Translations under genes and position numbers: made by a program
Shown: one piece after another, positions 1 through 63,659 of the stretch
Layout: each line of letters begins with the position of its first letter
How positions within the stretch are numbered: position 1 is the stretch's first letter
The notes under the pieces: model-generated
The model's database searches: none
What the model was told of the DNA's origin: nothing
The model's input: only the letters and a program-made list of their open reading frames with translations
NCBI GenBank assembly: GCA_046290225.1
Contig: JBKAGE010000057.1
Coordinates: 1-63,659, forward strand
DNA length: 63,659 nt
Source: Bradymonadia bacterium
Lineage (GTDB): Bacteria > Myxococcota_A > Bradymonadia > UBA7976 > UBA1532
Direction: 5' to 3'

Positions 1-1
1 A

Positions 2-1639
2 CGCTCGTGGGATGAGTATGCAGAGGTCGATGAGGGTGCTGGGGGCTTCGACCCAGGTGATGGCTTTGGACAGAGCGCTCAGGGGCTCGCGGCCCGTCGC
101 GAGGGCAAGTACTTCTGGCCCAACGCCGACGTGTATTACACCGTCGATCCTCAGCTGCTCGTGAACGGTATGCTGCCCTCGCGGATCCAAGGTGCCATCG
201 ATCACTGGGAAGCCAACACTCCGCTGCGGTTTTTCCCTCGACGTAACAACGAGCGGGACTATGTGGCCTTCGTCAAGCACGGCAGTCGGTGCTCTTCGTC
301 GATCGGCCGTCAGGGGGGCCGCCAGAAGATCAACCTCGCCGATGGCTGTGGTCGGGGGGCCGTGATCCACGAGATCGGCCACGCCATCGGGCTGTTTCAC
401 GAGCAGTCACGAGAAGATCGAGATCATCACGTGCGCATCTTGCGAGAGAACATCGAGGGCGGAAAGGGCCACAACTTCAACAAGTATTCCGAGAACATCT
501 TCTTGTTCTGGGGGTCGAGGGACGGCCAGGACGTGGGCCCGTACGACTTTGGCTCGATCATGCATTATGGCTCGTTCTTCTTCAGCAAGAACGACCAGCC
601 CACCATCCTGAGGCGCCACAATTGTCCTGATGGTGATTGCACCATTCGACCGAACCGCAGTGGCTTGAGCGGGAACGACAAGCGTTATGTACACGAGCTG
701 TATTGTCCGTTGATCGGATGGCACGCGCAGCGCTGCGGCAACTATCTCGAGCCTGATCCGGGCTTTGCATGGCATTTGAAGCCCAGCGGAGATGCGAGCC
801 GGTGTCTCGACGTGCGCGGCGCATCCACGGCCCCTCACGCAGGCATGCAGAGCTATGGGTGTCATGACGGCGACAATCAACTGTGGACCGTGACGCCCAC
901 CGGAGATGGTCATGTGTTCCTTCGCTCGAAGCACAGCGGCCTCTGTATCGATGTGCCGAACAACAGCGCGGGCTTTGTAGAAGTTCAGCAATACACATGT
1001 CATCGCGGGGACAACCAGAAGTGGTTCCTCGACCCGGTGCGAGGGCAGATCCCCGGGCCTGATCGCCACGTGCGGTACGCGCTGCGCAACGCCCGACATC
1101 GGGAGATGTGTCTGTTCGTCGACAGTCAGAACCGCCTGGTACAGCACGCCTGCGACAGCAACAGCGCCACCATTCGTCACCGCTGGTTCCAGTTCGTGGC
1201 GAAGGAGACAGCGTTTGGCGAGTACGAGGTGGTCAACGCCGCCTCGAACGAGTGCCTCGACGTGCCCTGGGCGGCCATGGGGGATGTGGGCGTTCAGGAC
1301 TACCCGTGCAATGGCAACGACAACCAGACATGGCGGTTCTTGCCCCGACCCAATGACACCTTCGCGTTGCAGGCCAAACACAGCGATCGCTGCCTCACGG
1401 TGACCTCCAACGCTTATAGCGCCCCTGTGGGTCAGAGGGCCTGTGTGGAGTTGAACGATACCCAGTGGTTCTCACCCCACCTCACGCCTCAGGGCAAGGT
1501 GCGGCTGTGGCGCTACTGGCCCAACAGGTGTGTGCAGCGAGTGAACGGCGTGTTGGAGGCGGGGGTGTGTGACTGGTCAGCGTTGAGTGGTGTCGCTGCG
1601 CCTGATCCGGAGGCGCACTGGGTCATCAACCCACGATGA
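2..1639 (+). CDS. Astacin-family (M12A) zinc metalloprotease with C-terminal ricin B-type lectin domains; 5'-truncated by the window edge
   Basis: HEIGHAIGLFHEQSREDRD zinc motif and SIMHYG Met-turn. Repeated CLDV...C...NQxW ricin signatures. The frame is open from position 2 (RSWDEYAE...KYFWPNADVYY), so the true start lies upstream of the window. Confidence 0.9.
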   Translation, partial: RSWDEYAEVDEGAGGFDPGDGFGQSAQGLAARREGKYFWPNADVYYTVDPQLLVNGMLPSRIQGAIDHWEANTPLRFFPRRNNERDYVAFVKHGSRCSSSIGRQGGRQKINLADGCGRGAVIHEIGHAIGLFHEQSREDRDHHVRILRENIEGGKGHNFNKYSENIFLFWGSRDGQDVGPYDFGSIMHYGSFFFSKNDQPTILRRHNCPDGDCTIRPNRSGLSGNDKRYVHELYCPLIGWHAQRCGNYLEPDPGFAWHLKPSGDASRCLDVRGASTAPHAGMQSYGCHDGDNQLWTVTPTGDGHVFLRSKHSGLCIDVPNNSAGFVEVQQYTCHRGDNQKWFLDPVRGQIPGPDRHVRYALRNARHREMCLFVDSQNRLVQHACDSNSATIRHRWFQFVAKETAFGEYEVVNAASNECLDVPWAAMGDVGVQDYPCNGNDNQTWRFLPRPNDTFALQAKHSDRCLTVTSNAYSAPVGQRACVELNDTQWFSPHLTPQGKVRLWRYWPNRCVQRVNGVLEAGVCDWSALSGVAAPDPEAHWVINPR

Positions 1640-1640
1640 A

Positions 1641-2987
1641 TCACCGAGGGGCGAAGCCCGAGCAGCTCTTGGTGATCTTGATGTTGTGCCGCCCGGCGCT
1701 GAGCATGTAGCTGCTCACCCCGTTTCCGCTGCTGTCGAGGATCCACATCATCTTCCCGGCGAAGCCCGAGTGCGACGAGATGCTGTTGCTGCTGATGTGT
1801 TTGGTGGTGCCGCTGCCGAACTTGGGCTTGTCGCCGAAGAACACCTTCAACGTACGTGGGCACTCGCTCTTGAGCGACAGCGAGTAGTTCCCGGGCCCCG
1901 AGGGCGCCTTGCGTGCGTTCGAGGCCCGCCTTGAAGCCCGGGCGGCGCGCTCTGCGTCGCGGCGCTGCTGCTCTGCCTGGCGCTTGGCCTTTCGGGCGGC
2001 CTCTTCGCGGGCGAAGCGCTCCGAGTCGGCCTTGGCTTTCGCCCAGGCGGCGTCGGACTTTTTCTTCTTCTCTTTGAGCGCCGCCTCGGTGATCGGGTGT
2101 TGCATCACCTGAGACCACCATTTTCCTGTGCCCAGGTTCAGCGACTTGCCCCTGCCCCTGAACGACACCTTCAAGGTGCCGTCCTTCCAGGGGCAGCCGG
2201 CGTTGAGGGTGAACGCGCGCAGCTTCACCAGCGGCCCGTTGTAAGGGGCTTCGAGTTTCACGCCGTCATCGGTGGTGTAGGCTTCTTTGATGCCGATGCT
2301 GCGGTTCACGATGAGCGGATCGTTCGATTCGATCGAGCCCGTGACGAAGGCGCGGGCTTCGGCGGACCACTGAGCGCCCTCGTCGAGGGCCACAGCCACG
2401 GCATAGCACTGGCCGCGCTTCACCGGCAGGTCGAAGGTGGTCTTGCTCAGATCCCGGGCCTGAGTGTCACCCTTGGGCTTGAAGTCGCCGTGAGACTTGA
2501 TCTCGGCGGCGAGCAGGTCAGTGTGCTTGGGCGCCAGCGTGGCATCCTGGGCATCGCTGAGGCGCACGGCGAAGACCAGGCGGTTGCCCGTCTTTCGGAC
2601 CACGGCGTTGGCGCCCATCTTCGCCGCTTGAGCGATGATCTCTGGCGGAATCCCCTGGGCATAGAACTGCCGCGGCCCGTCTTGCCAGCCAAAGGCGGCG
2701 ATGACCGCGTGGGGCTGCTCGGCGGTGGGGTAGTCGGGCAGAGCGTAGAACTTCTGCTTGAGCTTGTTCTGCGCGTCGCGGAAGGCCTTGAAAAAGAACC
2801 CAGGGGGCAGGGCCTGCATATTGGCCAGCGTCTTCACCTGGGCAACGGGCACAGCAGCATAGGTTTTGGTTTGCTGACTCTTGTCGCCGAGGCGCTTGGA
2901 CTCGATCTTGATGGGTGGGCTGGCGGCCCGCATGAGGGCACCACAGCCTGTGGTGGCGAGGGCGGCTGCGAGGAGGAGTAGACGCAT
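1641..2987 (-). CDS. Hypothetical lipoprotein
   Basis: N-terminus MRLLLLAAALATTGC looks like a lipoprotein signal. Contains a charged helical segment. No family recognised. Confidence 0.7.
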   Translation of the reverse strand: MRLLLLAAALATTGCGALMRAASPPIKIESKRLGDKSQQTKTYAAVPVAQVKTLANMQALPPGFFFKAFRDAQNKLKQKFYALPDYPTAEQPHAVIAAFGWQDGPRQFYAQGIPPEIIAQAAKMGANAVVRKTGNRLVFAVRLSDAQDATLAPKHTDLLAAEIKSHGDFKPKGDTQARDLSKTTFDLPVKRGQCYAVAVALDEGAQWSAEARAFVTGSIESNDPLIVNRSIGIKEAYTTDDGVKLEAPYNGPLVKLRAFTLNAGCPWKDGTLKVSFRGRGKSLNLGTGKWWSQVMQHPITEAALKEKKKKSDAAWAKAKADSERFAREEAARKAKRQAEQQRRDAERAARASRRASNARKAPSGPGNYSLSLKSECPRTLKVFFGDKPKFGSGTTKHISSNSISSHSGFAGKMMWILDSSGNGVSSYMLSAGRHNIKITKSCSGFAPR

Positions 2988-3021
2988 ATTGACCCCTGTG
3001 TGCTGACACATCGTGGTCTGC

Positions 3022-4194
3022 TTATACACCACCCTTGCGCCGCTTCACCGCCTTCGAGCCGTGACGCTCCATGAAGTGCCGCTCCAGCGACGCCTTCACC
3101 GGCCCCACCCGCAGTCGGTGGGGCACATGACAGGCCTTCAAGTGCTCATCGAGACGCCGTGACATGTATCGAGCCACTTGCTCGTCGCGGATACACACGT
3201 TCACCTCGTCATAGATGCCATTCGACAGTGTGGTGAAGTTCCCTGATCCCATGTCGACGATGGCTTCGTCGATGACCATCACCTTGCTGTGCACCACCTG
3301 TGGGTGCAGGGCGATCTTCAGGTGAAGGGGGGCTCCCGTGCGGCGGTGGATCACTTCGAACAGGCGCAGGTTGTACCAGCGCAGCTTGCCCGCCTGCCGA
3401 GAGGCGATGATGGTCGTCTCGACCCCTCGCTGCACGGCTGCCACGAGGGCCTCGGTGAAGGCGGGATCGCCGAAGAAGGCCATCTCCACCTGCAGGCGTC
3501 GCCGGGCGCCGTAGATCAGCGCGAGGCGCTCGGACTTCATGGGGCACTGGCGGCCGTGCACTGCGCCGTGATGCAGCAAGAAGTCGATGGGGGGGTGATC
3601 TGCGCTCAGGGCGCCTGCCTGACGCTCGCGATAGCGGGCGACGTGCTCCGGGCCATCGAGAGCCACCATGAAGTCGAGTAGCTCGTGATGGGCGTCGTCA
3701 CCGATGCACATGCCCCCGAGCATCATCGAGCGATCATCGAAGATGTAGACCTTGGCGTGATCGTATCGGTGACCTGCCTCCAGGTGGATCTGAGGGTGCT
3801 GGGCGATCACCTGAGCCAGCACGTTCATCCGCTGTCGTGGGGCTGAGAAGCGCCTGATTTTGCGGGGGTCGTAAAATCCGTGGAGCACCCGGGTCTGCAT
3901 GCGGGTGGCGAGCTTGGGCGATTTGTGCAGGAAGCTCTGCTGCCCTGCCTCCTGGTATTCGTGGGCCGAGGCGTCTTCGTCTTTGAAGATCGTCACCTGC
4001 ACCCCGCGATCTGCGGCGTCGATCAGAGCCCGAGCCACCGCCTGACCCGTGTCGTCATCTCGCCAGATGTACGCGCGCACCTCGATGGAGGTTTGGGCTT
4101 CGGCGATGCGAGCGAGCAGATAGGGGAACGCCTCGGCGCCTCTCTCGAGGATACGCAAGCCAGCAGGCCAGCGTGCATCAGCGGGATGGCTCAC
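3022..4194 (-). CDS. Phospholipase D superfamily protein (cardiolipin-synthase-like, two HKD motifs)
   Basis: HAKVYIFDD and HSKVMVIDE...GSGN motifs; YIWRDDDTG...AADRGVQV segment typical of Cls-like enzymes. Confidence 0.85.
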   Translation of the reverse strand: MSHPADARWPAGLRILERGAEAFPYLLARIAEAQTSIEVRAYIWRDDDTGQAVARALIDAADRGVQVTIFKDEDASAHEYQEAGQQSFLHKSPKLATRMQTRVLHGFYDPRKIRRFSAPRQRMNVLAQVIAQHPQIHLEAGHRYDHAKVYIFDDRSMMLGGMCIGDDAHHELLDFMVALDGPEHVARYRERQAGALSADHPPIDFLLHHGAVHGRQCPMKSERLALIYGARRRLQVEMAFFGDPAFTEALVAAVQRGVETTIIASRQAGKLRWYNLRLFEVIHRRTGAPLHLKIALHPQVVHSKVMVIDEAIVDMGSGNFTTLSNGIYDEVNVCIRDEQVARYMSRRLDEHLKACHVPHRLRVGPVKASLERHFMERHGSKAVKRRKGGV

Positions 4195-4227
4195 GGCGTG
4201 TTCGGGTGAGGGGCGCGGCTGAGCGAG

Positions 4228-4839
4228 TCAGCGGCCGCCGGCGATGACTCGGGGGCGCTCACCGGTCACTGGGGGGCGCATACCGATGTCGAGGCTGCAG
4301 TCCACCTCGTTGCCCCAGGTGTCCCAACCCTCGGGGGCCTGGCGGGCGAACATCTCGAGGCGAGGCACGTCGCCCATCAACTCCACGATGCGATCGCGGA
4401 AGATGTCGGGCTTCTTGGAGTGCCGCTCGATGGGGGCCTCGATGGTGGGGGCGTGCACGATTTGATGCACGCTCGCCGAGATGCGCTTGGGGCGGCCCTT
4501 GATGCCGAGCATGACGATCTCGGCGTTGGCCCGGGTCCAGCTGCCCATGCCCCAGAAGGGGGTGCCCGCCTTCGGGTAGGTCTTCACCCAGACGAAGGCC
4601 ACGGTTTTGTAGGTGAAACCCCAGGACTCCATCACCCGCAGCCCCTCGGCGAGGAGCGGCATGGTGGCCCACATGAAGAGGGCGGCGTTGTCCTCACAAA
4701 CACTGGCCACATCGAGACGGCAGATGTCGTCGATGGTCATGGTCGGGTACTTGTAGTCCACGCCGCGTTTGCCGGCGTGGGCTTTGTCCCGATATTGCCA
4801 GGGGGGATCGGCGTAAATGATGGAATATCGACCAGACAT
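4228..4839 (-). CDS. MT-A70 family N6-adenine methyltransferase
   Basis: IIYADPPW, YPTM, LFMWAT, WGFTYKTVAFVWVK, HSKKP and LEMFAR...GWDTWGNE motifs. Confidence 0.9.
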   Translation of the reverse strand: MSGRYSIIYADPPWQYRDKAHAGKRGVDYKYPTMTIDDICRLDVASVCEDNAALFMWATMPLLAEGLRVMESWGFTYKTVAFVWVKTYPKAGTPFWGMGSWTRANAEIVMLGIKGRPKRISASVHQIVHAPTIEAPIERHSKKPDIFRDRIVELMGDVPRLEMFARQAPEGWDTWGNEVDCSLDIGMRPPVTGERPRVIAGGR

Positions 4840-5007
4840 AAGTTCAGGGTTTACCCCTCAGATCGACGCCGCGCAACCTCGGTGAGCAACTCACCGGAAT
4901 TGTTGAGGCCGGATCTCGACCATGGGCCGATGAAGTGGCCGGTGGCCTTGCAGGGGGTGGCTAGACTGGCCACCCAGGACGTCGGCTCGAGAGGCAATGA
5001 CCGCAAC

Positions 5008-5199
5008 TCAATCCAGGGTCGGGCGCCCGGGGAAGGCCACGATCCGTACGCGGCCATGCTGCCGTCGCTCGGGCTGTGTCGTAGGCGGTGCAGGCAGGTT
5101 GGGCTGCCCGCCCTCGAAGGTGGAGAGAGCGCCGAAGGTGACCCACTGGGGGTTGATGATGCGACAGATGATGCGCCACAGACCGCTGAGCCATGACAT
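5008..5199 (-). CDS. Possible 63-aa small protein
   Basis: ATG at 5199 has GGAGG 7 nt upstream; co-oriented between the TPR and MT-A70 genes. No homology recognised. Confidence 0.3.
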   Translation of the reverse strand: MSWLSGLWRIICRIINPQWVTFGALSTFEGGQPNLPAPPTTQPERRQHGRVRIVAFPGRPTLD

Positions 5200-5270
5200 C
5201 GCAGAGCCTCCTGCCCCATGAGTGATGTGTGGTGGGGCGAGGGGCCGCATAGCACTTGCTGTGCCAGAAT

Positions 5271-6827
5271 TCATTGGGCCAGCGTCTGGAGCTCCTGGCG
5301 CATCTGCGCCGCGAAGGTCTGCAGGGCTGTGCGGGCCTCGGTGAGCGACTGCGCTGGGGTGTGTTGCCAGCGCCAGGGTCGGGCCTCGGGTCCTGGTGGG
5401 TCAGCGGCGAGACACCTCTGAGCGAGCTGTTGCAGGTGCGTGTGATAGCGACGCTGGAAGGCTTGCTCGTCGGGGCTCAGCGGTGGAGGCGGGCTCAGCG
5501 CCTGACCTTCTTGCACGGCGTTCCACGTACCGGAGAGGCCTTGGGCTTCACCCCAGAGCTCCGCCGCGCTGAGATCGTTGATCAGCGATGTGTAGAGAGG
5601 CTCTTTGCCCCGCAAGAAGGTGTGCTGCGCGTCGGGGCCCAGAGGCCTCACGGTCTCCGAGGCCTTCCACGCCCGCTGCAGGGCGAGCTTGCCAAAGAGG
5701 ATGGCGCCGGTGCTCTGGGACTCTGCGGAGAGCACCTGAGCCACTGCGGCGCGGGCCTGCCATTGCAGCGCTGGCTGATTGCGCAGCTCGGCGATGGCCA
5801 GGGCGATGAAGGCGGCGTGGCGGGCCTGGGTGGACTGCTTGAGCCCCACATGGGCGAGTGCCTTCCCCGAGTAAGCTTCCACGAGCATCGGGGTGCCCCA
5901 GCCGTGGGTGGCGGTGAGCTCGGCGATGGCGCGATCGTAGATCTCGAGGGCGCCGGTGAGGTCACCCCGCAGGCGTCGGGCGTCAGCGAGGGCCGGGTGG
6001 GCAGAGCGCCGACGCCCGCGCTCGGCGTTGAACAGCCCCTCCCGCTCCAGGAGCAGGGCTTCGGCGCGCTCGACGGAGCCCTGCCGCATCCAGAGCCGCC
6101 CCAGCAAGTCGAGGGGGCGTCGACGGCGGGGGTCATCTGCAGGCAACGCCTCGAGGGCGCTCAAGCTCTCGAGGTAGTGACCCTCGGCGGCGGCGAGATC
6201 ACCCAGGGCCACGGCGAAGGCGCCCCGCTCGGTGGTGAGATCGACGCAGAGCTGTCGATCAGTCTCGATGCATCGATCTGCGGCCTTGGTGGCGAGCTCG
6301 AGGGCTCGGCGGGCCTCGCTGTAGTTGCCCTCTTCGAGGAGCACGGTGGCGAGGTGGGCGTACATGCGGCTCAGGGCCGCAGCGCGGGGGCTGGGCTGCT
6401 TGGTCGTGGCGAGCAGGGCTTGATGGACCAGCCGTTTGGCGGGGCCGCCGAGGCCGCGCTGAGCATAGTGCATGCTGAGATCGAACCGCAGATAGGCAGG
6501 GGTCTCGGCAAAAGGCCCCACAGCAGAGATGAGCCTGTCGACCGACTGTGCATATCGAGGCATGAGCGTGAGCGGCGCATCGGATTGCCTTGCCTCGGCG
6601 ACAGTGAGGCGCGCCTGAGCGCGGTGGGTGGCGGGGTGGTCCATGCCCATCTTGCGCTGAAGCGCGATGTACTCGGCCCGCAGCTCGGGGATCTGCCCGG
6701 CGATCTGCTCTGGTGCAGGATCCGTGATCAGGGCCAGCAGCTCTGGCGAGGTCTGAGCGCTGGCCCCTGTGGCGAGCCCGACGGTGAGGCTCAGGGTGGC
6801 GAGGCGCAGCATTTTTGGAATGGCCAT
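5271..6827 (-). CDS. Secreted tetratricopeptide-repeat protein
   Basis: Signal peptide (..LTVGLATGASAQ) and TPR-like helices such as LATVLLEEGNYSEARRALELA and GDLTGALEIYDRAI. Confidence 0.75.
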   Translation of the reverse strand: MAIPKMLRLATLSLTVGLATGASAQTSPELLALITDPAPEQIAGQIPELRAEYIALQRKMGMDHPATHRAQARLTVAEARQSDAPLTLMPRYAQSVDRLISAVGPFAETPAYLRFDLSMHYAQRGLGGPAKRLVHQALLATTKQPSPRAAALSRMYAHLATVLLEEGNYSEARRALELATKAADRCIETDRQLCVDLTTERGAFAVALGDLAAAEGHYLESLSALEALPADDPRRRRPLDLLGRLWMRQGSVERAEALLLEREGLFNAERGRRRSAHPALADARRLRGDLTGALEIYDRAIAELTATHGWGTPMLVEAYSGKALAHVGLKQSTQARHAAFIALAIAELRNQPALQWQARAAVAQVLSAESQSTGAILFGKLALQRAWKASETVRPLGPDAQHTFLRGKEPLYTSLINDLSAAELWGEAQGLSGTWNAVQEGQALSPPPPLSPDEQAFQRRYHTHLQQLAQRCLAADPPGPEARPWRWQHTPAQSLTEARTALQTFAAQMRQELQTLAQ

Positions 6828-6961
6828 GGGCGATCCTCACGCTGGAGTGCCTGGGAGCATAGCTTCTGATGGCTCGACCACAAGGGCATCTCTTCGCACC
6901 GATGTATGTGCACATCCCAGAGCGTCGTCGGTGTAGACTGTGCGTCGCGAAGGAGAATTCG

Positions 6962-8050
6962 ATGATCCCGCTGTTGCTGGCTCTGGCCCCGGTTCTGGCG
7001 ATCAACCCCCGAGCGGTGGAGTCCACCCTCGAGCTTCACGGTTGGGGCCAGCCTGCTCGAGACGAGGCCCTCGATCGAGTGGCCTCTGCCGTGGCGGAGC
7101 GCCTCGCGGGCGATCCGGACAAGGTGCCCCCTGAGGGGGCTTACGCCCAGCTGCGCTTCGTGCTGGAGAAGGAGCGCATCAGCGACGCCCTCGTGTACCC
7201 GTTCACGGTTCGACATCGTGATCCCCAGGCGGTGACCGATCGGCTGCCCTCGCTGCTCGCCCGCCTCGATCGACAGCGACCGCCGACGCACTACGGTCTC
7301 GCCACCCATGGTCGGGCCGAGGGCCTGACCACCACTGTGATCCTGGTGCATCGGGGTTTCACGCTGAAGCAGCCGCTGCCCCGAACCATGAAGAGCCCTG
7401 CTCGGCTGTCGTTTCGCGGCGAGCTGCGATCGGGCTACTTTCGCCCGAGGGTGCTGGTGGCGCCCCCTGGAGGCCGAGCGATCCGAGAGCGCCCGGCGTG
7501 GGGAGAAGGACAGAACGTCGACGTGACGCTGTTCTTCGACGACGGCCCGGGCCGCTATGGGGTGGAGCTGGTGGCCGACAGTCAGTTTGGCCCGGTGGTC
7601 CTGCTCAATGATCAGGTCTATGTCGACGCAGAGCCGCCTCCGCTCCCGGTGGTGCCCATCACAGCGCCTACGGCGGCCACTCGGCCAGATCGAGCGCTCT
7701 GGGAGCGGATCAACCGGGCCCGGGCGAGCCGTGGGGTGCCCCCGCTCATCTGGCACCCTACGCTGGCCAACGCCGCTCGAGATCACGCCCGGGAGCTGGC
7801 TGCAAGCCAGCAGCTGAGCCATCTGTCACCGGACTCGGGCTGGCTGGAGACCCGCTTGCAGAGCCACCCGGGCCGCTGGAAGCGGGTGGCGGAGAATCTG
7901 GCCGAGGCCGTCGACGCCGAGGAAGCCCTGCGGGCGTTCATGGAGAGCCCGGGTCACGCCCGCAACCTGCTCGCGCGACACCTGACCCACGTGGGGGTCG
8001 GGGTGAACGGGCGGTTCTTCGCCGTGGCCTTTGCTGAGGTGCCTGAGTGA
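6962..8050 (+). CDS. CAP/SCP domain-containing secreted protein
   Basis: INRARASRGVPPL, AENLA and FMESPGHARNLL..THVGVGV motifs; AAGGAG RBS before ATG 6962. Confidence 0.85.
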   Translation: MIPLLLALAPVLAINPRAVESTLELHGWGQPARDEALDRVASAVAERLAGDPDKVPPEGAYAQLRFVLEKERISDALVYPFTVRHRDPQAVTDRLPSLLARLDRQRPPTHYGLATHGRAEGLTTTVILVHRGFTLKQPLPRTMKSPARLSFRGELRSGYFRPRVLVAPPGGRAIRERPAWGEGQNVDVTLFFDDGPGRYGVELVADSQFGPVVLLNDQVYVDAEPPPLPVVPITAPTAATRPDRALWERINRARASRGVPPLIWHPTLANAARDHARELAASQQLSHLSPDSGWLETRLQSHPGRWKRVAENLAEAVDAEEALRAFMESPGHARNLLARHLTHVGVGVNGRFFAVAFAEVPE

Positions 8051-8105
8051 CCGGTGCCCGAGTGAGCGGTTCCCCAACGACGATGTCCCGTCTAGACTCT
8101 GCCCC

Positions 8106-8600
8106 ATGAACGAAAAACACATCAGCATCCGGGTGGAGCAATGCCTCGCCCTCGCGAAGGCGTCGAACTGCACCCGTCGCAAGTTCGGTGCCTTGCTGCT
8201 CGACCCCGAGCGCAACGTCATCTTGATGGACGGCTACAACGGTGGCCCTCGAGGGGGCGGCCAGCTCTGTGGGGGCGGTGTCTGCTTGAGAGACACCATG
8301 GGCGTCAAGTCGGGTACCCGAACCGAGATCGGGTGCCACCACGCGGAGATGAACGTCATCTGCAACGCCGCCGCCAACGGCGTGCCCACCCGCGGGGCGT
8401 GGCTGCTCGTCACCGGAGAGCCCTGTCTCATGTGCGCCAAGCTGATCCATCACGCGGGCATCACCCGGGTGATGCTCGTCGGCGGCGGTTACATGGGTGA
8501 CAACGGCTGCGACTACCTCAGGGATCACGAGGTCGAGGTGGTGAAGGTGGAGGGGCCTCGGGATCCGAGGCTTGCTGCTGATCCGCCCCAAGAGGCGTGA
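8106..8600 (+). CDS. dCMP deaminase family protein
   Basis: SNCTRRKFGALL, GYNG, HAEMN and PCLMC zinc-deaminase motifs. Confidence 0.9.
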   Translation: MNEKHISIRVEQCLALAKASNCTRRKFGALLLDPERNVILMDGYNGGPRGGGQLCGGGVCLRDTMGVKSGTRTEIGCHHAEMNVICNAAANGVPTRGAWLLVTGEPCLMCAKLIHHAGITRVMLVGGGYMGDNGCDYLRDHEVEVVKVEGPRDPRLAADPPQEA

Positions 8601-10503
8601 GCGTCGGGGCCTGAGGGTCGATGGGCCACCATCCCCAATGGCCCGTGTCCACGAAGACGGGTGTCGCCGACACCTCGCGATGAAACACGCGAAACCGCAC
8701 CCCTTCGGGCAGCGCCGGCCCTCTGACCTGAAACAGCTGCCCCTCAGCACTCTGCCGCGCTGCGAGTAGACCCACGGGGCCTTTCGAACTCTCCACGATG
8801 GCCAGCACCTCGGCGCCGGTGGGCAGCCCTGGTGCTTCCAGCCGTCGCTCGAGCGGGCTGCTCAGATGCTGCTCGAGTTGCCCGTCAGGCACCTGTGTGT
8901 GCAACGCGAAGCGCATCAGCTGGGTGGCCAGCACCCCCTGAGAGCTGGCATCGCTGCGCATCAGATCGCGCATCGCTTGTAGCTGAGTGGTGTAGGCCTC
9001 ATCGGTGAGCCCGAGGCGGAACTGCACCGCGCCGAGGGTGTCTCCGCATTCTCCTCTGAGCCGCAGCCGATCGCTGCGGCTCACCACCTGACCCTTCATC
9101 TCGTCGAGGGCCGTCATCAGGGCTGTCATGCCCTGAAGCGCATGACGCAGACCTGCTTCGGTGGTGCCGATGCCTTCTGTGGCGGCGCGGTAGGCCATCT
9201 CGTTGATCTCGAACACTCTCAGGCGGCGCTCTGCCCACGATAGATCTGGATCAGCGAGCCCTTCGGCAAAGGCTCCCGCCGTCCAGGCCATCTGATCGCC
9301 GGGGCGGAGCAACAGCGCCTCACCTGCACGCCCCAGGCCCCACATGCACACCACAAGGCCCACGAGGGCCAGGGCGGTCGTGGGCCCTGGGTGCAGGGGG
9401 TTCGAGAGGTCTGCCCGCTTGAGGGTGAGGGCCCAGGTTACGGCGAGGCCCACGAGGAAGCCCCCGAGGTGACTGGCGAAGTCGATGATGGGGACCAGGA
9501 TCGGCAAGGCCACGTTCACCCCGAGCAGGAACGCCCAGCTGCCCGGGGATTGCCGGATGCCTGTGGGCATCTCTTCGGGGAAGCGACGCTGCAGCATCCA
9601 GAAAGCGCCGAGCATGCCCGAGAGGGCCGTGGACACCCCCACCGACAACAGCGCCCGGCCCACCAGGGCGCTGGCGAGGGCGCCACCGAGGGCCGAAGCC
9701 ATGAAGATCGCCCAGAGGCCGCTGCGGCCGACGAGGTGCTCCAGAATACGGCCCAGGGCCAGAAGGCCCAGGGCGTTGAGGCCGATGTGCAGTAGACCCG
9801 CGTGCAGAAATGTGGCGCTCACCAGACGGTAGGGCTCGCGGCTCAGCGTCAGGGTGGGCTGATTGGCGCCGAGCAGGATCAACCTGCTGGGCTGCTCCAG
9901 GGCCCCGAGGGCGTCTTCGAGCACATAGATGGCCACCAGGATCGTGAGCAGGCCGTACGTGAGCACGGGCCGCGCGGAGAAGACCGCCCGTGTCGCCGCG
10001 CGGCGGCGGTGGATGCGCTTGAGACGATCCAGATCACAGGTGCGGGCGAGGGCGAGGTTCAGGTGGGCGATCAGGCGGGGCAGGGCGTCGGCACTTTGGA
10101 AGGCTTTGCCCTCGAGCCGCACCGTGCGACCAGGGGTCTCCACGATGAGGGTGCCCCCCTTGGCGTTCGACCAGTGCATCACCCCGTCGATTTCGTTCAG
10201 GGGCAACACCTGCGGCTGCACGTCACCAGGATGTCGAGGCACCACCAGGGCATGGCCGTCGAGGGTGACGTCGTAGGCGGCGCCGTGTCGATCTCGCCGC
10301 TGACCCCGCTCGAAGGGTCCCCAGACCATGAGGGCCACGAGGGTGGGCCCCATGGCGGGCCAGAGATCCCACCATCCACCAAATCCCGCGCTGAGGACCC
10401 ACATGAGAAACCCCAGCACCATCAACACCGCGATCGACTGCCGATCTCGGCGGTGGGGTGAGGGTGGGCGTTTGAGGGGGAACTGGGCGGGGCGCATGGG
10501 CAC
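8518..10503 (-). CDS. Rhomboid family intramembrane protease with long N- and C-terminal extensions
   Basis: YRLVSATFLHAGLLHIGLN, SVGVS (GxS catalytic Ser) and HLGGFLVG motifs. The 3' end overlaps the dCMP deaminase gene by 83 nt. Confidence 0.8.
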   Translation of the reverse strand: MPMRPAQFPLKRPPSPHRRDRQSIAVLMVLGFLMWVLSAGFGGWWDLWPAMGPTLVALMVWGPFERGQRRDRHGAAYDVTLDGHALVVPRHPGDVQPQVLPLNEIDGVMHWSNAKGGTLIVETPGRTVRLEGKAFQSADALPRLIAHLNLALARTCDLDRLKRIHRRRAATRAVFSARPVLTYGLLTILVAIYVLEDALGALEQPSRLILLGANQPTLTLSREPYRLVSATFLHAGLLHIGLNALGLLALGRILEHLVGRSGLWAIFMASALGGALASALVGRALLSVGVSTALSGMLGAFWMLQRRFPEEMPTGIRQSPGSWAFLLGVNVALPILVPIIDFASHLGGFLVGLAVTWALTLKRADLSNPLHPGPTTALALVGLVVCMWGLGRAGEALLLRPGDQMAWTAGAFAEGLADPDLSWAERRLRVFEINEMAYRAATEGIGTTEAGLRHALQGMTALMTALDEMKGQVVSRSDRLRLRGECGDTLGAVQFRLGLTDEAYTTQLQAMRDLMRSDASSQGVLATQLMRFALHTQVPDGQLEQHLSSPLERRLEAPGLPTGAEVLAIVESSKGPVGLLAARQSAEGQLFQVRGPALPEGVRFRVFHREVSATPVFVDTGHWGWWPIDPQAPTLTPLGADQQQASDPEAPPPSPPRPRDP

Positions 10504-10529
10504 TCAGTGGGCGGCGATTGTCAGGGCGC

Positions 10530-12065
10530 TCAGCGCGCGGCGACCTCGGGGGCCTCGGCGAGGCGGACGGCCTCGTTGTAAGCCCCGAGGCGCAGGCCGC
10601 CGGAGAGGATGGGCTGATCGCCCTCGGTGCGCCATGTGTAGTGCACCGCCTCGATGGGGGTGATCACCAGGCTCAGGTGGCCGGCAGCGTTGTAGACCAG
10701 CAGCTGCTGAGACTCGACGCGCTCAGCGCCACCTCGGGTCTCGACGCCGCCACACTGCACCGTGAAGATGCTGTTCACCCGGGACTTCTCCCCGGCGGCT
10801 TTCGGGGACATCCGCGCCCAGTTGTAGGTCTTCGAGACGCCGTCGCGGTTGCCTCGGCAGGTGTCTTTGGCGAGCCAGCCCTTCTTGTCGAGGGTGACCT
10901 TGCCCTTGAGGTCGAAGACCGCGAGGCCGTCAGCGGTGAGATCGCCCACTCTGCCGTTGAGGGGCAGGGGGAAGTGACCGTGCACCTGACCCTTGCGATC
11001 GATGTAGAAGTTGCCGCCGTCGAAGGCTTCCCAGAGCTCGGTCTGGGCGAGGTGGTCGAGCTTGGGCAGGGGGCGCTTGTCTCGGGGCGCCACCTGGGAC
11101 AGCCGCCAGCTGCCATCGGCTTTGGCCTGCCCTGGCAGGTGGGTCAGGGCGGTGAGGGCTTCGTCGATGAGCGCTGCAGGCACGTCTTTGCCGTTGGCCT
11201 TGAGGGACTCGACGATCTTCACCATGCGGCACTGGGTCTGGGACCACTCGCACCCCTGCTCCTGAGGATCGCTGATCCTGAGGCCGTCGACCTTCGTCAG
11301 GGTGTATCGCTGGGCCAGAGGCACATGACCCTTCTTGCCCTTCTTGAAGAGGCGGGCCGCCTTGATGCGGGCCTTCTTCCAGGTCTTGATGCGCTTCAGG
11401 TGGGCCCGCTCTGCCGCGGGGTTCTCCCGAGTGGTGGCGGTGGCGAAGAGTTCGACGTCGGAGATGCAGGTGTCGGTGTATTTCTTGCCCGCGTAGACCT
11501 TGTCGATCTTGAGCTCCACGGCGTTGAGCTTGCCAGAGGGCTGGGCGATGGCGATCTCCTGCCAGCCTTGGGTGTCTTCCAGGGTGACCTGCTCGCTGTG
11601 ACCGCTGGGGTACAAGGTGACGGTGACGGTCTTGGGCCGGCTGTTGGCGCCGTAGAGCCCCTTGGACTTCTGGTAGCCGTTGCGCAGGCGCAGGCGCACC
11701 TTGGTGGCGTTCTGCATCGGGGTGACGTGGGCTCGGAGCCACTGGCCCTTGCCGTTGTCGTCGGCCCCCTCGACCCAGGCGGTACGCTTGTCACCGTCGA
11801 AGGCGTAGTTGGGGTGGTAGTTCTCCTGAAACTCGTTCCAGGAGTTCCAGAGGAACGAGCTGGCTTCCACGACGTGGGGATGCAGCCGGCGCTCGATCTC
11901 CGGGCCTTGAGCTGGGAGCGGTCGCGCTTCGACACGTTGCTGCATCTGTGGCACGGGCTCTTGTTGTTGGACCTGCTGGTCTTGCGCCATGGCCGCGCTG
12001 CTCATCAGGGCACAGAGGCCCAGGCTCAGCGGAAGCCTTCGCTTCAGAGTACGGGTGTGCGTCAT
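10530..12065 (-). CDS. Secreted protein with a discoidin-like (NADase-type glycan-binding) domain
   Basis: Signal peptide; ASS..Y.P..AFDGDKRTAWVEG...GQWL, NGYQKS..Y..NSRPK and YTDTCISDVELF pattern. Confidence 0.65.
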   Translation of the reverse strand: MTHTRTLKRRLPLSLGLCALMSSAAMAQDQQVQQQEPVPQMQQRVEARPLPAQGPEIERRLHPHVVEASSFLWNSWNEFQENYHPNYAFDGDKRTAWVEGADDNGKGQWLRAHVTPMQNATKVRLRLRNGYQKSKGLYGANSRPKTVTVTLYPSGHSEQVTLEDTQGWQEIAIAQPSGKLNAVELKIDKVYAGKKYTDTCISDVELFATATTRENPAAERAHLKRIKTWKKARIKAARLFKKGKKGHVPLAQRYTLTKVDGLRISDPQEQGCEWSQTQCRMVKIVESLKANGKDVPAALIDEALTALTHLPGQAKADGSWRLSQVAPRDKRPLPKLDHLAQTELWEAFDGGNFYIDRKGQVHGHFPLPLNGRVGDLTADGLAVFDLKGKVTLDKKGWLAKDTCRGNRDGVSKTYNWARMSPKAAGEKSRVNSIFTVQCGGVETRGGAERVESQQLLVYNAAGHLSLVITPIEAVHYTWRTEGDQPILSGGLRLGAYNEAVRLAEAPEVAAR

Positions 12066-12117
12066 CTCTTCGTCCCCTCGCGTGGTCGGTCCCTTGGCCT
12101 GTATCAGTTGGTCTGTA

Positions 12118-13536
12118 TCAGGAGGCGTCGACGGTGTCGTTGATCATCTCGTCGACCACCATGGCTGCGACGGCGGCTTCGGCGAGATCTTCTTCGTAGC
12201 TGTCTTCGTCTTCGTAGTCTTCCTCAGCCCACTCGCCCCAATCATCCCAGTCGTGATCGTCGTGGTGCCAGTACATGGTCCGAATCTGCCGACGGCTGAG
12301 CCGTGATCGGCGTCGGGCCTGGCGGACTGGAGGCAGCGCCGCCTCGACGAAGCCATCATAGGGCAACCGAATGGGGCTACCAGCGTTCAGAATCTCGTAC
12401 CAGGGCACCTCGTCGCCCTCGATGGTCAGAGCGTGGCTCACGGCGGGCCAGTCGTCGAAGCCCGTGAGGCCTGCCTGCAGATCTTCGATCCACTTCACCT
12501 GCTTCTTGGTGCTGGCGCTCTTCATGGCGGGCACGTCGATGAGCCACTTGGTCTTGTCACCGACGAGGTGGTTGCCCGGGCGGCGGGACCACTTCGGGAT
12601 CACCCGCTCCAGGGCGTTGACTCTCTTGTTTCGATCTTTGACCTGATCGCTGCAGAAGGTCACCAGATCGTTCAGGTAGCCGTCGATGGCGCCGAGGCCG
12701 AGCAGCTGAGCCACCATCAAACGCAGGCCAGGTGGCAGGGCGTTGTGCACGCCCACGAGGCTCTTGGGCTGAGTGTGTACGTAATCCGTGAAGCCAGCCT
12801 TGATGGCCTCGCTGATCTGCGCAGGCCAGCGCGCGAGCCACTCACCGGCGGCGGTGTACGCGGTGATCTGCTCTTCGAGCTCGGCGCGCTGCGCCTTGAT
12901 GGCCTCGACCTCTGCCTGTGCTTGAGCCAGAGCGCCGCTGGCGGCGTCGTGGGCTGCGGCGCACTTTTCGAAGTCTGCGTGACCCAGAGCTTCGCAGACC
13001 TGAGCGGCGAGGCGTTTCTCTCGCACTGGGGCCAGGGTGATCATGCGCCAGAACGACTGCAGACCAGTGTGACCACGCTCTTGGGTGTGGAATCCGCTCT
13101 CGTAGAGCTGCTCGAAGCCCGGGACCTCGAGGAACTCGCCCACAACGGCTTCGCACTCGCTCACGCGCGCCTCACCCTGGGCGAGGGCCTGAGGCAGTTC
13201 GCTGTTCAGGCGTTGATCGCGTCGCTGAAACCGCTGATCGCGATCAAGGCGTTGACGCAGTCGCTCGTGGCCCGTGCGTGTGTCCATGGCGGTCTTCCGC
13301 GCCGCCGCGATGTTGAAGTCCGGGGCTGCGGCACCCAGGCGGGTGAGGGTCTCGGGGTTGTCATCAGGGACGAGGGCGTCGACGAGGGCGTCGACGAGTG
13401 CACCTCGACGATCGCGGAGCCCGCTGATGGCCGTGCGCAAGGCGGGCTTGAGCTGCTCGAAGGCGAGCCGCTGGCTGTCGTACATCGAGATGGCGTCTCG
13501 GGCGGCGCGGACGCCGTCGCCTTTGGTTCGGAGCAT
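12118..13536 (-). CDS. Hypothetical helical/coiled-coil protein with an acidic C-terminus
   Basis: 472-aa ORF with host-like codon usage, starting 7 nt after the glycosyltransferase stop. Confidence 0.7.
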   Translation of the reverse strand: MLRTKGDGVRAARDAISMYDSQRLAFEQLKPALRTAISGLRDRRGALVDALVDALVPDDNPETLTRLGAAAPDFNIAAARKTAMDTRTGHERLRQRLDRDQRFQRRDQRLNSELPQALAQGEARVSECEAVVGEFLEVPGFEQLYESGFHTQERGHTGLQSFWRMITLAPVREKRLAAQVCEALGHADFEKCAAAHDAASGALAQAQAEVEAIKAQRAELEEQITAYTAAGEWLARWPAQISEAIKAGFTDYVHTQPKSLVGVHNALPPGLRLMVAQLLGLGAIDGYLNDLVTFCSDQVKDRNKRVNALERVIPKWSRRPGNHLVGDKTKWLIDVPAMKSASTKKQVKWIEDLQAGLTGFDDWPAVSHALTIEGDEVPWYEILNAGSPIRLPYDGFVEAALPPVRQARRRSRLSRRQIRTMYWHHDDHDWDDWGEWAEEDYEDEDSYEEDLAEAAVAAMVVDEMINDTVDAS

Positions 13537-13543
13537 GATGACC

Positions 13544-15253
13544 TCAGCTGGGGGGAACAGGGGCAGGGGGCGAGAAAATCCGCTCGAGGCAAATCTCCAG
13601 CGGTTGGGATCTCAGACCATCCTGGGCGATGGCGCGCAATTGTGCCATGGGGGGCGGCCCGTCGTCGAAGCAGGCGTCGAGCAGCTCGGCAAGATCGGCA
13701 TTGCGACACACCTGGCGACACAGTTCGAGCAAATCCAAGGCGGTGGGGGCGGGCAATGTATCGAGCCGTTCGAGCACACCCTGCAGTCGGCGGTCGAGTA
13801 CGCCTGGCCCATGAGGCGCACGACCGTAGGCTTCGAGCCATCGACGCAGGTCGCCTGGGCTCCATGCGGCCGAGGCCGCGAGCCGGGCAAGGTGCTGACT
13901 TTGCTCGATGAGCGCTGGTCCTCTGGCCTGCCACTCTGCATCGTCGGCGTACATCGACGCCGTGAGATCGTCGAGCTGACTGGGCGAGCGGGTGGCCTGA
14001 AGCCACGTCTCGAGGGCGTGATGTGTGAGTGTGCTCTCGCTGTCGGGTGCGCCGGAGAGGATCTGCTGCCGACGCAACGCCACGGCGCGGCGCAGGGCAG
14101 AGCGGTCGATGGCAGACCGCCCATGATCAGCGGCGAGCCGCAGTAAGGCCTCAGCGGCCTTGAGCGCGCCGAGAGGGAAGGGGCGCTCGGCAAGTGCGCG
14201 CCGCATCGGGTCGAGCACTTCGGGCCGACGCAGCTGCGCGCTGACGAGGGCGATGGTCTCGGGCGCGAGGGCGGGCAGCGCGAGGTGCAGGCCCTGCTCG
14301 ACGCCCCTGGCGACGCGCAGGTCCTGGCGGTCGAGGCCCTTGGGCTGAGCGAAGAAAGCCGTGGGGACTTGGGCTGCGAGCAGCTCCTGGTGGCTGTTGT
14401 AGCCTGCGGCGCTGAAGGCGGCGTCGACGCCACTGAAGAGGGCAGAGGCTTCGAGCTCTACGACGGGGTGCACGCGTGGCCCGCGCCGGTGCACGCCCTG
14501 GTACAGCGGCCCATGGCCGATGAGCAGGTGGGCGTCGTCATGGGCGCTGAGCAATGTCTCGATGAGCACATCGAGCTGAGCCTCGGCTTCGGGATCACCC
14601 CCACCGCCGGCGGAGACGTAGACGATCCAGGCGTCATCAGGCAGCCCATATCGCTGCTGGACCTCGGCCCGGGTGAGGGCGGTGGCGCGCCTGAACCCCT
14701 GGATGGCGCCGACGAATTGTCGCCGCTCGGCGAGGGCGGGTGGCAGGAGGTACCGCTGGGCCTGATCGGCGTCATCGGGGACAAGGATGCGATTGTAGAG
14801 CGCGAGGTGGGCGCGATACGCAGCCTTCTGCGTCTGGGCCGGATCGGTATGCCGCCCGATGAAGGCGCTGGCCTGGGCGTGATCCCGGATGAAGGCGAAC
14901 TCTTGGTACACGCCCTCGGGGCGGGTGTCCTGTACGAGCACGTGGGGCCGGAAGCTGGCCACGAGGCCGCTGAGGATCATGCGGGCTTCGGCGGTGAATG
15001 CCCGGGGCTCGAGGCCGAGCTGCCGGGCGGTGGTCTTGGAAGGCAGCTTGTAGACGGGGCTGACGCCGCGGGCGATCTGTGGGGCGTCGCTGGTGGTGAC
15101 GATGCGCAGCTCGGGCCGCAGGTCGAGGGCCTCGAGGATCAGCCGGGCCTCACGGGCGATGTTCACGGCCCGGCGCAGGTGGCCGAGGCCGGTGCCGTTG
15201 ATGGCGCAGAAGCAGAGCCGCACAGGACCTCTGGGCGTGGAGCCTCGGGGCAT
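13544..15253 (-). CDS. GT-B fold glycosyltransferase (MurG/GT28-like) with a C-terminal extension
   Basis: NGTGLGHLRR, VSAGGGGD and SAAGYNSHQELL...DRQDLR motifs. The start at 15253 is inferred. Confidence 0.8.
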   Translation of the reverse strand: MPRGSTPRGPVRLCFCAINGTGLGHLRRAVNIAREARLILEALDLRPELRIVTTSDAPQIARGVSPVYKLPSKTTARQLGLEPRAFTAEARMILSGLVASFRPHVLVQDTRPEGVYQEFAFIRDHAQASAFIGRHTDPAQTQKAAYRAHLALYNRILVPDDADQAQRYLLPPALAERRQFVGAIQGFRRATALTRAEVQQRYGLPDDAWIVYVSAGGGGDPEAEAQLDVLIETLLSAHDDAHLLIGHGPLYQGVHRRGPRVHPVVELEASALFSGVDAAFSAAGYNSHQELLAAQVPTAFFAQPKGLDRQDLRVARGVEQGLHLALPALAPETIALVSAQLRRPEVLDPMRRALAERPFPLGALKAAEALLRLAADHGRSAIDRSALRRAVALRRQQILSGAPDSESTLTHHALETWLQATRSPSQLDDLTASMYADDAEWQARGPALIEQSQHLARLAASAAWSPGDLRRWLEAYGRAPHGPGVLDRRLQGVLERLDTLPAPTALDLLELCRQVCRNADLAELLDACFDDGPPPMAQLRAIAQDGLRSQPLEICLERIFSPPAPVPPS

Positions 15254-15367
15254 GGGGTTTGGGCCTTTGTGGGTGGGCGAGAGGCCATTGAAAACACGAG
15301 AAGGTGCCCGTTGGCCACTGTTCTGGTCTCGGCGGTGTCCGCCAGCACGATTGCCCTGGCGTGACCG

Positions 15368-15396
15368 TTGACATCGCTTGGGGGCTGAAACACGAT
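15368..15396 (+). promoter_or_regulatory. Candidate sigma70 promoter of the BREX operon
   Basis: TTGACA-17 nt-CACGAT, about 155 nt upstream of the first BREX-linked ORF. The -10 match is weak. Confidence 0.4.
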
Positions 15397-15551
15397 GCGC
15401 TCGTCGATGTGTGTCGATGGGCGGATGACGCATCGCAGGGCTGATCCACCCATAAATTCGACCACACAACCCCATACCTCGCAGGTCACCGCGAGCCTGA
15501 GCGCTTCATCACGAGGCGCCTTGGTCGTCGGCTCACCGGAGTTTGATCCTG

Positions 15552-16202
15552 ATGTCCCGAGCACTCTTCCATGCCACACTGACCGCCATCGGCCGTGTCG
15601 AAGCCCGGGGGGATCGTCCCCAGAGGCTCACCGAGCCCGACCACGCACGATGGCAGCACTTCAGGCGCCAACTCACACAGAGAGACTTCATCGAGTTGCT
15701 GCATCAAGACGCAGCGCAGACTTGGCCTGTGCCCTTTGACCTCGCGCATTGGCCAGAGCCGTGTGTGGTGCCCGAAGAGGCGGAGGCTGAGCGTTTGATC
15801 GAAGCGTGCTGCGGCGCCCGGAGCACCGAGTCTGTGGATTGGTTGAGGGCGTACGCGGCCGAGGTCGGCTTGCCCGGAGGCGCCCTCTCCGACGCGCCGG
15901 CGTTCAACCCGCGGGATAAGATCCTCGACCTGTCTGGGGGGCGCATCGCCGCCTATCGCTGCCTCAAAGATCCCACCTTGGATATGGCGCGACAGTTCAC
16001 CTTCATCGCCCAAACCAACGCCGAGTGGGTGTGTGTCGGGCTCGCCGCCGTCGAGGCAAAGGCCGCTGTGACCGTCGAGCAGGTCAAATCTGTAGATCCC
16101 CTCACCCTCGACCCTGGCGCGTTTACCCGCGTGGTGGGCCTGAGGGCAGGCGTGTCTGAAGCAGTCGTGACTCATTTTGGGGAGGCTGCACGGTGGGTGT
16201 AG
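15552..16202 (+). CDS. Uncharacterised protein, first gene of the BREX-linked operon
   Basis: About 216 aa; overlaps the next ORF by 10 nt. No motif recognised. Confidence 0.75.
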   Translation: MSRALFHATLTAIGRVEARGDRPQRLTEPDHARWQHFRRQLTQRDFIELLHQDAAQTWPVPFDLAHWPEPCVVPEEAEAERLIEACCGARSTESVDWLRAYAAEVGLPGGALSDAPAFNPRDKILDLSGGRIAAYRCLKDPTLDMARQFTFIAQTNAEWVCVGLAAVEAKAAVTVEQVKSVDPLTLDPGAFTRVVGLRAGVSEAVVTHFGEAARWV

Positions 16203-16972
16203 AGGCCGGAGCGCTGACCAGCTGGACCCGTACGCTCAACGAAGAAGACGCCCTGATGTTGCTCGAGCAGAGCGAGCCCGGCGAGTCGCTCGAGGCGTGG
16301 CACGAGAGGGGGCACGAGATCTTGCCTCAGTCGAGCCACGCCCGTCGGCGGGAGACCTTGCGCATGGTGCAAGGGGCCTTGCTCGACGTGCAGGGAGAGG
16401 GTGACAGCGCCGTCGTCGCCGACAGCGCCTATCTGCGCATGATGCGCACCGGCCGGCCTCGGCTGCGGCTCGACCTGCTCTATGGGCGCTACCTGTTCGA
16501 GAAAAGCTGGATTCTGCGCGCCCTCGAAGAGCTGATTCACCCTGGCCTCGAGGCCGCCGAAGCGCCTCTGGCCGAGCCTGACGCTGGGCACATCACCGAA
16601 GAGCACTGGGCGCTCTGGATCGATCAGCACATCAAGGCAGGCACGGGGCCCACCTCAGTGAAAAAAACTCGGTCATATTTGATCAAGAACCTCAGCTTGC
16701 TCGGGGTGTTGCGCGCTGAAGAGGGCCACACGCGGGTCAAGCGTGGCGAGCCGGCGCGCTTGGCCTTTGGCTGGGTCGTCGCCCACGAGATGGCCACCCG
16801 ACACCTCGGCGAGATGAGCGAGTACGCAGCGGCAGAGAAGAGCCGCGCCGCCCACCTGTTCGCCACCACGCCGGCCTATGCCGAGCAATGCATCGAAGAC
16901 GCCGTGATGCAGGGCCTGCTGCGACGAGAGCACCTCGTCGGCCAAGCGCGGGTCACCGTGGGCCAGCTCTAG
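16193..16972 (+). CDS. BrxA-like (DUF1819-like) putative DNA-binding protein
   Basis: Size, operon position and helical patterns (ILPQSSHARRRETLRMV; TSVKKTRSYLIKNLSLLGVL) resemble BrxA. Judged by eye only. Confidence 0.5.
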   Translation: MGVEAGALTSWTRTLNEEDALMLLEQSEPGESLEAWHERGHEILPQSSHARRRETLRMVQGALLDVQGEGDSAVVADSAYLRMMRTGRPRLRLDLLYGRYLFEKSWILRALEELIHPGLEAAEAPLAEPDAGHITEEHWALWIDQHIKAGTGPTSVKKTRSYLIKNLSLLGVLRAEEGHTRVKRGEPARLAFGWVVAHEMATRHLGEMSEYAAAEKSRAAHLFATTPAYAEQCIEDAVMQGLLRREHLVGQARVTVGQL

Positions 16973-16983
16973 GAGATCGCACC

Positions 16984-19900
16984 GTGGCCAGACACTTCAG
17001 AAAAGGCCAGCCTCACCGGAACGAGATCAAGGCCATCGACTTCCTCGTAGAGCAGCTGCCCGACCACTACGGCGTCTACACCAACATCGAGATGCCCGTG
17101 CCCGGTGGGCGCCCGGGGCAGGCCTACGAGCACGACGTCATCGTGTTCACGCCCTATATGGTCTTCGCCGTAGAGCTCAAGCACTGGGGGGGCAAGATCA
17201 TCGCCGGTCGAGAGCGCTGGACCCTCGACGACGGCACCCTCAAGAACTCGCCGGTGGCGCTGCAGAACCAAAAAGCCCGGGTGCTCAAGACCGTGCTCGC
17301 CTCGGGGTTCCCGCGGCGCGCCGGGCCGCCGCTGTGGGTGCAGGGGGTGGTGTTCCTCACCAAGAAGGGCGCCCAGCCCGAGGTCGACCCAGGCATCGAC
17401 GGGTTGGTCTACACCCACGACGACATCATCGGCGCCATCACCGATCACACGCGCTGGGGCAGCCGCGGCGAGATGTTCACCCCAGGGCAGGCCCGCAAGC
17501 TGTTGGAGAACATCAACGGCGGCCGACCCACCAAAGAGCGACGCCGGTTCGCTGACTTCACCCTCAAAGAGCGCCTGCCGGTGCACCACAAGGTGCCCTA
17601 CGAGGCGTGGCGAGGCGAACGCCTGGGGCAGCCCCGCACCCTGCACATTTACCCCACGCAGGCTGACAACGAGAAGCGGGAGCAGAAGCTGCGGGCCCTG
17701 GCCATGCGCGAGGTCAACCTTCAAGACCGCCTGCGCAGTGGTCCTGATTTGCTCCAGTATTTTGAGCACGACCGCATCGTCGACGATCGCGAGCCCGCCT
17801 ACATCTTGTATTTTGAAGACACCAGCCGGCTGCTGCCCCTCATGGAGTGGGTGCGGCGGCACAACCCCACCGCCGACGCTCGATTCGAGGTGGCGCTGCG
17901 GGTGGCGCGGGCCTTGCGGTACATCCACCAGCGCAACGTGGTCCACCGGCGGCTGTCGCCCGACGCCATCTTGGTGAGCGACGAGTCGTTGCCCCAGACC
18001 GTGCGGCTCGGGGCCATCGAGCTGGGCCGAGATCTCACCCAAGAGGTGCGCACCATCTCTCGGGCTGATCTCGACGACCCCACCTACCGCTATATGTCGC
18101 CCGAGCTGTTGGTGAGCGGCGAGGCCACCAAGCGCAGCGACGCCTTCGCCCTCGGCGCCACCCTCTACGAGCTGATCAACGCCCGGCCCCTCTTCGACAA
18201 AGCCGACGACGTGCTCCGGCACTACACCATCCCCCCGATGCACGTGGGCGAGATCCCGATCCCCGACGGCCCTGCCCTGGCCATCATGACGCTGCTCAGC
18301 CGCGACCCCATGAGCCGGCCCGAGCTCGACGAGCTCATCGACGAGCTGTCCCTCACCGCGGTGCCCGAGATCGAGGCCACGTCGCCGGGCTCTACCGATC
18401 TCGCCCCTGGCGTGACCATCGCTGGGCGGTACGAGCTGGTCGAGCCCATCCGCGAGGGGGTCTCTGGCCCCATCTGGATCGCCATTCAGCCCTTCGACGA
18501 GACCCAGGTGGTGCTCAAGTTCGGGCCCATCGGCGACGCGCACTTGCTCGGCGAGGTCGACGCCCTGAGAGATCTGGTGCACCCCAACGTGGTGCGTTAC
18601 CGAGATTTTTGCCCCGTAGACGAGCAGCGGGTGTTGTTGGTCACCAACCTCGTCGAGGGCGTCGACGGCGCCCTGCACGTGGGGGCCGGCGATCAGATCA
18701 CCGCCGCCACCATCAACAAGATCGGCAAGGGGCTCTTCGCGGCCCTGAGCGCCCTGCACAACCAGGGCCGGCTGCACCGCGACGTGAAGCCCGAGAACGT
18801 GCTGCTCAGCGACGGCAGCCTCGAGCCGGTGCTCATCGACTTCGGCCTCAGCAGCCCCATCGGGGCCCCCGGTGAGCTCGCCTCGGGCACGCCGGCGTAT
18901 AAAGATCCGCAGCTCTACGAGGTGGGCGAGTGGCAGGTGGCCGACGACCTGTACGCCGCCTGGATCACGCTCTACGAGATCGCCACCGGGCGCTACCCCT
19001 TCACCGGCGACGCGGTCAATCGCCACTTGGCCCTCAACGCCGACGACTTCTCTGACAACATCTCGCCAGAGATCAAGGCGCGCCTGATCGAGGTGTTCCG
19101 AAAGGCGCTGGGCCCCCGTGAAGATCGCTGGCCCGAGGCCGCCGCGGCGAGCGACGCGCTGCACAAAGCCGCCGAGGCTCCGGTGGCGCCTGCGCAGACC
19201 AAGAAGCAGCAGCAGCCAGGCTTGGTGCTCAAGTCGACGGTGGTGTTGCCCGCCGGGGTGCAGCCCCAGACCCCGATCCACACCTTGCCTCTGGGCTTGC
19301 GGGCCCGCCGATGCCTCGGCCGGCTCGGGGTGGGGGTGGCGGTGCAGCTGCAGCGGGTCACCCCGGCCATGCTCAAAGACATGCGCAACGTGGGCCGCAA
19401 GACCGTCTCTGAGATCATGGCGGTGCGGGCGGCCCTCAACGCTACCCTCGGCGGCTTCACCGACGAGACCGCCGAGGTCGAGGTGAAGCCCCTCGCGCGG
19501 CCCATCGCGCCCGCGCTCACCGAGAGCGCCGAGCCCCTGAGCGCCCTGGGTCGCACCCTCTCGGCGAAGCTGCGCACCCGCATGATCGAGCTCGGGGTGA
19601 CCACCGTGGGCGAGCTGGCCAGCCTGAGCGAGGTCGATCTCACCGGCATCGAAGGCCTCGGCGACAAGAAGATCGAGGCGATCCGCACCGCCCTCAAGCG
19701 CCTCGCCAAAGACGACGCCCCCCCAGAGAGCCTCGACGAGCTGCGGGGGCTGCTGCACAAAGAGCTCAAGAAGAAGTTCGAGTACTTCGACACCGTATAC
19801 GGCCTCACTTCTGGCACGCCCATGGCCATCGCCGAGGCGGCAGAGCATCACGGGGTCAGCCGACAGCAGGTCGATCAGGCCGTCGACCTCGCCCCGCTGC

Positions 19901-21143
19901 GGGCGGCGGTCTCTGCGGGGCAGTTCCTCGCCGACGCGGTGCAGGCAGCCCTGCCGCGGTGTGGCTTCGCCCACCTCGAGGCCGTGGCCGACATGCTCGA
20001 GCAGCGTATGCCCGCGCCGGGGGTGAGCGCCCTCGGCTTCGCCCGCCTCGGGGCCATGCTGCTCACCGCCCCCGCCGAGCTGACCCATCGTCAGCACCCT
20101 CACATGCACATCGATTTGGTGTGTCGTCCCCCGTGGCGCCCCGCCTTGGTGGGCCCGCTGAAGTCGGCACTCGTCGACGCCGTAGATGATGAGCCTCTGG
20201 CCCGGGCCGACGCCCAGGCCATCGTCTGGCAGCACGCCAAAGAGGCGGGCCTGACCCCGGTGCTTCAGCGCACCGAGGCCGACGACGCCGCCCTGCTCGA
20301 CGCCTTGCTGCCCCTCGTGGCCGATCGGGTGCACCAGACCCCCCGAGACGAGGCCCTCTACGGCGCCGGGTTGGCCTTCGAAGACGCCCTCATCTTCCTC
20401 GCCGATCAAATCGTGCTGCCCACCACCGTGCCCGATCTCGTCGAGCGCGTGCAGCAGACCTTCGCCGCCCTGACGCCGCCCACAGAAGAGGCCGTGGCCG
20501 AGGCGGCGCAGATGCTCGACTGGCAGGTCTTCGACGACGGCGTGGTGCACAATGACCCTGACTACCGCCCTGTGCAGCCGGCGGCCGAGGTGCAGACCGA
20601 CATCGCCCTGCCCGAGGCCCACATCTCCGAAGACGGCAGCCTCGACCTGAGCATCTTGGTGCAGGCCCGGGCCACCGGGGGCTTCAAGGTGGTGGCCCTG
20701 CCCGCAGGCAGCCATCACCGCCAGTGCGCCGCCGTGGCTCGCGCCCTCGACGCCACCCTCGTCGATCTCGACCGGGTGATCATCGAGGCGCTGCAAAACA
20801 GCGGCATGTGGGACGAAGCGTTGTTCTTCGAAGACCAGGAAGAGCCCGACTTCAGCTGGTTCGAAGAAGACCTCATCGCCGCCCTCGACGGCGCGCTCTC
20901 AGAGGCCCAGCCGGGCCGCGTCACCGTGCTCGGTCGCCCCTGCCTGCTGGGCCCCATGGGCCTCACCCGATGGGTATCGGGCCTGTACGAGCGGTCTCGC
21001 GGGGGTCGCCTGGGCCTGATCGTCTTCGCCCCCCCCGCCGACATCATCGACGGCCGGGTGAAGCTCAACGCCGTCTACCCGTTGCCTTACACCCCCGACA
21101 TGGCCGCCCCCGTGATCCGTGATCTCCAGGAGCAGACCGCCCC

Positions 21144-21147
<4 letters not shown>
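16984..21147 (+). CDS. pglW: PglW-like protein: NERD nuclease, pseudokinase, Ser/Thr kinase, RNAP alpha-CTD/HhH-like repeats, HTH and a C-terminal alpha/beta domain
   Basis: NERD motif EHDVIV...VELKHWGG. First kinase is degenerate (HRRLSP); second is intact (HRDVKPEN, DFG). MRNVGRKT and IEGLGDKK repeats; GVSRQQVDQ HTH. AGGAG RBS before GTG 16984. Confidence 0.9.
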
Positions 21148-24899
<3,752 letters not shown>

Positions 24900-24910
24900 G
24901 AACGACGACC

Positions 24911-27900
24911 ATGCTGATCAAAGACGCCTTCGATATCCCCGAGATCACCGATCTCGACACCTTCATCACCCGCCTCGACACCCGAGACCCAGAACGCATC
25001 AAGCACGATCTCGCCTCGTTCGTCATGGTCGAGGATGTCTTCAAACAAGTCGACAAGATGCTTCACGCCGTGGGGGAGCGCTTCGAGCAGGGCCTCGACA
25101 TGGGGCGGTTCATCTACGGCAGCTTCGGCTCGGGCAAGAGCCACCTCATGTCTGTTCTGGGCAAGATGTTCGAGAGCGACGAGCTGGTCTACGAGGTGGG
25201 TGATCCGCTGCTGCGCGAACTGAGAGGCCGCCACGGCTGGATCGACCGCAAGAATCTGCTGGTGGTGCGCCTGAACATGATGGGCAAGCCCAGCCTGGTG
25301 CGTGGGCTCTACGAGGCGTACCACAACGCCCTGCCCACAGGCGTCGAGCCGGCGGTGATGACCGATCACGATCGGGTCTTCGAGCTCATCGAGAAAGACG
25401 CCGAGCGCCTGGGCGGCCTCGACGCCCTGATCGAGCAGCTCGTCAAAGACAAGGTGGTGCCCAGCAAGGGCTTCTTCGACAAGATGCGCCAGGGCAACCT
25501 CAGCCAGCAGCTCAGCCTCGCCGCCAAGCTGCTCTCGTGGCGCGAGCACGGCAACCGCCGGTTCACCCCCGAAGACATGTGGGTGCAAGAGGCCGAAGGC
25601 TTCGCCCGCATCTCGGCCCACGCCAAAGCGAACGGCTACGACGGCGTGGTGTGGCTCGTGGACGAGCTCATCATCTGGATCAGGGGCAAGGCGCGCCAAG
25701 AATATGTGCGAGAGATCAACAGCCTCTCGGCGCTGGTGGATCACGACAGCCAGCACGCCCGGGCGGTGCCCTTCTTCGTCGCCCTGGCGGTGCAGCAAGA
25801 CATCTCGGCCACTTGCCCCGAAGACCTCTCTGAGCGCGAGTTCCACGATCAGCTCGGCTTCGTGAGCAACCGTTTTCAGCCCCGCATCGACATGGCAGAT
25901 CAAAACCTCTACGAGGTGGCCGCCCGCCGCGTGCTCAAGCCCCGCGAGGGCCAGAAAGAAGCCCTCAAGTCACTGCTCGATCGGGCGTTCCAGAAGCACG
26001 GGAAGACGATCCAGACCCTCGCCGGCGATTTGCCCATGGATCTCGTGCGGCGGGTGTACCCGTTCCACCCCGCGCTGATCAGAGTGCTCGTCGACGTGAC
26101 CCAGTCGCTCTCTCGCAGCCGCACCTCGATGGCGGCGCTCTACAAGCTGCTAGAGATGCACGCCGGCAAGAAAGTGGGCGAGTTCGTGCCCGTGGGCGAT
26201 CTGTTTCCCATCATCTTCGACGCCCAGAACGTCGAGGGGGTGCGGGATCGCCGCTCGAAGGCCACCGAGCTCTTCGTCGAGGCCTACGACAGCTATGTGC
26301 GGTTGCAGGGCAAGATCGAAGACGTCTCGGGTAAGCGGGCCCACGAGCTGCATCAGCTGGTGCGCACGGTGCTGATGTGCCAGCTCTCGTACCGCCACGC
26401 GTACTTCCCCGACGGCCGCCCCCTCGCCGAGGCCATCACCGCCACCAACCTGATGCGCCTCAACCAGAGCGAGATCAAGGCCATCACCGAGCGCACGGGC
26501 ATCAGCAACGTCATCAAGATGTTCCGCAGCCTCGCCTCGGCTGACCCCCAGGTGCAGGTGCTCGGGGAAGACACCAACCCTTACATCAAGATCAAGACCC
26601 AAGAGGTCGACATCGACGCGGTGCTCGGCGCCGCCCGGGCCGACGTGAAGCACCCCGACCGCTTCGCGGTGATCCGCACGATGGTCGACGACGAGTTCGC
26701 CCTGCGCCTCGGCGGGCAGCTCGAGGTGCGCCGCAAGATCACGTGGCAGGGCACTGATCGACTGATCCGGGTGCGGCTGGCCAACGTGCGCCGCCTGAGC
26801 TACGCGGGGTCTACCAACGACTTCGCCCCCGCCAGCGACGAAGAGGCGCTGATCCTGGTGGATTATCCCTTCGATGAAGAGCCGGGCCACGGCCGCGGCG
26901 ATGACGTGACCACGCTGCAAAACGCCCGCAAGCGCGCCCGTCAGTGGACGGTGGCCTGGCTGCCAGAGCACCTCAACGAGTCTGAGCGCAAGGCCCTCGA
27001 GAACGTCGCTGCCATCCGCCGCATCCGCCAGGACCGCGAGCGCTACCTGGCGGAATACAGCGCCAAGATGAAGGCCAGCCTGCTGCGCACCCTCGAGTCG
27101 TACCTCTCGGTGCAAGAGGCCCAGATGCGCGACGCCCTCAAGCGGGTGTACCTCGACGAGGGGCAGGTGCACGCCCTGAGCGACCGCCTCGACGGGGTGA
27201 GCCACCAGCAAAAAGACGTGGGTAAGATCATCTCCAGCTTCACCGCCGAGATCCTCGAGGCGCGCTACCCGCACCACCCCCGCTTCCGCCGCAAAGCCGA
27301 GGGGAAGGCGATCCGCGATCTCGCCACCTTGATCATCAAGGCCTCGGTCTCTGGGGCCTCGGTCTCGGCGAGCACCCGAGAGCTCGCCGCCCTGGAAGAC
27401 TTCGCGGTGCCCCTCGAGCTGGTGCAGATGGGGCAGGCGGCCTTCACCGCTCGGCAAGACGGCCGCTACCTCTCAGCCATCAAACGCTGGATCGGCGAGC
27501 GGCAAGTGTTCTCGGTGGCCGAGCTGCATCGCTTCCTCTCTGAAGAGGGCGATCGAGAGAGCTACGGCCTCACCGACGACGTGGTGCGCTTGTTCATCTG
27601 GTACCTCGTCAACGCCGAGGGCTACGCGTTCCAGCGCGAGGGCGGGGAGCAGAGCGTCACCCTCGACAAGATGGCCGACATCAAGCTGTCAGGGGTGCAG
27701 CTCGCCAAGGCCGAGGTGGTGCCCCACGTGGCGTGGCAGAGATCCACCGAGGTCGCCGAGGCCCTGCTCGGCGTGCGCGACTTCGCCGACGTGGCCACGG
27801 TGCCCGAGCAGTCTCGCGTGTCTCGCCGGGTGAAGAAGCAGGCGGAAGACAAGCTGCGACCTGTACAGCAGCTGCAACTTCGCCTCAAGAAAGCCTGCGA

Positions 27901-28468
27901 TCTGCTCGACGCCGACGTCGCCGAGTCGGCCCGCGGCCAGACCTACGCCGCCCTCGCCAGCACTCTCGAGGGCTTCGTCGCCGAGCAGCGCGATGTTGAT
28001 CGCATCCGCACCCTCGAGGCCATGAGCGGCACCGATCAGCTCAGCCAGTGGCGGGCCCTGATGCACCCCGAGAAGGGGGCCGACGGCATCAAAGAAGAGT
28101 GGGCAGCCCTCGGGGAGATCGACAACCTCGCCTTCCAGCTCAAGATCATCAAGCAGCGCGCCACCGAGGCTCAAAAGGCCGAGGTGCTGCCCCCCATGCG
28201 CAATCTACTGCTCGATCCGATCACTCGCCGGCTCAAGGAGCACGTCTCCGCCCAGGCCAAGGCGATCCGCACGCTGGCCGACACGCTGATCGGCGGCAAC
28301 CCCGGCCCTGGGCCTGATCCGCTCAAATCGATCAAGCGCAGCGGCCAGGCACAGACCGCGCAGGCCATCATCGCCGAGCTTCAGCAGATGATCCGCAGGT
28401 CTGAAGGCGAGCGCTTCGACTTCACCATCACCTTGCAGCCGGTGTCCGACGAAGGTGACGCCCAGTGA
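24911..28468 (+). CDS. pglY: PglY/BrxC-family P-loop ATPase
   Basis: FIYGSFGSGKSHLM Walker A, WLVDEL Walker B and YPFHPALI motif; lies between pglX and pglZ. Confidence 0.9.
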   Translation: MLIKDAFDIPEITDLDTFITRLDTRDPERIKHDLASFVMVEDVFKQVDKMLHAVGERFEQGLDMGRFIYGSFGSGKSHLMSVLGKMFESDELVYEVGDPLLRELRGRHGWIDRKNLLVVRLNMMGKPSLVRGLYEAYHNALPTGVEPAVMTDHDRVFELIEKDAERLGGLDALIEQLVKDKVVPSKGFFDKMRQGNLSQQLSLAAKLLSWREHGNRRFTPEDMWVQEAEGFARISAHAKANGYDGVVWLVDELIIWIRGKARQEYVREINSLSALVDHDSQHARAVPFFVALAVQQDISATCPEDLSEREFHDQLGFVSNRFQPRIDMADQNLYEVAARRVLKPREGQKEALKSLLDRAFQKHGKTIQTLAGDLPMDLVRRVYPFHPALIRVLVDVTQSLSRSRTSMAALYKLLEMHAGKKVGEFVPVGDLFPIIFDAQNVEGVRDRRSKATELFVEAYDSYVRLQGKIEDVSGKRAHELHQLVRTVLMCQLSYRHAYFPDGRPLAEAITATNLMRLNQSEIKAITERTGISNVIKMFRSLASADPQVQVLGEDTNPYIKIKTQEVDIDAVLGAARADVKHPDRFAVIRTMVDDEFALRLGGQLEVRRKITWQGTDRLIRVRLANVRRLSYAGSTNDFAPASDEEALILVDYPFDEEPGHGRGDDVTTLQNARKRARQWTVAWLPEHLNESERKALENVAAIRRIRQDRERYLAEYSAKMKASLLRTLESYLSVQEAQMRDALKRVYLDEGQVHALSDRLDGVSHQQKDVGKIISSFTAEILEARYPHHPRFRRKAEGKAIRDLATLIIKASVSGASVSASTRELAALEDFAVPLELVQMGQAAFTARQDGRYLSAIKRWIGERQVFSVAELHRFLSEEGDRESYGLTDDVVRLFIWYLVNAEGYAFQREGGEQSVTLDKMADIKLSGVQLAKAEVVPHVAWQRSTEVAEALLGVRDFADVATVPEQSRVSRRVKKQAEDKLRPVQQLQLRLKKACDLLDADVAESARGQTYAALASTLEGFVAEQRDVDRIRTLEAMSGTDQLSQWRALMHPEKGADGIKEEWAALGEIDNLAFQLKIIKQRATEAQKAEVLPPMRNLLLDPITRRLKEHVSAQAKAIRTLADTLIGGNPGPGPDPLKSIKRSGQAQTAQAIIAELQQMIRRSEGERFDFTITLQPVSDEGDAQ

Positions 28469-30918
28469 GCCACGCGCTGCAGATCTTGGAAGCGGTGATC
28501 CGTCGTCACCGCCAGACACATGGCGACGCCCCGATGGCCGAGGCCGACGCGATCACCCTGCGTCAGAGCGCGCTGATCCCCGCTGATCTCACGGGCGCGC
28601 TCTCTTTCGATGAGCGTGTCTGGCAGGTGCGCCCTGTGAAAGGGGCGCTGTCGCTGCGGGCGGCGCTGCTCGACGGCACCCCGACGATCATGGTGCTCTC
28701 AGGTGACTTCAAGGTGCCCCGAGACATCGAGCAGCGTCGCTGGCTGCGCAGATCTCTTCAGGTGAACGCCCAAGACGTGGTGTCGGCGGCCACAGGCCAC
28801 TATTGCCGCCCCTTGACTGATTCTGCCGTGGCGCAGGCGGTGCTCGATGATCCCGAGGGCTTCTTCGACCGGGCGAGCAAGCGTCGATGGCACGGGCCGG
28901 CGATCTCCGAGGCCGACGTGGTGTCGGTGCTCCGCAGCGGCAGCGTACAGGTGGGCCGCCGCAGCGCCCCAGAGCTGCTGGCGCGCTGGCTGCTCGAGGG
29001 CCCGCCAGAGGCTGATCCGTTCTTGCGCACGGCCCTCAAAGAGGCCCACTTCGAGATCCACGACTGGCTGATGTTGGCCACCACCGCCGATGGGCAGCAA
29101 CAGCTCGTCACCGCTGGGGCGTTGGGGGCCATCAAGGCCGGGCGGGCCTGTGTGCGCTTCGACCTGCCCACTGACGCCGACAAGCTCTGGTCGCGTCTGG
29201 TCACCCTGCTGCAGCAAGCCCTCGCCGTGGTGCGGTCGAAAGATCCAGACCGCGCCCGTGCGCTGCTTGAACCGGCGAACGCCCTCGCCCAGCGCCTCGA
29301 GCTCGACTTCGACGACGCCCGGCGCCTGACTTTGCTCCCTGCAGGCTTCGAACAGGCGGTGACCGGGCTGGTACATCGCATGGCGACGCGCTCGACGCCG
29401 GGGCCAGAAGCCTTCGAGCAGCTCGGCGTTCACCTCTTCGCCGACGAGGCCCTGGTAGAGGGCCTCGAAGCGCTGGCGCGCTTGGCCCGCTTTGCCACCC
29501 GATATGCCATCCCCGACGAGGGGGTCGACGCGTGGGCAACCGAGCATCGCGCCTCTGTTGCCTGGGCTGATCTGTGCGCCCGGCAGGTGAGGCGCATCAT
29601 AGGCCGCCTGCCCGAGGCCGCCCGTGCGCCCGCCCAGAGCATTGTGCAGAGCTACCTCACCGCCCGAGATCGTCAAAACGCAGCCTTCGCCTCAGCGCTG
29701 GCGAGAGATGAGATCAGCGCCCACCGCCGCCGCCCTACAGAAGACGGTATGTCGCTGCATTTGCTGAGCGCCCAGGTGCTCGTGCCGATCCTCGAGCAGC
29801 GACCTGTGTTCTTGGTGGTGCTCGACGGCTGCGACATGAGCACTTTCTATGAGCTGCTCGACGATCTCCGCGGCGCAGTGGGCCTCGGCCTGGGCACGCT
29901 CGACGGGCTCAGCGCCCACGCCGCAGAGCTGCCACCACTCATGTCGGTGATCTCACCCGTGCCCACACTCACTGAGGTCGGGCGGCGGGCCATCTTCGCT
30001 GGGCAAGTTCCGCAGAACGACGTGCTCACCGACCTCGAGAACGCCGCGGCGAACGCCAAGAGCGATCGGGCGGCTTTCAAGCGCAACGCAGCCCTCGGCG
30101 AGATCGACCGTAGCCTTTGGCTCAAAGGCGATCTCCACGATGACTGCGAAGCGCTCGTCACGGCGCTCAAGGGCGACACGCCGCTGGTCGCCGCGGTGTT
30201 CAATGGGGTGGATGATCACCTCAGCAGCCGAGAGGTCATCCCCCACGGGCTCTGGACGGTGGACGGGGTGCACCCCGGTCTTCGACATGCGATCCGAGCT
30301 GCGGTACAGGCCCGCCGCGCGGTGATCCTCACCAGTGATCACGGCCACACGCCCTACTGGTCTGCCGATCGCAAGACGCTGGCGCCGGCCAGAAGCAGCC
30401 AGCGGTTCGCTCAAGGAGAGCCCCCTCAAGGAGCCACGACCTTCAAGGGCACCCCCTGGCGCGCCGGTGAGCTGCACGCGCTCTCACAGGTTGGAGCCTT
30501 CGTGAGCGTTCAGAGAGCGGGCTATCACGGTGGCGCCTCACTGGAAGAGGTGGTGGTGCCGGTGGCGCAGATCGTCCAAGACGGCCGCTCGGCGAGCCGC
30601 CCGCCGTGGTGGACCCACACCATCGAAGAGATCTCCACCGCTGATGAGCAGATCCCCGAGATGCTCGATGCCTTCGATGATGATCTCGACATGTGGTGGC
30701 ACGCGGCGCCTTTGGCGGTGCAAGAGCTGATTCGTTTCCTCGATACACATGGTCAGATCACCGAGGCGGATGCTGCCCGCATCACCCAAAAGCGACGCAG
30801 CTTCCGCAAGCTGGCGACGACGCTCGACAAATTGCAAAAAGAGGGCGTACTGCCTTGGCAATGGCAGCGAAATACTCAAGGGGGCATGGCCCGGATCGTC
30901 AAGAAGGGGGCGCTGTGA
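28465..30918 (+). CDS. pglZ: PglZ alkaline-phosphatase-superfamily protein
   Basis: LVVLDG, PTLTEVGRRAIFAG, VDD, LTSDHGH and GYHGGASLEEVVVP motifs. GTGA overlap with pglY. Confidence 0.92.
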   Translation: MSHALQILEAVIRRHRQTHGDAPMAEADAITLRQSALIPADLTGALSFDERVWQVRPVKGALSLRAALLDGTPTIMVLSGDFKVPRDIEQRRWLRRSLQVNAQDVVSAATGHYCRPLTDSAVAQAVLDDPEGFFDRASKRRWHGPAISEADVVSVLRSGSVQVGRRSAPELLARWLLEGPPEADPFLRTALKEAHFEIHDWLMLATTADGQQQLVTAGALGAIKAGRACVRFDLPTDADKLWSRLVTLLQQALAVVRSKDPDRARALLEPANALAQRLELDFDDARRLTLLPAGFEQAVTGLVHRMATRSTPGPEAFEQLGVHLFADEALVEGLEALARLARFATRYAIPDEGVDAWATEHRASVAWADLCARQVRRIIGRLPEAARAPAQSIVQSYLTARDRQNAAFASALARDEISAHRRRPTEDGMSLHLLSAQVLVPILEQRPVFLVVLDGCDMSTFYELLDDLRGAVGLGLGTLDGLSAHAAELPPLMSVISPVPTLTEVGRRAIFAGQVPQNDVLTDLENAAANAKSDRAAFKRNAALGEIDRSLWLKGDLHDDCEALVTALKGDTPLVAAVFNGVDDHLSSREVIPHGLWTVDGVHPGLRHAIRAAVQARRAVILTSDHGHTPYWSADRKTLAPARSSQRFAQGEPPQGATTFKGTPWRAGELHALSQVGAFVSVQRAGYHGGASLEEVVVPVAQIVQDGRSASRPPWWTHTIEEISTADEQIPEMLDAFDDDLDMWWHAAPLAVQELIRFLDTHGQITEADAARITQKRRSFRKLATTLDKLQKEGVLPWQWQRNTQGGMARIVKKGAL

Positions 30919-32249
30919 GTCTGAGCGAACGAGAGATCACGCACATCTTCGAGAAGCTGCGCAGCGGCCTCGTACCTGAGCGGGGCCTCGACGCCTTCGC
31001 CGAGGGCATCGAGAAGCCTCGGGGTGAGCTACACCGTCAACTCGACATGGCCGCCGACGGTGAGGGGTGTATCAAGTTCATCCGCGGTGGGTATGGCTGC
31101 GGCAAGACCTTCATGGCGCGCTTGGCCACGCTCGATGCTCAGAGCCAAGGCTTTGCCACCAGCTTCGTCGTGGTGAGCGACAACGACCTGCGCTTCCATC
31201 GCTTCGACGAGGTGTATGGGCGAGTCGTGGCTGAGCTGGCCACCGACGAGTGCCAGCGAGGCGCCCTCGATGCCATGCTCGATCGATGGATTGGTGCAAT
31301 CGAAGATCGTCTCGTCGCTGCGGGCGCCGACGATGAGTCGGATGACTTTGATGAGCATGTGAGGGCTGAACTCAAGCGCGACCTGCTCTCGCTCACCGGC
31401 GGACAGATCCCTCGAGATTTTGTCAGGGTGGTACAAACCTACTTCGACATGAAGCAGAAGGGTGATTACGCCACCGCAGGTGCCCTGCTCTCCTGGCTCG
31501 GCGGCAGCACCAACGTTGCCGCCAGCGCCAAGAAGCACGCTGACATCAAAGGCGACATCACCAGCAGCGACGCCATGGAGTACTTGCGGGGTGTCGTGGA
31601 GATCACTCGGGCCGCGGGCTACAAGGGCCTGCTCGTCGTCATCGACGAGGCCGAGACCATCATCCGCATGCGCAGCGACACGCGGCACAAGTCGCTCAAC
31701 GGCATTCGGCAGATCGCCGACGGCGTGGGCAGCTACGAGGGCCTCGTGTGGCTGTTCACCGGCACCCCCGAGTTCTTCGACAGCCGCAAGGGCGTCAAGG
31801 GCCTGCAGCCCCTACACGACCGCATCGGCTTCATGGAGCGCAACGGCTTCGCCAGCCTGCGTCAGCCCCAGCTCGCGCTGCAGCCCTTCAAGGCCGAGCG
31901 GCTACAGGCTGTGGCCATCAAGCTGCGCGATCTCTACCCCAGCGCCCACCGAGATCGCGTCGAGGTCCACATCACCGACAGCTTCATCAGCAAGATGGTG
32001 AGCGAGATCACCACGGGCCTCAGAGGCGACGTGGGCATCATCCCGCGCATATTCTTGAGAGAGTTCGTTGAGCAGCTCGATCTCGTCGACGAGCACGACG
32101 ACTACAGCCCCGCCGAGCACTACGGCTTCGAACTCGACGAGAGCAGACTCACCCCCGAAGAGCTCGCCCGCCACGACGAGCACAACGACGCGCAGGCGGC
32201 GCTCGACGAGGACGAGCCCTCAGTGATCCCTGTAGAAGACGTATGGTAA
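30915..32249 (+). CDS. brxD: BREX ATP-binding protein BrxD
   Basis: LRSGLVPERGLDAFA, IRGGYGCGKT Walker A, VVIDEAET and RHKSLNGIRQ motifs. GTGA overlap with pglZ. Confidence 0.9.
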   Translation: MSLSEREITHIFEKLRSGLVPERGLDAFAEGIEKPRGELHRQLDMAADGEGCIKFIRGGYGCGKTFMARLATLDAQSQGFATSFVVVSDNDLRFHRFDEVYGRVVAELATDECQRGALDAMLDRWIGAIEDRLVAAGADDESDDFDEHVRAELKRDLLSLTGGQIPRDFVRVVQTYFDMKQKGDYATAGALLSWLGGSTNVAASAKKHADIKGDITSSDAMEYLRGVVEITRAAGYKGLLVVIDEAETIIRMRSDTRHKSLNGIRQIADGVGSYEGLVWLFTGTPEFFDSRKGVKGLQPLHDRIGFMERNGFASLRQPQLALQPFKAERLQAVAIKLRDLYPSAHRDRVEVHITDSFISKMVSEITTGLRGDVGIIPRIFLREFVEQLDLVDEHDDYSPAEHYGFELDESRLTPEELARHDEHNDAQAALDEDEPSVIPVEDVW

Positions 32250-32480
32250 TCAGCCCTCGAAGATCTCGTCGAGCGTCGTCGCCGTGAGCACCCGCTCGCC
32301 GTAGCACTCCAGGGTCTCGTCATTTGCATCAGCGAGGCGGCTTTGGATCAGATCCACCGACGCGTTCGGGAACTTCAAACGCAGTTGAGCCAGTAGCATG
32401 CGCTGTAGGCCTTCTTGCAGGCCTTGTTGGTGGCCCTTGCGCTCTTCTTCGGCCAGCTTGCGAGTAAACCAGGTCTCCAT
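32250..32480 (-). CDS. Candidate in-frame internal 76-aa product (RpnS-like antitoxin)
   Basis: Internal ATG at 32480 is preceded by GGGAGGGCTC, at the nuclease/C-terminal domain boundary. Confidence 0.5.
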   Translation of the reverse strand: METWFTRKLAEEERKGHQQGLQEGLQRMLLAQLRLKFPNASVDLIQSRLADANDETLECYGERVLTATTLDEIFEG

Positions 32481-33233
32481 GAGCCCTCCCGAGTCACGGG
32501 TGATCGTGTCATTGAGCACCTCGCGGTACTCGTTGAGTGTGTGCCTGCGGTTCGTCCGCAGGCAATACTCCAGCATCGATGTAAAGATAGCCTCTCGATC
32601 AGGCCTTGCCCAGGCAGGGCTGAGCACATCGCCCCAGCGTGACATGACCTCGATGATGTCCGTAGAGCGGCTGTACTTGAGCACCAACAGTGGCAAGCCG
32701 CCCAGCGCGCCCGCGCGCAGCTCCGCATCAGACATGCGCCACAAGTCGATCAGGTGTGGCTGGATCTCCAGCGGCTGAACCTGCTCTGAAGAGAATAGAG
32801 CGGGTGGTGGGCGCCCATAGAGCTGTGAGAGTCGTCGGGGATGGTGCCACCTGCGTCGGCTGTTGTAGACCACCATCGGATACACCACGGGCAATACATC
32901 AGGCCCACCAGGGAGCCGTGAAGCCTCGAATTGCTCGATGTCGTACAGCGTATACCACGCACATCGCAACGCCATGCGACGCTCCGGCCGGCTCTGCGCT
33001 TCCAGCATTAAACGAAAAATCCAGCGACCACCGCGGCCATCAGCCATGTAGCGGAGATCACCCTCCAGCGCCTCCAGGCGGGCCTCTACGTGCTCGGTGG
33101 GGCTCGCAGAGAACGAAGACAGCTTGAGCTCAGCTCGGATCTCAGGCGCCACGAAGGCCTCGAGGTGGGCCAAGGCGTGCTCGCGTTGCTCGAAGATGGT
33201 CTTGAAGAATCGATCGTGAGGTTTGACAGTCAT
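32250..33233 (-). CDS. Rpn family (PD-(D/E)XK, Transposase_31-like) nuclease
   Basis: PHDRFFKTIF N-terminus, GDLRY...LMLEAQS catalytic region, LPVVYPMVVYN and a C-terminal GxQQGLQEG...LLAQLRLKF tail. Confidence 0.88.
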   Translation of the reverse strand: MTVKPHDRFFKTIFEQREHALAHLEAFVAPEIRAELKLSSFSASPTEHVEARLEALEGDLRYMADGRGGRWIFRLMLEAQSRPERRMALRCAWYTLYDIEQFEASRLPGGPDVLPVVYPMVVYNSRRRWHHPRRLSQLYGRPPPALFSSEQVQPLEIQPHLIDLWRMSDAELRAGALGGLPLLVLKYSRSTDIIEVMSRWGDVLSPAWARPDREAIFTSMLEYCLRTNRRHTLNEYREVLNDTITRDSGGLMETWFTRKLAEEERKGHQQGLQEGLQRMLLAQLRLKFPNASVDLIQSRLADANDETLECYGERVLTATTLDEIFEG

Positions 33234-33456
33234 ATCTCTCGTGCAGGGTCAATCTGCACATGTGTATGGCAACTCTGAGGCCAACCTTTGTCGCGCTCAA
33301 GTGGCCGGAAACAAAGGCGGTTGAGGTCCACCAGACGCTCCCTGTGTGTTCAGCTGTTCAGATTCTCGTCTCTTGACAACCCCGCCGCACCTCCCACAGC
33401 ATCCTGCCCGTGGGAGGGCCCAGCAGCAGCGCCGTGGCCCCAAATAGGAGGCACCC

Positions 33457-36264
33457 ATGAGCGCGTTCCATCGGCTGGATCCGAAGCTTCAGCACGCCAT
33501 CGTCAACCAGCTGGGTTGGAGCAGCCTGCGGCCCGTGCAGGAGCAGGCCTGCGATGCCTTGCTCGACGGCAAGAACGCCGTGGTCCTCGCCCCCACTGCC
33601 GGGGGCAAGACCGAGGCGTCGATGTTCCCTACGCTCTCGCAGCTGATCTCTGATCCGCCCAGGGGCCTCGCCGCCCTCTACATCGCCCCCATCAAGGCCC
33701 TGCTCAACAACCAGGCCGAGCGGCTCGGCGAGTACACCGAGATGGTGGGCCTCGATCGGTTCGTGTGGCACGGCGACGTGGGCAGCAGCGCCAGGCAGAG
33801 GTTCCTCAAGGCCCCTGCCAGCCTGCTCATGACCACCCCGGAGTCCATCGAGGTCATGCTCGCGTCGAAGCGGGTCGACGCTGCCGCTCTGTTCAGCGAT
33901 TTGAGAGTCGTGGTCATCGATGAGGTGCACGCCCTCGCCGGCATCGATCGTGGGGCCCACTTGATGAGCGTGCTCGAGCGCGTCGCCGCCCTCTCTGCCC
34001 ATGATGTGCAGCGGGTAGGCCTCAGCGCCACTGTGGGCAACCCCGGCGACATCCTCACGTGGCTGCAGGGCACCTCGAAGCGCGAGGGCGTGATCATCGA
34101 TCCGCCTAAGAAACCCGCTCGCCGTGAGCTGCTCGTGCTGCACCGGGAGAGCCTCGAAGAGATCGCCCGGGACGCCAGCCAAATGGCCCGTCAGCAAAAG
34201 AGCCTGTTCTTCTGTCAGAGCCGGGCCATGACCGAGCTCGTGGCCGATCAGATGCAGCGTCGCGGCACCACGGTCTACGTGCACCACAGCGCCGTCTCCA
34301 AAGAGGAGCGGGAGATCGCAGAGGCCCAGTTCCACACTGGCAGCGACGCGTGCATCGTGTGCACCAGCACCCTTGAGCTTGGCATCGACGTAGGTGATCT
34401 CGATCGGGTGCTTCAGGCCGAGGCCCCCACCACCGTGAGCGCTTTCTTGCAGCGCATGGGGCGCACAGGCCGGCGGGCGGGCAAGGCCGCCAACACCACC
34501 TTCTTCTGCTCCTCGCCCACAGCGGTGCTCCAGGCCGCCTCGCTCATCGAGCTGGCCCGCGCTGGCTTCGTTGAGTCGGTGAAGATGAGCGATCGGTGCT
34601 GGCCGGTCCTCGTGCATCAGCTGCTGGCCATGGCCCTCGCCGAGGATGGCGTTTTGCCCCGGCAGGCGTGGGCTCACTTGTCGAAGGTGCCTGATCTCGC
34701 AGGCATCACCCAGTCCGAGTTCGAGCGACTCGTGAAGTGGATGGTGGAGCGTCGGGCCCTCGATCGTGTCGGCGGCCGGCTGGTCATCGGCGCCGCCACT
34801 GAGAAGGCCTTTGGGCGGCGTAACTTCATGGAGATGTACGCCGTCTTCAGCAGCCCTCAGACCTACATGGTCACCACCACGGCGAAGCAGCCCGTGGGTC
34901 ACCTCGAGCAAGAGTTCGTCGATCGCCTCGCTGAGGGGGCCAGCTGCTTCCTGCTCGGGGGTCGGCCGTGGCGGGTCAGCCTCATCGAGCACGACAACCG
35001 CCGCGTCGAGGTGGTCCCCGCGAGCAAGGGGGAACAACCCTCGTGGTCAGGGCACCTGCCGCAGTTCCTGGGCTTCGAGATGTGTCAGCACATGCTTGAC
35101 CTGCTTGGCGACGAGCGGGTGCCGCGGTGGATGCACCCCTCAGCTGTGGAGGTGTTGCAAGAAGAGCGGGCTGATCTGAAGGCCAGAGGGGTGCTGCCTT
35201 ATACATGGCCCGCCTTGGAGCCTGCAGGCGACGACAAGAAGCCCGGCGTGCGGTGGTGGACCTTTGCCGGTGGGCAAATCAACAACACCTTGCGATATGC
35301 CATCCACGCCTGCGCCCCCGACTGGCAGATCGTGCCCGGCAACCTCGCCGTGCGCATCATGGGTGAGGGGGTTGATCTCAACAGCGTGCGCGAGGTGCTC
35401 GGGCGGATCACCGATGCCGAGTTTTGGGAAGATGAGAAGCTCTGGCGCGAGATCGCCGACGATCTGCCCAACTATCGCCTGAGCAAGTTCCAGCCCTTTA
35501 TGCCGCTGTGGGTCTCTCAGGAGATGGTGGCCAGCTTCCTGCTCGATCTTGAGGGCACTTGGCGATGGCTCGGCGGCGCCCAGGGCGATGCGCCCGCGTC
35601 GAAGCTGAAGGTGGTTCAGGCCGCCGTCGATGCCGCCAGGGCTGCTGCGCCGTCGAGCCCCACGACCTCACCTCGGGATTGGTCCGAGGTGCGCGCGCGC
35701 CTCGATGCCGAGGTGGAGCTGCCTGCACCCCCTGAAGCCGCGCGGCCACACAACCCCATTCGATGGGTAGAGACCTTCGCTGAGCTTGAGGAGATGTGTG
35801 CCGAGCTTGGGAAGGCCAAGGTCATCGGTCTCGACGTTGAGACCACGATGAATCGAGCGCTTTGCTTGATCCAGGTCGGCACACATCAATGGAGCGCTCT
35901 CGTCGACCCGTTGCTCATCGACGATCTTGACCCACTCAAGGCAATCTTCGAAGACGCGTCCGTCATTAAGGTGATCCACAACGCCACCTTCGAGAAGGGT
36001 GTGCTTGGAGGCCTTGGGATTGGCATCGAGAACATCTACGACACCATGAAGGTGTCTCGACAACTACGGAAGATCAAAGGCAAGGGCATGAACACCCTGG
36101 CTACGGTGTGCAAGCGCGAGCTCGATCTCGTCATCGACAAGGTGCCCCAGACCAGCAACTGGCGTCGGCGACCGCTTACGCCGCGACAGCGCGACTACGC
36201 CGCCCTCGACGCCGAGATCTTGCTCAAGCTCTACGATGTCTTCGAGTCGGAGATGCTCCTGTAA
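33457..36264 (+). CDS. brxHI: BrxHI Lhr-like DEAD/DEAH helicase with a fused C-terminal DEDDy 3'-5' exonuclease domain
   Basis: Helicase motifs APTAGGKT, DEVH, SAT, TSTLELGIDVG and QRMGRTGRR. C-terminal GLDVET, KVIHNATFE, IYDT and SNWRRRPL...DYAALDA. AGGAGG RBS. Confidence 0.88.
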   Translation: MSAFHRLDPKLQHAIVNQLGWSSLRPVQEQACDALLDGKNAVVLAPTAGGKTEASMFPTLSQLISDPPRGLAALYIAPIKALLNNQAERLGEYTEMVGLDRFVWHGDVGSSARQRFLKAPASLLMTTPESIEVMLASKRVDAAALFSDLRVVVIDEVHALAGIDRGAHLMSVLERVAALSAHDVQRVGLSATVGNPGDILTWLQGTSKREGVIIDPPKKPARRELLVLHRESLEEIARDASQMARQQKSLFFCQSRAMTELVADQMQRRGTTVYVHHSAVSKEEREIAEAQFHTGSDACIVCTSTLELGIDVGDLDRVLQAEAPTTVSAFLQRMGRTGRRAGKAANTTFFCSSPTAVLQAASLIELARAGFVESVKMSDRCWPVLVHQLLAMALAEDGVLPRQAWAHLSKVPDLAGITQSEFERLVKWMVERRALDRVGGRLVIGAATEKAFGRRNFMEMYAVFSSPQTYMVTTTAKQPVGHLEQEFVDRLAEGASCFLLGGRPWRVSLIEHDNRRVEVVPASKGEQPSWSGHLPQFLGFEMCQHMLDLLGDERVPRWMHPSAVEVLQEERADLKARGVLPYTWPALEPAGDDKKPGVRWWTFAGGQINNTLRYAIHACAPDWQIVPGNLAVRIMGEGVDLNSVREVLGRITDAEFWEDEKLWREIADDLPNYRLSKFQPFMPLWVSQEMVASFLLDLEGTWRWLGGAQGDAPASKLKVVQAAVDAARAAAPSSPTTSPRDWSEVRARLDAEVELPAPPEAARPHNPIRWVETFAELEEMCAELGKAKVIGLDVETTMNRALCLIQVGTHQWSALVDPLLIDDLDPLKAIFEDASVIKVIHNATFEKGVLGGLGIGIENIYDTMKVSRQLRKIKGKGMNTLATVCKRELDLVIDKVPQTSNWRRRPLTPRQRDYAALDAEILLKLYDVFESEMLL

Positions 36265-36266
36265 GC

Positions 36267-36689
36267 TCAGCCCTGAGCAAAGCTGCTCTGCGCGTACAGC
36301 TCCACGAAGCGCGCCGGGGGCGGCGCCATCGGATCACCCTCCAGCGTCACCGCCAGGGACTCGATCATCGCCCGATCGTCCGGCGTCACCTCGAAGCGAT
36401 CCACCAGCGTGGCGTAGAGCGCCTGCTCCGTGGGGTCCACCTCACCGTCGATGCGGGCCATCAGATACACCCGGGCCGCCACAAACACCCCATCGGCGTA
36501 TTGCTCGATCGCCTGCACCAGCGTCTCGCGATCCGTCTCCGCCGCAGCAACGAGCAGCGCGTCCACCGAATCCCATGGATCATCAGGGGTGAGCACATCG
36601 GCGAGCATTTGCCGCTCTTCCTCGGTGATTTTGCCGTCAGCGAGGGCCATCTGGCCCAGGAGCAGCCAGGCCGCCTCGTGGGTCTTCAT
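36267..36689 (-). CDS. TerB-like protein
   Basis: Two TerB half-motifs, MALADGKITEEE and MARIDGEVDPTE. Confidence 0.75.
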   Translation of the reverse strand: MKTHEAAWLLLGQMALADGKITEEERQMLADVLTPDDPWDSVDALLVAAAETDRETLVQAIEQYADGVFVAARVYLMARIDGEVDPTEQALYATLVDRFEVTPDDRAMIESLAVTLEGDPMAPPPARFVELYAQSSFAQG

Positions 36690-36729
36690 GCAGAACTCCG
36701 GTGTTGTCGGGATGACTCGTCATACCCCA

Positions 36730-37461
36730 TCAGGGCGTCGAGCGCCCGAGATCTATCGTGCGCTCGATCAGCGCCGCCTCTTGCCGCTGCGCTTCTGTGG
36801 CCGAGTCGCCCATCCCCGCCATACGGGCCCGCCACCAGCGGGCCTTGATGCTCAGCCAGGCCTCGAAGCAGGGCCCGCGGCGCACCCGAGCCACAGGGCC
36901 CAGCACCGCGTCTTCAAAACTGAGCGGCGAACCGCCTCGATCAGCCACCATCACCAGATAGAAGTGGCGGCCGTCCACCACGAAGCGCTCGTCCGTCAGC
37001 GTGTAGCCTTGCGCGACGAGCGTGTGGCGGACCAGGGCCAGGCGGCTCTGAGGCTGTACGATCAGGCGCTCCACCCCCAGCGGGGCCGGCGGATCAGCCG
37101 TGAGGATCTCCTCCATCGTCTCCCCACCCATCCCGCAGATCGTCACCGTGTGCGCTTCGCCAGCGTGTAGCTGCGACAGGCCCGAGCCCAGGCGCAGAGA
37201 CACCCGATCACCGAACCCCTCCAGGTGGCGCTTTGCGAAGGAGAGGGGTCCCCGGGCCACATCCATGGCCAGAACTGAGGGGGTGTGCCCGCTCGCCAGC
37301 AGTGCTCGGGGCAGGTGACCGTGATCTGTGCCCACGTCCGCCACTGTGACCCCCGCCGGCACGTGCGCCGCCACCGCGCCCAGGCGGGGCGTCAGCTCGT
37401 GGGCGGCGAACGGGGGAGGCGTCACCCCTCGGGGTAGATGTGCAGGACTACGCCAGCTCAT
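36730..37461 (-). CDS. trmK: tRNA (adenine22-N1)-methyltransferase TrmK family
   Basis: RLGAVA...ADVGTDHGHLP, RLGSGL, ICGMGG and LIVQPQ motifs. Confidence 0.85.
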   Translation of the reverse strand: MSWRSPAHLPRGVTPPPFAAHELTPRLGAVAAHVPAGVTVADVGTDHGHLPRALLASGHTPSVLAMDVARGPLSFAKRHLEGFGDRVSLRLGSGLSQLHAGEAHTVTICGMGGETMEEILTADPPAPLGVERLIVQPQSRLALVRHTLVAQGYTLTDERFVVDGRHFYLVMVADRGGSPLSFEDAVLGPVARVRRGPCFEAWLSIKARWWRARMAGMGDSATEAQRQEAALIERTIDLGRSTP

Positions 37462-40400
37462 GGCTGCTCCAGGGTGTGTCGTACCGCCAGCGAGAGGCCC
37501 TCGTGGGTGGTGGTCGTGCCATCGGGCCAGCGGACCTGCGCTGTGGCCTTCGTCGTATCTCGATCACCTCGGCCACCGCCGAAGAACAGCGCGCCGCTGG
37601 ACTGGCTCAGATAGCCGTGACCTGCGTGGATCTCCTGGGTTTGAGGCGTCAACCCCGGCACATGAACCGTCACCCGAGCCCCTACAGCGGTCAGGTTGCC
37701 TAGTGGGCCTTTCAGCGCGATCACCAGGGGCCATTGCCCTGGCATGCCCTGATGCTGCCAGCCGTGCACCGGGCCGTCGTTCTGAGCCATCAGCAGATCG
37801 GGCCACTGATCCCGGTTGAAGTCGCCCACCACCAGGGCCGTGGCATCACCAGACATCATCAACCCCGAGTCAGCCGGTGACATCGCCTCGAAGCCGCCCT
37901 TGCCATCGCCTTGCAGAACGAGCCCCACCCCACCATCCATGCGGCCGGTCTCGATCTGAGGGCCGAAGAAGTTCTGGGCCAGCACGAGGTCGAGGTGAGC
38001 ATCACCGTCGAGAGAGGTGAGCACCGTACCAAAGGCCGGTGAGCCCTGGGCGATGTGGGGTAGGGGGCTGAAGGTGAAGCGCCCGCTGCCCTCGTTGATG
38101 AGCACACCTGACTCCAGGGTTCGAGCTTCCAGGCTCAGCGCCTGGTCGAGGGCACCGCCGGCGAAGACCTGATCGAGCGGATCCTGAGCGAAGGCCTCGA
38201 AGCTGTCGTACTTCTCCCGGACCGAAGGGATGGCGTTGCTCAGACAGCTGCGACCGCGGATCGTGTAGGGGGTGTCATCCTCGAACTCCGCCTCCACGAG
38301 GCGATCAGCACCTGTCTTGTCGAACTTGCCGTAATAGATGCGCGCTGGGGCCCGCTTCGAGGCGTGATATTTGGTGTTGAGCCCGAAGTTGGTCACCACA
38401 TAGTCCATGTCGCCGTCTCCATCGACGTCGCCGCTCGTGATGCCGTTCCACCAGCCCGTGAGATCCGCGAGCCCTGCCTGGGTTGTGGCTTCGACCAGCT
38501 CGCCTGGGCCCTCTGCTTTGAATGCCTTGTTCTCGAACAGCTTGATCGGGCCCCACTCACAGGTGAGCCACAGGTCGGGATCCCCATCGTCATCAGCGTC
38601 GGACCAGAGGGCCCCTGTGACCATGCAGGGCCGTCTCAAGTCAGGGGCGAGGGTGTCCGTGACGTCGGTGAAGAGGCCGCCATCATTGCGCAGCAACTGA
38701 CTCACTGGGGCCAGTGGATAGCGCCCAGGCTGAACCCGACCGCCGATGAAGAGATCGAGATCACCATCGCCGTCGAAGTCGGCGGCGGCGACACCACCCC
38801 CAGAATATGTACCCGAGTGGTCAGGGACACGGGGGATCACCCCATCGACGGCACGATCCAGTGTGCCGTTGTCGTTCAGATAGAGCCGGTCGACGAGGTG
38901 CTTTGATCCCTGGGCCGACTCCACCCCACCGCTGACGACCAGCAGATCCTGATCGCCGTCGCTGTCAGCGTCGAGCCAGAGGGCGCCCATGTCTTCTGAG
39001 GCAATGTGCCGGTCAAGGGCTGTGGCCTCCATGGGCCCCACACCAAGACGAAAGAGCTGACCGGCGCGACCTGCTGCGCCGCCGACGAACAGCTCGCTTC
39101 GACCATTGCCATCCACATCTCCGAGAGCCAGGGCAGGGCCGAGCTGGGAGAGCTGATTGGGCAGCAGAGGCTGGGCATCGAAGTCGTCGAAGGGGCGCTC
39201 CTGGTGAGGTGCGAGGCCCTTGAGCGACATCGGGGCGAAGCGTGATCTCGCAATCGGTCGAGTCAGCGCTGGGGTGTGTCGGGCAGGCTCGGTGACCGTG
39301 TAGCGAAAGCCCGGGGAGAGCTGAGTGAAGCGCTGTTGGCGGCCAGAAGGCCAGTCCACCTCCAGGGCCTGCACGCGCCCGTGAGCGCCAAGGCCGAAGA
39401 CCAGATGGGGGGCGTCGCTGGCCATGAAGCCCGTCGTGGGCATCAGCTGTTGAGTCTGGGTGCCCGCAGCAGTGATGACCCGCACGGTGGCGCCCAGGCC
39501 GTGGGTGTTCTGGCCCTGGCCGCGCAGGCGCACCACGATGCGGTTCGATTGCCTGCTGTGGTTCTCGTAGAGCCGGACCGGACCGTCGAGGTTTACACCC
39601 ACGAGGTCGAGATCCCCGTCTTTGTCGAGATCACCCCAGGCGGCGGCGTAGCTCATGCCCACGTGGTCAAGACCCCAGGCCTGCCCCGAGGACTCGAAGC
39701 GCAGCCCCCCCTGATTGTGAAAGGCGAGGTTGCGCTCCGGGCGGGTCGGCGTGCTCTCGTGCAGGTCCCATTGTGTGTGGCCGACGAGGGCCTCGAGGGT
39801 TTCGGGACGATCGGAGTGGTTGAAGGTCCGCGCCACCCCATTGGTGAAGTACACGTCGGCGCGGCCATCGAGATCGACGTCGCCGATCTTCACCGCCCAG
39901 GTCCAGTCCGTGTCGCCCATGCCCGTGAGGCGGGCGTACTCGGCGAAGCGCTCGGACCCCGTGTTCACGAAGACCGCGTTGCGCATGTATTGCGGTGGGG
40001 TGTAGCGCTTCAGCTTCCAGGCCAGATCACCCATATTGCCCATCGAGGTCTTCTGCCCATAGTGGGTCGTGGGCGACATGTCGGCGACGATGAGATCGAG
40101 CCTGCCGTCGTTGTCGAGATCGCCGGCGTCCGAGCCCATGGAGTACCAAGTGGTGTGGGGCAACAGCTGCGCTTTGACGTCGGTGAAGGTGCCGTCGCCG
40201 GCGTTGCGATAGAGGTGATCGGGATCATCGAAGTCGTTGGCCACGTACAGATCGAGATCACCGTCGGCATCGAAGTCCCACCACACCGCAGAGAGCCCGT
40301 GACCCGGGCCGCGATCGATGCCCGCCTCGGCGCTGACGTCGACGAACCGGCCGTCGTCGTTGCGCAACAGTCGATCAGGTCGGCCCACGTCGTCGATGGC

Positions 40401-41189
40401 GAACTTCGAGGGGCCCACCTGGGCCAGGGCGAGGTACCTGCTGTACTCCGCCTTCACCTGTTGTCGTCCGTTGACAATTTCCACCGGCGGCTGCGCCGGG
40501 CGCCCTTTTGGCAGGTAGTAGCGATAGGTCAGCAGGTAGACGTCGAGATCACCATCGCCGTCGTAGTCGGCGAAGTAGGGCATCGTGGTGGCGTCGCGGA
40601 GATCGAGCCCCATGGAGGCGCCCTGCTCGGTGAATCGCCCGGTGCCGTCATTGATGAACGCGTGGTTCGGGGCGTCGTAATGCCCCACGTACAGATCGAG
40701 ATCGCCATCCGCGTCGAGATCGACGAAGGCGGCCCCCGTGCTCCAGAGATCTCCGCCGTCCAGGGTGGGGCTGAGGTGGGTGATCTCTTCAAAGACCATG
40801 GGCTTCACCTGGCGGAACAGCCCGTTTTTTCTCGGCCCGCTGGCGATGAAGACGTCGATGAGATCATCACCATCAACGTCACCCAATGCCACACCACCAC
40901 CTGCTGTACCTGAGTAGTACAGGTACTTTTGAGGGTGGGTGGTGTCGATGGGGTGCTCGGTGGTGAGCCCGCTCGCCTCAGGCAAGTGCGTCTCGAAGAG
41001 CGGGCCGGTGTGCGGGCCCTGAGGCCGGAGCGGCTCTTTCTGAAGGCTGGTGATCTCTTTGCCTTCGCGCTGTGGGTCGACGCTGTCCCGCAACGGGGCG
41101 TCTTCGCCCTTGGGCGCTGTGGGTTCGCTCGAGCGCTCGGCGCAGCCAATGCTCGTCATGAGGGCGAGAGTGAAGATCCTGCGTTTCAT
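37458..41189 (-). CDS. FG-GAP/VCBS-repeat lipoprotein with ASPIC/UnbV domains (CRTAC1-like)
   Basis: Many DxDGDGDLD repeats, two GAxVxV...V.WP.G ASPIC/UnbV segments and a lipobox-like SIGC. Confidence 0.9.
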   Translation of the reverse strand: MKRRIFTLALMTSIGCAERSSEPTAPKGEDAPLRDSVDPQREGKEITSLQKEPLRPQGPHTGPLFETHLPEASGLTTEHPIDTTHPQKYLYYSGTAGGGVALGDVDGDDLIDVFIASGPRKNGLFRQVKPMVFEEITHLSPTLDGGDLWSTGAAFVDLDADGDLDLYVGHYDAPNHAFINDGTGRFTEQGASMGLDLRDATTMPYFADYDGDGDLDVYLLTYRYYLPKGRPAQPPVEIVNGRQQVKAEYSRYLALAQVGPSKFAIDDVGRPDRLLRNDDGRFVDVSAEAGIDRGPGHGLSAVWWDFDADGDLDLYVANDFDDPDHLYRNAGDGTFTDVKAQLLPHTTWYSMGSDAGDLDNDGRLDLIVADMSPTTHYGQKTSMGNMGDLAWKLKRYTPPQYMRNAVFVNTGSERFAEYARLTGMGDTDWTWAVKIGDVDLDGRADVYFTNGVARTFNHSDRPETLEALVGHTQWDLHESTPTRPERNLAFHNQGGLRFESSGQAWGLDHVGMSYAAAWGDLDKDGDLDLVGVNLDGPVRLYENHSRQSNRIVVRLRGQGQNTHGLGATVRVITAAGTQTQQLMPTTGFMASDAPHLVFGLGAHGRVQALEVDWPSGRQQRFTQLSPGFRYTVTEPARHTPALTRPIARSRFAPMSLKGLAPHQERPFDDFDAQPLLPNQLSQLGPALALGDVDGNGRSELFVGGAAGRAGQLFRLGVGPMEATALDRHIASEDMGALWLDADSDGDQDLLVVSGGVESAQGSKHLVDRLYLNDNGTLDRAVDGVIPRVPDHSGTYSGGGVAAADFDGDGDLDLFIGGRVQPGRYPLAPVSQLLRNDGGLFTDVTDTLAPDLRRPCMVTGALWSDADDDGDPDLWLTCEWGPIKLFENKAFKAEGPGELVEATTQAGLADLTGWWNGITSGDVDGDGDMDYVVTNFGLNTKYHASKRAPARIYYGKFDKTGADRLVEAEFEDDTPYTIRGRSCLSNAIPSVREKYDSFEAFAQDPLDQVFAGGALDQALSLEARTLESGVLINEGSGRFTFSPLPHIAQGSPAFGTVLTSLDGDAHLDLVLAQNFFGPQIETGRMDGGVGLVLQGDGKGGFEAMSPADSGLMMSGDATALVVGDFNRDQWPDLLMAQNDGPVHGWQHQGMPGQWPLVIALKGPLGNLTAVGARVTVHVPGLTPQTQEIHAGHGYLSQSSGALFFGGGRGDRDTTKATAQVRWPDGTTTTHEGLSLAVRHTLEQP

Positions 41190-41382
41190 GCTTGTGGAGT
41201 CATCAGGTCATGGCGGCGATGTCAACCGCGACAGCATGTGATGTCCGTGCATGGGTGGCCGAGGACATGGCTGTTCCAGTGACCAGTGACTGTCTCCTGT
41301 GCACCCCAGTGTGGCAGGTCGAGTCGCCAACTTTTCTGCAGAAAGGCTGAATAACCCCTGAAAACACCGTGGCGCGGCGATT

Positions 41383-41398
41383 CGGCACAGCCCATGCA
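41383..41398 (+). promoter_or_regulatory. Candidate sigma54 -24/-12 promoter
   Basis: CGGCAC-AGCCC-ATGCA (GG-N10-GC), about 70 nt upstream of ATG 41469. Confidence 0.4.
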
Positions 41399-41468
41399 AA
41401 AGCTTCATTTCGCCATGCGCTTCACCCAGTGCATGCCATTCGAGACACGTCACCAAAAGGAGGCTCCC

Positions 41469-42200
41469 ATGCTCACAGTCGATCGCATGCCACGAGACAG
41501 CGAACTGGCCATGAGTGGGGGCACATTGGGCGAGCGTATCGAAGAGACCGTCAGCCTCTGGCGGCGTGACTTGGTCATCTTCGGCGTGGTCGGGGCCTGC
41601 ATCGCAGCCCCCCTCATGGCCGCCGTTGCGGTGGAGAGTACCTTCGTGCGGCTGCTCATCAGCCTGCCGGTCTTCGCCGGCGCTGTCCTCGCCGTGGCGC
41701 TCTTCGCCCCTACAGTGTGTCGTCGACGTCGCGGTTTGGGGCATGGCATGCGCCATACCGTCTCCGTGGCCCTCGCTCGGATGCCGGCGTTGTTGCTCGT
41801 CGGTGTCATCACCGCCGCCGTGGCCATGGCGCCCACCCTCGCTGCCTGGGGCGCCATTCGAGGGTTCGAGCTGGGGTTGCTCGGCAGCGCAGCGCTCCTG
41901 GGTGCCAGCGCACTCGGCGCCGCATATGGTGGGTCCCGGTTGCTCATGGCGGCCCCCGCCATGGTGGCTGAGGACATGAACATCAAAGCATCGATCCATC
42001 GCAGCCTGGTCATGACCCGGGGTGAGGCTCTCACTGTCATGCCCGTGCTCATGTTCGCCGGTGGCACGGTGGTCCTCGGGGCGCTGCTCCCTGGCTGGAT
42101 GGGTGTGTCGAGCCTCTACTTGATGCCGCTGTGTATCGCTGGCATCAGCCTGGGCGCTGTGGCGCTGGCGTGTACTTACATGTGGCTTCGGGGGGATTGA
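41469..42200 (+). CDS. Polytopic membrane protein
   Basis: About six hydrophobic helices; AAGGAGG RBS before ATG 41469. Confidence 0.75.
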   Translation: MLTVDRMPRDSELAMSGGTLGERIEETVSLWRRDLVIFGVVGACIAAPLMAAVAVESTFVRLLISLPVFAGAVLAVALFAPTVCRRRRGLGHGMRHTVSVALARMPALLLVGVITAAVAMAPTLAAWGAIRGFELGLLGSAALLGASALGAAYGGSRLLMAAPAMVAEDMNIKASIHRSLVMTRGEALTVMPVLMFAGGTVVLGALLPGWMGVSSLYLMPLCIAGISLGAVALACTYMWLRGD

Positions 42201-42203
42201 GCG

Positions 42204-43010
42204 ATGCGTGGCTCTGTCAGGAACATCGACGTGCAAACCGCCTACACCCTGAACGTCGCCGGTCAGACCGACACCGGTCAGGTCCGTGCCCTCAATGAAG
42301 ACAACCTGGGCCTCAACCGCTCGGAGCAGCTCTTCGTCGTCGCCGACGGCATGGGTGGCGAGGCCGCCGGCGAGGTGGCCAGCGCTCTCTCAGTCGAAGC
42401 CCTTACCGAGTTCTTCAGGGTCACAGGGGAAGACACCGACGTCACGTGGCCCTTCAAGACCGACGAATACGCCGATCTGCCCACGTCTCGCCTCGTCACC
42501 GGGGTGCGGCTCGCCAACCAGAGGGTCTTCGAGTCCTCACAGAAGGCCAGCCAGCACCGCGGTATGGGCACCACCCTCGTGGCTTTGCACATCGACGGAG
42601 AGCAGGCCTATGTGGCCCACGTCGGTGACAGTAGGGTCTATCGTTTGAGGGCGGGCGAGTTGACCCAGCTCACCCGAGATCATTCTTTGCTCGAGCAGCT
42701 GAAGTCGCTGCGGCCGAACATGAGTCAGGCAGAGATAGACGCCTTCCCCTACAAGCACGTCATCGTGCGCGCCCTGGGCAAAGAGGAAGACGTCGAGGTG
42801 GACGTGTGGATGGGTGGGGTCGAGGCCGGCGATGTATTTTTGCTGTGCTCCGACGGCCTCTCCGGCATGATCACCGATGCGCAGATCTCCGAGATCCTGA
42901 GCGCGCACAATGAGCCCGAGGCGGCCTGTGACATGCTCGTCGAAGCTGCCAACACCGCCGGGGGCAAAGACAACATCACCACCGTGGTGGTGCGCGTCGA
43001 AGAGGCCTGA
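42204..43010 (+). CDS. PP2C-type Ser/Thr phosphatase (Stp1/IreP family)
   Basis: NED, VVADGMGG, GMGTT, HVGDSR, LCSDGL and GGKDNIT motifs. Confidence 0.95.
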   Translation: MRGSVRNIDVQTAYTLNVAGQTDTGQVRALNEDNLGLNRSEQLFVVADGMGGEAAGEVASALSVEALTEFFRVTGEDTDVTWPFKTDEYADLPTSRLVTGVRLANQRVFESSQKASQHRGMGTTLVALHIDGEQAYVAHVGDSRVYRLRAGELTQLTRDHSLLEQLKSLRPNMSQAEIDAFPYKHVIVRALGKEEDVEVDVWMGGVEAGDVFLLCSDGLSGMITDAQISEILSAHNEPEAACDMLVEAANTAGGKDNITTVVVRVEEA

Positions 43011-43013
43011 GGC

Positions 43014-44210
43014 CTACTCCACCGCCACGATCACGCCAGCACCCACGGTGCGGCTGCCCTCTCTCAGGGCGAAGCGGCTGCCCACCTCGAGACCCACCGG
43101 GCGGCGAAGCTCGAAGTCCAGCGTGGCCCGATCCCCAGGGTTGATCCGACCAGACTCACCGCTCGAAGTGTCCGCCACCGACAGGATGGTGCCAGTGACG
43201 TCCGTGGTGCCGAAGTAGAACTGCGGCTGGTAGCCTACAGCGAAGGGCTTGGTGCGGCCCCCCTCTTTGGCAGAGAGCGCGTAGAACTCCGCGCGCCCCT
43301 TGGCGTGAGGCTTCACCGAGCCTCGGGCGGCGAGCATCTGGCCTCGGGCCACCTCGTCGCGACCAAGCCCGCGGAGCAGCAGCCCCACGTTCATGCCCGC
43401 CTCCACCTGAGTCACGTTCCGGCGGAACGCCTGCGTGCCGGTGATGACCACCTTGCGCAGAGGATCGTCCGGATCAGTGAGCCCGACGATCTCCACCTCG
43501 TCGCCCACACGGGCGATGCCTCGGCTGACGCGGCCAGTGACCACCGTGCCTCGACCGGAGATGGTCATGACATCTTCGATGGGCATCATGAAGGCCCCCT
43601 CGATGTCACGGACCGGATCAGGGATGTGGCTGTCGAGGGCCTCGACCAGAGCATCGATACATGCCAGGGCCTCGGCACCGTGATCGCCCGACTGCACCGC
43701 CTCGAGGGCCTTCAGGGCCGAGCCCTTGATCATGGGGCTGCCACCAAAGCCGTGCATCTCCAACAGCTCGGCGGTCTCCAGCTCCACGAGCTCGAGCAGC
43801 TCCGGATCGGAGATGTCGACCTTGTTGATGAACACAACCACGTGGCTCACACCCACCTGGCGGGCGAGAAGTACGTGCTCCCGGGTCTGGTCCTGAGGCC
43901 CCTGAGAGCCATCGACGAGCAAGATCGCACCGTCCATCTGAGCGGCGCCGGTGATCATGTTCTTGATGTAGTCCGCGTGGCCAGGGCAGTCGATGTGGGC
44001 ATAGTGACGCCCCTCGGAGACATACTCCACATGGGTGGCGTTGATGGTGATGCCCCGAGCCTTCTCTTCTGGCGCTCGGTCAATTTGATCGAATGCCACC
44101 GCTGCACCGCCATGGCGGACCGCCTGCACTGCAGTGATCGCTGCAGTGAGGGTGGTCTTGCCGTGATCGACGTGACCGATGGTACCGACGTTGACATGGA
44201 TGCGCTTCAT
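43014..44210 (-). CDS. tuf: Divergent elongation factor Tu paralogue
   Basis: [39 protein letters not shown] and GSAL motifs, with all three domains present. AAAGGA RBS before ATG 44210. Not in a str or tRNA operon context. Confidence 0.92.
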
Positions 44211-44448
44211 GGCGGCTTCCTTTCTCTGATCCCACACTGAGGGATCTCAGATGGCCGGTTGGGTTCGAGTCGTGCAGCCGGCCGCTGCAGGTTGGAAGCG
44301 TATCCACCATTGGATACACCTCTGAAACTGTCTTTATATAGATGTGACTATCGCGTGCCATCGACTGATGGTGCGCGAGCCAGATGATGGATGCCATCTC
44401 TCATCTGGTGACTTCAGGGCCTCGACACGGGGTCGAGATCGAGGCCAG

Positions 44449-44488
44449 AAAATGAAAAACCCGCCGTCGGTCAAGCCGAGGGCGGGTT
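44449..44488 (-). terminator. Intrinsic terminator (attenuator) in the tuf leader
   Basis: Minus-strand RNA reads AACCCGCC-C-UCGG-CUUGA-CCGA-C-GGCGGGUU followed by UUUCAUUUU. Confidence 0.85.
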
Positions 44489-44515
44489 CGTCAGAATCCT
44501 GATTTTATAAGGATT

Positions 44516-44635
44516 CTAGCCGAGTCCACCCCCCTCGGGGTCGAGCAACAAGTCGCTCGACGACAACAACGACACTGACAGCAACTGCGAAGCGCAGAGG
44601 CACTGGTCGACAAGGGTGGAGAAGCGGCGGTACAT
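44516..44635 (-). CDS. Putative 39-aa leader peptide MYRRFSTLVDQCLCASQLLSVSLLSSSDLLLDPEGGGLG
   Basis: Lies between the promoter and the terminator, with AAGGTG 9 nt upstream of the ATG. Its last codons carry the antiterminator strand. Confidence 0.65.
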   Translation of the reverse strand: MYRRFSTLVDQCLCASQLLSVSLLSSSDLLLDPEGGGLG

Positions 44636-44669
44636 GTTCTGGCACACCTTTTTCGAGTGAACAGTGAGG

Positions 44670-44698
44670 ACTGTAATCACATGCACTGAGTGCGTCAA
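44670..44698 (-). promoter_or_regulatory. Sigma70 promoter of the leader-tuf transcript
   Basis: TTGACG-17 nt-TACAGT on the minus strand. Confidence 0.7.
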
Positions 44699-44766
44699 TA
44701 CATTTTTCTGAGAGACTGTCTCGGAGGTGCTTTCAGAGGCAGGCAGCCATGGCTGTGCTTGGGTGC

Positions 44767-45513
44767 TCAGGCAGGTTGTTCAGTGGCCTCAGTGGGGTTC
44801 TCCGGGGGATTGAAGAAAGCCCAGGTGGTGCCCACCACGAGGTAGAACAGGCACAGGAAGAACATGTACTCCGGCAGGAACTGCAGCGGGCCCGCCACGT
44901 ACACGAAGACGATGTTGGCGATCTGGCCATAGTGGGCGAGCTTGTTCTTGCGGGGCTTCAGCTTGGGCAGACGGACATTGCTCACCTCAAGCACGCCACC
45001 CACCACCAGCAGACCCGGCAACACCTTCACCCAAATCGGATCCGTCGTGTGGATCGAGATGGTCAGGTAGTAGGTGGCGATGATGGCCCCGATGAGGGTG
45101 GTGGGGATCCCATAGAAGATCTTGTCGCCTCCAGGCGGCTCGCTCACGTTGAATCGGGCAAGACGAGCGGAGACCGCAACGACGAAGGCACCACCTGCAA
45201 GCAGGAGCAGCACCTCGTTGGTGGGATCCTGGAAGGCGGGCATGTCTCTGAGGCGGAAGACCACCAGAGCTGCGGGGGCGATGCCGAAGGACACGAAGTC
45301 GGCAAAAGAATCGAACTGGACCCCGAACTCGCTGCTGGCGTTGAACAGCCGAGCAGCGCTGCCATCGAGCTTGTCGAGCAGCACACCCCACAGAATCATC
45401 CAGGCGGCGAGGGTGAAGTTACCCGATGTAGAGCAAGCCACCGAGGCCAGCCCAAAGAGCATGGATAATGCCGTAAAGCTGTTGGGGATCAGGTATTTGG
45501 CGTTGGATTGCAT
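44767..45513 (-). CDS. pssA: CDP-alcohol phosphatidyltransferase (PssA-like)
   Basis: IPNSFT, DKLDGSAAR....SEFGVQFDSFADFVSFGIAPA, RLARFN and FYGIPT motifs. Confidence 0.85.
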   Translation of the reverse strand: MQSNAKYLIPNSFTALSMLFGLASVACSTSGNFTLAAWMILWGVLLDKLDGSAARLFNASSEFGVQFDSFADFVSFGIAPAALVVFRLRDMPAFQDPTNEVLLLLAGGAFVVAVSARLARFNVSEPPGGDKIFYGIPTTLIGAIIATYYLTISIHTTDPIWVKVLPGLLVVGGVLEVSNVRLPKLKPRKNKLAHYGQIANIVFVYVAGPLQFLPEYMFFLCLFYLVVGTTWAFFNPPENPTEATEQPA

Positions 45514-45744
45514 GGGCGTTCCCTTCGGCGACCGGGGCTGTGACATCACGGGGATTCACAGGCCTCCGGAGGCAGACACAAGCGTCTTAGGCTAATGCTG
45601 GTGAGTGCTGAGTGCAAACCCCAGTGGTTTTTCTTGGTGGGCAGATGACGTTCAGTGTGGTCTCAAGAAGGGGGAGCGCTTACACTATCGTTCATTCTGG
45701 TTGATGCAAAATTACGCATATGCACGGCGCATGATGGAGGCCCG

Positions 45745-48700
45745 ATGTCCCAGTTTCGTACACGTAAACTGCCTTTGGGGCGTTTGCTCGGTTCAGCATT
45801 GCTCTTGAGCGCTGGTGTTGCTGGTGCGAGCACTGGCTATCATCACTGTGCCATCAGCGACACCGGCACGTTGAAGTGTTGGGGCTACAATGGCTATGGC
45901 AACCTCGGCACGGGTGATGACACCACCATCGGTGATGGTCCAGGTGAAGTGGCGGGCCTCGCCGAGGTCAACCTCGGCACCGGGCGCACCGCGCAGCAGG
46001 TGGTGCACGGCAACCATCACACCTGTGTGTTGCTCGACGACGCTTCAGTGAAATGCTTTGGCCGCAGCACTTACGGGACCATTGGGCAGGGCAACCACAA
46101 CACCATCGGTGATCATCCATCGGAGATGGGCGACGGCCTGCCCACCATTGACTTGGGCACCGGCCGCACCGCTGTTCATCTCACCGCCGGGCTCGAGTTC
46201 AATTGTGCCATCCTCGACGATGGTGGGGTGAAGTGTTGGGGTCGTAATGTCGATGGTGCTCTGGGCCGTGGCGACGATCTCAGCATCGGCGATCACGTCG
46301 GAGAGATGGGCGATGCGCTGCCATATGTCGACTTGGGGACCGGCAGAACTGCGGTGCAAATGTCGTCGGGCTACTATCACACCTGCGCATTGCTTGATGA
46401 CGCCTCGGTGAAGTGCTGGGGCCAGAATGGCTTTGGTCAGCTCGGCACCGGAGACACCAACAGTCGAGGTGATTCGCCCAACGAGATGGGTGACAACCTG
46501 CTGCCCGTCGATCTGGGCACAGGGCGCACCGCTGTTCAGGTGAGCGTGGGGCTCTATCATGCCTGTGCTGTGCTCGATGATGGCAAGGTCAAATGTTGGG
46601 GTCACAACAGCTATGGTCAGCTTGGCCAAGGCAACACGACCCGGCGCGGTGACAATGCCGGTGAGATGGGTGACGCCCTTGCGTATGCCGAAATCGGGAC
46701 AGGGCGCACCGTTGTTCAGCTCGTCTCTGGCAACTACCACAACTGCGCCATACTCGATGATGCCTCGGTGAAGTGCTGGGGCTTCAACACGCCTGGTAAC
46801 CTCGGCTACGAAGATGCTGATCACCGTGGCGACGGGTCCAATGAGATGGGCGACAACTTGCCGGTGGTGAACCTCGGCACTGGCCGCACCGCGAGCATGC
46901 TCGGCGCGGGCTATCACAGCCAGTGTGCGGCTCTGGACAATGGCGAGGTGAAGTGCTGGGGCAACAACAGCTATGGCAACCTCGGCTATGGCTACACCAG
47001 TCACGTGGGCAACGCAGCCGGCCACATGGGTGACAACCTCGCCGTGGTGCCGTTGAACTTCACGGCGGTGTCCATCGCCAACGCCAACCTGGCTGCTGTA
47101 TGCCCAGACGGCGACGATGATGGTGTCTGCGATGAGAGCGACAACTGCCCAGTGACAGCGAATGCTGATCAGGCGGATGGCGACGGCGATGGCCTCGGCG
47201 ACGTCTGCGATGCCTGCCCTGCGGGCCAGGCCGATGACGACGGCGATGATGTCTGCGATGACGTCGACAACTGCCCCACGGTGGCCAACCCGAACCAGAC
47301 CGATGACAACGGTGATGGCTATGGCGACGCCTGTGTGAGCCTTGCCGCTGACATCGACCCTACAGCCGTGCTCGGCGCGGGGGTGGTCATCGGCGATGAC
47401 GCCGTGGTGGGTGCGTACAGCAACATCGGTGACGGTGCCACGGTTCGCGGCACAGTGGGCTCGAGCGTCGTCATCGGTGCCGGCAGCACCGTCTCTGACG
47501 GCTGCAACGTGGCCAACAGCGCTCGCATCGGCGCCAACACGGGGCTCGGCGTCGACTGCACGGTGGGGATCCTCGCCGTCATCGGAGACAACGTCAGCGT
47601 CGGCGTCCGTGGCCAGCTGGGCAGCAAGGCCAACATCGGCAATGGCTCGGTGCTCAACGACGATGTCAGCGTGGGTATCCTCGCCCAGGTGGGTGAGAGC
47701 AGCGTGTTGTCGAATGGCGTGCAGATCGGCAACAACGCCCGAGTGGGGGCCCGCACCGCCATGGGCACCAACGCTCGACTCAACGGCAACGCCGTGGTCG
47801 GTGACGATCTCATCCTCGGGGCCAACAGCATCATCGGTGAGAACGCCGTGGTGGGCCATCGAGCCAACATCGACGCTGACAGCACTGTGGGCCCCTATGT
47901 GACTGTGGGCGATGACTTCACCATGGCCAATGAGTCAGAGATGGCCGCCGGCGCCAGTGCCGGCGACAACGTGAGCCTCGCCAGTGGCGTTGAAGTTCGC
48001 GGTGAGCTCGGCCATCGGGTGGTGCTGGGCCACAACGCCTTCGTGGGCAACCAGAGCAGCCTCGGTGACGACACCACCCTCGGCAGCGACTCCGCCCTGG
48101 GCATCTTCGTGAGCATTGGGGCCCGGTGCACCATCGGCAACGGCACTGCGATCTTTGACGGCGCCCAGATCGGCGACGACGGCACCATCGGCGACGAGAG
48201 CACCATCTTGTTCCGGGCCAACCTCGGCGCCAACGCCGACATCGGCGATCGCTGCATCGTCGACGAGCAGATCGACGCCGGTGACAACTTCACCGTGGGC
48301 AACGACAGCCGGCTGTGGCCCCGAAGCATCTACGGCAACAACGTCACCATCGGTGAGCGGGTGCTCATCCGCGACAGCGGCACTTTCGGCAACGGGGTGA
48401 CCATCGAAGATGACGTGATCATCTTCCCTGAGACCACCATCGGCGAAGACAGCACTGTGCGGGCGGGCATCAACATCGGCGTGGCCGATTGCCCCACGCG
48501 GGTGTGCGGACAGGTCACTGTGGGCGGCTGCAGTGACATCAGCGCCGATCTGAGCCCTGCTGCCGAGATCGAAGGCGGCTGTCTGGGGAACACGCCTGAG
48601 GGCGCCGCGGTGAACTGTCAGGCCATCGCCGACAGCGGTGGGGTCGACGGCGCCTACTGGCTCGACCCTGATGGCGACGGCGCCAGCGAGCCGTTCCAGG

Positions 48701-49980
48701 TGTGGTGTGAGATGGACATCGACGGCCTCGCCTATGCGGTGCTCCATCACGACGTCTACGCCAACGCCCGCACCGCCAGCAACGCGCCGAGCGCTGATGC
48801 CGGGTGGAGCATCGACTTCAGCGACGGCACCGATCTTTCGATCCTGCCCTTCAGCGACTTCTACTTCGAGCTGCCCGGCATCTACAGCAAGGCATTCAAC
48901 GAGGTCACCGCCCATGGCAGCGGTAGCCGGTTCAGCATCCGGAACTTCTTCGGCGCCCGGAACCAGAACGGCTGGACCTGCGATACCGAGAACCATTACG
49001 CCGGCAACTGTGATTTCACGACCCACGCCGACACGCGTCACTGGGGTTTGTGGGAGAGCAACACCGCGTGTTGCATCGGCGCCTCTGGTGGCGGTTACTG
49101 GTTCTATTCCATCAGCGCCAGCCTCGGCACCGAGAACTATGGCATCTGCAGTGACGGTTACCCCCTGGGCGCGAATTACGTGGGCAGTCAGGATGGGTGT
49201 GATGCGGGACTGTCCGCCCCTGCAGATGACGACGTGCAGGTCTACAAGCTCGCCGTGCGGTTGCTCGACCTCACCCAGGCGTTGCCCCAGGATGGCTTGA
49301 CCCCCGAGAGCGCGGGTGACTCGTGCAAGGCTCTGCTCGACGATGGCCAGAGCACTGGTGATGGCCTCTACTGGATCGACGTCGATGGTGATGGGGGCTT
49401 CGAGCCGATCCGCGTCTGGTGCGACATGACCACCGAGGGCGGCGGCTGGATCGTGCTTCACGACGATCTGTACCTCTACGCCCGCAACCCTCGAAACGAC
49501 CCCTCTGCCGACTCTGACTGGAGCATTGACTACCGGTCCGCTGGCTCGCCTCTGCTCAACTACGCCATCACCGACTTCCACTTCGAGGTGGACAACGGCC
49601 CGGCGAAGCTCTTCGAAGATGTGGTGGCCTTCAACACCAACAACCGTATGACGCCTCGGCAGCTGTTCTACGGAGATCACAGCCAGAGCTGGCAGTGCAA
49701 CACCGACACGGGTGCGGGGGGCTGCTATTTCACGACTCAGACCGACAACCGTCACTGGGGCGTCTGGGAGTACACCACGGGATGCTGTCTCGGTGGGGGC
49801 ATCGGCGGTTTCTGGTTCTACTCCAACCAGCCTTCACAGGGAGAAGCCCAGAACTACGGCATCTGTGGGGGCGGTTACCCCAACGGCGTGCTCGCCGCAA
49901 ACGTGAGTGGTTGCAACGGTGGAGTCAATTACACCGCGACTGCCAATGGCCAGCGAGGCTACGTATTGCGCATTCGCTAA
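45745..49980 (+). CDS. Large secreted protein: seven RCC1-like repeats, TSP type-3 repeats, a long hexapeptide (left-handed beta-helix) region and two fibrinogen-like (CDM...GGW) domains
   Basis: Signal peptide; seven KC[WF]G..LG repeats; DNCP..AN..Q.D.DGDG.GD.C repeats; [IV]G.... hexads; YW[LI]D.DG.G......VWC[ED]M twice. GGAGG RBS. Confidence 0.85.
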   Translation: MSQFRTRKLPLGRLLGSALLLSAGVAGASTGYHHCAISDTGTLKCWGYNGYGNLGTGDDTTIGDGPGEVAGLAEVNLGTGRTAQQVVHGNHHTCVLLDDASVKCFGRSTYGTIGQGNHNTIGDHPSEMGDGLPTIDLGTGRTAVHLTAGLEFNCAILDDGGVKCWGRNVDGALGRGDDLSIGDHVGEMGDALPYVDLGTGRTAVQMSSGYYHTCALLDDASVKCWGQNGFGQLGTGDTNSRGDSPNEMGDNLLPVDLGTGRTAVQVSVGLYHACAVLDDGKVKCWGHNSYGQLGQGNTTRRGDNAGEMGDALAYAEIGTGRTVVQLVSGNYHNCAILDDASVKCWGFNTPGNLGYEDADHRGDGSNEMGDNLPVVNLGTGRTASMLGAGYHSQCAALDNGEVKCWGNNSYGNLGYGYTSHVGNAAGHMGDNLAVVPLNFTAVSIANANLAAVCPDGDDDGVCDESDNCPVTANADQADGDGDGLGDVCDACPAGQADDDGDDVCDDVDNCPTVANPNQTDDNGDGYGDACVSLAADIDPTAVLGAGVVIGDDAVVGAYSNIGDGATVRGTVGSSVVIGAGSTVSDGCNVANSARIGANTGLGVDCTVGILAVIGDNVSVGVRGQLGSKANIGNGSVLNDDVSVGILAQVGESSVLSNGVQIGNNARVGARTAMGTNARLNGNAVVGDDLILGANSIIGENAVVGHRANIDADSTVGPYVTVGDDFTMANESEMAAGASAGDNVSLASGVEVRGELGHRVVLGHNAFVGNQSSLGDDTTLGSDSALGIFVSIGARCTIGNGTAIFDGAQIGDDGTIGDESTILFRANLGANADIGDRCIVDEQIDAGDNFTVGNDSRLWPRSIYGNNVTIGERVLIRDSGTFGNGVTIEDDVIIFPETTIGEDSTVRAGINIGVADCPTRVCGQVTVGGCSDISADLSPAAEIEGGCLGNTPEGAAVNCQAIADSGGVDGAYWLDPDGDGASEPFQVWCEMDIDGLAYAVLHHDVYANARTASNAPSADAGWSIDFSDGTDLSILPFSDFYFELPGIYSKAFNEVTAHGSGSRFSIRNFFGARNQNGWTCDTENHYAGNCDFTTHADTRHWGLWESNTACCIGASGGGYWFYSISASLGTENYGICSDGYPLGANYVGSQDGCDAGLSAPADDDVQVYKLAVRLLDLTQALPQDGLTPESAGDSCKALLDDGQSTGDGLYWIDVDGDGGFEPIRVWCDMTTEGGGWIVLHDDLYLYARNPRNDPSADSDWSIDYRSAGSPLLNYAITDFHFEVDNGPAKLFEDVVAFNTNNRMTPRQLFYGDHSQSWQCNTDTGAGGCYFTTQTDNRHWGVWEYTTGCCLGGGIGGFWFYSNQPSQGEAQNYGICGGGYPNGVLAANVSGCNGGVNYTATANGQRGYVLRIR

Positions 49981-50047
49981 ATTGCATGCGTATGTTGGTC
50001 GACGGGAGGAGCTGACTTATCATCTGCCCATGGGAAGGGTGGAATGA

Positions 50048-52303
50048 ATGAGGTTGCTTCCCCTCTGGCTGTGTTGGCTGTTCATCAGCAGCGCCTGGGC
50101 CCAGACGCCCAAGCGGGTGCTCGTGCTCAACAGCTACCACCCCACCTTCCCCACCAGCTCGGCGCTGCTCGAAGGCATCAGTGAGTCCTTTCACGACGCG
50201 GGGTTCGACCACGACGTGGAGTTTCTCGACTCCAAGATGGACTGGTCCTCGAGCTATCAGGCCATGCATCAGGGGATGCTGGCCTACAAGCTGAAGCGCA
50301 AGCAGCCCTACGACGCAGTCCTCACCACCGATGACAATGCCCTGGCTTTCGCCAGAGCACATCACGAGACATTGTTCTCCGGACTGCCTGTTGTCTTCTG
50401 TGGCATCAACCATCCCTCCACCGCCCTCAACGTCGATCGACGTTGGATGACCGGTGTGGTGGAGCACGTCGATCTTGAGGGCACCCTCGAGATGGCGAGG
50501 GTGCTTCACCCGCAGCTCGAAGAGGTCTTCGTGATTCACGATCAGACCCCGAGCAGCAACGGCAATCTGCAGAGTGTGAGGGCACTCGAACAGGCGGGCA
50601 GCACCCACCTCACCTATCACTACCTCGACAGCAGCACGCTGGGCCTGAGCGAGATCAGCCAGCGGCTCAGCGCCGGTGGATCCACACGTGTGGCGTTGTT
50701 GCTCTCCGCATTTCGGGGGCCTGCGGGGCGCAGCTATACCTTCGACGAAGCCGTGAGAGTGCTCGCGGCGCGCTCGAGGGTGCCCATCTATCATCTGTGG
50801 GCCCATGGCATCGGTGATGGTCTCTTTGGTGGCTATGTGACCTCGTTGAGATCACAGGGGGAGTCGGCGGCGAAGATGGTCGAGCGTGTGCTCTCAGGCA
50901 CACCGACGGCCCACATCCCATTGCAGCTGAGCAATCAGAACCTGCCCATGGTCGATGTGACTCTGGTCTCCGAGTTCGGCATCGACGAGGCTGCATTGCC
51001 CACAGAGACAGTCCGAATCAATGCCCCGCCACCGCTCTCTGCCGAGCACCAGTTGATACTGACTGTCACGTTGATCGGCGCATCGATGTTCTTGTTGGTG
51101 GCGCTGGTGCTGGCCCGAACACTGATGCGTCTCAAGAAAGCCATGAAGCAGCTGGCGAGCCAGGGCCGAGCCATGGAGCAGACCAGCCGGCTCGAGGCGG
51201 TGGGGCGCCTGGCCGGTGGGGTGGCCCACGACTTCAACAACCGGCTCATGGTGATCAATGGCCTGGCAGAGCTGTTGCTGCTCGACTTGCCCGAGGGCGA
51301 CCGGCGTCGGGCAGATGTTCTGGAGATTCAGTCCGCCGGCCGCAAAGCCGCTGAGCTGACCGGCCAGCTGCAGGCCGTAGGGCGTCGTAAGGCTCTCAAT
51401 CCCAAAGTGGTTGATCTCGGCGCCTTGTTACACGAGCAAGCGCGTTTGATGCGCTCTGCTCTTGGCGAGCGGCAGACCCTCGCTGTGGAGCTGACAGACA
51501 GCGATCTCATGGCCGAGGTCGATCCTGCTGCCGTGGCTCAGGCTCTGGTGAGCCTTGTGCTCAATGCCCGTGATGCCGGGGGTGTGGAGGGACACATCAC
51601 CCTGGCAGCCCGCAAGGTGGTTCTTGGCACTGAGAAAAGTGCGGCGCTTGTTGTCGAGCCTGGGCGTTGGGTGCAGCTCTCGGTATACGATCAGGGCCCA
51701 GGCGTGCACGAAGACATTCAAGCGCGCATCCTGGATCCTTTCTTCACCACTCGTGGCGCCGAAGGTCACACCGGGCTCGGCCTGTCTACGGCCTGGGGCA
51801 TCGTTCAGCAGAGCGGCGGCGCGCTGGAGCTGACTCATACCGGGCCTCAGGGCAGCGTCTTCTCGATCTATTTGCCTGCTTGCCCTGTGGCTGAGGGCGT
51901 ATCCGGCGAGCCAGAGCACGATCGCTCTGGAGGACTCGACATCTGGCTCGTCGATGACGAGCCGCTCGTTCGGGCATCGGTGGAGCGTTTGTTGGCCCGA
52001 TGTGGGCATCGAGTGCAGGCCTTTGAAGACGGGCATGCCGTGCTCGCTGCCCTCGAACATGGCCAGCCCGATGTCTTGATCAGTGATGTGTCCATGCCTC
52101 ACATGGATGGCCCCACCCTCGTCGCTCAGGTGTCTCAGCGCGCGCCTTCTGTGAGGTTGCTGTTCATTTCAGGGCATGCTCATGAATATGTGCCATCTGG
52201 CCGAATGAAAGATGTGAGCGTACTGGCCAAGCCCTTCACACTCGAGGCACTGAACGAAGCCCTCGATGCTCTGGGGTCCAGAGACCTCATCGGGGAGAGT
52301 TGA
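50048..52303 (+). CDS. Hybrid sensor histidine kinase with a periplasmic substrate-binding-like domain and a C-terminal receiver
   Basis: LAGGVAHDFNN H-box, DPFFTT..GLGLS and LVDDE...DVSMP...KP receiver motifs. Confidence 0.92.
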   Translation: MRLLPLWLCWLFISSAWAQTPKRVLVLNSYHPTFPTSSALLEGISESFHDAGFDHDVEFLDSKMDWSSSYQAMHQGMLAYKLKRKQPYDAVLTTDDNALAFARAHHETLFSGLPVVFCGINHPSTALNVDRRWMTGVVEHVDLEGTLEMARVLHPQLEEVFVIHDQTPSSNGNLQSVRALEQAGSTHLTYHYLDSSTLGLSEISQRLSAGGSTRVALLLSAFRGPAGRSYTFDEAVRVLAARSRVPIYHLWAHGIGDGLFGGYVTSLRSQGESAAKMVERVLSGTPTAHIPLQLSNQNLPMVDVTLVSEFGIDEAALPTETVRINAPPPLSAEHQLILTVTLIGASMFLLVALVLARTLMRLKKAMKQLASQGRAMEQTSRLEAVGRLAGGVAHDFNNRLMVINGLAELLLLDLPEGDRRRADVLEIQSAGRKAAELTGQLQAVGRRKALNPKVVDLGALLHEQARLMRSALGERQTLAVELTDSDLMAEVDPAAVAQALVSLVLNARDAGGVEGHITLAARKVVLGTEKSAALVVEPGRWVQLSVYDQGPGVHEDIQARILDPFFTTRGAEGHTGLGLSTAWGIVQQSGGALELTHTGPQGSVFSIYLPACPVAEGVSGEPEHDRSGGLDIWLVDDEPLVRASVERLLARCGHRVQAFEDGHAVLAALEHGQPDVLISDVSMPHMDGPTLVAQVSQRAPSVRLLFISGHAHEYVPSGRMKDVSVLAKPFTLEALNEALDALGSRDLIGES

Positions 52304-52454
52304 CCCCTCGAACCTGAGGTCGAGATCATATGTAGGCTCATGTGGTTTGGTTGAGGGAGGCCTGATAAGTACAACAGGCTGAATAAAATAAACTCAAATA
52401 TCCCGGATGGTTGCCGTGCTTTCTCGCCTCATGGCTCAATGGCGCTTCGAAAGC

Positions 52455-52470
52455 TGGCCCGGGGGTTGCT
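52455..52470 (+). promoter_or_regulatory. Sigma54 -24/-12 promoter upstream of flp
   Basis: TGGCCC-GGGGG-TTGCT has the exact consensus spacing. An AT-rich tract lies at about 52380-52400. Confidence 0.65.
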
Positions 52471-52520
52471 AAACTCTGTGTCCGCGGGATGAGCCCGCTC
52501 ATACGCATAGGAGAAATGAC

Positions 52521-52691
52521 ATGCGCAACGTACTCAACCGGCTCCGTCACGAGGAAGATGCTGCCACTGCTGTGGAGTACGCCATCATCTCTGCCATCGT
52601 CGGTGTGGCCCTCATCGGGGTGCTCATCGCGTTCCGGCAGAGCATCGCCGACATGCTGGGTCGCGCTTCGGACGCCATCAACCGCTCCTGA
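52521..52691 (+). CDS. flp: Flp family (Tad) pilin, 56 aa; not in the ORF track
   Basis: Translates to MRNVLNRLRHEEDAATAVEYAIISAIVGVALIGVLIAFRQSIADMLGRASDAINRS. AGGAGA RBS; immediately precedes the prepilin peptidase. Confidence 0.92.
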   Translation: MRNVLNRLRHEEDAATAVEYAIISAIVGVALIGVLIAFRQSIADMLGRASDAINRS

Positions 52692-52700
52692 TCAAGGCGT

Positions 52701-53237
52701 TTGCCGCCCTTGGCTGCTGGCCCTGCGGGGCTCACAGGTGATCTGATCTTTGGCCCCCTGCTCGGGGTGGCCCTGATCACTGCTGCCATTTGGGACGTCA
52801 CGCGTCGAAAGGTGCCCAACACCCTCAACCTGGGGGTGTGGTGTCTCGGCGTCGTGTACCAGCTGGTGCGCTGGGGCTTCGAAGGGCTGCTCGATGGTGC
52901 TCTGGGCACCGCTCTGGGCTTTGCCCTGGTGATCATTCCCTTTGCCCTCAGACTGCACCGTGGCGGTGATGCCAAGCTGATCATGGCCCTGGGCATGTGG
53001 CTCGGACCACTCGGCATTTTCTGGACCTATCTCTGGGGGATCGCCGTGGGTGGCCTCGTGGCGGTGGTCTTGCTGATGGTCTCAGGGCCTGAGTTGAGAG
53101 CGCGGGTGATGCGCCACCTGGGTCTCTCGGCCAAGACGCTCACTTTGCCCCATGTGGAGCCTGAACGAGATGCGAGACAACATGTGCCCATGGCCCTCGC
53201 CTTCGCCGCGGGCGCGGTTCTGGCGATCATCGTCTAA
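52701..53237 (+). CDS. cpaA: Prepilin peptidase (A24) CpaA/TadV
   Basis: WDVTRRKVPN, GGDAKL and VPMALAF motifs. Confidence 0.88.
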   Translation: MPPLAAGPAGLTGDLIFGPLLGVALITAAIWDVTRRKVPNTLNLGVWCLGVVYQLVRWGFEGLLDGALGTALGFALVIIPFALRLHRGGDAKLIMALGMWLGPLGIFWTYLWGIAVGGLVAVVLLMVSGPELRARVMRHLGLSAKTLTLPHVEPERDARQHVPMALAFAAGAVLAIIV

Positions 53238-53244
53238 GCCCGGT

Positions 53245-53679
53245 GTGACGCCATCGAACACCCGTCGGCGCCCTCGAGGGGCCATCACTGTCGAGTTCGT
53301 GCTGTCACTGCTCGTCCTCATGTTCATCTTGATCGGCGGGCTCACCTTCGCCCACGCCATGTTGGTGCGTTACCAGCTGAGCAACGCCGCTTTCTCTGCC
53401 GCCCGTGCCTGCGCTGCCGCAGGTCAGGCCAACGATGCCTGTGTGCGGGCGTCGGTGGAGGCCACGCTCGGTCGGTACGCCGAGTTCTGTGATCCGCTCA
53501 ATCCGCAGCTAGCCCTCCGAGAGCTCGGCGGCGGCATCAACGGCCTCGAGGTCGTGGTGGAGTGCGGGTACACCCGGTTCCCCGGCGCCGAGCTGCTCCG
53601 GCGAGATGCCGCCGTGGCCGGTGTGGGCGATCCCGGTGCCCTGGTCTTGCGCGGGCGCTCGGTCATACCTGTGGAGTGA
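53245..53679 (+). CDS. tadE: TadE-like pseudopilin
   Basis: RGAITVEFVL hydrophobic helix followed by AA..AAR. Confidence 0.8.
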   Translation: MTPSNTRRRPRGAITVEFVLSLLVLMFILIGGLTFAHAMLVRYQLSNAAFSAARACAAAGQANDACVRASVEATLGRYAEFCDPLNPQLALRELGGGINGLEVVVECGYTRFPGAELLRRDAAVAGVGDPGALVLRGRSVIPVE

Positions 53680-53821
53680 GTCATCGCGATTCAAGGTCAA
53701 GGCCATGAATTGAAGGTGGTTCTTCGACCCGTACCATGATTGAATCGGAGCGCCGGATTCGAGGGGTTCACGCTCGTCGAGAGCGCCCGAATCGGGTTCT
53801 GACGTGTAGCGAGGTACGTGC

Positions 53822-54772
53822 ATGAGCGCGCGAAAAGGTGGGCGAGCATCGAAAGCAGGAGCCCTCGGGTTCACCCTGCTGGCGCTGATCCTCACCATAT
53901 TGACCATGATTCTGGGCTCGAGGTTTCTCTCAAGCACCCAATATGCAAACGAGCCTGTGATCGAGGTGGTGGTGGCGGCGAAGAACCTGCCCGCCTCCGT
54001 GGCCATCATGGAAGACCACATCACAGTGGTGAAGTGGCCCAAGTCCACGGTGCCCGAAGGGGCCTTCACCAAAGTGGCCGACTTCCTGGGCCCCGAGCCT
54101 CGGGTCCCGGTGAGCACCATCTTCGCCGGTGAGCCCGTGCTCCCTGCCCGCCTGGCTTCGTCGAAGTCCGGTACAGGCATGGCTTCGCTGGTGCCCCAGA
54201 CCATGCGTGGGTTCCCGGTGCCCGTCGACTCCTGGATCGCCGACGCGCGGCTGGTGTACCCCGGCGCCTACGTCGACGTGCTCGCCACCCTGCGCGACGC
54301 CCTGACCCGAAAGCCTACGACCAAGCTGGTGCTGCAGAACGTGCGCGTGCTCGCTGTCGACGGGTTCCTCGATCCGGCGCTGAGAGACGAAGAGAAGAAG
54401 CGGGACGGCAACAAGGCCGTGGTCACCCTGCTGGTGACGCCGGAGCAGGCGGAGACCCTCGCGTTGTCCTCCCGTGAGGGCAAGGTCGACCTGATGCTGC
54501 GCAACGCCAACGACGACTCCATGGTGGATACGCTGGGCATCGATCCGAACGAGCTGCTCGGGGTGCCCGACGAAGAAGAAGAGCAGGTGGCCACGGCCCC
54601 GCCGGCGGCCAGCGATCCGCCGCCTCGCCGGCGTCGTCGACGTCGTCGTGGCAGTCGGGTGCGCAACGTGCCCACCAGCCCCGGAGAGGCCGAAGCCATC
54701 CGCCGTGGCGCCCAACCCCCCCGTGGCGGCGGCAACAGCCGCGTCAAGACCGTCGAGCTTGGAGCCCCTTGA
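53822..54772 (+). CDS. cpaB: Flp pilus assembly protein CpaB/RcpC
   Basis: SAF domain (VVVAAKNLP), PGAYVDVL, VLQNVRVLAVD and VTLLVTPEQA motifs. Confidence 0.92.
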   Translation: MSARKGGRASKAGALGFTLLALILTILTMILGSRFLSSTQYANEPVIEVVVAAKNLPASVAIMEDHITVVKWPKSTVPEGAFTKVADFLGPEPRVPVSTIFAGEPVLPARLASSKSGTGMASLVPQTMRGFPVPVDSWIADARLVYPGAYVDVLATLRDALTRKPTTKLVLQNVRVLAVDGFLDPALRDEEKKRDGNKAVVTLLVTPEQAETLALSSREGKVDLMLRNANDDSMVDTLGIDPNELLGVPDEEEEQVATAPPAASDPPPRRRRRRRRGSRVRNVPTSPGEAEAIRRGAQPPRGGGNSRVKTVELGAP

Positions 54773-56358
54773 TGAGGATGTCTTTCGGCATGATCACCCT
54801 TCGCCAGATCGTGCCTGCTGTGATCGCTTGCGGTGCCTGTCTGGGCCTCACCCTCGGCACCGCCTTGGGGCAGATGCCCGCCGCTGAAGAGCGTATGGAT
54901 CGCGACATCGTCGAGGTGGCCCTCGGCGGCTCGACTGTGCTCCGCGTCACGGGACAGGTCTCGAAGGCCACGCTCACTGATCCGCAGGTGGCCGATGTGT
55001 CCTCTGTGGGCGGCAAGCTGCTGGTCATCGGTCGCAAGGTCGGTGAGACCAACCTCATCATGATCGGGCAGAACCGCCGCACCAGCACTTTGCTGGTGAA
55101 GGTCACCCTGCCGGCCCGGGCGATCCAGAGCGAGATGTCGCGCATGTTCCCCGGCGAGGACATCGATGTTCGCGCCGTGGGTGGCTCGCTGGTGCTCCTG
55201 GGCACCGTGAGCGGCAGCCCGGTTGTCACCCAGGCAGAAGAGGTGGCCTTGGGCTACCTGCGCAGCCCCTCCATCGCTGGCCTCGGTGTGCGCCCGCATG
55301 TGATCAACCTGCTCAAGGTGCGTGGTCGCCAGCAGGTGCTGCTCGAGGTGAAGTTCGCCGAGGTGAGCCGCCGCTCTCTCCGCGAGGTGGGGGCCAACCT
55401 GATCGCCGCCCGTGACAACGGCCGCGTGGCGGGCGCCTTCGGCCGCCAGGCCACCTTCGAGTCCGACTTCAGCAGAAACCGCCAGATCAGCGGCGCACCG
55501 ACCCCTCTCAACGGCGGGGTCACCGGCGCCACTGCGGGCACGATCACCACCCCCTTCCCGGCGAGCGTGAACCCCAACGCCCCTGGCGGCGCCACCCCGC
55601 CGTATCAGGGCTTCCTGACCCCCACGGGGGGCACCATTGGCGCCCTGTTCCTCGGCAGCCCTGATGGCGTGTTCCCCTTCGCCGCCACCCTCAACGTGCT
55701 GGCGAGTCGCAGCTTGTCCCGTACGCTGGCCGAGCCGACGCTCATCGCCCTGAGCGGCCAGCCTGCGTCGTTCCTCGCCGGTGGTGAGGTGCCCTTCGTC
55801 ACCGCCTCGTTCCAGGGGTCCAACGTCGACTTCAAGCCCTTCGGCATCGAGCTGCAGTTCACCCCCACGGTGCTCGACGATCAGACGATCCAGCTCAAGG
55901 CCCATGCCTCGGTGAGCGCGCCGGATCCTACGGTGTCGGTGGTGCTCAACAACCAGGCCACTCAGGGGTTCAGGCGTCGCGAGGCCCAGACGGTGATCCG
56001 TCTGCGTGATGGCCAGAGCTTCGCCATCGCTGGCCTGCTCAGCGACGAGATGGAGAACCTCATCGAGAAGGTGCCCGGCCTCGGCGACATTCCGATCCTG
56101 GGCATCTTGTTCAGCTCCAAGAGCTTCAGCCGTCGCGAGACCGAGCTGATGGTGGTGGTCACCGCCCGCCTCGTGGAGCCCCTCGACGAAGAAGAGGTGC
56201 CCCCGCTGCCCGGTGAGCGCCGTTTTGTCGATCCCACCGATCTCGAGCTGTTCCTGCTCAACCTCGAGCCCACCGTCGATCTCGACGAGGGCACGCGGGT
56301 TCGGGCGCGGCCTCGGGTCCGTCGCCGACCCTCGGGTCATGTCGGGTTCTGGCGGTGA
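54769..56358 (+). CDS. cpaC: Tad secretin CpaC/RcpA
   Basis: QVLLEVKFAEVSR, LAEPTLIALSGQPASFLAGGEVP and KVPGLGDIPILGILF motifs. Confidence 0.92.
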   Translation: MMRMSFGMITLRQIVPAVIACGACLGLTLGTALGQMPAAEERMDRDIVEVALGGSTVLRVTGQVSKATLTDPQVADVSSVGGKLLVIGRKVGETNLIMIGQNRRTSTLLVKVTLPARAIQSEMSRMFPGEDIDVRAVGGSLVLLGTVSGSPVVTQAEEVALGYLRSPSIAGLGVRPHVINLLKVRGRQQVLLEVKFAEVSRRSLREVGANLIAARDNGRVAGAFGRQATFESDFSRNRQISGAPTPLNGGVTGATAGTITTPFPASVNPNAPGGATPPYQGFLTPTGGTIGALFLGSPDGVFPFAATLNVLASRSLSRTLAEPTLIALSGQPASFLAGGEVPFVTASFQGSNVDFKPFGIELQFTPTVLDDQTIQLKAHASVSAPDPTVSVVLNNQATQGFRRREAQTVIRLRDGQSFAIAGLLSDEMENLIEKVPGLGDIPILGILFSSKSFSRRETELMVVVTARLVEPLDEEEVPPLPGERRFVDPTDLELFLLNLEPTVDLDEGTRVRARPRVRRRPSGHVGFWR

Positions 56359-57416
56359 AGAAACCTCCCTTCATTCGGGCCTCCTCTCGAGGGGGCTTCG
56401 TGGATCCACGCGAATCCACGATGATCACCCGGCTGGACGATCCTGCGCTCCACGAGAAGCGCCGGCAGGTGCCCCCTGCACCCCCGGCACCTGATCCCGA
56501 GCAGCCTCCACCGGGTCACGGCACCGACGTGGTGCAGCTCGACGGCATCGACGAGATCCACACCTCTGCCGATCAGTTCCCAGATGGGGCCATCGCCGGT
56601 GTGCCCGATGCCGAGGCCCCAGCGCCGATCCGATCAGCGTCGAAGATGCTGGCCTTCTTCGCCCCCAAGGGTGGGGTCGGGGCCACCACCCTGGCGGTGA
56701 ACGTCGGCGGCACGTTGGCCCGTATGAAGCGCACCGCCGCCATCGTCGACATGGATCTTCAGCTCGGCTCGGTGCCCATCACCCTCAATGTGAACCTCGA
56801 GCGCAGCATCGCCGAGCTGATGACCGAGGCGGAGCACAGCAGGGGCGGGCAGTTCACTTCGGCCCTCGATCGACACAGCAGCGGCCTGCTCGTGGCCAGC
56901 CAGGGTGATCGCATCGAAGAGCTCGGGCAGATCACCAGCGATCGGCTGCCGCTGTTCTATGAGTCCATGAACGCCACGGTGCGGACCGTGATGGTCGACG
57001 GGCTACGAGACTTCAGTGATCACGCCGTCGCGGTCATGGATATGGCCCACAGCGTGGTGATGGTGCTCACCCAGGACGTACCCGCCGTACGGGCGGCAGC
57101 GCGGGCTTTGCGGGTGTTCAAGCGCCTCGGTTATCCACGAGATCGCATCAAACTGGTTCTGAATCGGTATCATAAGAAAGCGCCTATCCCGGTAGAGGCC
57201 ATCGAGAACGCCCTCGCCCGACCCATCGACGCCAAGGTGGTCAATGACTTCCCCCTGGTGGAGATGGCGGTGAACGAGGGCATGTTGCTCTCAGATCTCA
57301 AGCCCGGGGCGCGCATCGCCGGTGACATCGAGCGGCTCACCCACATCTTGATGGGGATGCCTGTGCAAGAGTCCGCCGGCGGCGGTTTCTTTGCCCGGCT
57401 CTTCAGAAAGGGGTGA
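56355..57416 (+). CDS. cpaE: CpaE/TadZ MinD-like ATPase
   Basis: KGGVGATT deviant Walker A, DMDLQLG and a C-terminal amphipathic GFFARLFRKG. Confidence 0.85.
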   Translation: MKKPPFIRASSRGGFVDPRESTMITRLDDPALHEKRRQVPPAPPAPDPEQPPPGHGTDVVQLDGIDEIHTSADQFPDGAIAGVPDAEAPAPIRSASKMLAFFAPKGGVGATTLAVNVGGTLARMKRTAAIVDMDLQLGSVPITLNVNLERSIAELMTEAEHSRGGQFTSALDRHSSGLLVASQGDRIEELGQITSDRLPLFYESMNATVRTVMVDGLRDFSDHAVAVMDMAHSVVMVLTQDVPAVRAAARALRVFKRLGYPRDRIKLVLNRYHKKAPIPVEAIENALARPIDAKVVNDFPLVEMAVNEGMLLSDLKPGARIAGDIERLTHILMGMPVQESAGGGFFARLFRKG

Positions 57417-57419
57417 TCG

Positions 57420-58730
57420 ATGTCCAACATGCGCATCGTCGACCGGCTCACCACCAACCAGGAGTCTGCAGGCCCTCGGACCACCGCGGGCCGTAATCTC
57501 GACGAGATCCGAGGGCGGCTGCATCAACAGGTCATCGATCGCCTCGATCTGACCGCCGTGGCCAACCTGCCCCGAGAGCAGCTCCGTGGTCGCCTGCGCG
57601 ATCTCGTCGAGCGGCTGGTGCAGTCCGAAGGGCTCAACCTGTCGAGCACCGAGCGCGAGGCGGTCATCGTCGGCATCCTCGACGAGATCACCGGCCTCGG
57701 CCCCCTCGAGCCTCTGCTCGCTGATCCGAACGTCAGCGACATCCTGGTGAACGGCCCCGACACCATCTATGTCGAGCGTGGCGGCCGCCTGGAGCAGGTG
57801 GAGACCCGTTTTCGGGACAACGCCCACCTCGCCAACACCATCAGCCGCATCGTCGGTCAGGTGGGCCGTCGCATCGACGAGTCCTCCCCCATGGTGGACG
57901 CCCGTCTCGCCGACGGCAGCCGCGTGAACGCCATCATCCCGCCCCTGGCCCTCGACGGTCCGGCGCTGTCGATCCGGCGTTTCGGGGCCAACCCGCTCAC
58001 CCACCGCGATCTGGTGAACTTCCGGGCGCTGACTCCGGAGATGATGAACTACCTGAAGGCGGCAGTCCGCTCGAAGTGCAACATCCTGATCAGCGGTGGT
58101 ACCGGTGCCGGTAAGACCACGTTGCTCAACGCTTTGAGCAACTTCGTGCCTGCCAGCGAGCGCATCATCACCTTGGAAGACTCTGCAGAGCTGCGCATCC
58201 AACAGGCCCACGTGGTGCGCCTCGAGTCCCGACCCCCGAACATCGAGGGCCGCGGCCAGGTCACCATCGGTGATCTCATGAAGAACGCCTTGCGGATGCG
58301 TCCTGATCGCATCGTCGTCGGTGAGGTCCGTGGGGGCGAGGCCCTCGACATGTTGCAGGCCATGAACACCGGCCACGAAGGCTCCATGGGCACCCTGCAC
58401 GCCAACAACCCTTCTGATGCCCTGCAGCGCCTCATGACCATGATCACCATGAGCGGTGTGAAGCTGGGCCCCGAGGCGCTGACGCAGATCATCGGCCGCA
58501 GCCTGCACGTGATCGTACAGGCGAGCCGTCTGCCCGATGGTCAGCGCAAGATCACCAGCATCACCGAGATCCTCGGGTTTCAGGGTGAAGAGGTGCAGAC
58601 CAACGAGGTGTTCATCTTCGCCCAGACGGGGGTGGACGAGAAGGGCACCATCTACGGTGAGCATCAGTACGTGGCCGAGAGCCAGATGCTCGAGCGGTTC
58701 TACCGGGCGGGGGCGTTGAAGCGTCCATGA
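57420..58730 (+). CDS. cpaF: Tad ATPase CpaF/TadA
   Basis: [33 protein letters not shown] and AMNTGHEGS motifs. Confidence 0.96.
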
Positions 58731-59674
58731 ACGTTCTGGTGATCATGGCGGGCCTGACTCTGTTCTGCTTGCTGCAGGCGGGATACTGGCTCGTGGTCTG
58801 GCGACGGGGCAGCCGTCGTGTCGCCATCGCCGAGCGCCTCGGCACCCTGCAAACAGAAGATGACGGCGATCAGAGCGGGCTGTTGCGTACAGGCGTCGAC
58901 GACGACACCTTCTTCGATCAGCTCTCGTTCAGCAAAGGCCTCAAAGAGTCTCTGGAGCAGGCCGGCGAAGATGTGAGCCTCACAGCTTTCTTCAGCCGTT
59001 GCATGGCCTTCATGCTCGGCGGCTTCGCCTTCTTCGCGCTCGTCACCGCCAATGTGGCTGCGTCGTTCTTCATGGGGCTCGCCTTCGGTTTTGTGCCCTA
59101 CCTGTTGCTCATGCGGAAGCGCCGTCTGCGCATCGGACGCATCGAGGAGCAGCTGCCCGAGGCCCTGGAGATGATGACCATCTCCCTGCGGGCCGGGCAC
59201 TCCCTGGCTCAGACCATCCGCCTCACCGCAGACGAGCTGCAGCCACCTCTCCAGGAAGAGTTCCGCCGAGTAGCTGAAGAGCAGGCCCTGGGTCGTGGCA
59301 TCGACGAGGCCCTCGTGGCCATGAGCAAGCGCCTGCAAGAGGCCCGCACCATGCGCACCTTCGTGGTCTCGGTCATGGTGCTGCGACAGACCGGTGGTAA
59401 CCTGATCGAGGTGCTTGAGAGCATCATCGACACCATGCGTCAGCAAGGGCAGTACGCCCGCAAGCTCAACGCCATGACCGCCGAGGGTCGCTCGAGCGCC
59501 CGCACTCTGGCCTTGCTGCCTCCGGGCTTCGCCACCATGGCCTACCTCGCCGGCCCCGATTACATCGGCAACCTGATCAACGACAGCCTGGGCCGTACGA
59601 TGCTCATCATCGCCGTGGCCCTCTGGATTCTGGGCGTGACCTGGGTCCGGCGCCTCGTGAAGCCTCGGACGTAA
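58727..59674 (+). CDS. tadB: TadB (T2SSF family)
   Basis: QLPEALE..SLRAGHSL, QTGGNL and TAEGRSSA motifs. Confidence 0.92.
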   Translation: MNVLVIMAGLTLFCLLQAGYWLVVWRRGSRRVAIAERLGTLQTEDDGDQSGLLRTGVDDDTFFDQLSFSKGLKESLEQAGEDVSLTAFFSRCMAFMLGGFAFFALVTANVAASFFMGLAFGFVPYLLLMRKRRLRIGRIEEQLPEALEMMTISLRAGHSLAQTIRLTADELQPPLQEEFRRVAEEQALGRGIDEALVAMSKRLQEARTMRTFVVSVMVLRQTGGNLIEVLESIIDTMRQQGQYARKLNAMTAEGRSSARTLALLPPGFATMAYLAGPDYIGNLINDSLGRTMLIIAVALWILGVTWVRRLVKPRT

Positions 59675-59676
59675 GC

Positions 59677-60570
59677 ATGACCGAGAAGGAAACTCTGATC
59701 ATCGCCGCACTCGCTTCTGCTGTGGGCGCCCTGCTCATGGTGGTGCTCGCCGTACGGGCGTTCCTCGCCAAGCGGGCCATGCGGGTGGAGGATCCACCGG
59801 ACGACACCGTCGATCAGATGGGGCAGCCCGTGCGGTTCGCCTTCCTGGCGCGGCTGGTGAGGCCACAGACCAACGACGAGCTCTCTGATCTACGACAGAT
59901 GTTGGCCCAGGCGGGCATGCGCAACCAGGAGGCCGTCGACCTCTATGGTGTGGCCCGGGTGATGAGCTTTTTGTTCGGCCTCGCCCTCTTCGCCCTCGTG
60001 GGCTGGGCTACGGCCTTCGATCCGTTCTCGCTCATCTTCGGCAGCATGAGCATGGGCCTCGGGTACTACGGCCCGGTGTTGTGGCTGCGGGGCCGAACCG
60101 CCGCCCGACAAGAGGCCATCTCCGAGCAGCTGCCCCCCACCCTCGACTTGCTGGTCACGTGCATGGAGGCGGGCCTTGGCCTCGAGCAGGCCCTCACCCG
60201 CGTGGCCAACGAGATCGGGTTCAGCGATCCCGAGATGGCCGACGAGCTGTCCGTGGTGGTGGCCGAGCTGAAAGCTGGCTTGAGCGTCGGCGAGGCGTTC
60301 CGCAAGCTCGCAGAGCGCGTCACCGCCGATGAGGTGCGCAACCTCTCAGGTGTGATCATCCAGTCGGCGAGCCTTGGCGCGTCTCTGGGCCGCACGTTGC
60401 GCGAGTACGCGGCCAGCGCCCGTCGTCGCCGTATGCTGGCCCTGGAAGAGCTGGCCGGTAAGGTCACCGCCCGCCTCACCCTGCCTCTGACCATGTGCCT
60501 GCTGCCCTCGGCGGTCATCGCCATGTTGGGCCCTGCGGTGGTCATCGTCTTCAACACCTTGTTCGAGTGA
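59677..60570 (+). CDS. tadC: TadC (T2SSF family)
   Basis: LPPTLDLLVTCMEAGLGLEQAL and IQSASLGASL motifs. Confidence 0.92.
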   Translation: MTEKETLIIAALASAVGALLMVVLAVRAFLAKRAMRVEDPPDDTVDQMGQPVRFAFLARLVRPQTNDELSDLRQMLAQAGMRNQEAVDLYGVARVMSFLFGLALFALVGWATAFDPFSLIFGSMSMGLGYYGPVLWLRGRTAARQEAISEQLPPTLDLLVTCMEAGLGLEQALTRVANEIGFSDPEMADELSVVVAELKAGLSVGEAFRKLAERVTADEVRNLSGVIIQSASLGASLGRTLREYAASARRRRMLALEELAGKVTARLTLPLTMCLLPSAVIAMLGPAVVIVFNTLFE

Positions 60571-61385
60571 GCGTTACAGTGTTGTCCGGTGGTCGCCCTT
60601 GGGGTCTGATCTTCCCCCTGGTGGGGGCCTTGCTGATGGGGTGTGGTGGCCCCAGGGCGAAGCCGACGAAGCCCACCAAGCCCGAGGAAGAGATCGACGT
60701 CGACCTGTCGGTGGCCCTCGCCGAGACCATGGTGACGCATCAAGCCCATGCCAGCGCGGTGCCGCTGCTGCGCAAGGCCCTCGAGCGATCACCCAAGGAG
60801 CCTCGGCTGCACTATCTGATGGGTCTGGTGATGCGAGATCGCGGCGTCTACACCCAGGCGGAGGCCTCTCTCAAGCTGGCCATCGAGCTGCGGCCTGAGA
60901 TGCACCCCGTCTACAGTGATCTCGGGGTGTTGTACGATCTCAAAGGGGAGCATGACGCCGCCCTCGAGGTCCACGAGAAGGCGGTGAAGATGGCCCCCGA
61001 GGTGCCTCGGTACCGCAACAACCTGGGCTTCTCCCACTATCTCGCTGGCCGTTACGACAAGGCCGTCGACGCGTATGAGCAGGCGATTCGCTGTGCGCCC
61101 ACCGAGGCCCTGGTCTATAACAATTATGGTTTCGCTCTTGCGGCGCTCGGCCGAGATAAAGAGGCCATGCGCATGTTCCGCCAGGCAGGCGACGAAGCGG
61201 CGGCGCTGAACAACATGGCGCTGGCCCGTGAGTTGCAGGGTGATCGGGCCCAGGCCCGTCGCATGTATCAAGAGGCTCTGGCCATCGAGCCAAAGTCCAA
61301 GAAGATCTTCGACAACCTCAAGGCGCTGGAGCAGGCGATGAAGTCTGAGCCAAAAGAGGCGCCCCAGAAAACAGAGGACCCGTGA
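60567..61385 (+). CDS. tadD: TadD-like TPR lipoprotein
   Basis: LLMGC lipobox and TPRs (NNLGFSHYLAG, YNNYGFALAALG). GTGA overlap with tadC. Confidence 0.8.
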   Translation: MSVTVLSGGRPWGLIFPLVGALLMGCGGPRAKPTKPTKPEEEIDVDLSVALAETMVTHQAHASAVPLLRKALERSPKEPRLHYLMGLVMRDRGVYTQAEASLKLAIELRPEMHPVYSDLGVLYDLKGEHDAALEVHEKAVKMAPEVPRYRNNLGFSHYLAGRYDKAVDAYEQAIRCAPTEALVYNNYGFALAALGRDKEAMRMFRQAGDEAAALNNMALARELQGDRAQARRMYQEALAIEPKSKKIFDNLKALEQAMKSEPKEAPQKTEDP

Positions 61386-61741
61386 GTCATTCACTCATCC
61401 GATCTGCTCTCGTTGCGCTCGCCCTCGTCACCTTTGTGGGGTGCGGAGGCCGCCGGAGCATCGAAGAAGACTCTGGCGTGGCCTGGCGGGCGGTGATGGA
61501 TGCTCAAAAGTCCGCCCGCCCCTCTCAGAAGCTGGCCTTCATCGACGCCGACGAAGCCAAGATCATCATGGACAACCACCGCACCACCTTTTCTAGAGGG
61601 GGCGGCGGCCGATCCAGTGGTGGAGACAGCCTCCTGAGCGGAGGCGGTGGTGGTGGTGGCCTGCTCAACCCCGTGAGCGTGCTCGGAGCCATCACCGGTG
61701 GCATCGAGCCCACGTACGATCCGGTGGCTTCAGATCGCTGA
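61382..61741 (+). CDS. Small lipoprotein in the Tad operon
   Basis: FVGC lipobox and a Gly-rich tail; overlaps the tadD stop. Confidence 0.7.
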   Translation: MSHSLIRSALVALALVTFVGCGGRRSIEEDSGVAWRAVMDAQKSARPSQKLAFIDADEAKIIMDNHRTTFSRGGGGRSSGGDSLLSGGGGGGGLLNPVSVLGAITGGIEPTYDPVASDR

Positions 61742-61766
61742 TCTGAGCTGCCCCTGAGGAGATCTC

Positions 61767-63095
61767 ATGGCGACGCATCACCCTGCCCACACACGCACTC
61801 GCCGGGGCGCACAGAAGGGGGCCATGAGCATCACGGTGGTGCAGGCCTGTTTGATCCTGGCCGCCATGAGCATCGCCGCCATCGCCGTGGGCCGGGTGGC
61901 CCTTCAGAGCATGGAGCTCGACAACGGCTCCGACGCTGTGGCCCTCACCTGCCTGCAAATCGCCAAGCTTCAAGGCCTCAACGCCCTCGACAACGGGAAT
62001 CACACCGCTGTGGCCAATGTGGCCCAGGCCAACAGCCGCAGCGGCACGGTGATCAACCCCAACTGCGATCGTCTCGTGCGTACTGATGATGGTCGTCTGG
62101 CCATCGGCAGTTCCGCCGCGGGCAACTACGTGGTCGATCAAGAGCTGGTGAAGAACAACGGCCAGGCTGTGCAGGGTGATCTCAACGCCGCTGCGGTGGG
62201 CTCGATTTATCAATACGAGGTGGGCAACTTCGAGCTGCCGGAGCCCGAGCTGATCTTGGTGTTGGATTACTCAGGCTCGATGGCGCAGAACTTCGGTGGT
62301 CAGCGCCGCATTGACGCGCTGCGCTTCGCGGTGAACGAGATGCTCGACGTGGGCTCGGACATCATCGCCTTTGGTCTGGTGATGTTCGACGCCGCGGTGA
62401 GCCGGGCCATCGAGCCCGAGTTCGATCCTGACCAGGACATCATCCGGAGCACGCTGGATTCTCGAGATGCTGGGGGTCGGACGAACTATGCAGACCCACT
62501 GTCGGTGGCCATCGACATGTTGCCGCGGAACAACGACAACACGCCGGGGTACATCCTCTTCGTCGGTGACGGCCAGCCCATCGTCCCCAACGCTGGTGAG
62601 GCCCGGACCCGCGCCATTCAGCAAGCGCGCCGTGCCTGGGATGCGGGCTACACCATCTTCACCCTCAATGTCGGTGGGCAGGGGCAGCATCGAGATCTGC
62701 TCTTCGGCATGGCCGGTGATCAGAATCTGAACCCCAACCCCAACTATTACTTCGAGGCTGACAACCTCGCCCAGCTCCGGGCGGCCTTCGGGGCCATCGA
62801 GGAGAGCCTGCTCTGCAAGGTGGGCCCCATCGAGCCGCGACCCCCGACCTGTGACGGCATTCACGTCTTCATCCGCGAGGGCGACATCGAGCTCAAGCTC
62901 GAGCAGGTGCCCAACGCTGGTGATCGCGACGTGGCCGATGCACGTGTCTTCGAACTCATCTGTGATCCGGCGGGCAACGAGCCGGTGCAGATCCGCATGA
63001 ATCGCCGCACCTGCAACCAGCTGGTCGATGAAGGCGGCAACCTCGTGGTGCGCTATGGCAAGGCGCGCCTCATCGCCGAGATGCCTGATCCTTGA
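61767..63095 (+). CDS. TadG-like pseudopilin with a vWA domain
   Basis: KGAMSI followed by a hydrophobic helix; MIDAS motif VLDYSGSM, GGRTN and FVGDG. Confidence 0.82.
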   Translation: MATHHPAHTRTRRGAQKGAMSITVVQACLILAAMSIAAIAVGRVALQSMELDNGSDAVALTCLQIAKLQGLNALDNGNHTAVANVAQANSRSGTVINPNCDRLVRTDDGRLAIGSSAAGNYVVDQELVKNNGQAVQGDLNAAAVGSIYQYEVGNFELPEPELILVLDYSGSMAQNFGGQRRIDALRFAVNEMLDVGSDIIAFGLVMFDAAVSRAIEPEFDPDQDIIRSTLDSRDAGGRTNYADPLSVAIDMLPRNNDNTPGYILFVGDGQPIVPNAGEARTRAIQQARRAWDAGYTIFTLNVGGQGQHRDLLFGMAGDQNLNPNPNYYFEADNLAQLRAAFGAIEESLLCKVGPIEPRPPTCDGIHVFIREGDIELKLEQVPNAGDRDVADARVFELICDPAGNEPVQIRMNRRTCNQLVDEGGNLVVRYGKARLIAEMPDP

Positions 63096-63550
63096 GCTTC
63101 GAGCGCTCTGATCACGTCTGGCCGATCCGTATCACTCGGCCGATCCTCTGGGGCCAGATGGATGCCCTGGGCCATCTGAACAACACCGCGTTCTTCGTTT
63201 ACTTCGAAGAGAGCCGCATCGAGCTGTTCGACCGCTTGTCGATGCGGGCGACCAAGGCGGCTTCTCACATCGGGCCGATCCTGGCGTCGACGGACGCGCA
63301 GTTCCTCGCGGCGGTGGTGCACCCGGATACGCTCACCTGTGAGACCCGTGTGCGCAGCATCGGCAACACGAGCTTCGTGCTGGATCACCGCATTCACAGC
63401 CTGGTGCAAGGGGCTACGGTGGCTGTGGGGAAGTCGGCGGTGGTGCTCTACGATTATCAGAATCACCGGAAGGTGCCGCTGGATGTGGATTTGCGGCGGG
63501 GGTTGCAGCGGATGATCGGGGGAGATGAAGGGGATACCCGGGTCGACTGA
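63092..63550 (+). CDS. Acyl-CoA thioesterase (4HBT/YbgC-like)
   Basis: WGQMDALGHLNNTAFFVYFEESR motif. Confidence 0.9.
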   Translation: MSFERSDHVWPIRITRPILWGQMDALGHLNNTAFFVYFEESRIELFDRLSMRATKAASHIGPILASTDAQFLAAVVHPDTLTCETRVRSIGNTSFVLDHRIHSLVQGATVAVGKSAVVLYDYQNHRKVPLDVDLRRGLQRMIGGDEGDTRVD

Positions 63551-63659
63551 GTTGGCAGCTCTCGCTTCGCTCGCAGATCAGTTTTCGGGCACGGGCACGG
63601 ACTCTCTATCAATTCGCAACCCCCCTTTTGAGGGTAGGTTTTGTGGTGTAGCGGAGGAC

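Follow-up and report, generated by a model that had tools for sequence, protein, structure and literature searches.

In actinobacteria the whiB7/wblC genes are preceded by an upstream open reading frame (uORF), an antiterminator and a Rho-independent terminator and, according to the accessible text of two reports (10.1101/2023.06.02.543512; PMC7157823), slow translation results in read-through. The region upstream of the tuf paralogue described here possesses the same set of elements, one enriched amino acid and a predicted output in translation stress which, as with tuf3, includes a spare EF-Tu. In whiB7/wblC the switch acts on a transcription factor which in turn activates tuf3. The present switch is attached to tuf itself, has a leader rich in Ser where theirs is rich in Ala, and resides in a host outside the actinobacteria. 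A likeness to whiB7/wblC with direct wiring to tuf had been proposed in the initial annotation of this DNA. Leader-peptide attenuators also control amino-acid operons and pheST, the leaders being trpL, hisL, thrL, ilvL and pheM. With these the tuf region shares a four-segment 1:2 / 2:3 / 3:4 logic, runs of sensing codons and a stop codon 20–40 nt before the terminator. It differs in that the cargo is an elongation factor (tRNA genes at the sister loci) rather than biosynthetic enzymes or a synthetase, that the sensing codons cannot correspond to the cargo as they usually do, and that the leaders of its relatives are mostly leaderless in appearance.

On the side of the gene product the comparison is with EF-Tu3 (tuf3) of Streptomyces, a divergent and stress-induced spare EF-Tu in the accessible parts of PMC12309360 and PMC7157823. 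The trn operon of Anabaena is a long tRNA array induced by translational stress, with promoter repeats and a presumed repressor (PMC8421152). There too silent spare translation parts come on when translation is impaired, and the EF-Tu clade described below often ends tRNA arrays; the available text of PMC8421152 contains no attenuation, terminator, leader or EF-Tu. Attenuators predicted in rpsL leaders, with a terminator and antiterminator before rpsL-rpsG-fusA-tufA (PMC2965389), differ in controlling the housekeeping str operon, and the available text mentions neither a leader ORF nor a paralogue. The open-licence PMC and bioRxiv literature yielded no attenuator on a tuf paralogue and no account of this EF-Tu clade; subscription papers, theses and supplements (e.g. 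the attenuator tables of PMC2965389) could list it.

Elements of the leader region and their predicted folds

The window, the whole stretch of DNA analysed, comprises 63,659 nucleotides from a Bradymonadia bacterium (contig JBKAGE010000057.1). The features associated with the tuf paralogue, together with related loci elsewhere in the same genome, are given in Table 1.

Table 1. Features of the tuf paralogue locus (window coordinates) and spare-tRNA switch loci of the same genome (contig and approximate position)
Feature	Position	Strand	Basis
Sigma70-type promoter-like site, -35 TTGACG / 17 nt / -10 TACAGT	44670..44698	-	9/12 consensus matches
Leader SD-like sequence, AAGGTG at 44650-44645	44645..44652	-	sequence
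Leader ORF, 39 codons, 10 Leu and 7 Ser	44516..44635	-	ORF reading
Protector segment (region 1), codons 2-10, predicted partner of the antiterminator without a ribosome	44608..44628	-	fold prediction
Internal leader hairpin, 9 bp, -12.1 kcal/mol	44540..44561	-	fold prediction
Antiterminator (region 2), codons 33-36	44528..44538	-	pairing and masking folds
Stop-overlapping hairpin, starts within stop codon, -7.5 kcal/mol	44493..44517	-	matching stem in Ala/Gly/Thr tRNA-cluster switch
Intrinsic terminator (regions 3:4), stem 44488-44458 (-20.6), U-rich tail to 44449	44449..44488	-	fold
Long spacer, hairpins 44446-44418 and 44408-44380	44211..44448	-	sequence/fold
Divergent EF-Tu paralogue, 398 aa, ATG 44210, SD 44223-44216	43014..44210	-	HMM, trees, residues
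Spare-tRNA switch loci	C20 ~1226, C37 ~79067, C42 ~93501, C79 ~73132	-	read from sequence
Spare-tRNA switch locus	C77 ~152519	+	read from sequence

The promoter, leader ORF, stop-overlapping hairpin and U-tailed terminator of the initial annotation were all recovered, though the promoter-like site alone is at chance level (1 found against 0.8 expected in shuffles); its -35 box lies 63 nt 5' of the leader ATG. The five TTG codons of the leader are codons 18, 23, 24, 29 and 30, and the peptide gave no Pfam match. The terminator stem was missed by the automatic terminator scan because of its bulge and internal loop, and the leader-terminator region folds with z = -4.8. Rfam covariance models revealed no leader, riboswitch or T-box match in the window (best 17 bits against a gathering score of 55) and, in 10 related loci, tRNAs only.

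The antiterminator was likewise as first described, its pairing with the terminator 5' arm (44538-44528 : 44487-44476) comprising 11 bp and one bulge (-19.7 kcal/mol); the alternative local hairpin, CCGAG/CUCGG, is present and weak (-6.3). The pairing surpassed 300 shuffles at p=0.007 and that of all 27 other leaders with the window's arm, yet an equally strong upstream complement occurs in 6.4% of the genome's 766 terminator-like hairpins, so that the pairing alone is only moderately rare. In the ribosome-free fold the antiterminator is predicted to pair with codons 2-10 (P about 0.88), a protector segment overlooked in the initial annotation which completes the 1:2 / 2:3 / 3:4 layout. The terminator lies between promoter and gene, the antiterminator overlaps the 3' end of the leader, and the ORF is so placed that a ribosome near its end would mask the antiterminator. 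Mutual exclusion of antiterminator and terminator is indicated by the pairing and by the leader-swap control, yet the antiterminator is unfavoured at full-length equilibrium.

With no ribosome on the leader, region 1 would sequester the antiterminator and the completed RNA would favour termination. A ribosome delayed at codons 1-30 would leave the antiterminator free to capture the emerging terminator 5' arm, giving read-through, while one at codons 31-39 would mask the antiterminator and termination would follow. Folding was carried out with the ribosome as a 29-nt mask and the RNA ending before the terminator 3' arm: in the window the arm was captured with P 0.7-0.9 when the ribosome stood at codons 1-30, falling to 0-0.2 at codons 31-39, and the same early-high/late-low step is clear in most of 21 relatives and weak in L119, L136 and L162. 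At full-length equilibrium the terminator prevails almost wherever the ribosome is placed, in each of the 22 loci. The window then gives read-through solely when the ribosome stalls near codons 8-10 (codons 8-17 if the upstream RNA is masked) and at none of the TTG codons, and at later stalls it would have to be kinetic. The original proposal that an early stall permits read-through is supported by the masking folds for codons 1-30; at equilibrium TTG stalls still terminate. In ribosome-free window RNA, before the 3' arm is made, the arm is captured too (P 0.78), which renders the protector effect model-dependent.

The terminator-to-tuf gap of 249 nt is the longest among 28 loci, the others having 29-149 nt. 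The spacer contains an AT-rich patch, its strongest internal promoter match (44448-44211) is only 7/12, and its length leaves room for a non-consensus internal promoter. A further uORF may be present at 44310-44080 (minus strand), with a good SD-like site and overlapping the tuf start in another frame. A 272-nt low-depth DNA contig of 97% identity spans 44336-44607; of its eight differences four are listed, none of these in the antiterminator or terminator, and it is too thin to count. Elsewhere in the window (45655-49980, plus strand) is specified a 1441-aa protein with RCC1-like repeats, thrombospondin-3, a long hexapeptide beta-helix and fibrinogen-C-like parts.

The divergent EF-Tu paralogue and its clade

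The downstream gene does specify an EF-Tu paralogue, as initially annotated: its product exceeds the TIGR00485 cut-off (527.1 vs 522.4) and is 56% identical to the genome's housekeeping EF-Tu, the gene for which lies on contig C78 after the usual Thr-Tyr-Gly-Thr tRNAs. In two quick, midpoint-rooted trees the paralogue clade was separate from housekeeping EF-Tus (5 rows vs 100, support 100; 26 vs 30, support 99). Of 401 genomes from the phylum to which the window belongs, 16 carried a clade-specific motif, the window's own genome among them; the motif was present also in at least 120 metagenome stretches and in 15 viral contigs, nine of which exceed 190 kb. The named carriers include Myxococcota, Acidobacteriota, Archangium and Albitalea records, and also jumbo phages. 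Genome-contig searches returned mostly housekeeping tuf loci (3/80 in the paralogue clade), and the clade was not found in 17 other sampled genomes of the same family or in another 250 from the class of Albitalea.

Residues are numbered as in E. coli EF-Tu, taken from L262. The G1 motif, T61, H66, H84, N135/K136/D138, E215, F261, G275 and A375 are unchanged in 122/122 clade proteins, N273 in 118, and G257 in 98/122 and in the window protein; the catalytic and most aminoacyl-pocket residues are thus invariant and the GTPase core of the paralogue is intact. Typical substitutions of the clade are E259Q (108/122), M260A, F218 to V/H/M, R333G (122/122), Y160Q/H, D109Q and D266 to P or other residues, and the N-terminal extension is missing. 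Y160 and R333 are residues of EF-Tu drug sites. To judge from its sequence, the paralogue could presumably stand in for a blocked EF-Tu. Independence from EF-Ts, considered on account of changes at D109, M112 and M349-M351, found no support in the accessible text of PMC9529903.

Orthology with Streptomyces Tuf3 was also rejected, for two tuf3-like proteins, identified as such by a motif, branch apart from the 26-row clade with support 99 in the quick tree. Tuf3 keeps the N-terminal extension, which the paralogue clade lacks, and its gene is activated by WblC. In both tuf3-like loci (L269, L270) a 33-codon uORF rich in Ala begins immediately behind a -10-like box, 194-205 nt upstream of the gene, and after it comes a long GC hairpin with no U-tract; the start site of tuf3 lies about 195 nt upstream of the gene. 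This arrangement suggests that tuf3 itself may be uORF-controlled. The tuf of a Streptomyces plasmid record (L263, NZ_CP109451.1) groups with E. coli EF-Tu, away from the actinobacterial ones, and was ruled out as a tuf3 on that ground.

Conservation upstream of the clade and sister switches on spare tRNA genes

The same leader architecture was looked for upstream of orthologues, as the initial annotation had advised. In all 140 clade loci were read. When duplicates and loci with less than 380 nt upstream had been set aside 87 remained; with L240 (285 nt) these comprise 38 without a tRNA in the 1.3 kb upstream and 50 with one. A joint rule (leader, antiterminator and terminator), the thresholds of which were fixed after the loci had been seen, was satisfied by 21/38 tRNA-less loci, the other 17 failing, and by 0/50 tRNA-adjacent ones; among the controls it was satisfied by 0/98 housekeeping tuf genes and 4/250 genes of the window's own genome. 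The 21 loci have leaders of 24-40 codons and a distance of 21-38 nt from stop codon to terminator arm (29 nt in the window). In 28/38 tRNA-less loci a strict terminator was present no more than 300 nt from tuf, and in eight relatives the terminator-to-tuf gap is only 29-60 nt.

There is a tendency for each antiterminator to fit the arm of its own terminator. The mean pairing of the 5' arm with the 60 nt upstream was -15.4, against -11.8 for shuffled sequences and -13.3 for the leaders of other loci (Wilcoxon p 2e-5 and 0.006; n=28); with the stretch further upstream it averaged only -8.9. Individually the pairing reached p<=0.05 in 14/28 loci, while the other 14 do not beat shuffles. Loci with divergent arms (L143, L146, L148, L163 and the window) have retained a fitting partner, and in a DNA alignment of three sequences the terminator alone aligned. 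TTG[AC]C occurs 33-43 nt 5' of the leader ATG in 22/38 tRNA-less loci (shuffle mean 0.85) and 3/50 tRNA-adjacent ones, a spacing which implies that the leaders of most relatives begin at or near the first base of the transcript; that of the window has an SD instead. The loci cannot be counted as independent cases, the 28 promoter-led leaders forming 13 groups, and the leader peptides share almost nothing beyond an M-[R/F]-[R/F/L] start.

Among the viral members, the strict scan of the region 1.3-2.7 kb upstream in 14 loci revealed no leader-terminator unit; array heads may lie further out. In the phage-type loci L111, L112, L114-L116, L128, L129, L131 and L188 a conserved GC-rich hairpin, followed by a purine-rich stretch and no U-tract, is situated ~90-40 nt 5' of tuf and is perhaps a processing or stability signal.

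Five spare-tRNA loci of the window's own genome also carry a leader, antiterminator and terminator, and serve Arg/Lys/Val/Ile, Leu/Ser/Tyr/Thr, Asp/Glu/Phe/Gln, Ala/Gly/Thr and Trp clusters. Residues cognate to the leader's own cluster number 20/34, 21/34, 17/31, 24/58 and 2/25 (WW), and the true assignment of leaders to clusters ranked first of 120 permutations; for one leader there were two candidates to choose from, and another was chosen by its SD. The stop-to-arm distance is 23-30 nt in these loci and 29 in the tuf switch, and the stop-hairpin-terminator segment of tuf aligns with the Ala/Gly/Thr and Arg/Lys/Val/Ile switches at scores reached by 0 and 1 of 300 shuffles. By these sequence likenesses the tuf switch appears to belong to an own-genome family for spare translation parts (five tRNA loci and tuf) rather than to be a stand-alone device. 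In the same genome a tandem-Asn leader and strong terminator precede a gene start at C82 ~227845 (minus), and a His-rich leader another at C41 ~86574 (plus); the genes look asparagine-synthase-like and hisG-like, respectively.

Similar units occur in other genomes. The related genomes G203 and G175 possess 35-tRNA arrays ending in this EF-Tu paralogue (L278 = G203:C14; L279 = G175:C1), headed by leaders of 100 and 108 codons with all 20 amino acids, an antiterminator and a terminator; these heads were found by eye, having been overlooked by the strict scan. In the family member G023 a Leu-only cluster (L282, G023:C39) has a leader with a Leu run before a terminator and a Pro-only cluster (L281, G023:C49) a leader with a Pro-rich end before a terminator; its third spare cluster has no switch within the 543 nt examined. 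No switch unit was found at the housekeeping tRNA clusters of three family genomes (0/6), and no spare clusters with switches among seven stretches examined in G030 and G309.

The proposed signal and the alternative explanations

Conservation in the clade, the sister switches and the ribosome-masking folds leave the ribosome-dependent attenuator of the initial annotation well supported, and a ribosome-controlled attenuator on the spare EF-Tu is highly probable. We infer translation of the leader, termination in vivo and the identity of the signal; the features that bear on translation are the SD-like site, the promoter spacing, the TCN frame bias and the match of sister leaders to their cargo. 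EF-Tu inhibition, which the initial annotation had proposed as one cause of stalling, may act as the signal. The Leu/TTG codons to which it had also pointed did not survive comparison. Leu makes up 9.6% of the 28 leaders against a background of 9.3-9.8% and reaches at least 20% in 1/13 groups, and TTG is not conserved, accounting for 15/88 Leu codons, five of them from the window; Leu/TTG sensing as a principle of the family was rejected on both grounds. Ser constitutes 20% of the 917 codons in the 28 leaders against 5% in the genome, and at least 15% in 8/13 groups. TCG and TCA predominate among its codons, which lie in frame and frequently form runs of 5-8 Ser; the rare TCA makes up 24% of leader Ser codons against 5% genome-wide. 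TCN triplets are distributed over the three frames as 164/90/25, frame 0 being best in 8/13 groups and frame 1 in 4/13. The window leader, 19/38 of whose residues are Leu, Ser, Tyr or Thr (p=1.8e-4), scores only with the Leu/Ser/Tyr/Thr set. Two relatives, L241 and L246, have Thr/Ala-rich leaders, and the accessible text of PMC6692046 holds no Ser-specific prediction. With EF-Tu as cargo a codon-to-cargo match is not definable, and the strongest sign that codon content matters for the signal comes from the tRNA switches of the own genome. An attenuator with a Ser-biased (here also Leu) aminoacyl-tRNA signal is the likely fuller reading: the spare EF-Tu would be made only when slow delivery of aminoacyl-tRNA delays the leader ribosome, Ser codons (here also Leu) being the likeliest site of the delay.

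This reading overlaps with one in which the switch is, as in whiB7, a sensor of translation stress in general and is opened by any slowing of the ribosome; the attenuator mechanism is common to both, and the signal alone distinguishes them. The Ser/Leu bias would then be inherited from a tRNA-cluster switch or represent C/U-rich RNA for the protector. Such a sensor would suit an EF-Tu that serves all tRNAs, leader peptides that are almost unalike past their first residues, and the Thr/Ala-rich leaders; the tuf3-like leaders are Ala-rich, as is the whiB7 uORF, which nonetheless answers antibiotics and many amino acids (accessible text of 10.1101/2023.06.02.543512). It does not fit the placing of TCN in the leader frame, the Ser runs or the excess of TCA, nor the leader content of the own genome, which tracks cargo, and we hold it possible though on balance improbable. 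It is very unlikely that the terminator acts constitutively at the end of a transcript for a small RNA or small protein (or of read-through from pssA), with tuf silent or transcribed from the spacer: although the terminator dominates the equilibrium folds, the spacer is long with its AT-rich patch and equally strong complements precede some genomic hairpins, the geometry is fixed in the 21/38 loci, the gap is short in eight relatives, the internal promoter match never exceeds 7/12, the peptide is not conserved and the sister switches are codon-matched.

Another explanation, unlikely in our view, concerns a shielded EF-Tu: the switch would sense loss of Ser-tRNA to EF-Tu-dependent tRNase toxins, or domain-2 antibiotics, and yield a factor on which these could not dock. 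The clade is changed at E259, F218, M260, R333, Y160 and D266, and jumbo phages carry it beside tRNA arrays. According to the available text of PMC5737660, the toxin CdiA-CT(NC101) makes contact with EF-Tu at Glu260 and Asp267 (Met numbering), and tRNA-Ser is one of several tRNAs that it cleaves; change of two contact residues of a toxin that cuts tRNA-Ser offers a lead as to why a spare EF-Tu might answer Ser. GE2270A and pulvomycin bind domain II (accessible text of PMC11085428; domain II site also PMC4307249), and Tuf3 is reported as GE2270A-resistant (PMC12309360, in part). Against this, F261, E215, G275 and A375 are the same in every clade protein and G257 in most of them and the window protein, and CdiA-CT(NC101) also cuts Asp, Glu and Asn tRNAs, in which the leaders are not rich. 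A wider proposal makes the EF-Tu clade the core of a mobile translation-rescue kit of myxobacteria-like cells and jumbo phages, whose test genes, read by the ribosome, would activate spare tRNAs according to amino-acid class and, via Ser runs, an EF-Tu with domain 2 rebuilt against EF-Tu-hijacking tRNase toxins and elfamycin-type drugs; this we consider quite doubtful.

EF-Tu is usually taken as a constitutive housekeeping factor, and Tuf3, the sole stress paralogue that has been studied, is assigned to the control of a transcription factor. The EF-Tu clade described here is independent, and its gating appears to come straight from the ribosome, via the same switch as that of spare tRNAs. The predicted uORF of tuf3, hitherto overlooked, could explain the reported induction of tuf3 under stringent conditions, and the tuf switch offers a way to test why spare tRNAs and EF-Tu occur together in some bacteria and jumbo phages.
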